Source: Candidatus Brocadiia bacterium (GTDB lineage Bacteria > Planctomycetota > Brocadiia > SM23-32). Taken from it: a stretch of DNA of 53,909 bases. The notes under the pieces were generated by a model. The model saw only the letters and a list, made by a program, of their open reading frames with translations. It made no database searches and was not told where the DNA came from. The stretch is from NCBI GenBank assembly GCA_046538485.1, contig JBKHIT010000032.1, positions 1 to 53,909 of the forward strand, read 5' to 3'. Below, one piece after another: positions 1-53,909 of the stretch (position 1 is its first letter; every line of letters begins with the position of its first letter). A program made the position numbers and the translations under genes.

Positions 1-196
1 CCAGGTGGTGCTCACCTACAGCGAGAGCCTCTACACTCAGCAGCTCGACAGCATCGTGTCACGGATCCGCAGATTCCTGATCGCAAAGAAAAGCAATATT
101 TCTGTCCTTCGCAAAGCATTATCTGCAAAGAACTTCCTGAAAAAACCCCTGATCTGTCGTCAAAAAAGACTTGGCACTATACACATGAACAGCTAA
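1..196 (+). pseudogene. Possible transposase fragment (IS1634-like) running in from the window start
   Basis: The frame is open from the edge. QVVLTYSESLYTQQL recalls a segment of IS1634-type transposases (from memory). The ORF decays into AT-rich sequence after about 25 codons. Confidence 0.25.
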
Positions 197-328
197 TATC
201 GTCGCGCATCAACAATGACGGCCGGGCCAGTTAGGTCCGGAGGCACGCATTTTCGCCAGAAGACAGGAGCCTGAAAGGAGGCAGCTAACGCTACGGCGCC
301 CGGACGGCGCTGAAAATGTGTTTTCTAC

Positions 329-541
329 CCCGCATTTCTCACGAAGCTAAAAGCAGTATTATTCTAAACGACACGACAGACAAACGTTACACTGCATTGA
401 GTGGCTGATCTCAGCACACACGGTGTATTCTGAATCTGAAAACGCCGGTTCGCCCTTCGGGAACGGCGCCAGCACTGCATCTTCTTTGTCAGCCTGCACT
501 TGAAGTATGAAAATACTCCTGCGCTTGGATTCCGCGCAGCT
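329..541 (-). mobile_element. Decayed IS right end / transposase C-terminal tail (IS1380-like), copy A
   Basis: Starts CCCGCATTTCTCAC. 329-448 aligns gap-free with 53790-53909 (84/120 identical by hand), and about 410-541 aligns with 7290-7414. The minus frame ends ...VRNAG* inside the terminal repeat, with one internal stop. Confidence 0.7.
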
Positions 542-835
542 CTCCAGGTAGGCGTCCAGCCACATCCCGGGATTGTCTGAGCGTTGCCTCCATCGGCACA
601 GGGCCGATGGAGGGCGTACGACGCAGAGCGCGCACGTAGTGGCGAATCATTCATCCCCCGACGCAGGGTCGGGAGTGTGACCCCGAACCGGATATGTCCC
701 GCAGGATATGCGACCTCTCGCTCTCTTTGTTCTGAGATATTTCGTCAATTTGATGTCACCGCATTTTCCAACGGATCAGGAGTTCTGAGTCCGGACTGTA
801 AACAGTAACGGGCAGCAAAAATACTTTCTGCGATT

Positions 836-2728
836 TCACCGTCCGGCCCCGATGCCGGCATCGATCAGTTTCTTGATGGTCTTCCGGTTGGCATCCCGAC
901 GGACAAAATCCTTCAGGTTGGCGGCAACTGTGGGACCAATGCCATTCAACTTTGCGATGTCTCCCGTCTCCGCCTGAAGTAACTCATCGAGAGAACCAAA
1001 ATGGCGCGCCAACATGACCGCTCGGACTTCCCCGATTTCGGGTATCCCCAGACCGTAAATAACACGATGGAGCGGCGCACGGCGTGAGGCCTCTATGGCC
1101 CGCAGAAGCTTCGCCGACGATTTTTGTGCAAAGCCGCTCAACGGGAGAAAATCCTCCGTCCGCAGGCCGTAAATGTCGGCCACTGATTTCACCAAACCGG
1201 CTTTTACGAGCTGTTCGGCCGTTCGCCTGCCAAAACCTTCGATATCCATACAGTCCCGGGAGACGAAATGGGTCAGACGTTCTGTCAATTGAGCGTGGCA
1301 CTTCTCGCCTGTGCAGTAAAGGCCGCCGTACTGGCCCTGTGTGAGTTTTGCTCCGCACGACGGGCATGTGGTTGGTAGCCGGATCGGCTTTTCGGAACCA
1401 TCCCGCAGAGCCGAGACCGGCCCGACGATCTCAGGGATGACATCGCCGGCGCGCCGCACCATCACGGAATCGCCAATTTTCAGTCCTTTCTTCTCAATCA
1501 CCACCGGACTGTGCAAATTCGCGCGGGTGACTCGAACGCCACCGATCTCCACCGGCTCAAGCACCGCCACGGGCGTCAAAAGTCCCGTGCGGCCGACTTC
1601 AAACTCGATACCGCGGAGTTCTGTCGCCGCTTTTTGCGGCGGAAACTTGAACGCAAGCGCCCAGCGCGGACTCGTGCGTGTCCGACCAAGGCGGCGCTGG
1701 TAATCGAAACGGTTTATTTTGATCACGATTCCGTCCACGGCGAGTTTCAGCTGTTCTCGCCGCTCGGCAACACTGTCGCGGAACTTGATAGCGGCCTCGA
1801 TATCCTCGCACCGCCGGCGGAGCTTATGAACGGGCAGCCCCCAACGCACAAATTGCTCGAGCAGTTCCTCCTGCGTTGCACAACCGACTTGATCGGGATC
1901 AGCAAGCCCGTAGAAGTACGCCCCGAGCCTCCGCCGGGCCGTCACAGCCGGATCCTTCTGACGCAGCGACCCGGCCGCTGCGTTGCGGGGCGTTGTAAAC
2001 GGGCGCCGACCGGCAGCACGGCGTTTCCGGTTCAGGGCGCGGAAATCATCTTTAGACATGTAGACCTCGCCTCGGACCGTTAACCTCGGCGGTACAAACC
2101 CGTCGGATGAGAACGTCAGTTTCTCCGGGATATCATCGATGGTTTTCACATTGGCCGTTACATCTTCGCCCGCCTTACCATCACCCCGCGTTGAGGCCCG
2201 CACAAGTGTGCCTTTCTTGTAGGTCAGTTCGACCGCGAGCCCGTCGTATTTCAGCTCGGCCAGATATTCAATCTCCTTCACTCCCAGGGCCTCCCGGCAT
2301 CCCGCGTCAAAGGCTTTCACATCGGATTGCCCGGTCGTGGACTCCAGGCTCAGCATCGGTGTCGGGTGTTTGACCTCCGGTAGCCCGGAAGCGGGTGTTG
2401 CTCCGACGGTCCGCGTGGGGGAATCCTCGGCCCGCAAATCGGGAAACGCTTTTTCTATCGCCGCAAGTCTCTGTTTGAGCGCATCGTATTGCTCGTCCGA
2501 AATCTCCGGCTCGTTAAGAACATAGTAACGGTAGTCGTGGTACCGTATTTCCTCCCGTAGCTGCTGCGCGATTTTTTCGGCCTTCTCTTCCGATAGTTCC
2601 TCTACGGGATCGGCCCCGATACCGGGCTGAACCGGCACGAGAATAGCGAAAACGAAAAGAGCTACGAAGGACTTCCGGGTTCCGGCAGTGAGACCCTTCC
2701 ACAGAACGCACATGTTGACATGAATCAT
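836..2728 (-). CDS. ligA: NAD-dependent DNA ligase (LigA-like) with predicted N-terminal signal peptide, lacking BRCT
   Basis: HDYRYY...EYD domain Ia, adenylation motif ELKYDG, TRGDG, RGEVYM, PRNAAAGSLRQ, DGIVIK, AFKFP, VGRTG, RRAGDVIP, C4 Zn finger CPSC...CTGEKC and HhH repeats. The protein ends right after the HhH region. Confidence 0.93.
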   Translation of the reverse strand: MIHVNMCVLWKGLTAGTRKSFVALFVFAILVPVQPGIGADPVEELSEEKAEKIAQQLREEIRYHDYRYYVLNEPEISDEQYDALKQRLAAIEKAFPDLRAEDSPTRTVGATPASGLPEVKHPTPMLSLESTTGQSDVKAFDAGCREALGVKEIEYLAELKYDGLAVELTYKKGTLVRASTRGDGKAGEDVTANVKTIDDIPEKLTFSSDGFVPPRLTVRGEVYMSKDDFRALNRKRRAAGRRPFTTPRNAAAGSLRQKDPAVTARRRLGAYFYGLADPDQVGCATQEELLEQFVRWGLPVHKLRRRCEDIEAAIKFRDSVAERREQLKLAVDGIVIKINRFDYQRRLGRTRTSPRWALAFKFPPQKAATELRGIEFEVGRTGLLTPVAVLEPVEIGGVRVTRANLHSPVVIEKKGLKIGDSVMVRRAGDVIPEIVGPVSALRDGSEKPIRLPTTCPSCGAKLTQGQYGGLYCTGEKCHAQLTERLTHFVSRDCMDIEGFGRRTAEQLVKAGLVKSVADIYGLRTEDFLPLSGFAQKSSAKLLRAIEASRRAPLHRVIYGLGIPEIGEVRAVMLARHFGSLDELLQAETGDIAKLNGIGPTVAANLKDFVRRDANRKTIKKLIDAGIGAGR

Positions 2729-2781
2729 GATCTAATCCCCATTTGGGCTGACTGTACTGGAAACTGTTAAAACGAAACGGC

Positions 2782-3093
2782 TCACTCTTTCGAGAACTTC
2801 ACCTGCCATTCGACGTTTTCCGAGTTGTCCGACCGGAGCATCAATTTGGTGACGGCCTGTCTGGAACGCAGGTCGGGCTCGACAGGCTCGAACCCCTCCG
2901 GCATGTGGATCCGCACCTCGCAGGGGTCGCCCCCCACTACTTCCCATTCTCTGCGCAAAGTGTATTCGTCCGCCTCCCACCGCACGTTGTGGGTGAAAAT
3001 CGCTCCCTGGGTCAGGTGACGACTTGTGCCGACAAATCGGGGGCGATCTTTCTGCTCCCAGTAACTCACGACGCGGCAGGAGGTCGGCGGCAC
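2782..3093 (-). pseudogene. C-terminal remnant of a glycoside hydrolase-like (alpha-galactosidase-type) gene
   Basis: VPPTSCRV...GTSRHLTQGA...W...VVGGDP.E.RI..P resembles the C-terminal beta domain of such enzymes (recalled motif). The upstream frame is closed by a stop at 3166-3168. Confidence 0.4.
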
Positions 3094-3295
3094 TTTGACA
3101 CAGACTCGCCCGTGGGGTTTTCCCGGATTCGCAGGTCGAAATGCCTGACCCTCGCCCGGCGAAGCTCAATATCCTATCATTCCTTATCGTTCTTGCCAAC
3201 CCACAACGCAAATTCCTCGGTTGTCAAATTCTTCTGGAACCGCTATATTTGCTCATTAATCGCATGAAATAAATTCTTTTCGCGAGAGGAGTCAC

Positions 3296-4117
3296 GTGCT
3301 TATGAAATTGGCGATGAACCCGGCAACAACCATGCCAGCTTCTTTTGAGGAAGACGTCATCGCCTATGCGGGGGCCGGATTTGATGCTATGGAAATCTGG
3401 CTCAGCAAAATCGACGACTATATGAAAGACGGCAAAGATCTTAAAGACGCCAGCCAGCTCATGAATGACAACAATATGGCGGCGGCTGGAGCCTGTTTTT
3501 CCGGTCTGACGTTTTCCGCCGACGAGACGGAAAAAGAAAGTTTTGACCAGTTTAAGACGCGACTGCAAATGTGCCAGGCTCTCGGCGCCGAAACTCTGGT
3601 GGTTATACCCACCGTCCCCGGTTCCCCCGTCACTCCCGACAAATACGATATCCTGGTGGAAGGCATGGCCCGCTGCTGCGACATCGCCGAGCCCTACGGT
3701 GTTTCCCTTGCCATTGAATTCATAAAAGGGGGAGGACTGATCGGGTCCGTGGCGACGGCGGCCGATATAGCCAACCGGACTCAACGCGACAATATCGGCG
3801 TTCTCTTTGACACTTTCCATTTCTATATGGGAATTTCGAAGGTCAGTGACATTCGCAATCTCTCCGGGGATGATATCCTGCTCATCCATTTCAACGACTG
3901 CCCCGATGTTTACCGCGAGATTGCCGAAGACGGGATGCGCATCCTTCCAGGCGAGGGGGCTATTCCGCTCCAAGAAATACTGGGCGCCGCACGGGACACA
4001 GGCTACAATGGTTTTGTGTCTCTCGAAATTTTCAATCAGGATATCTGGGATCTTGACGTAAAGGAGGCAGCGGAAATCAGTTACGAAAAAGCCTCGAGCT
4101 TCCTTGAAAATATTTAA
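3296..4117 (+). CDS. Sugar phosphate isomerase/epimerase (xylose-isomerase-like TIM barrel, IolI/IolE-like)
   Basis: AGFDAMEIW, LAIEF, FDTFHF, IHFND, RILPGEG and GFVSLEIFN metal-binding motifs. AGGAG RBS upstream; start is 3296 or 3302. Confidence 0.88.
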   Translation: MLMKLAMNPATTMPASFEEDVIAYAGAGFDAMEIWLSKIDDYMKDGKDLKDASQLMNDNNMAAAGACFSGLTFSADETEKESFDQFKTRLQMCQALGAETLVVIPTVPGSPVTPDKYDILVEGMARCCDIAEPYGVSLAIEFIKGGGLIGSVATAADIANRTQRDNIGVLFDTFHFYMGISKVSDIRNLSGDDILLIHFNDCPDVYREIAEDGMRILPGEGAIPLQEILGAARDTGYNGFVSLEIFNQDIWDLDVKEAAEISYEKASSFLENI

Positions 4118-4345
4118 ACACAGCGCATTGATCTTAAGTCCTGCCAGACCTGTGGCCTGCCTATCACGACCAACCCCGAGCGCGGCTTTTCTTCCCCCGC
4201 GGAATGGGGGAATGGGAGAGAATCATTGATGCGCGGCCAGAATTGACGGACGGTCCGTTTTTTCCGTCCTGCGGGGCAAGACGTTCGCGCAAAAGCCCGC
4301 CTGCCGGAACGCCGTCCCTGGTCATTCTCTTTACGGAAATCGGCT

Positions 4346-4380
4346 AAAGTGTTGCAATGAAAGCACTTTTCCAATAAACT
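4346..4380 (+). promoter_or_regulatory. Putative sigma70 promoter with overlapping inverted repeat
   Basis: TTGCAA(4352-4357)-17 bp-TAAACT(4375-4380). AAAGTGTT-N8-AGCACTTT imperfect palindrome overlaps the -35 box. Confidence 0.35.
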
Positions 4381-4484
4381 AAGAGTTTCCTTCAGTAAAA
4401 TCACCCACTTAAAGAAAGTCCAGAATATCCTTTTCTGGTCGCATCCCCGGCAAACTCCGGGTTCATGGCAAGGAGGTTACAGCC

Positions 4485-4724
4485 ATGCCAACTTACGAAT
4501 ACGTTTGCAAAGACTGCGGACACCGATTCGAGGAAATGCAAAGAATAACCGCGGACCCCCTCGAGGTCTGCCCGAAATGCAGTGGCCCCGTTGGCCGCGT
4601 GATCCACGGCGGAGCCGCACTGGTTTTCAAGGGATCAGGCTTTTACGCAACCGACAGCCGCAAGAAAAACCCCAGCTCCTGCAGCGAGTGTGAGTCAGAA
4701 TCCTGCTCGGTTTCCGATGACTAA
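4485..4724 (+). CDS. FmdB-family zinc-ribbon protein
   Basis: MPTYEYVCKDCGH.FE...CPKC...FKGSGFYATD signature; AGGAGG RBS. Confidence 0.92.
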   Translation: MPTYEYVCKDCGHRFEEMQRITADPLEVCPKCSGPVGRVIHGGAALVFKGSGFYATDSRKKNPSSCSECESESCSVSDD

Positions 4725-5085
4725 CATACCTTCCATACAAGTTCGCCCCGTCGGTATCGTGCACCGCGAAAACGACCACCAGCGGGTGGAAGTGTATCCG
4801 GAATACGAAGAGGGGCTCCTCCGGATCGAGCAAGCCGAAAAACTTCAAATTCTCTACTGGATGCACGAACTTTCTGAGGGACAGCGGCGGATACTCTCGG
4901 CCCACCCCCGGGGAGACCGCACCCGTCTCGAACGCGGCGTCTTCGCACTGCGCAGCCCCATGCGCCCGAATCCCATCGGTTCAACCGTCGCCGACCTGAT
5001 CGAAGTCGATGGCCGCTCTCTGCGTCTGAAGGGGCTCGACGCTTTCGATGGCTCACCCGTAGTGGACATTAAAATCACTTCTTGA
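4717..5085 (+). CDS. tsaA: TrmO/TsaA-like (tRNA m6t6A37 methyltransferase family) protein
   Basis: VRPVGIV, ILYWMH, HPRGD, GVFALRSPMRPNPIG, GLDAFDGSPVVDIK. ATG at 4717 overlaps the end of the FmdB gene. Confidence 0.85.
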   Translation: MTNIPSIQVRPVGIVHRENDHQRVEVYPEYEEGLLRIEQAEKLQILYWMHELSEGQRRILSAHPRGDRTRLERGVFALRSPMRPNPIGSTVADLIEVDGRSLRLKGLDAFDGSPVVDIKITS

Positions 5086-5094
5086 GGCAAAACG

Positions 5095-6027
5095 ATGCCA
5101 GGCTACGTCTACGGCCCCGTTCCCTCCCGTCGACTCGGCGCCTCACTGGGAATCGACCTGGTGCCGAGGAAAACCTGTTCTCTGAACTGCGTTTATTGCC
5201 AGCTCGGCCCAACTCCGAAGACCACACTCGAACGGAAAATTTACGCCCCGGTCGACGACGTGGTCGCACAGGTGGACCGCAAAATCAAAGAGGGACCACA
5301 ACCGGATTACCTTACGCTCGGAGGCTCCGGAGAACCTACACTTCACTCCCGCTTCGGTGAGATTGCCGGCAGACTCCGGGAAAGATCCGATCTGCCCAAC
5401 TGCCTGCTGACAAATGGCACGCTTTTTTTTCTGCCCGAAGTCCGAAATGATTGCGACGCCATCGATCTCATCATACCGAGCCTTGACGCCGGAGACGAAA
5501 AGACCTTTCAACGCGTAAATCGGCCGGATCCGGACCTTTCCCTTGATGAAATTATCGAAGGCTTAACTGCTCTCCGGCGGGAATTCGACGGAACATTATG
5601 GCTCGAAGTATTCCTCGTCCCGGACCTGAACGACTCGGGGGCTGCTCTTGAAAATCTACGCGCTGCTGCCCGCCGTGTCGATCCCGATCTGATTCACCTC
5701 AACACTGCTGTGCGTCCCCCGGCTGAAGAATCCGTGCGGCCACTCGACCGAGCGGCCCTCGAGCGCATTCGAGATTTTTTCGGGGAAAAAACCGAAATTA
5801 TCGCGCGCCCGGAGGCGAGTGAAAACGAAGACTTCGGAGCCAGCTCTCGGGAAGAAGTCTACGAGATGCTCGAACGGCGTCCCTGCACACTTGACGATAT
5901 ATGCATGGGACTGAATATTCACCCGAATGAGGCCATAAAGCACATCCGCCGCCTCCAGGAAGACGGAAAAATCCGGCGCAACCGGAAGGGGGCGCTTACC
6001 TACTATCAACCAAGTGAAAAACGATGA
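5095..6027 (+). CDS. Radical SAM protein (COG0731-like) with C-terminal HTH-like region
   Basis: YVYGPVPSRRLGASLGIDL, CSLNCVYC, GSGEPTL, LLTNG, PSLDAG, NTAVRPPAE, RRPCT. Confidence 0.88.
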   Translation: MPGYVYGPVPSRRLGASLGIDLVPRKTCSLNCVYCQLGPTPKTTLERKIYAPVDDVVAQVDRKIKEGPQPDYLTLGGSGEPTLHSRFGEIAGRLRERSDLPNCLLTNGTLFFLPEVRNDCDAIDLIIPSLDAGDEKTFQRVNRPDPDLSLDEIIEGLTALRREFDGTLWLEVFLVPDLNDSGAALENLRAAARRVDPDLIHLNTAVRPPAEESVRPLDRAALERIRDFFGEKTEIIARPEASENEDFGASSREEVYEMLERRPCTLDDICMGLNIHPNEAIKHIRRLQEDGKIRRNRKGALTYYQPSEKR

Positions 6028-7229
6028 GTCAAACAAATCAAAACAAGCGCATAGCCCATTTCGACTGTCTCAGCGGTGTCAGTGGCGACATGTTGCTCGG
6101 GGCTCTTGTGGACGCAGGGGTGCCACTGGAAGCTTTGAAAGAAGCTCTTGCAGGCCTTCCCCTAGAAGGATACCAACTTGAGGCAGAAAAAGTCTCCCGC
6201 ACGCATCTGGCCGCCACGAAAGTCACCGTACGACTGGAGACCCAGCGCAAGCACCCTCACCGGGGCCTGTCCAAAGTGCTTGAAATCGTTCAGGGCGGCA
6301 ACCTCTCCTCGGAAGTCGTCGAGGACACCTCGCATATCTTCCGCCGGCTCGCCCAAGCCGAGGCGAAAGTGCATGATAGCACACAGGATAAAGTCCATTT
6401 CCACGAAGTCGGAGCTGTCGACGCGATATGTGACATCACAGGTAGCGTATTTGGTCTTCACTATTTAGACATAGAGACGATAACGTTCGGCACGATATCT
6501 CTCGGTGGGGGATCGGTGGAAGCTGCGCATGGCACATTGCCTGTTCCCGCACCTGCTGTCGTGGAATTGCTCCAGGGTATTCCCACAACCGGCGGCCCTG
6601 TGAACGAAGAATTGACTACGCCGACCGGCGCGGCCGTTCTCTCCACGCTCGGGTCTCATTCGCCGAACTGGCCTCTGATGAAAATCGACACCGTAGGAAA
6701 CGGCGCGGGATCGCGGGATTTCGATACTCTCCCCAACATACTGCGCATCGCTGTCGCAAAATCAGAGGCGGGAATGAATGAAGAAAGCGACCGGGTCTGG
6801 ATCGTTGACGTCAACATCGACGATATGACCGGTGAAGAAATCGGGTTCTGCACCGAAGAACTCCTCTCCTCTGGCGCCCTGGATATCTTCTGCACCCCGA
6901 TCCAGATGAAAAAAAACCGTCCGGGTATACGCCTCTCGGCAATTTGCTCGATGGAGGATCTCGAAAGAATTGAAGAGGTGCTGTGGCAGCAGACGACGAC
7001 GCTGGGCATCCGACGCCAGGTGGTCATCCGTTCGAAACTCAAAAGAGAAATCCGGCCGGTTGAAACTCAATGGGGGAAGGTGCAGGTCAAGCTCGCACTT
7101 TCAGACGAAGCGATCGTTCGTCAGGAACCGGAGTATGAAGACTGTGCGCGGCTCGCCCGCGAAAACAATCTGCCCCTTCGCCGCATTTACCGCGCGGCAC
7201 GCGAGGCCGCGCAAAAGCTCGAAACCTGA
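6024..7229 (+). CDS. larC: Nickel pincer cofactor biosynthesis protein LarC (full length, unsplit)
   Basis: FDCLSGVSGDMLLGAL, HFHEVGAVD, HGTLPVPAPA, ELTTPTGAA, NIDDM, MKKNRPG, TTTLGIR, PEYEDC. ATGA overlap with the upstream gene. Confidence 0.93.
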   Translation: MSQTNQNKRIAHFDCLSGVSGDMLLGALVDAGVPLEALKEALAGLPLEGYQLEAEKVSRTHLAATKVTVRLETQRKHPHRGLSKVLEIVQGGNLSSEVVEDTSHIFRRLAQAEAKVHDSTQDKVHFHEVGAVDAICDITGSVFGLHYLDIETITFGTISLGGGSVEAAHGTLPVPAPAVVELLQGIPTTGGPVNEELTTPTGAAVLSTLGSHSPNWPLMKIDTVGNGAGSRDFDTLPNILRIAVAKSEAGMNEESDRVWIVDVNIDDMTGEEIGFCTEELLSSGALDIFCTPIQMKKNRPGIRLSAICSMEDLERIEEVLWQQTTTLGIRRQVVIRSKLKREIRPVETQWGKVQVKLALSDEAIVRQEPEYEDCARLARENNLPLRRIYRAAREAAQKLET

Positions 7230-7274
7230 GCACAACCGGCTCGCTCGTCAGCAGCCAGTTGTCAAGTGTTTTAA

Positions 7275-7444
7275 CCCGCATTTCTCATTAGCACGGGGTG
7301 TACTTCGGCTCAAAGAAAGGATTCACCCTCCGGGAGCGTCGCCAGCACCGTATCTGCTTTGTCAGGCTGTTCTTGAAGTGTAAGAACACTTCTGCCTTTG
7401 CCTTCCGCGCATCTACGGCACTGGCGACGCTTGAAATATCCGGG
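7275..7444. mobile_element. 170-bp MITE (IS1380-like), copy B
   Basis: Terminal inverted repeats CCCGCATTTCTCA / TGAAATATCCGGG (10/13), TTAA on both flanks (7271-7274, 7445-7448), interior homologous to about 410-541. Confidence 0.75.
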
Positions 7445-7476
7445 TTAACCGCCCCAAAAATACAAGCGCGAAGAAC

Positions 7477-10011
7477 TTATTGCTCTTTGTCTTTCTCTTT
7501 TTCCCCATCCGTCTCCGGCCCTTCATCTTCCCTGTCGGGGGCATCCTGATCCTGCTCTTCGCTCTCTTCACCGTCTTCAGGTTGTTCCTGTTCCGCAACG
7601 ACACGAGCCAAACCTATCAGTTTATCCTCTTTGCCGAGCGAGACAACTCTGACGCCCTGCGTATTTCTTCCGATACAGCTAATGCTCTCGGCGGGGATAC
7701 GAACCATTTTGCCCCCTTCGGTCAGGAACATCAGTTCCTCATCCTGTGTCACCGCGGCGGCTGCCACAACGGTTCCGTTACGCTCCGTGGTCTTGATGTC
7801 GATCAGGCCTTTCCCTCCCCTGTGTTGTGAAGAGTAATCCTCGAACGCCGTTCGCTTCCCGTATCCGTTCTGGCAGACAGTCAACATAGTGGCGTCCTCA
7901 CGTACCAAAGCCATATCCACAACCCTGTCATCCTCCGCGAGTCGAATACCGCGGACACCTTTGGCCGTTCGCCCCATGGACCTCACATCAGATTCGTGGA
8001 AACGGATTGCCTGGCCCCCGGCAGTCGAAAGGATAACTTCGTCATCGCCGCTGGTCCTCAGCACGCTCACCAGGCGGTCGTCTTCCTCCAGATTGATGGC
8101 TATGATTCCACCCGATCCACGTTTTCCGAAAGCATCCAGTGTCGTTTTCTTCACAGTTCCCTGTTCGGTCGCCATGATGAGGAAATAATCCTCATCGAAT
8201 TCCCGAACGGGTATCAACCCCGTGACCCGTTCGCCATCTTCCAATTCCAGCAGATTAATGATCGCCCGCCCTCGTGCAGTGCGGCCCATTTCGGGAATCT
8301 CAAAAACCCGAATCCAGTAGACCTGCCCGTAATTAGTAAACAGCATTATATAATCATGGGTCGACGAGACGAACAGGTGCCCGACGGCGTCTTCCTCTTT
8401 GAGATCCGCCCCCACAACACCTTTGCCCCCACGCCCCTGAGCGCGGAAAGCATCGATGGGCACTCGTTTCACGTAACCGCCGACACTGACTGTAACGACG
8501 ACATCTTCTTCGGGAATGAGATCGGCGCGGTTGAGATCTTCCACCGCCCCCGTGATGCCCGTGCGCCGTTCATCCCCGTATCTTTCCCGTATTTCGTGCA
8601 GATCTTCCCGAATAATATCAAGCACCAGATCGCGGTCTGCAAGAATCTTGCGGTAATCCTGGATTTTGTCCTGCAACTCGTCATACTCTTGATCTATCTT
8701 CAGCTGTTCCAATCCCACAAGCGTCTGTAAGCGCATGGCGAGTATCGCGTCGGCCTGCCGGTCAGAGAGCGAAAAGCTATCGATCAGTCTCTCCTGCGCT
8801 TCTTCTGTTTTCTCGCTTGACCGAACGATTGCAATAACTTCGTCGATATTGATCAGAGCCGTTCTCAGCCCTTCAAGCACGTGCGCCCGATCTTCAGCCT
8901 TGCCCAACAGGTGAGCCGTTCGGCGTCGGATGACCTCGACACGATGTTCCACATACTCGGTCATAATGCGTTTGATACTCACCGTTTCCGGCCGGCCATC
9001 GATGATCAAAACGAGCATTATGCTGAAAGTACTTTGGAGAGGGGTCCGGCGGAATATCTGATTGCGGACGACCTCGGCATCGGCACCTCTCTTCAGCTCC
9101 ACGGATATACGGGTGCCGGAAGAATCGCTTTCGTTGCGGATATCGGAGACACCTTCGATCGTGCCCGCTTCCACAGCATCGGCCATCTTCGCCACGATGG
9201 ACTCACGATTTACGTGGTAGGGCACTTCGGTGACAACGATACGATCACGCCCCTTTGAACGTTCTTCTATCTTGGTCCTTGCCCGCAACGTAATTGTGCC
9301 CCGGCCGGAGGTATAACCATCCAGAATCCCGGCTCTCCCACAAATGACTCCGCCCGTGGGAAAATCAGGGCCCGGAAGGATGTCCATAATTTCCGAGACG
9401 GATATATCCGGGTTTTCTATGCAAGCAACGATAGCATCGCAAATCTCACAGATGTTATGCGGAGGTATACTTGTGGCCATCCCGACGGCAATTCCGCTAC
9501 AGCCATTGGCCAGCAAATTCGGGAACCGACCGGGTAACACCGTAGGTTCCTGGCAGGTCCCCTCATAGTTATCCACAAAATCCACGGTGTCGAGATTTAA
9601 ATCATCCAGCATATCAGCGCCGATTCTCGTCAGGCGGGCCGCCGTGTAACGCATGGCCGCCGGAGGATCTCCATCGAGCGAACCAAAATTGCCCTGCCGA
9701 TCAACCAACGGATACCGGAAACTAAATGGCTGGCCCATCCGCACAAGGGTATCGTAAATGGCCGTATCACCGTGCGGGTGGTAGTTTCCGTGCGTATCAC
9801 CCACGATTTTGCCGCATTTACGGTGTTTAGAACGGGGACCAAGACGCAGCTCATTCATCGCGACAAGAATGCGTCTCTGAACGGGTTTCAGCCCATCGCG
9901 GACGTCAGGAAGGGCACGGCTGACAATGACGCTCATCGCGAACGTCAAATAGGAATCCCTCATCTCATCTTCAATGAGGATCTTTTCTGTTCGGTTATCT
10001 TTTTCTCTCAT
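7477..10011 (-). CDS. gyrA: DNA gyrase subunit A
   Basis: [22 protein letters not shown], catalytic AAMRY (Tyr122), GyrA-box QGRGGKG, six C-terminal pinwheel blades and an acidic tail. Confidence 0.97.
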
Positions 10012-11024
10012 AATTCTCGCTGTTCATGTCTCTTCGCTAAGCAACACAGCACCCAATCAAGCAAACTGTAGTAATCGTCATCCTGTTTTAGCTTCGTAAC
10101 CTTGTTAATACTACCTTCGGCCAGGTTACGCGTTCCTGCCGGAAAGAAAGCGCCTCTGCAGATTTTAACTAAATCAGCCCATAAAGCCTTCAAGTTCTGG
10201 CTAACACTCATCTTGCATCTCGACTCCAGGTACCTGTATCGAACTTTATTCTCGTCAAACCGAGCAGAATACAAATTACCGGACTTGCCGCTGACCAGAA
10301 GCGTGCACTGCACCCCACTGCTTTTCTCGCGCTCCACCGCTTTGAACCGTCTGTGGCTCCGCTCGAAATAAACACCGTCGATTTCTCCTCCATGCGAAAC
10401 CCTCAACTGCGTGGGGCCACCTCCTATCATCTGGACTTTTGCGCAGAAACCTGCGATCACGGCCTCAGGTGGAACGGATCGAACCGTACCTCGTTCGTCA
10501 GTTTGAAACTGCACTGCCTCCGGGCTGATACCGTAAAAGCGCGAAACCGGCAGCCGGTCAATTTCAGGAACATATCCCACATCCACAGCAAATGCATCGA
10601 TATCGAGTGCTTTCAAACGTCTCACCGCCACCTCGGCAGCGCTTTCCGTCAAATCTTTCGCAAGAATTCCTTGCCCCCGGGTAATTTGCATCTTGACCTC
10701 AACATCCGGTGTCTCGGTCAACTCACAGAGAACCTCCGAAGCAGCGATGGGGTTTACCTTCCGTTCATCGCGCACGCAAACGTAATATTTCCCTGTAGCG
10801 CCCGCGGGTTTCAAAGGACGCGAAAAATCTCCCGAAGAGGCCCCAACAGACTCTTCTTCAAAACCGACAGCTTCCTGCCTGTCCTCATTGTAGGTGTCAC
10901 CATCGCCGACCTCCACATCAGCCTGGCACACCGGGCATTTTTCACTCGCGCCCCGGCGTATACGTGCGACCTTAAATGTCGCGCCACAGGCAGGACAGGT
11001 GACCTGTACATCGAATTGGGCCAT
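10008..11024 (-). CDS. Hypothetical protein with N-terminal Zn ribbon and a central L7/L12-CTD-like segment
   Basis: CPACG...CPVC; ATG at 11024 with GGAAAG upstream. Its stop overlaps the gyrA start (ATGA). Confidence 0.75.
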
Positions 11025-11071
11025 TATACAATCTTTCCGGATTGACCAGATCCAGGTCGAAATAAAGAATC

Positions 11072-13558
11072 TCAAACGTCAAGATTACTGGCTTCCAATG
11101 CATGCATTTCAATGAATTCTCGACGCCGTTTCACATCCTTCCCGGCCAGAATGCTGAAGTAGTTGTCCGCTTCTATGGCATCGCCAACCGTAACCTGCAC
11201 AATTGTTCGCGTCTCGGGATCGAGCGTAGTTTCCCCCAGTTCGGTGGCATTCATTTCGCCGAGGCCTTTGTAACGATCAATGCTCAGTCCCTCGCGGCCA
11301 ATCTCACGCACACCGGCAACGACGTGGGAAAGCGAACCGACTGTTCTCTCCTCGTCATCCGACTTGATCGTGAACTTTGCTGGTTCCTGGTCCTCCTCCG
11401 GCGGCAGGATTGTATCGATCGGAATCCCACATGACTCGATTTCCCGCACGACACTGGAGAGACGTCCCGACTGGTGAAATTTATGTGGTCTAACCACATT
11501 TGGTTCACCACGCGTTCGGGCCAGGCCTTCGTAATCATCTTCTTCTATTATTTCCAGCTCTTCCTCGTACTCTTCCAGCCGCGCCGACAAATCTCTCACA
11601 AAATCGTCATACTCTGCCTCACTGTAGAAAAATTTCTGGTGCTCCTCACCTTCGCGGTCCGTGTGGACCACACGATACAGAGGAAACCGGTCGCCCGATT
11701 TCCCATCGCGCAGCCCAAGAAAATCCCCGAAAGGAATCCCATGCTGTTCCACAAGATGCATCATGCCATCCAGCACAGTCAATTGGTCGAGAAGGTTGCG
11801 GAATTGCACTGGGTCAAGTTGGGCACCGCTATCTTCCCCGTTCAGCGAATACTCAAGTGTCGCCTCCTTGGACCCCAGCTCAATCAATGCATCTTGCAAC
11901 GCACGGTCATCGTGTACGTATTGCTTTTTGCCGCTACGCTTTACACAATAAAGAGGCGGCTGCGCAATGTACAGGTGCCCGTGCTCAATTAGCCTGGGCA
12001 TTTGCCGAAAGAAAAACGTGAGGAGAAGGGTACGAATATGTGCTCCGTCGATATCGGCGTCTGTCATGATCACAACTTTATCATATCTCAGCCGCTCCAG
12101 GTCGAATTCCTCTGTGCCGATTCCCGTCCCCAGCGCTGTTATGAGGGTTGCTATCTCCTCATTCCCTAACATCTTGTCCACCCGCGCTTTCTCAACATTC
12201 AAAATGACGCCGCGAAGAGGTAATATGGCCTGAAATTGCCGATCGCGCCCCATGCTTGCCGTCCCCCCGGCGCTCTGTCCCTCAACGATAAAGAGCTCCG
12301 TTTCTTCCCGTTTCTTGCTCGAGCAATCACGAAGCTTCGTCGGCAGGTTTCCCCGACTCAAAGCCCCTTTTCTTCGCGTCAGGTCCCGCGCTTTCTTAGC
12401 TGCTTTCCGCGCACGTGCCGCTTCCACCGCCTTCTTAACAATTGTCCGCACAATGCCCGGATGCTCTTCGCAATAAACACTCAATTTCTCTCCGACAGCT
12501 TGTTCGACCAAACTCTTTATCCCGCGATTACCAAGCCTGGTCTTTGTCTGACCTTCGAACTGAGGCTCCGGCAGTTTGACGCTCACAACCGCAGTTAATC
12601 CTTCTCTATAGTCGTCGCCGGTTGGCGTAACGTCCTTCAGTTCATCGTTATCCCGTGCCCAATTATTGAACGTTCGAGTTACAGCCGTCCGAAAACCGCT
12701 CAGGTGCGTTCCTCCATCGACCGTATTAATGTTATTCGCGAAAGAAAAAATGACCTCATTAAATCCCTGATTATATTGAAGCGCTACCTCACATATCTTA
12801 CCGTCTTCTTCATCCTCCAGGCTGATCACGTTGCTGTGAACCGGGTCTTTTTCGCGGTTAAGGTACGCAACAAACTCCGTGATTCCTTCTTCGTAATGGA
12901 ACTCTTCTTCGTCCGACTCCCCTTCTTGCGACATGACGATCCGCGTTCCGCTATTCAAGAACGCAAGCTCTCGCAGACGATTGCCAATCCGATCAGAGTC
13001 AAACTCGCAGGGGTCGAAGATCTCAGGATCTGGCTTGAAAGTAACCCGCGTGCCCCTTCGGTTGCTGCGCCCCCGCTTCTCGACCGGAGTTTGCGGTTCT
13101 CCCCGCTCGTAGCGCTGATAATACATGTGATCATCCCGCCACACTTCGACCTCCATCCACTTACTCAAAGCATTGACGCATGAAACTCCGACTCCATGCA
13201 ACCCGGCCGATACTTTGTAGCTGTTTTTATCAAACTTGCCTCCCGCGTTAAGGGTTGTCATTACCACCTCAAGCGCCGGTTTCCCCGTATCTGGATGGCG
13301 ATCCACCGGAATACCACGTCCGTTGTCCATCAGCGAAATGCTACCATCACTATAAAGACGGACGGCTATCTCTGTACATTGACCCACCATAGCTTCATCA
13401 ATGCTATTCGCGACAACTTCCTCAAATAGATGATGAAGGCCTCTCTGCGCCGTATCTCCGATATACATCGCCGGACGCAGGCGAACGTGCTCAATCCCCC
13501 CTAAGACTCGAATGGACGAAGCATTATACCGATCTTTCTCTTTATCTTCTTCTGCCAT
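11072..13558 (-). CDS. gyrB: DNA gyrase subunit B (with long Toprim insertion)
   Basis: VRLRPAMYIG, DNGRGIP, GLHGVGVS, PQFEGQTK, FIVEGQSAGG, PLRG, MTDADIDG, RYKGLGEMN. Confidence 0.97.
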   Translation of the reverse strand: MAEEDKEKDRYNASSIRVLGGIEHVRLRPAMYIGDTAQRGLHHLFEEVVANSIDEAMVGQCTEIAVRLYSDGSISLMDNGRGIPVDRHPDTGKPALEVVMTTLNAGGKFDKNSYKVSAGLHGVGVSCVNALSKWMEVEVWRDDHMYYQRYERGEPQTPVEKRGRSNRRGTRVTFKPDPEIFDPCEFDSDRIGNRLRELAFLNSGTRIVMSQEGESDEEEFHYEEGITEFVAYLNREKDPVHSNVISLEDEEDGKICEVALQYNQGFNEVIFSFANNINTVDGGTHLSGFRTAVTRTFNNWARDNDELKDVTPTGDDYREGLTAVVSVKLPEPQFEGQTKTRLGNRGIKSLVEQAVGEKLSVYCEEHPGIVRTIVKKAVEAARARKAAKKARDLTRRKGALSRGNLPTKLRDCSSKKREETELFIVEGQSAGGTASMGRDRQFQAILPLRGVILNVEKARVDKMLGNEEIATLITALGTGIGTEEFDLERLRYDKVVIMTDADIDGAHIRTLLLTFFFRQMPRLIEHGHLYIAQPPLYCVKRSGKKQYVHDDRALQDALIELGSKEATLEYSLNGEDSGAQLDPVQFRNLLDQLTVLDGMMHLVEQHGIPFGDFLGLRDGKSGDRFPLYRVVHTDREGEEHQKFFYSEAEYDDFVRDLSARLEEYEEELEIIEEDDYEGLARTRGEPNVVRPHKFHQSGRLSSVVREIESCGIPIDTILPPEEDQEPAKFTIKSDDEERTVGSLSHVVAGVREIGREGLSIDRYKGLGEMNATELGETTLDPETRTIVQVTVGDAIEADNYFSILAGKDVKRRREFIEMHALEASNLDV

Positions 13559-13605
13559 CTGCTCTTTCTAAAATTACGTTCAAAAGTTCTACAGTCCGCA
13601 AACGA

Positions 13606-13935
13606 TTACTGGTCTCCAAGACAAAAACGTACTTCTGCGACGTCCTCTCCTCCTGAGGTGCGTCGTAACTCTTCAAGTATCGTCTCACGCATAAAACCAC
13701 TTAATTCCTGCAGGAGCACCGACGACTCAACTTCAACTCGCAGCTTCCCATCTTCATACGAGGCGATCCGCGTTCGGGAAGCAATCTCCGGCCCGGCAAC
13801 TTCCTCCCAAGCTCGCGAAACAGCACTGTACCTGCCCTTTTGATAAAACCGCTTTTGCTTCAGAACACGGGATAGAACCGCACCAAAACCCCGCGCGCTG
13901 GAGCGACTGTATCGAACCGTATCACCAAAAGTCAT
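13606..13935 (-). CDS. DUF721 / DciA-like protein
   Basis: AWEEVAGPEIASRT...GKLRVEVESSVLLQEL pattern; canonical position between dnaN and gyrB; ATGA overlap with dnaN. Confidence 0.85.
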   Translation of the reverse strand: MTFGDTVRYSRSSARGFGAVLSRVLKQKRFYQKGRYSAVSRAWEEVAGPEIASRTRIASYEDGKLRVEVESSVLLQELSGFMRETILEELRRTSGGEDVAEVRFCLGDQ

Positions 13936-15050
13936 TTCTCAGCCTCTTCACGCACAACCGGACTAACGACATATACATAATCCACCCCGCAACGAATCAC
14001 ACAGGGGGACCCCCGATCACTAAACTCCATCTTTACGCTCTCTCTGTCCACGACCTCAAGTACCTGCTGGATATACTCTGGATTGAACGCAATCTCTCGC
14101 TCTTCCCCATCATAATCAATCGGAACTTTAACTTGCGCGTCCCCAAGATCAGGAGACTGAGAACTCAGGACTAACAAACCATCCGAAAGAGTGAAATCCA
14201 CCACGCGCGTCTGGTCGGATGTCATAAATGAAGCTCGCCGCAGGGCATTCAACGTCGCTTTCGTAGGGAGCTCCGCTTTAAATTTGTTTTCTCGTGGTAT
14301 TACCTCATGGTAATTAGGGAATTGTCCCTCTACCAGCTGGCACCGAACCCGTCCACGCCCATTTTCAGCAAAAAACTGATTCTCTGTCGCCTGAAATCGA
14401 AGCGGTTCTTCACTCAATAGGGCCAGGCGAGCAGCTTGTTGTATGCCCTTTTTCATTACGATGCAATCAACGGTTTGTCCCTCTGGATTACTGACCTTCT
14501 TCTTTACATTCGCTAACCGTGCCCCATCAGCTCCTACCATCTCAAAATTACCATCTTCGTCAACTATAACTAATATTCCGTTCAGTGCATACCGTCCCTT
14601 TTCATCAGCGGCTGCAAAAGTAGTCCTGTCTACCATAAACTGTAAAACCGCTGGATCGACTTCGATGATGCTATCTTCAGAAACCCCTGATATATCCGCG
14701 TACTCTTCGGGGTTCTCGCTCACCATGTGAAATTGACCGTCCGAAGCTTTAAGAGTGACGGAACTTGCGTCTCCTTCCAGCGTTATCCTTTCATCCGGTG
14801 TCGCACGCAAAATGGGCGAAATACGACTATAAGGGGTAAGGACGGCTCCTTCCTCCTCAATTTCAACATTCTGGGCCTGGACTCGTAATCCTACCTCCAG
14901 ATCAGTTGCCGAAAGGAAAACACCTTCTTCGCTGGCTTCAATTTTTACGTTTTGGTAGATGGGCCGAGCGATGGTCGATGTGATGATGCTACCAACATGT
15001 TGAAAGGCATCATGCAAAGCTTCACAATCTGCAGTAAATTTCATGAGCAT
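13932..15050 (-). CDS. dnaN: DNA polymerase III beta sliding clamp
   Basis: 372 aa; LSATDLEV, RYALNG, ADGARL, LVEGQFPNY..VIP, IAFNPEY, YVVSPV. Confidence 0.96.
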   Translation of the reverse strand: MLMKFTADCEALHDAFQHVGSIITSTIARPIYQNVKIEASEEGVFLSATDLEVGLRVQAQNVEIEEEGAVLTPYSRISPILRATPDERITLEGDASSVTLKASDGQFHMVSENPEEYADISGVSEDSIIEVDPAVLQFMVDRTTFAAADEKGRYALNGILVIVDEDGNFEMVGADGARLANVKKKVSNPEGQTVDCIVMKKGIQQAARLALLSEEPLRFQATENQFFAENGRGRVRCQLVEGQFPNYHEVIPRENKFKAELPTKATLNALRRASFMTSDQTRVVDFTLSDGLLVLSSQSPDLGDAQVKVPIDYDGEEREIAFNPEYIQQVLEVVDRESVKMEFSDRGSPCVIRCGVDYVYVVSPVVREEAEK

Positions 15051-15099
15051 CTCTCCAATTTTGGATCTGTGTCAACCAAGGATATTGTATTCTTCTGAG

Positions 15100-15450
15100 T
15101 GAGTCTTATTATTCTTTTTCTTATTAGCTCTTTATAAATAAAAGATAGCAGTAATAATAATAAGAAGGTTCAAAGAAACGATTGATAAGGACGATGCCTG
15201 CAAGATGTTTCTGGAAACGTATTTAGCGGCGAATTGTTGGTAATAATAATTGTCGAAAACCTGTCGAAAACATTGCGAAGGGGTGTGCCAAACGGTGTTA
15301 TCTCTAAGAGACGCAATTGTAAAGTCTAAAACCCCCTTTTTTTGAACGAATCCTGTCGGATTATCAACAGTGTGCTGACATCTTTTGCACAGGTTTTCGA
15401 CGATGTTTTGCACAGAGAACTCGCGAGAATAATGGGTCTGTTTAACAGGC
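15100..15450. other. Putative chromosomal replication origin (oriC)
   Basis: AT-rich tract; trio-like runs TAG-CAG-TAA-TAA-TAA-TAA (15146-15163) and TAATAATAAT (15241-15250). DnaA-box matches: TGTCGAAAA (15251, 15262), TTATCAACA (15361), TTTTGCACA (15383, 15406; perfect TTWTNCACA), TTTTCGACG (15394). Lies directly upstream of dnaN. Confidence 0.75.
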
Positions 15451-15661
15451 ATCAGGGATGGGTTGGCATATGTGCCACGGACACGCCTTCCCTCTATATA
15501 TATAGTACAGTATAGCGGGGGTAATTATCAAGCGGGAAAGGTGGGAAAAACGCCCCTCTAAAAGGTGTAAAACGGCCGTTTTGTGCTTTTTTGGCGGGAG
15601 GTTTCCAGCGCACTTGCGATTGGGCGATAATACAGAAGAGAATACGGGTGGATTTTGGGGT

Positions 15662-17806
15662 TCATCCCCTGTTTTCCGACGAGGATCCATACAGCCGATT
15701 GCTTAAGAAAAGCTCGCAGAGACAGAGGAGCAGAACAGTTGCTATCAAAAAGGGAGCAAGCTCTATATTTTTCCAGCCCTTGCCCGAGCCAAACAGACCC
15801 CGTTGGGCTTCTGAAGTGTTGGCGTGGACCTTGATCAATCCGGCTGAGATGTAGTTCTGCACGTCGGCTTGAGAGATTCGGTGCAGGTCGCTCTCGTCCG
15901 GATCGGGGTTGATGAAGAAGCTGGTGTGCCACTTGTCTTTGCGACGCTCATAGTTAACGCGGTAGCGCCCCAGGTCGTCGGTATTCCAGAATATCCGTTT
16001 CTTGGGGTTAGCTCCTGGCATCACCCGGATTGGCTGCGCCTGCCCCGGGGGGTCCACAGTGATACGCGTTGGCCACGGTGAGGGCCGGACGCGGATCGGC
16101 ACGTGGTCTCCAACGCTGTGGGAAACGATTCGTCCCCCCGATGCGGGCACGAGCGAGAGAACGAGCTCCTGGCAGAACGGAACGAATTCCGGACGCCTCG
16201 CCAGGTCACTTGAGCGTCCGGTGAGGCTCCCACTGAAAACGGCCACCCGCTCCCCGGGCCCCCCGATTACGAGGGCAGGATGGTCGCCCGGGAAGCCAAG
16301 CATAACATGTGCGGATTCTGAAGGCTGTATTTTTGAACATGACGAGAACTGCGAGCGGGTTATATCGGCTCCCGCCGCCTCAAGGCTATCTATAAGCGGA
16401 TGATTTGGGCTGACAATCCTCGGGCTACCTGGATGGCCCGTTGCTTCGGTCAGGTCTGCGGTTCCATATGGAATCGCCGGGAGGGTCTCCCTGGCGGCAG
16501 GCCCTGAGTAATTTTTTGGTTCAATATTTTTCCCGAGGCTTACAAATAGGGCACCTCCCCCCGCGACAAAGTCGGAGATTCTGCGCCAACCGTTTGGTAA
16601 TGGACCGTTTCGGCTCATGATCGCAAGCAAGTCGTAGGAAGCGAGATCCTTTTGATGCAGTTTGCGTGGTGCGGCGATGTCGACTCGGAATATGCCCCTG
16701 CTGCTAAGCCACGGGGAAAGAGCTGTCCGGAAAAAGAAAGACCGCCCGGATCGGGGGTTCGATATGGTGTAGGTGTCGTCGATGCAGAGCACGGAGACGG
16801 AACGGGAAGCGTCGAGCGCGAACCCCCTGGTGTTATCTTGCGGTAGTGCATCGGGATTGAGAAGGCGAACGCGGCCCCAGTGGTTGCCTGGAGATGTGAT
16901 GGAAGCGCGGAATGTGAGCTCTTCGGTCCGATCCTCAACGAGGTCGATCTCGCGCCGATCTGCGATCCGACCGTCGAATTCGAACTGAACCAATTCGGTC
17001 GAGGGTTTACCGATTGCGACTATTTTCGTTCTGAGGGTCAGGATAGCGCCCTGAAGGACGGGCTCGCCGATGTGCTCTACGCTCGTGATAGCACGATTTG
17101 TAGGATCCTCATTTCCGCAGTCGATGATGTGAAGCGCTATATCTGCTCCGAGCTCCAGCTTTGATTGGTCGGGCGAAATGCCGACATCGCCCCAAGACCC
17201 GGCGGTCATGTCGGTGAAGAGGTATATGACGTTTCGACTCGCCCCTTTATCCTTCATTGCCGAGACTGTCCGCTGGAGCGCACGAGGCAGGGATGCCGGG
17301 CGTTCTGTGGCACGAATGTTCATGATCAGATCGTGGGCATCTGCTTTCTCACGCGTGAGCTGAATGCCGGGGAAAGAACTTGACGCGACAGCAATCTGGG
17401 CTTCGAAAGGGAGGGCTGAGACAACTTCAAGAGCTCGGTTCCGTGCCCGTGTAAACCATGACGTGCCGGCATGTCGGTAGTTCATGCTCAGGGAATCGTC
17501 CAGGACGATGGCGTAAATAGGCGCGGCGTTTGGTGCCTTTGCGTTCGGGTGGCCGGTGTCCGCCGGGGTTAGCATAGGGCGTGCCAGCGCCAGCGCAAGA
17601 AACGCGAGGATCGAGATCCGCAACAGGAGAACCAGGAGTTGCTTGATGCTGATTTTTGAACGGGTCTTACGTTTGGTTCGCTGCACAAATCGGACTGTCG
17701 CAAAGGCCACGTCCCGGATTTTTTGGCGCCGAAACAAATGCAACAGAATGGGCAAAGCAGCAGCCGACGCGAAAAAAATCAGAGTTGGATTCAGAAAGTG
17801 CAGCAA
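15662..17806 (-). CDS. BatA-N-terminal / vWA domain membrane protein
   Basis: FLNP...LPILLHL...LLLRI...LALARP; MIDAS LDDSLSM; YLFTD; later GATase-like region (ISDFVAGGGALFV); C-terminal NPDPDESDL plus TM. TTG start with GAGG. Confidence 0.85.
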   Translation of the reverse strand: MLHFLNPTLIFFASAAALPILLHLFRRQKIRDVAFATVRFVQRTKRKTRSKISIKQLLVLLLRISILAFLALALARPMLTPADTGHPNAKAPNAAPIYAIVLDDSLSMNYRHAGTSWFTRARNRALEVVSALPFEAQIAVASSSFPGIQLTREKADAHDLIMNIRATERPASLPRALQRTVSAMKDKGASRNVIYLFTDMTAGSWGDVGISPDQSKLELGADIALHIIDCGNEDPTNRAITSVEHIGEPVLQGAILTLRTKIVAIGKPSTELVQFEFDGRIADRREIDLVEDRTEELTFRASITSPGNHWGRVRLLNPDALPQDNTRGFALDASRSVSVLCIDDTYTISNPRSGRSFFFRTALSPWLSSRGIFRVDIAAPRKLHQKDLASYDLLAIMSRNGPLPNGWRRISDFVAGGGALFVSLGKNIEPKNYSGPAARETLPAIPYGTADLTEATGHPGSPRIVSPNHPLIDSLEAAGADITRSQFSSCSKIQPSESAHVMLGFPGDHPALVIGGPGERVAVFSGSLTGRSSDLARRPEFVPFCQELVLSLVPASGGRIVSHSVGDHVPIRVRPSPWPTRITVDPPGQAQPIRVMPGANPKKRIFWNTDDLGRYRVNYERRKDKWHTSFFINPDPDESDLHRISQADVQNYISAGLIKVHANTSEAQRGLFGSGKGWKNIELAPFLIATVLLLCLCELFLSNRLYGSSSENRG

Positions 17807-17815
17807 AGCTCGACC

Positions 17816-18721
17816 TCAGAAATGTTCTCGGCGGTTCGTCAGGTAAGTAACAAGCACGCGATCAAAAGAAACAGAAGTGTCGACCAGGACATAGTCGATA
17901 TCAGTCTCGCCACATTTTTCTTTGTAATAATCCGCGAACTGGCGGATTTCGCGCTGGTAATCTTCCTGGAGGGCCTCCGGTTGTACGACGACTTCTTCTT
18001 GTGTTTCCATGTCCCGGAATCTGGTCCGCCCTTCGTAGGGCATGGTGAGCTCGGCGTGGTCGAGAACTTGAAAGCAAATGACATCGTGACCCCGGTAGAT
18101 GAGGTGGTCGAGGGCTTCGATGATTTCTTTTTCGTTTTCATCAGGAGTGGGAATGAGATCGCTGAAAAGCACCGCGAGCCCGCGGCGAGGAAAGAGTTCC
18201 GCTGCTTTATGAAGGCTTGGCCCAATCCGAGAGGGTCGGTCTCGGGGTTCCGCGTCAAGTCCGCTGAGGATTCCCGTCAAGTGGCTCCGTTTACTTTTTG
18301 GGGGGACGTAGTGGACCAGATCTTCGTCGAAAGTGGCCAGCCCGACGGCATCCTGCTGATTTATCATGAGGTATCCCAGCGCCGCGGCCATGCAACAACT
18401 ATATTTAAGTTTAGTGATGCCACCGTACGAATATTGCATCGACGAACTCACATCCACCAACAGGTAGCAGCTGAGATTCGTTTCCGCCTCAAATTTCTTT
18501 ATGTAGTAACGATCCGTCCTGCCGTAGACGTTCCAGTCGATATTTTTGAGATCGTCGCCTGGGCTGTACTTTCGATGTTCGCTGAATTCCGTGGAGAAGC
18601 CCTGGTAGGGACTGTCATGAAGACCAGATATGAATCCTTCGACGATGAATTTGGCCTGCAGGTCCAGTCGGCTGACCTGTTGGATGACGTCAGGCCTGAG
18701 GTATTCTTCAGCGCTTGGCAT
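17816..18721 (-). CDS. DUF58 (vWA-like, MoxR-associated) protein
   Basis: GLHDSPYQGFSTEFSEHRKYSPGDD..IDW..GRTDRYYIKKFEAETN, VDVSSSM, FSDL. Confidence 0.92.
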   Translation of the reverse strand: MPSAEEYLRPDVIQQVSRLDLQAKFIVEGFISGLHDSPYQGFSTEFSEHRKYSPGDDLKNIDWNVYGRTDRYYIKKFEAETNLSCYLLVDVSSSMQYSYGGITKLKYSCCMAAALGYLMINQQDAVGLATFDEDLVHYVPPKSKRSHLTGILSGLDAEPRDRPSRIGPSLHKAAELFPRRGLAVLFSDLIPTPDENEKEIIEALDHLIYRGHDVICFQVLDHAELTMPYEGRTRFRDMETQEEVVVQPEALQEDYQREIRQFADYYKEKCGETDIDYVLVDTSVSFDRVLVTYLTNRREHF

Positions 18722-18769
18722 CGCTTTAAAAGTCAGTTAGAGCAATTATTTATTTCTTCACGTAGTATT

Positions 18770-19795
18770 TTAACAGATTTGGTGAGCTACGAGACAGCGC
18801 AGGAAAGCCAGGCGATTGATCCGGCCAAGGTATTCGCTGAAGAATGAGAAGATAAAATACGCCAGGACGGTTGCTACAGCCAACCAGATCACGACGCTTG
18901 CGACGACCGTGAGACGGGAACTGCAGGATTCGGCCTGCTCTCCGTGTGTGCGCGCCAGTAAATCGAGCTGTTCTACAATTCGACCGCTTTCTTCTCCTGT
19001 ATACAGTATTTCCAGGTCGCTCTGGGAGAACATCCCCGTCTCACGCAGCGAAGCGGTAAGAGTTGACCCTTTCTCGATTGATTTCACGGCTTTCTCTCCG
19101 CATTTTGCGAACGCATTGCTGCCCGCCGCATCGAAGGCGCGCTGAACCGCCTCGCCAACGGGAAGGGCGGCCTCAAGCATCAAGCTCAGGACCATATGGA
19201 ATCGGGCGAGAGCCCGGTGAAGGAAGACCTTTCCCAAAAGCGGTAGACGCAGGAGAATGCGGTTTATCACGCCGATTTGCCCGAGGCTTTTACCCAAGAG
19301 CCAGAACAACGCCAGTGCGCTAAGGGGAATGCCGTATCCGATCAGCGGGACCATCAGAACAGGGGCGTGGCTCTGATTGAGGATTCTGCGTACATACGCG
19401 ACGATTGTGAGGACGAGAATTGCGAGGAGGTACTGGATGAGGGGCCAGGCGATTGCGGCGAGAAAACTGCGACGTATACGGCGACGAAACGCGTAAAAGT
19501 CCGCGAGTTCGTCCAGCATGCGATCCAGCACGCCGCTTCTCTCGCCGGCTTCAACCAATTGGAGCAGGAGGGAGGGGAATATATTTTGAGCGCGCAAAGC
19601 CTCTGTCAACGATCGCCCGTTGCTGACGAGTTCGGCGGCCTGGTTGCTTGCCTTTTGTAAAGAGGAGGAAGGATTTTCTCGCCCTGCGGCACGGAGCGCT
19701 CGCTCAGCAGGCACACCGCTTTCAAGGAGAGTGCTGAGAGACGAGCAAAAAACAAACAAGGTGTTGTTGGTCAATACGGTTCCTTTTCGGGCCAC
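18770..19795 (-). CDS. Type II secretion / type IV pilus platform protein (GspF/PilC family)
   Basis: Two repeats LSTLLESGVP...AGERSGVL and LMLEAALP...GEESGRI with three TM helices. Confidence 0.88.
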   Translation of the reverse strand: MARKGTVLTNNTLFVFCSSLSTLLESGVPAERALRAAGRENPSSSLQKASNQAAELVSNGRSLTEALRAQNIFPSLLLQLVEAGERSGVLDRMLDELADFYAFRRRIRRSFLAAIAWPLIQYLLAILVLTIVAYVRRILNQSHAPVLMVPLIGYGIPLSALALFWLLGKSLGQIGVINRILLRLPLLGKVFLHRALARFHMVLSLMLEAALPVGEAVQRAFDAAGSNAFAKCGEKAVKSIEKGSTLTASLRETGMFSQSDLEILYTGEESGRIVEQLDLLARTHGEQAESCSSRLTVVASVVIWLAVATVLAYFIFSFFSEYLGRINRLAFLRCLVAHQIC

Positions 19796-19808
19796 AGATC
19801 GGCAGAGT

Positions 19809-20201
19809 TCATTTGTTCGCCGCGGTGTCCTCAGCTACCGCATGGGCTATTGCATACTCGCGGTCGTGGGAAAGGCTGATATGGATCTGGGTTACACCGA
19901 GCTGTTTACTTATCTCTTTACTCCGGCCGGTCAGCGCAATGGACGGAGCGCCGAGGCTATCGTTAGAGACCTCCACATCGTGGAAACGCGTTCCGTTTTG
20001 CCAGCCGACACCGAGCGCTTTGAGGACTGCCTCCTTGGCGGCGAACCGGGTAGCGTAACGTTCAGCGGGGCGAGCACAGCGGCGGCAATAACTAATTTCA
20101 TCTTCTGAATAAACGCGGTTGAGGAATCGCTCGCCGTGTTCTTCGACGATACGTTTGACCCGGCTTACTTTTATGATGTCGACGCCCACGCCCACGATCA
20201 T
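19809..20201 (-). CDS. acpS: Holo-[acyl-carrier-protein] synthase
   Basis: IVGVGVDI, RFAAKEAVLKALG, GAP, ISLSHD. AGGAG RBS before ATG 20201 (alternative start 20249). Confidence 0.95.
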   Translation of the reverse strand: MIVGVGVDIIKVSRVKRIVEEHGERFLNRVYSEDEISYCRRCARPAERYATRFAAKEAVLKALGVGWQNGTRFHDVEVSNDSLGAPSIALTGRSKEISKQLGVTQIHISLSHDREYAIAHAVAEDTAANK

Positions 20202-20264
20202 TGGGGACTCCTTTCCGGGCAACGTTTCTGTCGACTGCGGATTTGACATCTGCTGTTGGGTCGG

Positions 20265-21362
20265 TCAATCCTCGTCGGAATCCCCATCGTCTTCCTTATC
20301 TTTTTCGTCCTGTTTTTCTTCGGGGATGCCGAGTTCCTCGCGTCGTTTTTTGGCGAGACGGGGGGTTTTTTCATCGAGAATTTTAAGTTCTATTTCCTGT
20401 GCAGTGTCCGGGTTTTCTTCCAGGAATTGGCGGGAGTTTTCCCGTCCCTGGCCCAGTTTCATGTCGCCGTAAGAGTACCAGGAGCCCGCTTTGTCGATGA
20501 TGCCGGATTCTTCTCCAAGTTCGAGCAAATCGCCTTCGCGAGACAGGCCGCAACGGAAAAGTAAGTCGGCTTCACAGCGCTTGAACGGGGGAGCTACTTT
20601 GTTTTTAGCCACTTTCAAACGGACGCGATTTCCGACCGTTTCGTTGCCGTCTTTCAGGCTGCCGATGCGCCGTATTTCGATACGGACAGCGCTGTAGAAT
20701 TTGAGCGCTCTGCCGCCGGGGGTAGTTTCGGGTGAGCCGAACATAACCCCGATCTTCATGCGGATTTGGTTGATGAACAAAACGGTCGTGCGCGACTTCG
20801 AAATGGCAGAAGCCAGTTTCCTGAGTGCCCGGGACATTAGACGCGCCTGAAGCCCGATTGTCTGATCGCCCATCTCGCCTTCGACTTCTTCGCGCGGTAC
20901 AAGGGCGGCCACTGAATCGACGACCACGATGTCAAGGGCGTTGCTACGCACGAGGGATTCCAGGACATCGAGAGCTTGTTCCGCCGCATCGGGTTGGTGG
21001 ATGAGCAGGTTCTCCATGTCGACGCCCAGGTTCTCGGCATATTCCGGGTCCAGAGCGTGCTCGGCATCGACAAACGCGGCTATTCCTCCGGCTTTCTGGG
21101 CTTGTGAGACAATTTGGAGGGCGAGAGTTGTTTTTCCTGATGCTTCCGGGCCGTAGACTTCAACCACCCGTCCTCGCGGGACCCCGCCGATACCCAGAGC
21201 AAGATCCAGCGCGAGCGACCCGGTCGGTATCGCGTCAACTCCTACTCGTGCTTCCGCGTCACCAAGTGTCTGAATTGTTCCCTTACCATACTGTTTTTCA
21301 AGTTGCTGTACGGTTCTATCAAGAGCTTTTTTGCGTTCCGTCTCCTCATTTTTCTTGGCCAT
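20265..21362 (-). CDS. recA: Recombinase A
   Basis: [65 protein letters not shown] supports ATG 21362. Confidence 0.98.
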
Positions 21363-21584
21363 TGCCACTCCTCAAAGGTTGCGGAAAGCCTCCCGATCCG
21401 TCATGCTTGATATTGTAAGCAAGCTCAACTCCCGGGTTAGCCTCCGGGCGAATGTGGTCCGCCCGAGCTGAATCTAATTTGTGTTTTCGCATCCGGATCG
21501 TGCTACAATTTGCAGCACATTGAGAAGTAAGCTGCGCAACAATATCAAAGCGTTCAGGACCATCGGCCTGTGCCTACCAAATAA

Positions 21585-21604
21585 ACTGCAGAATATTGTA
21601 CAGT
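21585..21604. promoter_or_regulatory. Imperfect 20-bp palindrome, candidate operator between recA and the divergent operon
   Basis: ACTGCAGAATATTGTACAGT; 8 of 10 positions pair. Confidence 0.35.
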
Positions 21605-21641
21605 GGAATCCAAGTTTTGTAAAAGGCACGGTATCAGCATT

Positions 21642-21670
21642 TTGACAGGATACCGGTTATTTGATATAAG
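21642..21670 (+). promoter_or_regulatory. sigma70-type promoter for the ABC module operon
   Basis: TTGACA-17 bp-TATAAG, then GGAGG (21693-21697) and ATG 21707. Confidence 0.7.
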
Positions 21671-21706
21671 CATGGGTTAAATCCCGCCCTATGGAGGTTG
21701 CCTTTT

Positions 21707-24331
21707 ATGCTTCATCGGCGCAAGCTTCCCGCATTTGCCCTGATTGCGCTCATTTTGTCCGCTGGATACCTTTGCGCAAAGCCCAAGCCCAAGTTCGTGC
21801 ATGGCTACGCATTGGGGCACGCGTATATATATCGGCAGTGGACCACTGTTATCTTGAATGTCGAGAATGAGGGGGATGAATCAATCCATCTCGACGCGGT
21901 TTTGACTGTCGGGGAAGGTCAGGACGAAGTCAACTACCGCAAGCATTTGTATCTCCCGGCGAACTGCGAACGCTCTCTCTGGTTTTATTGCCAGCTTGGC
22001 AAGGAAAAGGCCTATGAGGGGAAGCTGATGACAAAAGATGGGCGGGTGGTTTCTTCAGGAAAAGAATGGTCGAACGTGCTTTCATGGACGCGGCTGTTGG
22101 TACTCTCGCTGGACCGGGATCGGATGCTTCCAAAGTTGAATCTTTATCTGGCCCGTCGTCAGTCCCGTTCTACGTCTTCCGAGCTGAAATTGCCGGGAGA
22201 GAAATCTTCTGAGGGCACGAAGAAGGAAGAAGGTGAGGAAGGGCAGGGACCGGTTTCCTCACCTTCTTTCACGAGTCTGCCGGCCAATGTGAGGCGCCCG
22301 GCCACACTCGGCACCCGATTGCGGAAATTCCCGGACCACTGGGCCGGGCTCGATAGCATGAGCGCGGTAGCTTTGGGCGATCTCGATTATGCGGAATGGC
22401 GTCCGAGCCAGGCGCAGGCGCTCGATACGTGGCTGCTGAGTGGGGGCGTGCTTCTACTCTTTCCCGGTGCTCAATGGGAATCGCTGAGGAATTCCAGGAT
22501 TTCAGAGTGGCTGCCGGTGAACATCCTCGGTATGCGCAAACAGAACAAGCTCCATTTGGAAGGCGATTATGGCTCGTGGGATGTGACGTTGAAGGGACCG
22601 GAGACGGCCGCCTATCCAGACGGGAAACCGATGTATGTGAACGTGCTCGAGACGGAGCTTGCGGATGGGGAATTGTTGCTTTCTGATGGCAGTCGGCCGA
22701 TGCTCGTGAAGAAACAGGTGGGGATGGGAGCCGTTTATTTTTTTGCTTTTCCGGGTCAGGCTCTGGATCAGTGGGAACAACGTGGCGCCATTTTGTCGCG
22801 CATCCTTCGCCGCCACGAACGGCTTAAACCCTTTGCGCAAAGCGGTTTGTTGCAAAAGGGGCCTGATATGGTCGACGAAGTAGCTGGTGCGGAAGTTGCT
22901 CCGCCCAGCTTTGTGATCGCTACGCTGGGAAGTTTCTTTCTCGTTGCCTCCATCTCGTTGCTGGTGGCTCATCTGAAAAAACGGACGGAACTGGCGTGGG
23001 CTGTAATTATCCCGGCCGGTATCGGGATCGGCGTGGCCTCGTATTTCGTCGGCTTGTCTTATCATAAGAAAGTCGGTCTCTCCCTGAATGAAATTGCTGT
23101 TCTCTCAACGAGTTCCGGTTCCCCAAAAGCGTTTCGCAGCGGTGTGCTTGGTGTTCATACGGTGGATACTCTTCGTGGGGAAATGGTGGCGGGGGATGAA
23201 GGCGTCCTGTTCACGACTATCGGCGAGAAAAAGAAGGCCGGAGGCGAGGTCTCAACAGATTTTATCGATGTTGCCCCTACCTTCCGCGCACGCAACCTCA
23301 AAATTGAGGGTGGGGCGATGCCGCGGTATGTGGTTGATTCCGTCGTTGATCTCGAGAGGGGCATCGCCACCGAGCTGCAATTGGGACCGGAGGGAGTTAC
23401 CGGGACGGTTACAAATCATACTCCTCTGGATCTCCGCAACTGTCGGTTCGTTGTCAATTCATACCCATTTGAAGTGGGCGATCTGCCGCGTGAGGGAAGC
23501 ACGTCTGTGACGTTGTCGGACGCCAGCGTCGGGAAACGGCTGTTGGTTGCGCCGAGGCGTGACGATATTTACAAAAACCTCCGGGACCGTAGAAAAAAAG
23601 AGACCGAAGAGGCAATCGATACGAATGCGATGTTTGGCGGACGCGGAATGACGCGCAAATTGATCGTCCAACATCTTTTCACACCGGCGCGTCGCCAGCA
23701 TTTCACCCCGTGGAGCGAGCGCCTTTTCCTTCTGGGATGGCCTCCCCCGGATAAAAATTTCATCTCGGAGCGTATCGAAGGTATTGACGAAAAACCGGTG
23801 AAAAGGAGTATTTCGCTGGTGTGCTCCGAGACCCCGATCCGGAGAGCTCCTCCCGGGGAGAAAGTTTCCATTTCACGGGCATTTTGTTCGCCGGCGATCC
23901 AGCTACCGCACAGTAAAAGCACACCGATTGAGTTGAGCAGTTTCATCGGCGATACAATGCAGCCAGACACGAAAATGATCTTCTACATTCCCGATTTTGC
24001 GTCTAACGTGGAAGCAGAAAGTGCGACGATCCGAATTCTCGCCAGCGCGTACGGCAAGGAAATTATTGTGAGTGGTATTGAGCAGAGTTCTGGGCGGCCA
24101 GTAGAGTTGGCGAGACTGATGAACCCCACTGAGTGGGAAAGCATTGAGGTCGAGAACGCGAGCCGGTTTCAAAACCGTCTGCGGGGCACGATGGAATTTC
24201 AGCTCAATGCGAAGCTGAGAAAACAAATCAGCCCCGAGGAAGCTAATGAATTTAGCGGTCCACTGGGCGCGCATAGCTGGAGTCTGAGGCGAGCCACCCT
24301 TTCGTTGCAAGGGAAAACTCAAAGCAGATAA
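21707..24331 (+). CDS. Large exported/membrane-anchored ABC-associated protein (GATase-like central domain, 2 TM, C-terminal extracytoplasmic region)
   Basis: Signal peptide; QAQALDTWLLSGGVLLL...WLPV and VKKQVGMGAV motifs; TM pair ...KKRTELAWAVIIP; first gene upstream of the ABC ATPase and permease. Confidence 0.75.
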   Translation: MLHRRKLPAFALIALILSAGYLCAKPKPKFVHGYALGHAYIYRQWTTVILNVENEGDESIHLDAVLTVGEGQDEVNYRKHLYLPANCERSLWFYCQLGKEKAYEGKLMTKDGRVVSSGKEWSNVLSWTRLLVLSLDRDRMLPKLNLYLARRQSRSTSSELKLPGEKSSEGTKKEEGEEGQGPVSSPSFTSLPANVRRPATLGTRLRKFPDHWAGLDSMSAVALGDLDYAEWRPSQAQALDTWLLSGGVLLLFPGAQWESLRNSRISEWLPVNILGMRKQNKLHLEGDYGSWDVTLKGPETAAYPDGKPMYVNVLETELADGELLLSDGSRPMLVKKQVGMGAVYFFAFPGQALDQWEQRGAILSRILRRHERLKPFAQSGLLQKGPDMVDEVAGAEVAPPSFVIATLGSFFLVASISLLVAHLKKRTELAWAVIIPAGIGIGVASYFVGLSYHKKVGLSLNEIAVLSTSSGSPKAFRSGVLGVHTVDTLRGEMVAGDEGVLFTTIGEKKKAGGEVSTDFIDVAPTFRARNLKIEGGAMPRYVVDSVVDLERGIATELQLGPEGVTGTVTNHTPLDLRNCRFVVNSYPFEVGDLPREGSTSVTLSDASVGKRLLVAPRRDDIYKNLRDRRKKETEEAIDTNAMFGGRGMTRKLIVQHLFTPARRQHFTPWSERLFLLGWPPPDKNFISERIEGIDEKPVKRSISLVCSETPIRRAPPGEKVSISRAFCSPAIQLPHSKSTPIELSSFIGDTMQPDTKMIFYIPDFASNVEAESATIRILASAYGKEIIVSGIEQSSGRPVELARLMNPTEWESIEVENASRFQNRLRGTMEFQLNAKLRKQISPEEANEFSGPLGAHSWSLRRATLSLQGKTQSR

Positions 24332-24381
24332 GATTCACAACCGTAGCCGGGATATTTCACTGTTTTTCGGGTAAAAGGAAA

Positions 24382-25335
24382 ATGATAAGAACCGATAAAC
24401 TCACCAAGTATTACGGTGATTTTTGTGCCCTCAAGGATCTGACGATCAATATAGAGAAGGGAAGTATTTTCGGCTATATCGGCCCCAATGGTGCGGGGAA
24501 AACGACTACGATCCGCATACTGGCTGCCTTGATGAAGCCGAGCAGTGGTTCGGCTTACATGGATGAAGTTGAAGTGACGAGTAATCCCCGCAGGATAAAA
24601 GAGATGGTCGGTTACCTGCCGGATTTTTTCGGGGTCTACGAAGGAATGCGAGTGCTGGAATATCTGGATTTTTTTGGTGCGGCATTCAAGATTCCGCGCG
24701 GCAAAAGAAAGAAAAGGATCGCCGAAGTTCTGGAAACCACCGGAAGCACCTACATGGAAGATATGTTCGTTGAAGCGCTGAGCCGCGGGATGAAACAGAG
24801 AGTGGGTATTGCGCGGACCTTGATTCATGATCCAAGGGTTCTGCTCTTAGATGAACCGCTGAGTGGACTCGATCCCAGCGCTCGGGTGGAGATGAAAAAC
24901 CTGCTGGGAAAACTCGGTCAGATGGGGAAGACGATACTGGTTTCAAGCCATATTCTGCCAGAACTGGCCGCAATATGTGATACAGTCGGCATCCTGGACC
25001 AGGGTAGCCTCCATGCGTTTGGGCCCGTCGATGAGGTTATGCGAGGGATAAGGCAGTCCCGCATCGTGAGGATCTCGGTTCTCGATGATCTCGAAGGGGT
25101 TGCATCTTTACTGAGGAAACTCGGGGAGAATTCTGGTATCGATCAGGTGCAGGTCGAAGCCGGAGATGTCCGTTTTGAATGGAGCGCAACGGAAAAGGAA
25201 CTTTCCAACCTGCTCGCCCTTCTCGTCGAGAAGGGTTTTCAGATCATCGGATTCGAAGAAGTGCCGATGAGCCTTGAGGAAGCGTTTATGGAGCTGACTG
25301 CCAGCAAGGAAGCCCAGGTTGAGGGCCAGAAGTAA
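24382..25335 (+). CDS. ABC transporter ATP-binding protein (ABC-2 type)
   Basis: GPNGAGKTT, LSRGMKQR, LLLDEP, SSH. Confidence 0.95.
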   Translation: MIRTDKLTKYYGDFCALKDLTINIEKGSIFGYIGPNGAGKTTTIRILAALMKPSSGSAYMDEVEVTSNPRRIKEMVGYLPDFFGVYEGMRVLEYLDFFGAAFKIPRGKRKKRIAEVLETTGSTYMEDMFVEALSRGMKQRVGIARTLIHDPRVLLLDEPLSGLDPSARVEMKNLLGKLGQMGKTILVSSHILPELAAICDTVGILDQGSLHAFGPVDEVMRGIRQSRIVRISVLDDLEGVASLLRKLGENSGIDQVQVEAGDVRFEWSATEKELSNLLALLVEKGFQIIGFEEVPMSLEEAFMELTASKEAQVEGQK

Positions 25336-25350
25336 AGGGAGTCTTGTGCT

Positions 25351-27060
25351 ATGCCTTTGAGACCGGTCAAACGCGGATTGGCGCAGAAAGTGAAAGACCA
25401 GCTGCTGCCCCCGCTGTTTTTTAAAGATGTAAAAATGGGGCTGCGTAAGAAACGCGCGGCGATTCTCCAGCTTATTTTCCTGGGCTCTTGTTTCCTGGCC
25501 GCCTGGGCCGTCTGGCCAAAAGAAGGGGTCTACTCACAGAATTCGCAGAACGCCCATCACCTGTTCACCGTTCTGGGCTTCGGACAGCTCGGGTTGGTGG
25601 CGTTGTTCGCACCAGCCTTTACAAGTCCGGCGTTTACGATGGAAAAGGAGCGGAACACTTTCGACCTGATCTATGGAACACATATGAGCCCGTTCGCGAT
25701 TGTGTGGGGCAAGGTTTCAGGGGCTATTACTTTCCTGCTGCTTGTGATTCTGTCCAGCATACCGGTAGTGAGCGTTTGTCTGGTTCTTGGCGGTATTAGT
25801 TATGTTGAAGTGGGGTGGTTTTACGTTGTACTCGTATTGACCGCCTTATTCTTTGGGATGATCGGGCTGACGGTAAGCGCCCTCTCAGAAAAGACTTATG
25901 TGTCTGTAATCATCACATATATTATCATTGGACTTGTGGCTATTGGAGCCCTTCTTCCGTCGCTGTTTTTCATGCCGAAAGTGGGCGGAAACCTGAAGAC
26001 CGTTCTGCACTGGATTTGGTCCTGCAGCCCGTTGATCGCGACGGCCAACGTTGTGCAGGAAGGGCTTTTGTCACGGGTGAACAGTGGATTGGGCGGGTTG
26101 ACCGAGGCGCACCAGATATTTGCTGGATTTGCCGCCATCTGCAGTGTTTCCATGATGGCAGGTCTGTTTTTGCATCTGCGCAAATGTCCGGCTCCCAAGC
26201 CGCGTAGAGAACGCGTTATCGACGAAGCCATTACCGAACGGTTGTCAAAGTGGCCGTTTTATTTGATAAACCCGCGGGGTCATCGCCGTATGTTGGGTGC
26301 GATACTTAATCCGGTCTTTGTGAAGGAACTGCGAACAATGTTGTTCGGGCGTCTTGTTTACCTTGTGCGGGCATTCTATATTTGCGTGATTGTCTCTGTG
26401 GCTTTGATGCTTGTGGCCGCGATAGGTTCTTTTGTGTTCCCGATCCGTGCGATCGCAATTTTTACGGTCAGCTTTCAGATGGTTCTGATTTTGTTCCTCG
26501 GCCCGATTTTCAGCGCGCCGCTGATTTCGCGGGAAATTGAAAATGGGCACTTTGACCTGCTGAGGCTCACAAAATTGAGGAGCCTGAAAATCGTGGCCGG
26601 GAAGTTCGAGTCCGTGATTCTCCCGCTTGCTATTTTGATGGTCGCTACTTTGCCTCCTTACCTGATGCTTGGTTATGTGAAACCAGAGTTCGTACCCGGT
26701 ATATTGCGTAGCTCGGCGACTCTGTTGGTGACATTAATTTTTGTCTGCTCGGCTGGTATCTTTTTCAGCTCAATGTGTCGAAAAACTTCGAGCAGTATCG
26801 CGGGGACGTATACGATCGTTGTGCTTACCTGTGTGATGAGCTTGTTCGGCTTGCTTGCGGCCCAGAGCATTCATCCGGACGTTCTCCAGAAGATTTTTGT
26901 TATCAACCCTGTTGTCACGATGTTGAGTGAAACGGCGCTTACGGACCTGAGAGAAACATACGATCTGTGGTTGCCGAATCTGTATATATTGGGCGGCTCA
27001 ATTGTCGTTTTGCTTTTTGTGGCCTCTCTGCGCGTGGCCATGCTCGTTCGGCCGAGATGA
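25351..27060 (+). CDS. ABC-2 type permease with two tandem membrane domains
   Basis: Duplicated motifs FTMEKERNTFDL...IVWGK and ISREIENGHFDLL...IVAGK; about 12 TM. Confidence 0.88.
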   Translation: MPLRPVKRGLAQKVKDQLLPPLFFKDVKMGLRKKRAAILQLIFLGSCFLAAWAVWPKEGVYSQNSQNAHHLFTVLGFGQLGLVALFAPAFTSPAFTMEKERNTFDLIYGTHMSPFAIVWGKVSGAITFLLLVILSSIPVVSVCLVLGGISYVEVGWFYVVLVLTALFFGMIGLTVSALSEKTYVSVIITYIIIGLVAIGALLPSLFFMPKVGGNLKTVLHWIWSCSPLIATANVVQEGLLSRVNSGLGGLTEAHQIFAGFAAICSVSMMAGLFLHLRKCPAPKPRRERVIDEAITERLSKWPFYLINPRGHRRMLGAILNPVFVKELRTMLFGRLVYLVRAFYICVIVSVALMLVAAIGSFVFPIRAIAIFTVSFQMVLILFLGPIFSAPLISREIENGHFDLLRLTKLRSLKIVAGKFESVILPLAILMVATLPPYLMLGYVKPEFVPGILRSSATLLVTLIFVCSAGIFFSSMCRKTSSSIAGTYTIVVLTCVMSLFGLLAAQSIHPDVLQKIFVINPVVTMLSETALTDLRETYDLWLPNLYILGGSIVVLLFVASLRVAMLVRPR

Positions 27061-27373
27061 GGTGCGCAAATGCCGCCGATACCCCATATTTCTTGCAAAC
27101 GCTGTTTTCAGTAGTTAGTCTATAGTGGCAGATGCGGGTGTACCGGCTGGAGTTGTCGATTCTGTCCCCGGCCCCGTTTTGATTGTGGAATCGCCTTCTG
27201 AGGAGATCTTTTGGGCGCACTTTTTTTGCCCCAAACTGCCGGGTGTTTTGAGTGCCCCGGCGGGAATTTTATCTCGATGGCTTCGTGGAAGTGGCGAATG
27301 ATCCGGCCGTTCGCTGGTAATCGCATATCGTGTAGTGTTGTTGTGACTGGTCGGCAGGGATGGTTGCGAAGTA

Positions 27374-30193
27374 ATGAAGAATATTGAAGTTACCTGTGAA
27401 TCCTGTGGCGCGAGTTTCGTCGTGCCCGCCTCTATGGCTGGCCAGGAGGTGCAATGTGCCTGTGGGCAGGGGCTCGAAGTGCCAACTTCGGAAGAGGGCG
27501 AAGTCGGAATAGATTCAGAAGCCAGTGATGTGTCTGCCATTTCCGAACAAGAGGGCGGTGGTGCAGAAGGAGGGGATGGTAGCGCGGCGACAAAATGGTA
27601 TGTTTTCATCAAAGGTGAGAAGTACGGCCCCTATTCCACCGATAAAATGCGTGAGATGGTGCAGGAGGGCCGCCTCAAAGCCCATACCAAGGCGTATAAT
27701 AAAGGGCTTTCAGATTGGATCCCTATGGGGAAGATACTGACTTTTGTAGGTGAGTTCGAAGAGGAAGATGTTGCCGTACAGGTGGGGACTCCGGTCAAAG
27801 AGACAATGGCGGAAAGCACCGAAGAAATCGGTTGGCATTTCCGGCGGGACGGCATTGCGATTGGCCCGGTCAGCCTCGAATCTTTGCAAGAAAATGCGCG
27901 TAGCGGAGAACTGATCCCGGAACAGGAAGTCTCAGGTCCCGAAACCGAAGAGTGGAAACCTGCGGGCGAGGTTGAAGAACTACAGGGGCTTTTTCCTCCC
28001 GCAGAAGAGCGTACCGGTTACTATGTTAGCGTCAGCGGAGAACGCGACGGTCCCCACTCGGAAAATGATATCCGAGAAAAAATCGAGCAAGGTGAACTTT
28101 CGGCCGATTCCCGGATTTGGAGCCAGAGCTTCGGTGAATGGCAGAAACTTTCAGAAGTGTCCCAATTTGCTGACGCCCTGGGAGGATCCGAAGCGTCCGA
28201 AGGAGCGGTGGAAGAAATTCCTCGGAGCGAAGAACAGATCCCTCAAGAAGCTGAGGGAGTTGCTGCCGAAAAGGCCGAAGAAAAAATTGAGGAACAACCC
28301 GCTGAATCCGCCCATGAGGAGGAAGCTCTTTCTGAAGCAGTGGAGATCGAAACAGGCGAGACGGAACCTCACGAAATGGAAGAGGAGCCGGTCTCAGAAT
28401 ATGAGGTCGGAACTGAGACGGGTCCTGAAGAAGAATCCCCCGTTGAAGGGCCAATTGCCGAAGAAGAACCTGTTGGGTTCGCGGAAGAAGGGATTCCAGA
28501 ACCGGACGAAGGCGTCATTGAAGAGCCTGTAGAAGAAGCTTTCATGCCGGAAGAGCCCGGTGAGGAGCCTGTCGAGGAATTTCCCCATGAAGCTGGAATA
28601 GAACCGGCTGTGGAAGAAGCCGTCGAGGCGGAGGAAGAGGTAGCAGTTAATGAAGGACGGGAAGAAGGCGAGGAGGGGCCTGAAGCGGAAATTTCGGTGG
28701 CGGAAGCGGAGGCGCCGGAGCAAGCTGAAGAGACGGAAGAGCCGGAGGTTGCTACGGAGGCGGAAGAGGCCGAACTGAGTGATATCCGGGAGCAGCTTGA
28801 GGGAGCGGCCGAGGCGGGTGTGGAGGGCGCGGAGAGCGAAGTGGAAGAGGAGGGGGCCGAGGCCCCCGCGGAAGCGGCCACTGAGGAGGTCGGAGAAACC
28901 GAGGCGGTCGAGGAAGTCGAAGAGGAAGAGGCGAAGCCGGAGCAACCCGCAGAAACGGCGGCTGAAGAGGCGGATATTGGTGATATTCGGGAGCAGCTTG
29001 AGGGAGCGGCCGAGGCGGGTGTGGAGGATGCGGAGAGCGAAGTGGAAGAGGAGGGGGCCGAGGCCCCCGCGGAAGCGGCCACTGAGGAGGTCGGAGAAAC
29101 CGAGGCGGTCGAGGAAGTCGAAGAGGAAGAGGCAAAGCCGGAGCAACCCGCAGGAACGGCGGCTGAAGAGGCGGAGGAAGCGGAAGAAGCAGAGGACGAG
29201 GAAGAAGTCGACCTTGGTCTGGTTGTCTCAGAGAGCGAAGAGGAAGAAGGTTTAGCGGAATTAGCGGAACAGGCGGAAGAAGAAACCTCCGAGGATTGGT
29301 ACTATGCAAGGGATGGCGATCGGTACGGTCCTTATTCTTTGGAGGAGATTCAGGATGCCGTACTGGACGGTGAAATAGATACAGAGGACAAGGTCTGGGC
29401 TGAACACCTGAGCGGCTGGATGCCCCCGGCGTATGTCCCGGAATTGGGACACGCGGTCCGGACGGCCGCCGCATGGCGTGAGGCCATGGATATGACCAAG
29501 GAGGAAGAGAAGAAAGAAGGGCCACAGCCTTTGACACTTACTGAGGCTCTCACCCAGATCTTCCTCCAGGAAAAACAAGGAGTTCCTTCAGAAAGAAAGA
29601 GGACGGATGTGGCACAAATACCATCGACAGTACTGACGGTTGAGTACGTGGACGGAAGCGAGGGTATCGATGCGGCTCTCAAGTCTCTCGACCAGAGACT
29701 CACGAAGCTGGAAAACCTGACAGAGTCTCTTGAGGAGGTTACTTCCCAACTGGTGACGGCCGTGACCCAGCAGTCGAAGGATATGGAACAGTTTATGGAT
29801 TCCATAAACCGCCGGGTCGACAGAGTTTACCAGCAGGTTCGGGAGGGCGTCACTGTCGCCGGTACAGCGCCGGCTGCTGCTGGAGCCGAAGCGGGAGGAG
29901 ACCTTTCGATGCCCCCTCGATACGACCAGGACGAGGATCACCAGCATGCCTGGCAGATTGCACAAGTTATGGCCAATGACCTCGAAGCTTATTATGGCAA
30001 TGAGGTCCGTGAAGGCGTGATGTATGGTAACCTCGAAGAACTCCTGGAGGAACCTCTTAAAGAGGCGAAAAAGACGTACGAGGAGCGGGTTGACGACCAC
30101 GTCGTGGAAGAATTCGATTATTTCGATCTTGCCATGAAACAACTTATCGCCCGCAAGAAAGAAGAACTTGCAGAAGAAGGCGATGAGGAATAA
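27374..30193 (+). CDS. Highly acidic protein: N-terminal Zn ribbon, four GYF_2 (DUF4339)-like domains, Glu-rich linker, coiled coil, helical C-terminal domain
   Basis: CESCG...CACG; WYVFIKGEKYGPYS, WHFRRDGIAIGPVS, YYVSVSGERDGPHS and WYYARDGDRYGPYS repeats; no TM. Confidence 0.8.
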   Translation: MKNIEVTCESCGASFVVPASMAGQEVQCACGQGLEVPTSEEGEVGIDSEASDVSAISEQEGGGAEGGDGSAATKWYVFIKGEKYGPYSTDKMREMVQEGRLKAHTKAYNKGLSDWIPMGKILTFVGEFEEEDVAVQVGTPVKETMAESTEEIGWHFRRDGIAIGPVSLESLQENARSGELIPEQEVSGPETEEWKPAGEVEELQGLFPPAEERTGYYVSVSGERDGPHSENDIREKIEQGELSADSRIWSQSFGEWQKLSEVSQFADALGGSEASEGAVEEIPRSEEQIPQEAEGVAAEKAEEKIEEQPAESAHEEEALSEAVEIETGETEPHEMEEEPVSEYEVGTETGPEEESPVEGPIAEEEPVGFAEEGIPEPDEGVIEEPVEEAFMPEEPGEEPVEEFPHEAGIEPAVEEAVEAEEEVAVNEGREEGEEGPEAEISVAEAEAPEQAEETEEPEVATEAEEAELSDIREQLEGAAEAGVEGAESEVEEEGAEAPAEAATEEVGETEAVEEVEEEEAKPEQPAETAAEEADIGDIREQLEGAAEAGVEDAESEVEEEGAEAPAEAATEEVGETEAVEEVEEEEAKPEQPAGTAAEEAEEAEEAEDEEEVDLGLVVSESEEEEGLAELAEQAEEETSEDWYYARDGDRYGPYSLEEIQDAVLDGEIDTEDKVWAEHLSGWMPPAYVPELGHAVRTAAAWREAMDMTKEEEKKEGPQPLTLTEALTQIFLQEKQGVPSERKRTDVAQIPSTVLTVEYVDGSEGIDAALKSLDQRLTKLENLTESLEEVTSQLVTAVTQQSKDMEQFMDSINRRVDRVYQQVREGVTVAGTAPAAAGAEAGGDLSMPPRYDQDEDHQHAWQIAQVMANDLEAYYGNEVREGVMYGNLEELLEEPLKEAKKTYEERVDDHVVEEFDYFDLAMKQLIARKKEELAEEGDEE
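28781..29175 (+). repeat. Tandem 201-bp (67-aa) intragenic duplication
   Basis: Units start at 28781 and 28982 (DIREQLEGAAEAGVE...); about 5 mismatches over about 194 bp. Confidence 0.95.
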
Positions 30194-30223
30194 TTCGGAC
30201 GCACATTTGCTGCGGAGAAAAAC

Positions 30224-31132
30224 ATGGGAAGAACCATCCGGATTGTACTTTCAACTCTTTGCGTTCTGCTCGCCCTGACTCTGTTGCCCGCAGCAGCGGG
30301 TGAAAAGGAGGGAGAGGGCAAAGAGGACGGGCCGACTGTGCCAACACTTACTCAAGAGAGTGAGGAAGAAGAGGAGGGCGAGGAAAAAGAAGGAGAAGAG
30401 GGCGAAGAAGACGAGGAGGAGAAGAAAAAGAAAAAAGGCTTTAAAGCCAGAACGAGGGAAAAATATGATTTGGTTCTTTCTTACTGGCAAGAAGCTCTTG
30501 AGGGGCTTTCGAGCGAACCGGTCATTGGCTGGTCTGTTGTCCTGGGATCCGTCCTTATCGGTTTGGTTCTTCTCGGGTTCGGGTGGACCTTATTAAAACT
30601 TATGTTCGTGCCTTTCGCTACGTTAATGGGTTTCGGGGCCGGAGCCTTTATGGGAATGCAGCTCAGTGTGAGCGCGTTTGGCAGCATAGGTGCCGGGGCG
30701 AAGGTCGGAATTGTGGTCGGCGGGGCACTTTTTTTCCTAATACTTTTTCTGCTTACTGCTATCAAAGCCCGCCCTGTCGCCTGGTTGCTTATCGTCACGG
30801 CGCCATTTTTGGTCCTCTCCACCCTGATTTTTCCTCTCACAGCCCTGGCCGGAATCCTGTGCGCGGCAATTGGGATTCTGTTGGGCTTGCTCTCCTCGTT
30901 GCATCGGCGAAGTCTTGCGATTCTGTCGACCGCACTGCTTGGCAGCATACTCCTGGTTTTCGCCTGGGCACTTGCCACATTTTTGATCAAAAATCCGAGC
31001 CTTAATTCAATCCTGATTGCTGTCATGCGGGATAAGCCGCTGTATCTGTTGGCCATAATTGGGATGCTGGCGTTCATCGGCGGAGATGTTCAGGTGGTTC
31101 TTGGACCTCCGGATGATAAAAGCGGAAAATAA
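30224..31132 (+). CDS. Membrane protein (signal peptide, Glu/Lys-rich spacer, 6-7 TM; DUF4203-like)
   Basis: Hydropathy pattern; IGLVLLGFGW..K..GF.AG motif. Confidence 0.75.
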   Translation: MGRTIRIVLSTLCVLLALTLLPAAAGEKEGEGKEDGPTVPTLTQESEEEEEGEEKEGEEGEEDEEEKKKKKGFKARTREKYDLVLSYWQEALEGLSSEPVIGWSVVLGSVLIGLVLLGFGWTLLKLMFVPFATLMGFGAGAFMGMQLSVSAFGSIGAGAKVGIVVGGALFFLILFLLTAIKARPVAWLLIVTAPFLVLSTLIFPLTALAGILCAAIGILLGLLSSLHRRSLAILSTALLGSILLVFAWALATFLIKNPSLNSILIAVMRDKPLYLLAIIGMLAFIGGDVQVVLGPPDDKSGK

Positions 31133-31241
31133 CTCCGTGTGCCAGGCTTGCGGGTGGCCGTAATCGTCGCGGAAAAAATTATCTCTCTAAAAAAGTGTTT
31201 TCTGGAATTGTTCGCCTTCCGTCATCAGGAAGGAATCAAGT

Positions 31242-32390
31242 ATGGATGATGAACAACTCGATGTCGTCGCTGCGGGCCATATCTGCGTGGATATCACTCC
31301 TGCCTTCAGTAACGTTTCAGGGTCAGATGTCAGTGAAATCCTGCGCCCCGGGAAGTTGCTGGAAGTCGGAAGCCCCACAATCAGCACGGGCGGCCCTGTT
31401 TCTAATACAGGTCTGGCCCTCCGCCGTCTGGGTCTGAGCGTCTCCTTGATGGGCAAATGCGGCGACGATCCTTTCGGAGAGATGCTGATTGATGTGCTTG
31501 GTCGCGAGGCACCAGGCGCTGAACAGGGTATGAGCGTTGTAGCGGGAGAGAATACTTCATACACAATCGTGGTGGCTCCTCCGGGCATCGACAGGATTTT
31601 TCTCCATTGTCCGGGTGCCAATAACACCTTCGGCCCCGAGGACGTCGATCTCGAACTCGTGGCACAGGCACGACTTTTCCATTTCGGCTACCCGCCATTA
31701 ATGAGAAGCATGTACGTCTCCGGCGGACGGGCTCTGGGCGAGGTGATGAAACAGGCCCGCAATGCCGGAGCCGTTACCTCGCTGGACCTGGCTTTGCCTG
31801 ACCCCGATAGCGAGGCGGGGAAGGCGGACTGGCGCACGATCCTGAGTACCGGGCTACCCCATACCGATATCTTCCTGCCGAGTCTCGAAGAGCTGATGTT
31901 CATGCTCGACAGAGATCGCTTCGATGAGTTGACTTCTGGATCGGAAAGTATTGCAAACTCTTTTGAGCCGGAAGATATCCGGACGCTTGCCGGGGAATGT
32001 GTTCAGTTGGGAGCACCTATCGTCGTGATCAAATGCGGGCACGTGGGGGCATACCTCAAGACTTCTGAATCGCTGGAAGTCCCTGCGGGGTTCCTGGTGG
32101 ACCAGGACCGGTGGTCAGGTGTTGAAGTTTTCGAGCCCACCTGCCGGGTGGAAGAAATCGCCAGCACAACGGGTTCCGGCGACAGCTCAATCGCAGGGTT
32201 TCTGGCGACCATCCTCCGCGGGGGAAGTCCGGACCGATGTATGAAAGCGCTCACCGTTGTCGGTGCACAGAATCTCTCAGCACTCGATGCCGTCAGCGGC
32301 GTTAAATCGTGGGAAGAAACCGAACGAGAGCTCGAAGATGAGCCCGAGAAGAACCCGCTGCCCGACCGTCTTCTGTCGCTCCGGGGGTGA
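31242..32390 (+). CDS. PfkB-family carbohydrate kinase
   Basis: GHICVD, GGPVSNTG.AL.RLG, GKCGDD.FG, PSLEE, STTGSGDSSIAGF. Confidence 0.92.
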   Translation: MDDEQLDVVAAGHICVDITPAFSNVSGSDVSEILRPGKLLEVGSPTISTGGPVSNTGLALRRLGLSVSLMGKCGDDPFGEMLIDVLGREAPGAEQGMSVVAGENTSYTIVVAPPGIDRIFLHCPGANNTFGPEDVDLELVAQARLFHFGYPPLMRSMYVSGGRALGEVMKQARNAGAVTSLDLALPDPDSEAGKADWRTILSTGLPHTDIFLPSLEELMFMLDRDRFDELTSGSESIANSFEPEDIRTLAGECVQLGAPIVVIKCGHVGAYLKTSESLEVPAGFLVDQDRWSGVEVFEPTCRVEEIASTTGSGDSSIAGFLATILRGGSPDRCMKALTVVGAQNLSALDAVSGVKSWEETERELEDEPEKNPLPDRLLSLRG

Positions 32391-32518
32391 TTGGACGCCA
32401 GCCGAAAGAAGAGGGAAAGCCACAAATAATTTGCCTTACTTTGTCTTTCTGTTTCCGTCTTTTCGTTGAGTGTGTGCCTCGGGGGATAAGGTAGAAAGGC
32501 AATTGTCGGCTTCTGAGC

Positions 32519-33172
32519 TCACGGGGCAGGGGAAGGTTCTTTACGCATAAAATGCAGAAAGATCGGCCAGATGATCAAAGGTATGGCAATCGAGATGGCC
32601 ATGCCGTACCACGGTTTTGACCGGGAGGCGTGGCCTACCCAGGCGAAAAGGGCGGCAGTGGGAACTGTTCCCAGCAAAAGAGCAACGGTGAATCGCCGCA
32701 GGCGCATGCGAGCCAGCCCCGCCAGAACGGCAATGACTTCCGGTAGTATGGGCAAAATACGGCTCGCAATGATCGCGATGCCGCCCCAGCGGTCGAAAAA
32801 GCTTTGAAATTGGTCAAGTTCTTCATCACTCGCGATCCGCTGGGCCACCGGCTGCCCGCCGAACCGGGCGAGTCCATACCCCAAAAAGCCGGCCATGGCG
32901 GATCCCAGAACCCCGACGATGGTGCCGATAACCGGACCGTATACACTTCCGAGGGCGGCCATTACGCCTGTCGCCGGTACCGGCAAGAGCAGATCGACCA
33001 GCAACAATCCGATCGCCACCGCCCATGCCCATCCCCGGACGCTGCTGAAGTATTCGACGCAGGCTTCTTGATTGAACAGGGTTTCGAATTTTTCTCCCCA
33101 GAGCTCGAACGTGAGCATAAACAGAGCAGCCAGAAGAACGGCGATTCCAAACACTTTCAAAACAAATTTCAT
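32519..33172 (-). CDS. DedA/VTT (SNARE-associated Golgi) family membrane protein
   Basis: DLLLPVPAT, GYGLAR..G, RWGG.AI..SRILPILPE...AG..RM. Confidence 0.88.
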   Translation of the reverse strand: MKFVLKVFGIAVLLAALFMLTFELWGEKFETLFNQEACVEYFSSVRGWAWAVAIGLLLVDLLLPVPATGVMAALGSVYGPVIGTIVGVLGSAMAGFLGYGLARFGGQPVAQRIASDEELDQFQSFFDRWGGIAIIASRILPILPEVIAVLAGLARMRLRRFTVALLLGTVPTAALFAWVGHASRSKPWYGMAISIAIPLIIWPIFLHFMRKEPSPAP

Positions 33173-33211
33173 CTACAACCTTTCTTCGTGAAAGTTGCGT
33201 TTATGGTGGGA

Positions 33212-33236
33212 GAAAAAGCATAACCGCGCGGTTATG
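33212..33236 (-). terminator. Possible intrinsic terminator (or operator)
   Basis: Perfect 18-bp palindrome CATAACCGCGCGGTTATG (33219-33236) followed on the minus strand by CTTTTTCT. Confidence 0.4.
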
Positions 33237-33307
33237 GTACCGCAAGTTCTGGGAAGGCAAACGGCAAACGGCTTCTACGCCCATCTCTGCAAGGACTGAG
33301 ATGTGGC

Positions 33308-34048
33308 TTATCGATGCCGTCGTCCTCGCAGTTCCACACCCCGTTCCTGGGCCCGATTGCGAAGACGGCGGAAATATTCCTGGATTTGGGTCCGTTCTTT
33401 CGGGTCCGTGTGGTCAAGCATACCGCGCAGCATATCGTCAAGCTGATCGTCGGATGGTCTGGGCCGCCGAGAGCCCCGAGGGCGATCATCCGCGCGCTCC
33501 CGGCGGCGTTCTTCCCAACGTTTGCGTCGCTCAAGCATCCGGTCGATCCGTTCGTCGAGCATCGCCTTTTGTTTGGCGTCGGATGCGCTGAAAAATTCTT
33601 CAATACGCTCATGCATCCGATGGCGATGATCCCTTTGCCGCCCGCGCCCGGATTCATCATCACGGTGTTCTCGCCGCGCAGCAAACATCCCTTTTCGAAA
33701 GGCGTCTCTGTCCTCCGGTTTGAGTCCCTCAAGCTGCTTACGCAGGTCGGTGTCCCTGAAGAGTTCACGACGTTCTTCCCCGGGCAGGGAGTTCAGGCTC
33801 CGGGCGAGTTGATTCATATATTGTGCGCGTTTCTCCGGGGACATCGTTTCCAGCTGTTCGGTTTTTAGGCTGCCCCGGAGTTCTTCGGGCGTTTGTGGGA
33901 CTGGAAAATCTCTTTTGTCATTGTTGCCGTTCCAGAAAAGTAACCCGAGAACGGTTATGAGCAGAATGAAGCTGACAGCCGTAGCACCGACAATCCACGC
34001 TGTCCGTTTGCTGCAAGGTGGAGCGTCGTTTTTTTTGGCGATACTCAT
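33308..34048 (-). CDS. Hypothetical single-TM protein with Arg/Glu-rich helical extracytoplasmic region
   Basis: One N-terminal TM followed by charged helical repeats; directly abuts the pseudopilin stop. Confidence 0.75.
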   Translation of the reverse strand: MSIAKKNDAPPCSKRTAWIVGATAVSFILLITVLGLLFWNGNNDKRDFPVPQTPEELRGSLKTEQLETMSPEKRAQYMNQLARSLNSLPGEERRELFRDTDLRKQLEGLKPEDRDAFRKGMFAARREHRDDESGRGRQRDHRHRMHERIEEFFSASDAKQKAMLDERIDRMLERRKRWEERRRERADDRPRGSRRPRPSDDQLDDMLRGMLDHTDPKERTQIQEYFRRLRNRAQERGVELRGRRHR

Positions 34049-34591
34049 CTATAGCCCCTCCACATGGCTGTCGAGATAAAGCGTGTTTCTTGAGCCGGGA
34101 TGCCCCGGCTCACCATGAAATGGCTCATAATCCCACATGATTTTATCGAGATGCCAGTGTTTTTTTTCACCGGGAAGTTTGGCGTTCTGGTGAACATTCC
34201 ACTCGTAGCTGGTCTGTTCATTCTCAAAGTAGCCGGCTTTATCGGCCGGACAGCGAAAGAGTTCGCGGCTGCCCGGATCGATCACTTCCGCCATCGTCAG
34301 GTCGTTGTTGAGATTCAAGGACGGCATGTTCGTGAGTGTGGGCATGCGCTGGTGATCGTTGAGATAAAGCGCGAGCCCGGCGCCGATCTGTCTCAGATTC
34401 GAGATACACGATACCCGGCGGCCGGAGGCGCGGGCTTTTTCAACGGCCACCATGAGCATTCCGGCGAGGATGGTGATAATCCCGACCACTACCAGAAGTT
34501 CCACAAGAGTAAACCCGCAGAGATTAAGGCTCGCCGGCAAGGTTACCCTTCGCAGGTATCGTTGCGGATGAGTGTTTTTGATTCGAAGCAA
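34049..34591 (-). CDS. Prepilin-type N-terminal cleavage/methylation protein (DUF1559-like pseudopilin)
   Basis: G|FTLVELLVVVGIITILAGML, AR..CISNLRQIG, FRCPAD, SYEWN and H...NTLYLDSHV (variant of the H-X9-DG motif). Confidence 0.9.
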   Translation of the reverse strand: MLRIKNTHPQRYLRRVTLPASLNLCGFTLVELLVVVGIITILAGMLMVAVEKARASGRRVSCISNLRQIGAGLALYLNDHQRMPTLTNMPSLNLNNDLTMAEVIDPGSRELFRCPADKAGYFENEQTSYEWNVHQNAKLPGEKKHWHLDKIMWDYEPFHGEPGHPGSRNTLYLDSHVEGL

Positions 34592-34821
34592 TTAATTGTG
34601 CTCGCTTTTGAGATATCTCGGGTCGTACGGACCCTTGCTACTCTTATAAACGGAATCGGGGCCTTTTCCCTGCGATTTTTCTGCGCCCAATTCTCGGAAA
34701 ATGTGCAGGGATGACCTGCCAGTTCCGGACATCAAGGTTAGTCGGGATGGAATTCAGCACCTTCGCCCGTCGGTTCAGGAGGCATAAGGCCGGTTATGTC
34801 GGGTGGAGACGGCGCAAGCGG

Positions 34822-37011
34822 TCACTGCGATTTCCGCAGCAGCAGTTCGCCGTTGATTGTGTAGAAATTCTGGGTGTGGGACCCGATAGCTGTGGTTTTA
34901 TTGATATCCAGAGCGAGCAAATGGGTCTGCATATCGAGGGCTGTTTTGCGGAGTTGGGTCCAGATCTTTTTCAGTTCGGGATCTTCAGGTTGACCGGAAA
35001 AGAATATATCGAGGGGGTCTTTTCCTTCACCAAGTTTTTCCCGATGTTGCCAGATTTTATGAAAGAATTCAGGAGGTATCGTGGCCAGAAAATTCGCACG
35101 GGGATGTTTGTTTATCAACGAGGATATCCGGGGATCGCACCCTGCGGATGAAGCCTGGAGCCGACGAATCAGACGTGTGACTTTTTCCCAGCTCCCGACA
35201 CTAAAGTAGCGGTTGGCAACCACGAACGCAAGGCCCATTTCACCATCCGGGTACTTGTCTTCCTTCCCCATTTCAGGGCCGAAGCAAAAAATGTCGGTGT
35301 TTTGATAGCTCCTCTTGCCAGCGAATCCACTCATCCCTTTGTTTGCCGACAGAGAGGTGAACGCTTTATTGAGCAGATCCTTGAACCCTTGCGGGCTCTC
35401 CAACCCGAGCAACCACGTGATGTCCGTTGTCACTATCTTTTCTTTGTATGTCTTATAGGTTGGTTCCTCATTGTTCCCAGGGTTTTCGGGGAATGACCAT
35501 CGCCGGCGTTCAACTTCTTTTTCTTTCACATCCACGAGGAGGTACTGATCAGGTCCCATGAACTTGAAGCTTTCATCCGGACGGATTCCCATGACCGCTT
35601 GTGACTGGCCCATTTGTTGCTCGTAGGTTTCCATTTCTTCGGGAATTATCTGCCGTAGTTTTTCCACGGTGATCTTGTAGAGTTTGGCGGGATCAAGCCG
35701 AGTCATGAACGCCGCCGCTTTGATCGAGCCAATTTTTGGGGGATCGAACGTGCCGGAACCATCAAGGAGCTGTTTGAGGGGAGGGGAGATACCGGGATCG
35801 TGCGAAAGAAGGATCCGGACATTGGCACGGGCGCGATCATTCTGAATCTCCAGAAAAATGCCGCCACCCAACTGGTTGCATTTGTCAAGGCTGAACAGCT
35901 GTTTCACCACCTGGAACGTTTTGAGTTGTGTCTGGGCCGCTTTCAGGCGCCACTCAGCAGGATTGTATCTCTGTTCATCGCCGGTCTTCTCATATTCTTT
36001 TTTGGCTTTTTTGACTTTATCTTCGAATTGTTTTTCATAGAGTTTAATCAGAGGAGAAAGATTAATTGTCGCAAGGACGAGGGGCCGATTATCTGTTGAT
36101 GTAAGGCGGCGATAGGCCGGAGAACCGGCGAGCGCATCAGCGGGGGAACTCATAAGATATTTCCAGAGCTTGCCGGGTTTCCCGCCGGAGAATACAAGGT
36201 AACGACCGAGCCGTCCGAGAGTAGTTTTTTGACCCCAAAAGTCGGTAACTGATGAATCGGCGATAGTGGATTCCGCCGGGCCTGTGGACGTTACGATTTG
36301 GTTTGGACGCGGGCTGTGTGGTGGGCATTTATTGTTGTGCGGGCTGAAGCCTTCCTCGAGGCCCTCAATCGTTTCCGAAGGGATCCGTCGTTTTTCGAGC
36401 CGCAGCAAACGAGGGGGAAGTTCTATAAGTTCTCCCTGTTCGACATCGAGCTGCTTCCAGTCAAAATGCCGGGAATCAGCGTGTTTTTCCTTCTCGCGGT
36501 TGAGCAACATTTTGAACTGCTGCAGAAAATTCGCGCAGCTTGCGGCGGATGGTAGTTCCAGCAACAACGAGAAGACGTATGGCTGCACATGTTTTTCGAT
36601 GTGCTTTTCGAATTCACCCTCGATGTGTTTGCCGGTTTCATGATCCCATTTGGGGACTTTGTATTCGGAGGTGCGGACGCGCGGTTTGTCCGCGGGTATG
36701 ATGACAAAGTAGGCCTTCGCTTTTGAGATTTGCTCGAAGAGTCGTGGGTTGAACTGATGTCTTCTGCTCATCTTGCAGAGCTGTTCGTAGAGCTGTCGTA
36801 CCTGATAGATCATTCTGGGGCCCACATCTTCGCCCGCGAAATTAGTAAAATTAGCCGTGCCGGTGAGGATACGCTGCAGATCAGCCTCAGCGTAGAATAC
36901 CGCACCATCGGGGGGTAGTTTGTGGGCAAGGGTTGGATGCTGTCCCCAGGCATTGATCGAGAAGGCGACTATAAACAATATGGTCAGGGTAGAGGACAGG
37001 CGATTGAGCAT
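34822..37011 (-). CDS. Hypothetical exported protein (DUF3352-like alpha/beta repeat)
   Basis: Signal peptide, LAHKLPPDGAVFY, SYQNTDIF, AFVVANRYF patterns. Contains a probable 60-aa insertion. Confidence 0.7.
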   Translation of the reverse strand: MLNRLSSTLTILFIVAFSINAWGQHPTLAHKLPPDGAVFYAEADLQRILTGTANFTNFAGEDVGPRMIYQVRQLYEQLCKMSRRHQFNPRLFEQISKAKAYFVIIPADKPRVRTSEYKVPKWDHETGKHIEGEFEKHIEKHVQPYVFSLLLELPSAASCANFLQQFKMLLNREKEKHADSRHFDWKQLDVEQGELIELPPRLLRLEKRRIPSETIEGLEEGFSPHNNKCPPHSPRPNQIVTSTGPAESTIADSSVTDFWGQKTTLGRLGRYLVFSGGKPGKLWKYLMSSPADALAGSPAYRRLTSTDNRPLVLATINLSPLIKLYEKQFEDKVKKAKKEYEKTGDEQRYNPAEWRLKAAQTQLKTFQVVKQLFSLDKCNQLGGGIFLEIQNDRARANVRILLSHDPGISPPLKQLLDGSGTFDPPKIGSIKAAAFMTRLDPAKLYKITVEKLRQIIPEEMETYEQQMGQSQAVMGIRPDESFKFMGPDQYLLVDVKEKEVERRRWSFPENPGNNEEPTYKTYKEKIVTTDITWLLGLESPQGFKDLLNKAFTSLSANKGMSGFAGKRSYQNTDIFCFGPEMGKEDKYPDGEMGLAFVVANRYFSVGSWEKVTRLIRRLQASSAGCDPRISSLINKHPRANFLATIPPEFFHKIWQHREKLGEGKDPLDIFFSGQPEDPELKKIWTQLRKTALDMQTHLLALDINKTTAIGSHTQNFYTINGELLLRKSQ
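36235..36414. mobile_element. Probable IS-derived 180-bp in-frame insertion
   Basis: Atypical 60-aa segment PRLLRLEK...SSVTDFW; removing it gives ELIELP-GQKTTLGR. Ends GTTTGCTGCGGCTCGAAAA and AAAAGTCGGTAACTGATGAAT resemble IS termini (recalled). Confidence 0.5.
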
Positions 37012-37037
37012 TGATATTTCCTTTCGGGCGTCGGGGT

Positions 37038-40000
37038 CTATTTAATTTTTGCGGCGGATTTAGTCTTTCCCTGCAGGTAGATTGCGACCCGGTCATCGAG
37101 CACGAATATCAGGTCGGTCTGGCCATTCCCATCTATATCGCCGGTTTGGACTTCGTTTGGCAATTCATAACTCTGGCTTTCCCGGCGTTGCTGAATGCTT
37201 TTTTCAAATACGCGATGCCGGCAAATACTGTCCAGATTTCCTTCCTCATCGGGCCGGCATATTTCCATCATTGCTTTCTTGCTGTCGAACAGCAGCACCT
37301 CCTGGGGCCCTTTTCCGTCGAGCTGGGCCGGGTGGATTTTCCAGTAGCTAAAAGATTCTGATCGCGGATTAAAGACCAGGCTGGAACCCATAATCCGGCG
37401 CGTCTTACGTTGGTAGAGGACCTGCAAAGTGTTTTGTCCGAGCATTAGAATATCTTTCTTTCCGTTTCCATCGACGTCGGCGACTTTTAGAAGTCCCCTT
37501 TGCAGGCCCGTCAGGTCGATCGTGGAGACGAGCGAAAATTTGTTTTCTTCCGTATTGAGCTCGACGACTCGGGCTTGATTTCCTGAAACGGCCAGCAGAC
37601 GTGGAGGTTTTTCTTTGCCGTAGGGGACAAGGCGTTCGATCTGACCCCATTTCCAGTTGAACTGTTTTTCCACGTAGAGCTGATTCTTGTCATCTACTTT
37701 CAACATTCGGACGAATTCGGGTTCCATCAGGAGCACATCCCTACGTCCATCCTGGTCGACGTCGGCAGTGAGGAGCGGGTGTTTTTCCTGTTTTTTGATA
37801 AACTCTCGATCGGTGATAACCGGCGTGAAATGGTTATTCGCACGCCCGAGATAAAGACTTTCTTTGCCTGAGTAGGCCCAGTAGATAACGATATCGGAAA
37901 GTGTGTCACCGTTGAAATCGGCAAAGGCAAGCCCGCTGGGCTTGCTGCGAAGAGCAGTTCTGGCATGTTCTTCATCTTCGCCGAAGGTAAGTGTCTGTGC
38001 CTCCACAGCGATGCTCCCCTCTTTCTGGGCGACGAATTTCTCTGCAACCTGCCGGGCCGGGCATTTGCGCAGGATGTATCTGCCTTTTTGTTTTTCGGCC
38101 CAGACCAGTGACGGCTCTTTGCCGTGCAGGCTCACACAATAGAAAAATTCGACTTCGCCATCTGTGTTAATGGGTCGGGGATAGCTGATTCCGCTCTTTT
38201 GAACGCGGCTGATACCAAACAGGTCGTCCTGGTTGGAACAGCTGAAGAGCAGGTTTTCCCCTTTTTCTCTGCTGTACAGTGCCAGCCCGGTGACTTTCCG
38301 CGGGGAAGGCGAGCGCACAATTGCAATTCCGTCTTGATGGGGATGGAGCATCAAAAATTCGTTATCGGCTTTGCTTGAGGTGAGGATTTCGGGGGCGGGG
38401 CTTCCATAGATATCAGCAAGGACGAAATCGTCTGTGGCTTTGCCTCCTTCGGCGAGGGCAACTGTGATTACGGACGGGGTGACCCGGGCTTTTTCTGTTT
38501 TGATGGAATCGGTCTCCAGGGTCAACTCAATGATCCGGTTACGCCCTTTCTCCAGGGTGAGCATTCTTAACGTATCGTCTCCCCTTTCGTACGGCACAAC
38601 CGGTCCCTGAATGCTGGACTCGACGAGTTCCTCCCGCGCGAAGTTTCCTTCTTCATCCTGCACGTAGAGTCGTGTGGCGTACTGCTTGCTGGTGCAGAAA
38701 AAAAGCACATCAAGCCGTCCGTCTCCATTGACGTCGTGTAAAAGGTATCGGCGTATACTGCCCCAAAAGGCGGCGTTCAGCGGGAATTCGCGGTGTTCCG
38801 CACCGCGGTTCACGACGGTAAATTTACCTTTGCTCAGTGCGAAAATTTCGTTTTTCCCGTCGTTGTCAATATCAGCAATACGCAGGGCGTCCCGTGCCTG
38901 GCTGACATCTATATCGGCCATCTTACGTTTCTGCCCCCAGCTTCCGTTCTTTTTGCCGGGAATCAAGCATAAGCCGTCCAGGTCGCCGTAGAAAACAATA
39001 TCTTTGATACCATCGCCGGTCATGTCGGCGATGCGGAGGCTGTAAATTCTGTTGTGGACGGGGATACTGTCGAGTTTAAAGTCGCGGTTGGGAGGTAGCT
39101 TGTTGATATCCTCGTAGGTGAGAATTTGCCGGGGAGGCGGCGCTTTTTGTCGCCCTTTGATTATGCCGATTTCGCCCTTGTTATTATTGACGAAAAATAC
39201 TTCTTGCGCTCCATCCCCTGTCACATCCGCAAGCGTGAGACACTGAATACCAGCTCCTGTTTTGAGAAAAGCATCTCTCGTGAATTCGATAGCGCCATCG
39301 GTGGACCGAATCGGTGCCTCCATGTATTTTTTGCCGGTGTTGGGGTTGGACGGGTCGTAGGCAAAGGCATCGACGTTGTCCAGAAACTCAATGATGTACT
39401 TGGAAGGGATAGCGAAACCGAGTCCTTCCATGAAGATATACCCCATGTTGACCACCCCGATGACTTCACCGCGTCCGTTGAACAACGGACCACCGGAATT
39501 TCCCGGGTTAATCGGCGTGGCGGTTTGCAAGAAAAGGCGACCTTCGTAGTTCCGAGATGTTTTGCTTATGATCCCCTTGTGCGTTGAGCGCTCAAGCAAC
39601 AGGGGGTTACCAATCGTGAACACTTCGTCGCCGGATTCCACTTTTGTGGAGTCGCCTATGTAAAGCTGTGGTATGTCCAGATCCAGATCTTCTTCGATCT
39701 TCAAAAGCGCCAGATCCATCTTCGTGCTCACGGCAATTATCTTGACCTTCTTGTAGATTTTCCTCTTAAAGTTGTTTTCTGTCTTTTTGAAGGCCGTAAC
39801 CGTGATCGAGCGCTCGCGGGCAATGACGTGGTGGTTCGTAATTACATGGCCGTCGGGGTTACAGAACCAGCCCGTTCCCGCTCCGGAAGGCGTCTTTACG
39901 ACAACGATAGCCGGCGCCAGGTGTTCGACATGAGCGGAGACCGGCTTCACCGTCCCTTTGCCAATCCGGTAAAGCCCTGTTTTTTTGATTTCTGTGAATC

Positions 40001-40244
40001 CCTTTTCCTTTTTCCCGGAGACTTTTATGTCTTTGATGTCTTTCCGATCCAGGGGGAAGACCGTTCCAGCGACGGCGACGTAGACTTTTTGTGTGTCTTT
40101 TTTGAGTATTTGGCCAACGATTTTCGAGCCATCGATCAAGTTAATCACGGCCCGATTCGCGTGGTTTTCTGCCCCCGAGGCGAAGGATAATATGGGTAAT
40201 GTAAGAAACAGGATCGCAACTACCAGCTTTTTTACCCCGGCCAT
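37038..40244 (-). CDS. Secreted trypsin-like (S1C) serine protease fused to FG-GAP/VCBS repeats
   Basis: Signal peptide; triad TNHHV / DLALL / GNSGGP; no PDZ; about 9 D.[ND]GDG..D repeats. GGAGG RBS before ATG 40244. Confidence 0.88.
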   Translation of the reverse strand: MAGVKKLVVAILFLTLPILSFASGAENHANRAVINLIDGSKIVGQILKKDTQKVYVAVAGTVFPLDRKDIKDIKVSGKKEKGFTEIKKTGLYRIGKGTVKPVSAHVEHLAPAIVVVKTPSGAGTGWFCNPDGHVITNHHVIARERSITVTAFKKTENNFKRKIYKKVKIIAVSTKMDLALLKIEEDLDLDIPQLYIGDSTKVESGDEVFTIGNPLLLERSTHKGIISKTSRNYEGRLFLQTATPINPGNSGGPLFNGRGEVIGVVNMGYIFMEGLGFAIPSKYIIEFLDNVDAFAYDPSNPNTGKKYMEAPIRSTDGAIEFTRDAFLKTGAGIQCLTLADVTGDGAQEVFFVNNNKGEIGIIKGRQKAPPPRQILTYEDINKLPPNRDFKLDSIPVHNRIYSLRIADMTGDGIKDIVFYGDLDGLCLIPGKKNGSWGQKRKMADIDVSQARDALRIADIDNDGKNEIFALSKGKFTVVNRGAEHREFPLNAAFWGSIRRYLLHDVNGDGRLDVLFFCTSKQYATRLYVQDEEGNFAREELVESSIQGPVVPYERGDDTLRMLTLEKGRNRIIELTLETDSIKTEKARVTPSVITVALAEGGKATDDFVLADIYGSPAPEILTSSKADNEFLMLHPHQDGIAIVRSPSPRKVTGLALYSREKGENLLFSCSNQDDLFGISRVQKSGISYPRPINTDGEVEFFYCVSLHGKEPSLVWAEKQKGRYILRKCPARQVAEKFVAQKEGSIAVEAQTLTFGEDEEHARTALRSKPSGLAFADFNGDTLSDIVIYWAYSGKESLYLGRANNHFTPVITDREFIKKQEKHPLLTADVDQDGRRDVLLMEPEFVRMLKVDDKNQLYVEKQFNWKWGQIERLVPYGKEKPPRLLAVSGNQARVVELNTEENKFSLVSTIDLTGLQRGLLKVADVDGNGKKDILMLGQNTLQVLYQRKTRRIMGSSLVFNPRSESFSYWKIHPAQLDGKGPQEVLLFDSKKAMMEICRPDEEGNLDSICRHRVFEKSIQQRRESQSYELPNEVQTGDIDGNGQTDLIFVLDDRVAIYLQGKTKSAAKIK

Positions 40245-40364
40245 TGGTGCCTCCGATGTGAAGGTATAGGACTGTGGGGGAGCCATTGCTGTGCTGCCCC
40301 CGGGTCGATCACGTCTAAATTATATCGCACATGATTGTAGCAGCCAGAACATAAGAAAGCAATG

Positions 40365-40422
40365 CTGTAAATTCGGCGGCTTCCTGCTCAATATGCTTGT
40401 GGGGAATCTTTACCAAGCCGGG
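40365..40422 (+). repeat. 58-bp direct repeat of murJ 5' coding sequence (45255-45312)
   Basis: 54/58 identical, including a 37-bp exact run AAATTCGGCGGCTTCCTGCTCAATATGCTTGTGGGGA. Confidence 0.92.
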
Positions 40423-40566
40423 TATCGCTACCAGCTGAGTCAGAAAAACAGATATCTGCCACCCGACGATCCAGAGGGCCATCCCGGGAAAGACCGGGTT
40501 CCCCTCGCGGCGTTCTGGTCGGAAAGTGAGACCGCGGATCATGCCCGGCATATGCCGGTGAAAGAT

Positions 40567-41253
40567 CTACCGGCTGTGCGCTATGGGGTTGTCGAGGTCG
40601 AAGGGCTCGATTTGGCCGGCGTGGAGGCGGGCGGATTTGTTGCAGACCTCGCGCAAGAACCTCCGATCGTGGGAGACCACAACCATCGCCTGCGGAAGGG
40701 ATTTGAGAATGGATACAAGGCGGTCCCACATCTCATCATCAAGACCCGCCACCGGCTCGTCCAGCAGCAACACCTCCGGTTCCATCGCCAGCACGCACGC
40801 CAGCGATACCAGACGTTTCTCGCCTCCCGATAGTTTGTAGGTGATCCGCTCCTCATAACCGGGAAGACCGAGTTCTTCCAGCACTTCAGAAACAATTATA
40901 TCGACCTTTTCCCGGGGTTTACCGAGATTGAGAGGGCCAAACGCCACGTCCTCGGCCACGGTCGGACAGAACAGCTGGTCGTCGGGGTCCTGGAAGAGCA
41001 AGCCTGTGCGTTCGCGGACCTCCCAGAAATCCTCCTCGTCCTCACGGACCCGCCCGAAGATTTCGATTTCCCCGGAATCGGGTTTCAGGAGGCCCACCAG
41101 CAGGTGAAGGAGGGTTGTCTTTCCGCTGCCGTTCGCCCCCACCAGCGCCACCCGATCACCTTCCATGAGGCAAAAATCAGTCCTCTGAAGCACCGGCTGA
41201 GCCGATGAATAGGCAAAATCCACCTCCCGCAGATTGATAAGATCCGAATTCAT
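40567..41253 (-). CDS. cbiO: ECF transporter ATPase (CbiO/NikO)
   Basis: GANGSGKTT, FQDPDDQLF.PTV.EDVAFGP.NLG, LSGGEKR, LLLDEP. ATGA overlap with cbiQ. Confidence 0.92.
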   Translation of the reverse strand: MNSDLINLREVDFAYSSAQPVLQRTDFCLMEGDRVALVGANGSGKTTLLHLLVGLLKPDSGEIEIFGRVREDEEDFWEVRERTGLLFQDPDDQLFCPTVAEDVAFGPLNLGKPREKVDIIVSEVLEELGLPGYEERITYKLSGGEKRLVSLACVLAMEPEVLLLDEPVAGLDDEMWDRLVSILKSLPQAMVVVSHDRRFLREVCNKSARLHAGQIEPFDLDNPIAHSR

Positions 41254-41999
41254 GCCCATTCGGCCACTCCCAGAAAGACCAGTGTGACAAGAAAGCCGAC
41301 GCTGAATAGAACGTCCCGTCCGGCGAGAGAAAAATGCGTCAGAACGTGAAATTCACCGCGGAACCCGCGGCATTTCATCGCGGCGAGGACCCGTTCGGCC
41401 CGTTCGAAACTGCGCACCAGCAGCATTCCCACCAGTTGACCGATCGAGCGGTAGGTATGCCGGTTCGCCCGGGGGCGGAAACAGCGCACTTTCATGGCTT
41501 TGCGAAACCGTCCGTACTCGTGGTGCACGAGATCGACGTACCGGATGGTAAATAGGATCACATGGACCAGCTTGCGCGGTACTCTGAGGTGATGGAGCGC
41601 ATGACCGAGTTCTACGAGTTCCATCGTGCCAAAAAGAGCTGTCAAAAGAAGCACAATCGCGTTGCATTTCAGCCCCACCCGCATGACTTTGAAAAGTCCG
41701 GCTCGGGAATAGGAAAGGGGACCGATTTCAAAGAAGGACGTTCCACCGTAGGAGAAGGGTAAAACGAGAAAAAGAACGAGAACAAAGACATTCACCCCCA
41801 GCATACGCCGCAACGTGGCTCTGGGAGGAAGCTGGGCCGCCATAGCTACGAGCAGAGAAATGGCCAGCGCGCTGCCCAGAACGCAGAACCGCTCGCTCAG
41901 AGCGATCATCACCGCAAACACAAGCCCCGCCAATATCCGTGGACGCGGGTCGAGACGGTGTATCGGCGAGTCTCCCTGGGCGAACGTTTCGCAAACCAT
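41250..41999 (-). CDS. cbiQ: ECF transporter T component (CbiQ/NikQ)
   Basis: SPIHRLDPR, LRVP, IRYV, AMKVRCF, RSFERAERV..AMKCRGF. Start is 41999 or the coupled ATG at 42110. Confidence 0.92.
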   Translation of the reverse strand: MVCETFAQGDSPIHRLDPRPRILAGLVFAVMIALSERFCVLGSALAISLLVAMAAQLPPRATLRRMLGVNVFVLVLFLVLPFSYGGTSFFEIGPLSYSRAGLFKVMRVGLKCNAIVLLLTALFGTMELVELGHALHHLRVPRKLVHVILFTIRYVDLVHHEYGRFRKAMKVRCFRPRANRHTYRSIGQLVGMLLVRSFERAERVLAAMKCRGFRGEFHVLTHFSLAGRDVLFSVGFLVTLVFLGVAEWA

Positions 42000-42000
42000 G

Positions 42001-42069
42001 TTGAGTTGAGAGTTGAGAGTTAATGAGGAACAGACTGATAGCTCCCAATTATCCGTAAAATCCGGACTG
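42001..42069. repeat. Heptamer repeats (TTGAGAG) plus an inverted solo copy of the 96-bp MITE end
   Basis: TTGAG-TTGAGAG-TTGAGAG-TT at 42001-42021. CCAATTATCCGTAAAATCCGG (42045-42065) is the reverse complement of 47901-47921. Confidence 0.75.
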
Positions 42070-42106
42070 GAACAATTTTTCGGGTCCGCTCGGGGTCCTC
42101 TCCTTG

Positions 42107-42748
42107 TCATTGAGAAATGTCTTTGTCCCCGGACTTATCATCCCCATTCTTCCCGGATCGTGAGAGCAGATACGATGTGATTCCGAGGATGCCGAGGATG
42201 TAACCAATCCCGCCGAGGATGTCCTGGAGGCGGATTTTTGCGCGGGTCCTGTCGAGTTCTTCACGCAGAGGGCGGACCTGCCGCTGGACGGCGTGTTCCA
42301 CGATCCGCTTGAGCTTTGTCTCTCCTTCGGCTCTGGTTTTTTCCTCTGGAGACTTTTCTTCATCACCGGGAGGCTCTTTCGCTTTCTCGGGTTCCGGGAG
42401 ATCTTCTGGAAGGGATTCGGCAGCGATCTCGAATTGGGCACGGTGGCCGTCGGGGCTTTCGCAAATCACACGATATGACATCCGACGCCCCGTCGTGAAT
42501 TCAAACTCACCATTGTCGTCCGATTTTGTACGGTCCAGCGTCTCGCCGTCAGCGGCTTTCAGGACGACTTCCACGCCGGTGGCACGACCGCCCCCGGGGA
42601 AATAGATGAACCCCTTAATTTTTTCTTCCTCGGCCGATGCGAAGACTTTCATTTTGTGCGCCATGGCGGTTCGGGGGGCGCTGCACAGAACCGCCGCGAA
42701 GAGGGATATCAGCAGTGCGAACCGGCTCCCTGTTTTGAGCTTACGCAT
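42107..42748 (-). CDS. CbiL/NikL-like accessory component of Ni/Co ECF transporter
   Basis: Signal peptide ending AMA|HKMKVFA, YFPGG, DGHRA, QVRPLRE and C-terminal TM DILGGIGYILG. Confidence 0.8.
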   Translation of the reverse strand: MRKLKTGSRFALLISLFAAVLCSAPRTAMAHKMKVFASAEEEKIKGFIYFPGGGRATGVEVVLKAADGETLDRTKSDDNGEFEFTTGRRMSYRVICESPDGHRAQFEIAAESLPEDLPEPEKAKEPPGDEEKSPEEKTRAEGETKLKRIVEHAVQRQVRPLREELDRTRAKIRLQDILGGIGYILGILGITSYLLSRSGKNGDDKSGDKDISQ

Positions 42749-42852
42749 GGCGTGGTCTTTCCTTTCACAGAAGGGCTGGATTCGGTGCCGGCAATTGAGA
42801 AAGAAGCGATGCTCGTGATAAATCAAACCAGAGGAGGCTCCTGCGTGAAAGT

Positions 42853-43488
42853 TTATGCAGACACCACCGGCGAAGTCCTGGCCAGCATTTCGGGTTTCAC
42901 TTTTTTAAGGAAAAGGACCACGGAACCGGTCACAAAGCCTTCCGCGACCATCACCGGAAGGTGTCCGATGACAGTGACCGAGGCGATGACCGAGAACTGC
43001 CGACCGGCTGCGAGCAGTGACGTGCCCGTGAAAACGGCGCCCAGCAAAACGGCCAGGAACCCACTTCCAAATCCGCCGGCGAAAACCGTCCGGGAATTCT
43101 CAGAGCGGATCGCCCCGCGGAACAAATAGTAACAGATTACGCCGGGAAAGGCCATGTTCGCGGTGTTGAGACCGAGGGTGGTCACGCCTCCAAATCCAAA
43201 CAGAAGCAACTGAAGTCCCAGGGCAATCAGCAGGGCCGGGAAACAGCACCAGCCCAGCACCAGTCCGGCCAATCCGTTCAGAATCAGATGCACGCTTGAG
43301 GGGCCCACCGGCAGGTGGATGAGCGAGCCGACAAAAAAAGCGGCCGATATGACCGCGACATGCGGAATGCGCTCATCGTCGAGCTCCCGTAATCCGAGAG
43401 CCGTGCCGGCGATCGCCAGTGCTGCGCCCCCGGCCAGTACGCCGATACCGAGCGGCGTGGGCGGGAATATGCCGTCCTGGATGTGCAT
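42853..43488 (-). CDS. cbiM: ECF transporter S component (CbiM/NikM)
   Basis: N-terminal metal-binding MHIQDG, SLIHLPVGPSSVHLILNGL.G, FGGVTTLGLN, HLPVM..EG. Confidence 0.93.
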   Translation of the reverse strand: MHIQDGIFPPTPLGIGVLAGGAALAIAGTALGLRELDDERIPHVAVISAAFFVGSLIHLPVGPSSVHLILNGLAGLVLGWCCFPALLIALGLQLLLFGFGGVTTLGLNTANMAFPGVICYYLFRGAIRSENSRTVFAGGFGSGFLAVLLGAVFTGTSLLAAGRQFSVIASVTVIGHLPVMVAEGFVTGSVVLFLKKVKPEMLARTSPVVSA

Positions 43489-43505
43489 GCGAAGCTCTTT
43501 CGCAG

Positions 43506-43601
43506 TCTGGATTCTACGGATAATTGGAAGTCATTCTTGCCAAATCAGGGTAGAATCTTCATTGAACACCGTTCATAACCCTTCTCAGCCAAAAATCCGG
43601 G
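43506..43601. mobile_element. 96-bp MITE, copy 1
   Basis: About 92% identical (8 mismatches) to 47900-47995; lies 17 bp upstream of the cbiM start. Confidence 0.85.
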
Positions 43602-43803
43602 CTAAAAAAACGGCGCATAAATCTGACAACTTAAAATCAGTGATCAGCAACGAGGCGAACGCTACGTTGGAAAACGATTGGCTTTAACGGCTTTTTCACA
43701 AGGAAGATACAGACATCTTCCGGCACAGTAGCACTGGCCGGAAATTGTGAACACTTCTTGTTGTCGTAAACTCTTACGCCTGAACGGCATGCGCCGTTTT
43801 ATA

Positions 43804-43830
43804 TAGCCTGCATCCGTAAGATGCAGGCTA
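43804..43830. repeat. Perfect 11-bp-stem hairpin resembling two fused MITE ends
   Basis: TAGCCTGCATC-CGTAA-GATGCAGGCTA. The minus strand reads CTAG|CCTGCATCTTACGGA versus the MITE end CCCGGATTTTACGGA (12/15). Confidence 0.5.
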
Positions 43831-44000
43831 GGGGGGCGCGCCGTTATAGTCGCGCAGGCATCTGCCTGCGACCTTTCCATTGTTCTGTCAAAAGAAACAT
43901 GCAGAGCAACCTTCGCTCCCTGTGTTCAGGGACATGGAAAGGCATGTTGTTTGCCTGAGGATTACAAGAAGAGCTTTTTGGAAACGAGAGACCGATGTTC

Positions 44001-44801
44001 CTATTTCATATCTCTCGTGCGGACCCACATTAGAGCGCCGAGTTCCACGCCGACCTTTTTGCCATCGGGGTTGGTCATCTTCTCTTTGCCTTCAACGAGC
44101 GCGGCGAATCCCCACCATCCGCTTTTCGGCATTGCGTAGCTGAAGACGCCGTTCTCGTCGGCTTTTATCACCTGAGTGACGAACGGGCTTTCCGGTATTT
44201 CGACTTTGCTGTCTTCGTTCCAGTATTCAACTTCGATTTCCGCGTGCGGCACGGGTTTTCCGTCGCGCTTGACAATCCCGCGGAAGATGTTTCCTGTCCA
44301 GAGCCCGTAGGGGCGCACGAGGGGTTCGATTTCGACGGGGAAACCGACCATTTCGTCCCACCCTTCTTCGGCGCCGAATCCATCGACCACCACTTTGGTG
44401 TAATGCACGATCATCTTCCCCTCAGCGGGTTCCCAGTAGGGCGCCGGTTCGATGTAGAAGACGTAGTCGCCGGGTCGGCGGATGCGGTAATCGCACTCGT
44501 AGGCCGTTTTGCCGTCGATTTGCTTCTTCTTCAGCTGGTCCATGAGGTCGTGTTTTTTGCCGGCAACCACCACGCCGAATTCGGCCGGATCTCCCATCTT
44601 CATCACGGGGCCCTGTTCCATCGGATGGGTGAAGAGGATATCGAGGGAAACTTCCTTTTTATCCTCGGCGCTGACGATATCGTCGGAGGGTTTAAGGACC
44701 TGAAAGTGTGCGATGGCGTTGGCGGCGGCCAGAATCAGACATCCCAGGACCAATGAAAGCACAAAGAACAATTTGCCCCAACCTTTCTTACTCGCCTGCA
44801 T
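44001..44801 (-). CDS. DUF4198 periplasmic protein (NikK/CbiK-type accessory of Ni/Co uptake)
   Basis: Signal peptide [63 protein letters not shown]. Confidence 0.9.
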
Positions 44802-44860
44802 TTTAACTCCCTGTAAAAAAAACAATGCTATCCACACTTTTTCGGAATCAAAGAGCCCCG

Positions 44861-44906
44861 ATTATACCCGGCCCTGTGGATAACATCAAGGGCCAAAAGG
44901 TAACAC
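44861..44906 (-). promoter_or_regulatory. sigma70 promoter of the Ni/Co cluster with a NikR-like operator
   Basis: Minus strand TTGATG(44889-44884)-17 bp-TATAAT(44866-44861). GTGTTAC-N13-ATGTTAT (44906-44880) overlaps the -35 box. Confidence 0.55.
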
Positions 44907-45147
44907 GCGCCGATTTTGCGGTCGGGCTGACATTTCCGAATGCTGGCTAAAACAGTTCTCTGGGTGGTTGGGACAGTGTGGTTGAGAGCGCTGGGTGTCG
45001 CGACGGTTTTAGAAACAAGTGTTTCGGAGCCGAATTCAGTCAGCGGTTTCAGGTTTTGGACTCGTTCGTTGTCCATACGGTTCAATTTCCCTTTATAATG
45101 TCGGAGTTAACCGGGGCGTTTTTCTGCGATGTGACAGAGGATTTGCA

Positions 45148-47886
45148 ATGGCAACTGTGCCCGGGCCGCAACCGGCCGAAGATGATCAAGGCGGACACAG
45201 CGTGGCTTACCGTGTGGTACGCGCTATGTTTGTGGTCGTGTTTTTCTGGATGTTCTGGAAATTCGGCGGCTTCCTGCTCAATATGCTTGTGGGGAGTCTC
45301 TACCAGGCCGGGGCGAAATCGGATGCCTATTTTTTTGCGGCCCAGTCGGTTGTCTACCTGCTGATTTTCTCCTGCCTGTTGAAGATTCTTATCCCTGCAT
45401 TTACACCTGTTTTTATTGAGGAGAAAAATAAACGGGGCGAGGATGCAGCCTGGGATTTCGCGAGCACGGTTCTCAACTTCACACTTCTGGGGTGCGGGGT
45501 TCTGCTCGTCATTTTCTATGCCTACGCCGAGCCGATAACCGATACTCTCGTGAGAGGTTTCGGTGATGAAGCGCGGACGCTCGGTATCCAGCTGTTGAGA
45601 TGGATTTTGCCCGGAGCGGCGTTGATGGTCCTGTATCTGCCGATGCGGGCCATTCTCAACAGCTATAAGATTTTCAGCTACCCTTCGGCCGCCGAGGCAA
45701 CACAAAAAATCGTCTGGGCTGTCGGGCTTTTCGTAACCTATCGTTTCCTGCATCTGGGAATATTCGCCATCGCCGTGGGGTTCCTGATCGGCACGGTCGG
45801 TATGGCTCTTGTCACACTTTTTGGTCTGCGCGATTACGCGGGTAATTATCACCCGGGTTTTCCCGCCATGCGGAAACGCCGTTTTGTGATCGAAGGCCTG
45901 GTTGCTGTGGTTTTTCTTTTCTGTACCATCGCCGCGCTCATGGTGGCCGATCGAGTGATCCCTCTGGCCTCGAAATATCGGGATATCACCCAGCTCTCGG
46001 TCGCCCTCGTTGCTGTGGTGTCCTACACGGGGTTTTTGTGGATGCGGTGTAAAGATCGGGAGGGCGTGATGGCCCGATTTGCCACGCTGGCGGCCCCTCT
46101 TGTCATCAGCACCGTGTTTGCGGCCTGGCGGGACGTGGTGACCTATTATTTCCAGTCTTTTACGACTCGCGGCGTGTTTTCCGACATCGAATACGGGCGC
46201 CGGATCGTCTTTGTTCCGACCACAATTGTCGCTTACGGCCTGTCGGTGGCGATGTTCCCGTATCTGTGCGAGCTGGCCAGCAATAAAGAGAATAAGGTGC
46301 TGGGGGAACTCGTAACGAAAGCCATGCGGATGCTGGCCCTTGGTTTCGTGCCGCTCACGGTGATGACGATCATTCTGGCCGATCCGATTGCGCGGTTGGT
46401 TCTGGATCGCGGGAACTGGCCGCCGGTCCACCTGCAATATACGGCTCTCGCGCTGGCGTTGTTGGCCCTCGGGTTGGTGATGTACGCGTGGGAGATGGTC
46501 ATTATGCAGGGTTTTTTCAGCCTCCAAAAGATGTGGACACCGGCTCTGATGGGAATTGCTGGCACGGTTTTTCAATTTGCTTTTCTGGCTATTCCTATCT
46601 ACTGGTTGAGATATGACTATCCGATCCATGTTTTCTTCCTGGCGGCGCTGGCGTATCCGGTGTCCCGCTATTTCAAAGATTTGATACTTCTGGGACTGCT
46701 CAAGCAACACGTGTCTGTGTTGCCTCTGCGGAAGACGGCGTGGTTTACGTTAAAATTATTGGTACTGACGGCTGCGGTGGGCGGTGCTACCTGGGTCGTG
46801 AACCGTCAGGTCGCGCAGAGGATTGATTACACCTCCACACGCCAGCATAAACTCGTTGTGAGTAATTTCGAGACTGGCCCGGATACGTGGTTCTCGGTCA
46901 ATGCGTCGGATATCGGGATCGAAAAGTCTCCGGCGGGAGATCTGGCCGTGGCAATGCAGCACAAAAGGCAGGGCAACGTCCGCTGCTCCATCTACCGTCG
47001 TCTGGCAGGTCTGAGGCTTGATTCACTCGAGGAAGTGCTCGTCCGGTTCCACGCTATGGTCCGGGACCCGGCCGGCGGAATCGTGGTTGAGGGCGAGCGC
47101 AAAAAGGGTTTTGAGACGGTCTTTGAAGGCGATATCTCCCATGAAGACTGGACCGAGTGTGAGTTCAGCCTCGCGGAACCGTCGCAAGTCGAAACGCTGC
47201 ACTGGCGGGAAGCGGCATCGGACCGGAAAAAACCCAACGTTCTTTACATCCGTGAGGTCACGATAAGCGGTCCAGAAGGGCGGGAGATCTGGACGGAGAA
47301 TTTTGCGCAACCCGGGTGGAGTGTGCTGTCTACCAGCGATTCTCAGGTGCCCACCCTGCAGAATACGCGGTTGGACGAGGAAGCTTCCCGATACGCTCTG
47401 CGCATCCCGGCCGGTGGAGTGGAACGCGACCTTTCGGGGTACAATTTCTCGGGGACCGAACTTTTCCGATGCCGGCTCCGGAACACCACCGGAGAACCTG
47501 CCACGGCCCGGATAGCCCTCCACTCGGGTGATAAACGGGTCGAGCAGGAAGTTGATCTTGAACCTGACGGCTGGCAGAAAATCGATCTGACGGCGGAGAA
47601 ACTCGGTTTCAAGAACCTGGAACGTTTCCAGGCCATTGATGGCGTAACCATATCGGTTCCCCGGGACGGTATTTTCCTGGACGACGTGACCTTCCGGCGT
47701 CCTCCCAGTGCGAAATACGAGTTGCAGAAACTTATTCATTGTGTGATTCCGACACTGGGCGGAATGATTGTCGGTTTGGTTACACTTCTGCTGCTGCGGT
47801 TCGACGAAACGTCCGACGTGATCCAGTGGGTGAAGAATAAGGGCTGGCAACGGAGCGAAGAGGATGCGGAAGAGATGCTGGAATGA
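45148..47886 (+). CDS. murJ: MurJ/MviN-family lipid-linked oligosaccharide flippase with large inserted soluble domain
   Basis: GAKSDAYF, PAFTPVF, ILNSYKIFSYP, AAPLVIS, YGRRIVFVP, SVAMFP, ARLVLDRG, GFFSLQKMWTP. GAGG RBS before ATG 45148. Confidence 0.85.
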   Translation: MATVPGPQPAEDDQGGHSVAYRVVRAMFVVVFFWMFWKFGGFLLNMLVGSLYQAGAKSDAYFFAAQSVVYLLIFSCLLKILIPAFTPVFIEEKNKRGEDAAWDFASTVLNFTLLGCGVLLVIFYAYAEPITDTLVRGFGDEARTLGIQLLRWILPGAALMVLYLPMRAILNSYKIFSYPSAAEATQKIVWAVGLFVTYRFLHLGIFAIAVGFLIGTVGMALVTLFGLRDYAGNYHPGFPAMRKRRFVIEGLVAVVFLFCTIAALMVADRVIPLASKYRDITQLSVALVAVVSYTGFLWMRCKDREGVMARFATLAAPLVISTVFAAWRDVVTYYFQSFTTRGVFSDIEYGRRIVFVPTTIVAYGLSVAMFPYLCELASNKENKVLGELVTKAMRMLALGFVPLTVMTIILADPIARLVLDRGNWPPVHLQYTALALALLALGLVMYAWEMVIMQGFFSLQKMWTPALMGIAGTVFQFAFLAIPIYWLRYDYPIHVFFLAALAYPVSRYFKDLILLGLLKQHVSVLPLRKTAWFTLKLLVLTAAVGGATWVVNRQVAQRIDYTSTRQHKLVVSNFETGPDTWFSVNASDIGIEKSPAGDLAVAMQHKRQGNVRCSIYRRLAGLRLDSLEEVLVRFHAMVRDPAGGIVVEGERKKGFETVFEGDISHEDWTECEFSLAEPSQVETLHWREAASDRKKPNVLYIREVTISGPEGREIWTENFAQPGWSVLSTSDSQVPTLQNTRLDEEASRYALRIPAGGVERDLSGYNFSGTELFRCRLRNTTGEPATARIALHSGDKRVEQEVDLEPDGWQKIDLTAEKLGFKNLERFQAIDGVTISVPRDGIFLDDVTFRRPPSAKYELQKLIHCVIPTLGGMIVGLVTLLLLRFDETSDVIQWVKNKGWQRSEEDAEEMLE

Positions 47887-47899
47887 TTCCTCTACCTGG

Positions 47900-47995
47900 C
47901 CCGGATTTTACGGATAATTGGAAGCCATTCTTGCCCACTCAGGGTAGAATCTTTATGGAACACCGTTCATAACCCTTCTCAGCCAAAAATCCGGG
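47900..47995. mobile_element. 96-bp MITE, copy 2
   Basis: Perfect terminal inverted repeat CCCGGATTTT/AAAATCCGGG; flanks CTGG and CAAG are each one mismatch from CTAG. Confidence 0.85.
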
Positions 47996-48066
47996 CAAGA
48001 ACGGTTGGAAGGGGCTGCTGATCAAACTCATAGGTGCACAACTCCTGCAAAAAGTTAAAAAACTTT

Positions 48067-49224
48067 ATGACTGAGAAGATAAAAATCCTGATCGCCATGG
48101 AAGGGGTTCTCGGGGGGACTTTGCGGCATCTGGATTATCTGCTCAGGTATGCTGATCCAGAGGAATTTGAGATCCATCTTACGGTTTCAGCGAACCGCGC
48201 ACCTCACGTGCGGGCCGATTTCCGCCGCTGGTCCGAAGGTGGTTGGAAGGTCCATGAAATTGCTATGCGACGTGAGCCGCGCCCTTCGATCGACCTTCAG
48301 ACTCTGAGACGTGTGGTGCGCCTCTGTCATCAGCACCGTTTTGATGTCGTCCATACGCACTGTGCTAAGGCGGGTTTTATCGGTCGGCTGGCTGCGAGAT
48401 GCTGCGGCAGCCCTACAATCCATACCCCGCATGTCTTTCCGTTTTCTCATGTGGGTGAGGGGTTGGAACGAACGATGTACCTCGCCCTGGAACGACTGGC
48501 CGCTCGCTGGACGGACAGGTTTGTGGTATTGAGCAATTATCAAAAGAACGTTCTGATCGATTCGATGCCCGTTGACCCTGCCCGGGCGGAACTGATTCCA
48601 AACGGCCTTCTGCCCGAGGAATGGGAGGGCCCCGACCGCCGACAGGCCCGGGAGGCGCTCGATCTGCCGTTGGAGGCGCGGCTGGCCTTATTCGCCGGAC
48701 GTTTCCGCTTGCAGAAAGGGCCGGACATCCTGTTGAGCGCAGCGGAGAAAATGCGCCGGGCGTCCGAGGATCTGAAAATCGTGATGGTGGGAGAAGGACC
48801 CATGGAAGACTGGATCCGGTCCAGAATCCGGTCGCAGGGGCTGAGCGAGCGGGTGCTGTTTTGTGGCTATTCCGACAGTATGCCTCTCTACTACGCCGCC
48901 AGCGACCTCGTGGTGATGCCTTCCCGAGCGGAGGGAATGCCCTATGTCTTGCTGGAAGCCAAGGCCGCGGGCCGCCCTGTTGTTGCGACCCTTGTGACCG
49001 GTATGGAAGAGTTTGTCGCACACGGCAAAGATGGTTTTTTGATACCGCCGGAACATCCCGGCGCGCTGGCAAACACATTACAGGAGCTGTTGTCGTCGCC
49101 TGAGCGACTGAAGGCGGTGGGTAAGGCCGCTCGGGCCGATTTTCGCGAGTGCTGGGAAGCTCCGGCCGCCGCGGAGGCGGTGTTTAACCTCTACCGGGAG
49201 TTGGGCGGTGGCGCAGAGCAATAA
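48067..49224 (+). CDS. Glycosyltransferase family 4
   Basis: DVVHTH..KAG..GRLAA, IHTPH, IPNG, AGRF..QKG, VGEGP, PSRAEG.P..LLEA.AAGRPVVAT. Confidence 0.93.
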   Translation: MTEKIKILIAMEGVLGGTLRHLDYLLRYADPEEFEIHLTVSANRAPHVRADFRRWSEGGWKVHEIAMRREPRPSIDLQTLRRVVRLCHQHRFDVVHTHCAKAGFIGRLAARCCGSPTIHTPHVFPFSHVGEGLERTMYLALERLAARWTDRFVVLSNYQKNVLIDSMPVDPARAELIPNGLLPEEWEGPDRRQAREALDLPLEARLALFAGRFRLQKGPDILLSAAEKMRRASEDLKIVMVGEGPMEDWIRSRIRSQGLSERVLFCGYSDSMPLYYAASDLVVMPSRAEGMPYVLLEAKAAGRPVVATLVTGMEEFVAHGKDGFLIPPEHPGALANTLQELLSSPERLKAVGKAARADFRECWEAPAAAEAVFNLYRELGGGAEQ

Positions 49225-49231
49225 TTTCTGG

Positions 49232-50615
49232 CTACGGCAAATATTCCGTAATATGCCGCCGGGTCCAGGAATTGAGCAGCGGGTCGGAGATCTTTTCCAT
49301 CCATTCCAGCAGGCGTCCTTTTAGCCGGTGAACTTCCCCGCGGTGCGCTGAGTCCAATGCCCGATTGTCCAGTTCTCCCGGATCTTCGCCTAAATCATAG
49401 AACTCCGGTTTCCCGGTCGCGTGGTAGATCAGTTTATACCGCTTGTCCCGCACCATACGCGTGCTCCAGAGCCCCATCTGGCATCCCTGGTACATAGAGA
49501 ATATGTCTTCCCGTGGAGTATCGTTCTCGCCATTCACCATTCCGATGAGGTCGAGCCCTTCGAATGTGTCGGGTGGTTCCACGCCGGCCGCCCGACAGAT
49601 TGTGCTGGCCAGGTCGATGGAATGGGATACGAACCCGTCGTATTCTTCTTCCTCGGGCAGGCCGTCAGGACAGCGCATGATCAGGGGCACCCGCATGATG
49701 TCGTCGTAACCGGAATAATGTTTATCCATCATTCCGTGTCCACCGCAGAAATCGCCGTGGTCGGTCGTGTAGATGACGAGGGTCTTATCGGCCACCCCCC
49801 AGCCGGTCAAGCGCTTCCAAAAGTTTTCCGATCTGAGCGTCCAGCAGCGCGACGACTCCGAGATAGCGTCCCACAACCGGGGACCAATCGTCCCAGTCCC
49901 AGCCGTCGATGTCCCATCGCTGACGCTGGAGTCTCTGGATATAGGGTTTACCTTCCAGCGAGTCGGGGAAACCGGGCCACGGAGGTATGGTTTCGGGGGG
50001 GTACATGGAATTGTATGGTTCCGGTGGGAGGCATGGCAGATGAGGTTCGGCGGGATCCCATCGGACAAAGAAGGGTTTATCATCGGCCAGTGATTCTTCC
50101 ATCATTCGGATCGTGTGGTCGGCGCCCCAGGCCAGCCGGCTCTGATTGGGCTTAATGTGGGGATCGACTTCCCCGAACCAGCCGTTCGAACGCTCAAGCA
50201 GCGCGAGGTCCTGTTCCTGGCGCCACTGGCGATACTTCCCCTGGGAGACGTATTCGCTGACGCCGTAAGCCGTGGGAGACTTTTGCAATTCCTGATGATA
50301 TTTCCCGACGTACCGAATGTCGTATCCGGCTTCGCTCAGCAGCTCGAAGACGTTTGGCAGACCGGCGTGCATGGGCCGGTAACTCTCGGTGTTCGGTATG
50401 TTGATGCAGCCGTGCTGTGTGGGCCAGAGCCCGGAGATCAACGATCCGCGGGCGGGAGAACAGATCGGCGACGGTGTGAAAGCATGGCGGAAATTAACCC
50501 CATCCGCCGTGAGACGGTCCATATTCGGGGTTTCCAGGATGGGATGTCCGTTGCATCCCACACAGTCGTAGCGGTGCTGATCGCTGTGGATGAGGAGGAT
50601 ATTTGTTTTTCCCAT
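49232..50615 (-). pseudogene. Cys-type sulfatase, split by a +1 frameshift in a 6-G run (49795-49800)
   Basis: The 5' ORF has NILLIHSDQHR, CSPARGS, GKYH and PHLP; the 3' ORF has IYTTDHGD..GGH..DK, RVPLI and FYDL..DPGE. Deleting one G fuses them as LDRLGVADKTL. Confidence 0.88.
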
Positions 50616-50710
50616 GACAGCCCGTTTTAGGTTGCTCTATTGGCAGCTGATAAGTAAAGGGATATTAACAAAAATAGAACTTCCATGCATGGAACACAGA
50701 GGCTTCCTGC

Positions 50711-50740
50711 CGTCCGTGCTCGTCCGTGTTTGTCCGTGGG
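50711..50740 (+). repeat. Three tandem 10-bp units (xGTCCGTGxx)
   Basis: CGTCCGTGCT-CGTCCGTGTT-TGTCCGTGGG in the divergent intergenic region. Confidence 0.6.
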
Positions 50741-50847
50741 CTCCACGGCCGCAGGGCCGCTGCAACTTTGACAGCATCCGCAGGGAGCGATATAAACTCT
50801 TTTTCTGTGTTGTCGCTGATGGAGCGTTTCGCCGCTGGAGGTCGCTT

Positions 50848-52278
50848 ATGCTGGATTACGTTAAGTTCAAACAGCCTGTCGTGCTTGGCCTGCTTCCCAC
50901 CCAACGGGGAATTTATGATCCCGACATTCCCGGTCGCCAGGGGAGGAAACTGAAGAAGAAACTTGCAGAACTTGAAGTTGATTTTGTCTCACTCGACTGG
51001 TTGAACGATGACGGATTGCTTTCGGATCCGGGCGACGCGGAGAAAATTGCCGCGCGCTTCGCGAAAAAGAAGGTGGATGCCGTATTTGTTGCCCACTGCG
51101 ATTTCGGGTCTGAACTTGCGGTCGGTCGAACCTGCAAAGCGGTGGGGAAACCGGTTTTACTATGGGGACCTCGAGATGGAGATCCGGGTTCCGATGGGGT
51201 TCGTGAACGCGACACCCAATGCGGAATCTTTCCGAGCGGGAAAATCCTCCGGCGGATGGATGTGCCGTTCTCCTATATCGTGAACTGTTCTCCCGAGGAT
51301 GAGGTGTTTGAGCGTGGTCTCGATAATTTCCTCCGGGCAGTGAACGTTGCGCGTTGCGTGGAAGGAGCCCGGATCGGCCAGGTCAGCACCCGGCCAGGTT
51401 CCTTTACCAGCGTCATCTGCAATGAAGGGGAACTTCTCGAACGTTTCGGTATAGAAGTCGTTCCTGCCGCCCTCAGCAAACTGACCGGCGAAGCAAAAGC
51501 ACGGCTGGATTCGGAGGAAACGCGACGGGAACGGGAAGAGATTTACGAGAAAGCCGAGGTTCAGGTGGATGAGGAAGAGATGTTGAAAGTCGCGGCCCTC
51601 AAACTCGCCGTCAAAGACTGGGCCGTGGAGCAACGTCTCGATGGCATCGCCCTGCAGTGCTGGAGTGCGCTCCAGTCCGAACTGGGCGTTTGCTCCTGTT
51701 TTGTGCATGGCGAAATGACGGATCTGGGCGTTCCGATGGCGTGTGAGACCGACATCCACGGGGCTGTCAGCGCGGTGGCGGCGCAGGCGGCTGCGTGGGG
51801 CGAATCGGCCCCGTTTTTCGCCGACCTTACCGTCCGACACCCGGAAAATGACAACGCTGAACTGCTCTGGCACTGCGGGCCGTTCCCGCTCTCGCTGGCA
51901 AAAGGCGATCCTGAGATCCGCCCGCATTTCGGGATGGATGTCGGAGCGGTGGGACACTGGGAGATCCGCGGTGGCGACGTCACGCTTGTGCGGTTTGACG
52001 GCGATCGCGGTCGCTACCGAATGTTTACCGGGCATGCCCGAGGGACGGACGGTCCGGCGACCTACGGAACGTATCTGTGGGTGGAAGTCAACGATTGGCC
52101 CCGCTGGGAAGAACGACTGGTCTGCGGGCCGTATGTCCATCACATCGTGGGTGTCCACGGCAAGCTCGCCCCGGTCTTCTATGAAGCCTGCAAGTTTATC
52201 GGCGATGTCGAGCCCGATCTAATTGACCCCGAAGAGAAGGAGATACGCGCCTATCTCCGTGGCACGGCGCAGCTCTGA
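50848..52278 (+). CDS. L-fucose/L-arabinose isomerase family protein
   Basis: HCDFGSE, PVLLWGPRD, RDTQCG, AL.CW..LQ, ACETDIHGA, ELLWHCGPFP, GPYVHH. GGAGG RBS before ATG 50848. Confidence 0.88.
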   Translation: MLDYVKFKQPVVLGLLPTQRGIYDPDIPGRQGRKLKKKLAELEVDFVSLDWLNDDGLLSDPGDAEKIAARFAKKKVDAVFVAHCDFGSELAVGRTCKAVGKPVLLWGPRDGDPGSDGVRERDTQCGIFPSGKILRRMDVPFSYIVNCSPEDEVFERGLDNFLRAVNVARCVEGARIGQVSTRPGSFTSVICNEGELLERFGIEVVPAALSKLTGEAKARLDSEETRREREEIYEKAEVQVDEEEMLKVAALKLAVKDWAVEQRLDGIALQCWSALQSELGVCSCFVHGEMTDLGVPMACETDIHGAVSAVAAQAAAWGESAPFFADLTVRHPENDNAELLWHCGPFPLSLAKGDPEIRPHFGMDVGAVGHWEIRGGDVTLVRFDGDRGRYRMFTGHARGTDGPATYGTYLWVEVNDWPRWEERLVCGPYVHHIVGVHGKLAPVFYEACKFIGDVEPDLIDPEEKEIRAYLRGTAQL

Positions 52279-52303
52279 AGCGAGTGCGAAAGGATTCCAA
52301 ACG

Positions 52304-53491
52304 ATGAAAGACGAAAATTATGGTGTGTTGTTCCCGGAAGGATTCCAGGCCGGTTTTGCTGCCTGCGGGATTAAGAGCGCGGATCTGGATGTGGCGTTGC
52401 TGATAGCCGACGACCCCTGCGTTGCTGCGGGGGTCTTTACGCGGAACAGTTTCGCCGCCGCCCCCGTGCAATGGAACCGGCGGATCCTCCCGAGTGAGAA
52501 ACTGAAAGCCGTGGTTGTGAACTCGGGCAACGCCAACGCCTGCACGGGTGTGAAAGGCATGCGCGACGTCGAAACTTCCGCGCAGTTGGTGGCAGATTTG
52601 ATCGGCTGCGGCCCGGAACAGGTGGCGGTGGCAAGCACAGGCATTATCGGCCACCCGCTGCCGATGGAGAAGTTAACAAGCGGGATTCGCGCCGCTTTTG
52701 ATGCCCTTGGCGCGGCAGAAGAGAGCGCGCAAGGGGCCGCTCGGGCGATAATGACCACCGATACCTACCCGAAATGGACCACCGGAGGCGGGAGGGTTGG
52801 CAAATCGGATTTCAAAGTCGGCGGCATGGCTAAAGGCAGCGGGATGATCTCTCCCGATATGGCGACGATGCTCGGGTTCGTCACCACCGACCTGAAGGCT
52901 TCCGAGGACGTACTGAGCGATACGTTGCGTCGTGTGGCCGACCGGACCTTCAACCGCATCACGGTCGATGGCGACAGCAGCACGAACGATACGGTTCTTC
53001 TCCTGGCGAGTGGCACATCCGGCGCCGATTCCTCCGGGGCAGAACCAGGGGAGATCGAATCGGCCTTTGAAGCCGTGATGGGAAGACTCGCGCGGGAGAT
53101 TGTGCGCGATGGAGAAGGCGCGACGCGTCTGATCGAGGTGGAAGTGATTGGCGCGAAAGACGAACAAGACGCCGAGCGGGCGGCCCGCGCGATTGCCAAT
53201 TCCCCCCTGGTGAAATGCGCGATGAACGGGGGTGACCCGAACTGGGGGCGAATCGTCTGCGCGGCGGGCTACAGCGGGGCCGAAATCAATCCCGAGACTA
53301 CTCGCCTTTCTCTGGGCGATGCGGTGGTTTTTAAGGCCGGCCTTCCCACCGGAGTGGAGGCCGCCGAGGAAGTGTCCGGGGACGAGATTGCCATTCGACT
53401 TGAACTGGGAATGGGGACGGGCGGGGCAACCGTCTGGACGTGTGACCTCTCGAAAGAATACGTGGAGATCAACGCCGAGTATCACACTTGA
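52304..53491 (+). CDS. argJ: Ornithine acetyltransferase / N-acetylglutamate synthase
   Basis: VNSGNANACTG, ASTGIIG, IMTTD, KGSGMI.PDMATML (autocleavage Thr), VDGDSSTND, DGEGAT, DPNWGR, TCDL..EYV.INA.Y. Confidence 0.96.
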   Translation: MKDENYGVLFPEGFQAGFAACGIKSADLDVALLIADDPCVAAGVFTRNSFAAAPVQWNRRILPSEKLKAVVVNSGNANACTGVKGMRDVETSAQLVADLIGCGPEQVAVASTGIIGHPLPMEKLTSGIRAAFDALGAAEESAQGAARAIMTTDTYPKWTTGGGRVGKSDFKVGGMAKGSGMISPDMATMLGFVTTDLKASEDVLSDTLRRVADRTFNRITVDGDSSTNDTVLLLASGTSGADSSGAEPGEIESAFEAVMGRLAREIVRDGEGATRLIEVEVIGAKDEQDAERAARAIANSPLVKCAMNGGDPNWGRIVCAAGYSGAEINPETTRLSLGDAVVFKAGLPTGVEAAEEVSGDEIAIRLELGMGTGGATVWTCDLSKEYVEINAEYHT

Positions 53492-53789
53492 GCTCCAGGC
53501 CAACCGGGGGCAAAAGGTGTTTCAGTGTGAGACAATAGCGGGCTTTTATTACGGGGCGTTTGAGAATAATGGGACAAAAAACTGAGCTCGTGGCGTCAGG
53601 CAACGGAATCATGTCTATTTATGGCACAGATAGTTTTTGTGGCACAATTGTTGCACAATAGCTAACGGTTGCGGGGTCGTGTAGGCGACGCTAAAGAGTC
53701 CCCCTCTGTTGTCTACAGGCCTCGCAGCTTCTTTTTTGGGAAACGGGTTTGGTCATCAAACCTCAGGGTATTTGTCGCAGACCGGTTAA

Positions 53790-53909
53790 CCCGCATTTCT
53801 CACGGACCTAAAGTGATAATTATTATAAACGGCATCCCAAAAAGACTTTGCACCATATTTCGCATCTGATCTCAGTACACAGTCTGTAATTCGAGTCTAA
53901 AAACAGCGG
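53790..53909 (-). mobile_element. IS1380-like element end, copy C, running off the window
   Basis: TTAA|CCCGCATTTCTCAC; 70% identical to 329-448; the minus frame ends ...SVRNAG*. Confidence 0.7.

Follow-up and report, generated by a model that had tools for sequence, protein, structure and literature searches.

The window, the whole stretch of 53,909 nucleotides analyzed here, is contig JBKHIT010000032.1 of a Candidatus Brocadiia bacterium. Between positions 836 and 2728 its minus strand carries a reading frame without breaks for a DNA ligase. The preliminary description of this DNA had reported a LigA-type frame with a leader-shaped N-terminus and without a BRCT domain, and this is confirmed by the reading of the ORF, by Pfam and by a leader rule. 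The features are:

2736..2740, minus strand: GGGGA, a Shine-Dalgarno-like stretch with a 7-nt spacer to the ATG at 2728-2726 (sequence reading)
836..2728, minus strand: whole coding sequence, 630 aa plus stop (836-838), for a LigA-type NAD+-dependent DNA ligase with a putative N-terminal leader and without BRCT
2672..2728, minus strand: putative n-region of the leader (codons 1-19, MIHVNMCVLWKGLTAGTRK; net charge +3), with a further ATG as codon 6
2630..2671, minus strand: putative leader h-region, codons 20-33 (SFVALFVFAILVPV), with a GTG at codon 31 as possible alternative start
2612..2629, minus strand: putative leader c-region, codons 34-39 (QPGIGA), A39 at -1 and I37 at -3 (rule-based)
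2435..2578, minus strand: domain Ia (NMN-binding), residues 51-98; Pfam Nlig-Ia PF22745, 33.1 bits (cut-off 27)
1634..2386, minus strand: adenylation (nucleotidyltransferase) domain, residues 115-365; DNA_ligase_aden PF01653, 283.1 bits
1394..1624, minus strand: OB-fold domain, residues 369-445; DNA_ligase_OB PF03120, 100.9 bits
1298..1366, minus strand: C4 zinc finger with four invariant cysteines, C455-x2-C458 ... C472-x4-C477
875..1288, minus strand: helix-hairpin-helix (HhH) domain, residues ~481-618; HHH_2 PF12826, 62.8 bits

An in-frame TAG two codons 5' of the ATG at 2728 makes an earlier start of the frame impossible, and the GGGGA that had been described ahead of this ATG is indeed there, at 2740-2736. 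By sequence reading, the only ATG, GTG or TTG codons that precede domain Ia are ATG1, ATG6 and GTG31; the next possible starts, TTG98 and ATG125, would each delete that domain. The earlier statement that no ATG lies between the hydrophobic stretch and the ligase core holds as far as ATG is concerned, but GTG31 sits within the stretch itself. Around the gene, tRNA and Rfam scans of positions 1-3400 gave no matches, and a dispersed repeat lies directly 3' of the ligase gene. The 103-aa ORF upstream of the ligase (2782-3093) belongs to no Pfam family, has 107-aa hypothetical proteins as its Atlas look-alikes, and shows no visible connection with the ligase. Among the three loci compared (the window and those of two further genomes, G005 and G485) there are no shared neighboring genes.

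The predicted enzyme is intact, with the full set of LigA catalytic domains. Two whole-protein LigA models score over their cut-offs (NF005932, 692.9 vs 369; TIGR00575, 683.4 vs 444.45), covering positions 3-575 of 664 only, and the LigB model NF005987 gives 218.4 bits vs a cut-off of 498, so the protein is LigA-derived, as earlier proposed, and not LigB. Solved LigA structures align with window residues ~47-627 (E ~1e-138), so the first ~46 residues are without counterpart. The NMN-binding, catalytic and zinc residues are all invariant across the clade described below, among them Y63, H64, Y81 and D82 of domain Ia and the KxDG motif K160-Y-D-G (K160 codon at 2249-2251). The motif and the four zinc cysteines had been called intact; the residues are present as stated, but the Pfam zinc-finger model PF03119 stays under its threshold on the window protein (16.6 vs 25.8 bits). 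The protein stops 12 residues past the HhH domain (..IDAGIGAGR), at the point where relatives run into BRCT, and Pfam gives no BRCT match (PF00533) in it.

At its other end the window protein has ~40 extra residues: a basic n-region, then 14 hydrophobic residues as the core, then a GIGA site followed by Asp. A Sec signal has a positive n-region, an h-region of ~7-15 residues, small residues at -3 and -1, and no Pro at +1. Judged by the von Heijne rules, the putative leader has the features expected for Sec and signal peptidase I: the +3 n-region, the core SFVALFVFAILVPV with a top 11-residue Kyte-Doolittle mean of 3.34, and I37-G38-A39 ahead of D40. We propose the A39-D40 bond as the predicted, rule-based signal peptidase I site. 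The 15 residues behind the leader have a net charge of -4, and the charge flanks fit an N-in/C-out topology. AF2 gives a pLDDT of ~90 for the ligase core and of 37-50 for residues 1-40, with a single helix at 15-30. A lipoprotein (signal peptidase II) signal is not supported, there being no Cys between residues 8 and 143 and hence no lipobox, and a Tat signal is not supported by the twin-arginine criterion, the window leader reading T-R-K-S-F. The leader rule is crude and also flags 23.4% of the 2,782 ORFs of at least 200 aa in the same genome, so a single positive means little and it is the family-level pattern that counts.

One clade (SH-aLRT 100, stem 0.52) unites the window protein with the 20 90%-identity clusters closest to it. 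In 19 of the 121 nearest LigA proteins (window included), an N-terminal stretch of 11 residues averages 1.7 or higher on the Kyte-Doolittle scale, while the remaining 102 reach a maximum of 0.98; in the tree, all 19 fall inside this single clade. A leader is thus found in 19 of the 21 clade clusters, window included, vs 0 of the 100 other LigA matches, and the check proposed in the preliminary description, whether homologs keep it, comes out positive in both the counts and the phylogeny. At 63 further, distinct LigA loci in genomes, stop-to-stop upstream frames revealed no leader (0/63), and there was none in the 26 LigA frames, upstream frames included, among the metagenome matches listed (query P0013, at least 31 loci). 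Judged from these sequences, the leader is a trait of the clade. What these 19 members keep is the hydrophobic property and not the sequence, as their leaders cannot be aligned with one another. In all 19 leaders the N-flank charge is zero or above and higher than the C-flank charge, and several times the c-region is rich in Pro and Gly and has small residues at -3 and -1. Two members, P0008 and P0011, were called without a leader, which may reflect true loss or a mis-called start.

The clade is also strongly basic: the pI exceeds 8 in 19 of its 21 members (median 9.4) vs 7 of the 100 others (median 4.8), and is 9.3 for the window protein vs 4.6-5.0 for the two LigAs of the same genome. BRCT is absent from a subclade of six members, all with the same truncated C-terminus, and is kept in the other 15, 13 of them with a leader. 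The leader and the loss of BRCT are separate events, since 13 of the 19 leaders sit on proteins that retain BRCT. Identity to the window protein is 47-60% across the clade, except for P0002 (90%). The clade occurs in 3 of ~530 Planctomycetota species genomes and is represented by one protein in a library of 1.84 billion; a genome-contig scan with the window protein (P0001) returned 30 loci, all ordinary LigAs of 36-46% identity, and no clade member. The samples behind the enzyme are from microbial mats and salt lakes.

The preliminary description took the gene for a second ligase beside a separate canonical LigA with BRCT. Such a gene is present twice in the same assembly, on contigs C36 and C107 of typical composition, in the form of two leaderless paralogs (677 and 680 aa, pI 5.00 and 4.59), and the window ligase is therefore not the sole NAD ligase, nor the second, but the third, an accessory one. 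No ATP-dependent ligase (PF01068) was found in this genome, which does encode signal peptidase I, ComEC and ComEA-like HHH_3 proteins. In the relative G005 the leader form is likewise paired with leaderless LigA+BRCT. In G485 (94% complete) no canonical leaderless LigA was found, only a leader-bearing form with BRCT plus an NAD ligase of 762 aa that is very divergent. The latter is located among housekeeping genes and could be the replicative enzyme of G485; the leader form, for its part, may be the main ligase, and as replicative ligase it would have to work in the cytoplasm. G349, the sole other genome of the same order, has an ordinary LigA. When the two genomes were compared for synteny, the only gene in common apart from the ligase was a LOG-like gene, which in G485 sits at a different locus, and gene order was not conserved.

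We lean, somewhat better than evenly, towards the view that the gene product would be a Sec-exported or periplasm-facing accessory NAD+ ligase, analogous to Lig E. The sequences show the gene with its domains and catalytic residues, the shape of the leader and its conservation in one clade, the shift in charge and the further LigA genes of this genome; translocation, cleavage, DNA substrate and NAD+ supply are inferred. In the proposed mechanism, the basic n-region together with the 14 hydrophobic residues of the core would direct the protein, while still nascent, to the Sec translocon, and the acidic segment behind the core would cross the membrane. Signal peptidase I would probably cleave after GIGA39; alternatively, the leader may stay as an N-in/C-out anchor. 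The product would be a basic (pI ~9.2) ligase of ~591 aa in or facing the periplasm, sealing nicks in double-stranded DNA that is being taken up or is extracellular, as proposed for Lig E, and still requiring NAD+. One difficulty for export is that the periplasm is not known to offer NAD+. Sec substrates are exported unfolded, so pre-adenylation in the cytoplasm would offer no solution to the NAD+ supply. Against export also stand the four zinc-finger cysteines, which would meet an oxidizing compartment; the leaderless calls for P0008 and P0011; the lack of conserved neighbors at the three loci; the retention by 13 of 19 leader-bearing members of BRCT, which normally goes with a cytoplasmic enzyme; and G485, whose lack of a canonical leaderless LigA makes a cytoplasmic role for leader-bearing forms possible.

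The ligase might instead be membrane-tethered or dual-localized, working partly in the cytoplasm on chromosomal DNA at the membrane, whether because the hydrophobic N-terminus is left uncleaved as an anchor and the catalytic part stays inside, through inefficient export, or as an isoform from a downstream start. We regard this as unlikely, yet deserving of real weight. It would accommodate the retained BRCT domains and would place the enzyme in the compartment that offers NAD+ and a reducing environment for the zinc finger. It would also suit the apparent lack of an ordinary LigA in G485, but that genome is 94% complete, and its replicative enzyme could be the 762-aa ligase. Uncharged runs of 21-26 residues in some homologs suffice for a membrane helix; the window h-region has only 14 residues, and the recurrent Pro/Gly-rich c-regions with small -3/-1 residues also count against this reading. 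By the positive-inside rule, the charge flanks favor N-in/C-out in 19 of 19 leaders. Some leaders contain an internal Met or GTG (GTG31 in the window, M22/M24 in P0007, M23 in P0003), but these positions are not conserved.

It is improbable that the leader is untranslated, with a start at GTG31 producing a BRCT-less repair ligase of the ordinary cytoplasmic kind, and with gene callers having read through a 5' leader sequence to yield the hydrophobic stretch. A start at GTG31 would leave domain Ia intact, gene callers prefer long ORFs, and P0008 and P0011 were called leaderless; but GGGGA precedes ATG1 and nothing purine-rich lies ahead of GTG31, and the 90%-identical P0002 has Leu at the matching position. 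Moreover, the stretch lies in frame behind the start codon in 19 of 21 clade members at 47-90% identity, it is missing from the upstream frames of the 63 genome loci and the 26 listed metagenome LigA loci, and the core substitutions between P0001 and P0002 (F21I, I29F, V31L, V33A) exchange one hydrophobic residue for another.

We give similarly little credence to Tat export of a folded, zinc-bound, pre-adenylated ligase, which outside would be pre-charged and essentially single-turnover. This route would remove both the zinc and the NAD+ problem, and the window n-region T-R-K-S-F-V-A comes near the Tat consensus S/T-R-R-x-F-L-K. RR precedes the core in 5 of 19 leaders (e.g. SRRII in P0010, TRRLF in P0017), but it is missing from the other 14, the window protein has RK, and a core Kyte-Doolittle value of 3.34 is more Sec-like than Tat-like. 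A decaying or functionless paralog gained by transfer, as the patchy occurrence, the dispersed repeat downstream and the lost BRCT might suggest, is highly improbable given the unbroken frame, the catalytic, NMN-binding and zinc residues that are invariant despite the divergence within the clade, the truncated C-terminus common to all six subclade members, and a related strain in another metagenome that read mapping shows to be colinear over 2281-3099 with zero gaps.

It is instructive to compare the proposed exported ligase with known enzymes. Its domain order Ia-adenylation-OB-Zn-HhH is identical to that of replicative LigA (E. coli 2OWO/5TT5, Thermus filiformis 1V9P/1DGS, M. tuberculosis 3SGI), which is generally regarded as an invariant part of bacterial replication, confined to the cytoplasm. 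The window protein differs by its ~40-residue signal-peptide-like N-terminus, its lack of BRCT, its basic pI and its membership in a rare clade, and as a third copy it is unlike a sole replicative LigA, its genome carrying two further LigA+BRCT genes. Like LigB of gammaproteobacteria, it is an additional NAD+-dependent ligase without BRCT, but it scores far below the LigB cut-off and keeps all four zinc cysteines, whereas the LigB zinc finger is degenerate; LigB is not known to carry a leader.

The closest functional parallel would be Lig E (Psy-Lig, Ngo-Lig E), likewise an accessory ligase with a predicted leader, and for both enzymes we see the question of cofactor supply outside the cytoplasm. 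Lig E is an ATP-dependent enzyme of Proteobacteria, ~260 aa long, with adenylation and OB domains only; in contrast, the window ligase is of the NAD+-dependent type, ~590 aa when mature, has Ia, Zn and HhH domains, is without PF01068 and comes from Planctomycetota. Psy-Lig has a predicted cleavable periplasmic leader of 40 aa (PMC4220977), and Lig E is proposed to act on extracellular or incoming DNA (PMC10799422; bioRxiv 10.64898/2026.03.22.713542) and has been connected with biofilm and with the transformation of cells by damaged DNA (PMC10799422, PMC4220977, bioRxiv 10.64898/2026.03.22.713542). Within the literature searched, ATP-dependent Lig E was the only leader-bearing ligase found and no leader-bearing NAD-dependent ligase was reported; a Tuwongella proteome study notes LigA homologs in cell fractions (PMC8567305).

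We suggest tentatively, at a little under even confidence, that a rare Planctomycetota clade may have turned the universal cytoplasmic replicative LigA into a secreted, strongly basic periplasmic ligase, an independent functional analogue of Lig E. If true, the enlarged periplasm of planctomycetes would have to contain both NAD+ in usable form and double-stranded DNA that can be ligated, and there the enzyme might, for example, repair DNA taken up from hypersaline mats before its import. The concrete and testable question this raises is that of NAD+ outside the cytoplasm. A basic mature enzyme from mat and salt-lake samples could, speculatively, also be of practical use as a salt-tolerant NAD+ ligase. 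Conserved leaders together with a shift of ~4.6 pI units in one LigA clade would mean that an extracytoplasmic DNA ligase arose a second time, independently, and would strengthen the case for DNA joining as a genuine function outside the cytoplasm, whether on damaged DNA that is taken up or in a matrix of extracellular DNA.

The ligase gene is as the preliminary description had it: the open reading frame at 836..2728 on the minus strand encodes 630 residues, identical to the sequence quoted there. GGGGA (2740-2736, minus strand) lies seven bases before the ATG at 2728, and an in-frame TAG two codons 5' of this ATG shuts the reading frame. No ATG falls between the hydrophobic stretch and the ligase core, again as described, the only starts before domain Ia being ATG1, ATG6 and GTG31; GTG31 lies within the hydrophobic stretch with no purine-rich stretch 5' of it, and starting at TTG98 or ATG125, which come next, would remove domain Ia. 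Pfam recognized domain Ia, the adenylation domain, the OB fold and HhH in the window protein and found no BRCT, which had been reported missing. All four zinc cysteines said to be intact are present, but the Pfam zinc-finger model stays below threshold (16.6 vs 25.8 bits). Model scores also agree with the proposed derivation from LigA: the NCBIfam LigA equivalog models lie far over their cut-offs (692.9 vs 369), covering only positions 3-575 of 664 because BRCT is missing, while the LigB model fails (218.4 vs a cut-off of 498). Alignment to solved LigA structures spans residue ~47 to 627. AlphaFold2, run with 36 sequences, modelled the core confidently (pLDDT about 90), with residues 1-40 reaching only 37-50 and a single helix among them at 15-30. 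Judged from this alignment and model, the first ~40 residues have been added to a LigA catalytic body that is itself complete.

We scored a leader where an 11-residue window near the N-terminus had a Kyte-Doolittle value of at least 1.7, and surveyed the window protein together with the 120 relatives that ranked highest in the database, 121 proteins in all. Homologs do keep the leader: 19 of the 121 reach 1.7, all in one clade, and none of the other 102 exceeds 0.98. The rule is crude, flagging 23.4% of the 2,782 long ORFs in the source genome (G000), and we therefore place weight on the clade pattern and not on any single protein. In a tree of 71 rows and 680 columns (IQ-TREE 'quick'; a selection from the 121 proteins, with six genome-derived proteins added), every leader-bearing row falls in one clade (SH-aLRT 100, stem 0.52). 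This clade comprises 22 rows: P0008 and P0011, both called without a leader, and 20 leader-bearing rows, among which P0025 appears twice. The BRCT-less proteins P0001 (the window protein) to P0005 and P0007 form a subclade inside it (support 100), and all six have a common C-terminal end; BRCT was therefore lost long ago, in an event distinct from leader gain.

The leader sequences of the 19 members are not alignable with each other; their shape is common to all. Zero to six net positive charges precede a core of 14-26 uncharged residues. Pro or Gly often comes next, followed by small residues at positions -3 and -1 (GIGA/D, GFA/E, TASA/E, FAFA/E, LGA/E), and a neutral to acidic stretch leads into domain Ia. 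N-flank charge exceeds C-flank charge in 19/19, which by the positive-inside rule, where higher positive charge on the N-flank goes with N-in/C-out, predicts an N-in/C-out topology.

As within-family controls, the frame 5' of domain Ia was read from stop to stop in LigA loci from genomes and metagenomes. A LigA frame was obtained from 74 of 84 genome loci (66 distinct places), and a leader stands behind a start codon in only three of these places: the window and the genomes G005 and G485 of other species. Of the remaining 63, only L030 (1.72) and L066 (1.99) have a window of at least 1.7, both with charged residues. Among the metagenome matches listed, 26 of 31 loci gave a LigA frame, and no leader was found in these 26; six related loci (L102, L103, L105-L107 and L122) have a short, moderately hydrophobic stretch (1.0-2.0), preceded in four of them by no start codon.

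Searching the 90%-identity cluster database with a profile of the 21 clade proteins added no members, the top 20 being the known 20 (961-1204 bits; next match 938), and only P0014 (694 bits; next 540) came near clade level in a 1.84-billion-protein library of 50%-identity representatives. Clade members were found in G000 and G005 among 132 genomes of the class and, when 401 genomes from the phylum were sampled, only in G485 besides G000 itself. Three clade clusters carry the source names Planctomycetes or Planctomycetota, and the window DNA was found again in microbial-mat and salt-lake metagenomes.

The clade is basic, with pI above 8 in 19 of 21 members (median pI 9.40, median net charge +16), compared with 7 of the other 100 LigA matches (medians 4.80 and -47). 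Within G000, the window protein has a pI of 9.29 (9.19 for the predicted mature form) and its paralogs 5.00 and 4.59. No clade member departs from the others at the catalytic, NMN-binding or zinc positions; selection has therefore preserved an active NAD+-using enzyme.

The NAD-ligase adenylation domain gave three matches in the G000 assembly (5.19 Mb, 143 contigs, 88.3% complete, 4.0% contamination). The window protein had been proposed as a second ligase; it is a third, since two separate LigA genes with BRCT domains and short polar N-termini are present, on contigs C36 (677 aa) and C107 (680 aa); all three ligase contigs have GC content and tetranucleotide make-up typical of the bin. G005, from the same family, repeats the pairing of a leader-bearing BRCT-less ligase with a C107-like canonical one. 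A search of G000 for an ATP-dependent ligase domain found none. Both paralogs (L002 and L003) are canonical and acidic, the C36 copy having a long tree branch (1.19); 15 of 40 searched relatives of G000 also have two ligase matches, some visibly fragments of one gene.

The ligase gene lies ~5 kb past gyrA, in or near a dnaN-dciA-gyrB-(355-aa ORF)-gyrA region (7477-15050, minus strand) of replication-origin type:

600-800, dispersed repeat directly 3' of the ligase stop codon
2782-3093, minus strand, 103-aa conserved hypothetical ORF ending 53 nt upstream of the ligase start, same strand
3199-3171, sigma-70-like promoter-like site TTGGCA-17-TAGGAT, with TG, before the 103-aa ORF
3296-4117, plus strand, xylose-isomerase-like TIM-barrel gene (PF01261), divergent from the ORF-ligase pair
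7477-10011, minus strand, gyrA
10008-11075, minus strand, 355-aa ORF with CxxC pairs, no annotation
11072-13558, minus strand, gyrB
13606-13935, minus strand, DciA-domain gene
13932-15050, minus strand, dnaN

Given the promoter-like site, the 103-aa ORF and the ligase gene may be one transcript. The ORF matched no Pfam family; its look-alikes (Atlas, score 0.96) are hypothetical proteins of 107 aa, and most come from Acidobacteriota and Gemmatimonadota. PF01261 also includes endonuclease IV, and the product of 3296-4117 may isomerise sugars or may be an AP endonuclease. Parts of the dispersed repeat recur in G000 at C26:62716-62840 (90%), C9:11223-11318 (97%), and on C118 and C65. Between 600 and 790, numerous contigs from four metagenome runs stack up, their loose ends falling near 655, 756 and 788; tRNA and Rfam scans over 1-3400 gave no match.

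The best-supported reading, which we hold with modest confidence, is that the window protein is an accessory LigA whose Sec-type signal peptide leads to its export or anchors it so that it faces the periplasm; it would be a functional analogue of Lig E, the ATP-dependent ligase with a periplasmic leader. Published work on Lig E reports predicted leaders some 40 aa long (PMC4220977) and gives the enzyme roles in biofilm and, when the DNA is damaged, in transformation (PMC10799422; 2026 preprint, bioRxiv 10.64898/2026.03.22.713542). G000 encodes signal peptidase I, ComEC and ComEA-like proteins, which are widespread and therefore add little. Counting against export, we know of no NAD+ supply in the periplasm, the zinc finger's cysteines would face an oxidising compartment, and BRCT is kept by most leader-bearing members.

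That the ligase is instead membrane-tethered or dual-localised we consider unlikely, and this reading is sustained by G485, a further weak point of the export reading, where a leader-bearing form with BRCT and a very divergent 762-aa, double-BRCT enzyme are the only NAD ligases found: a leader form that was ever the sole replicative ligase must act in the cytoplasm. An ordinary LigA is present in G349, the one other genome of the same order; since synteny between the two is not conserved, loss of the canonical gene in G485 cannot be told from an unassembled gene. The divergent ligase (L052/L127; G485:C75:2039-4327) has KADG, two C-terminal BRCT-like repeats and a tree branch length of 6.6, sits among housekeeping genes (SelO, MTHFR and a pterin-binding enzyme), and is of a type absent from G349.

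As for the favored reading of an exported or periplasm-facing accessory ligase, the enzyme family is already known, as is, from Lig E, the idea of a periplasmic ligase. The literature searched held no report of a leader-bearing NAD-dependent ligase, and a monophyletic, basic LigA clade with leaders, one subclade of which lacks BRCT, appears to be a combination not previously described.
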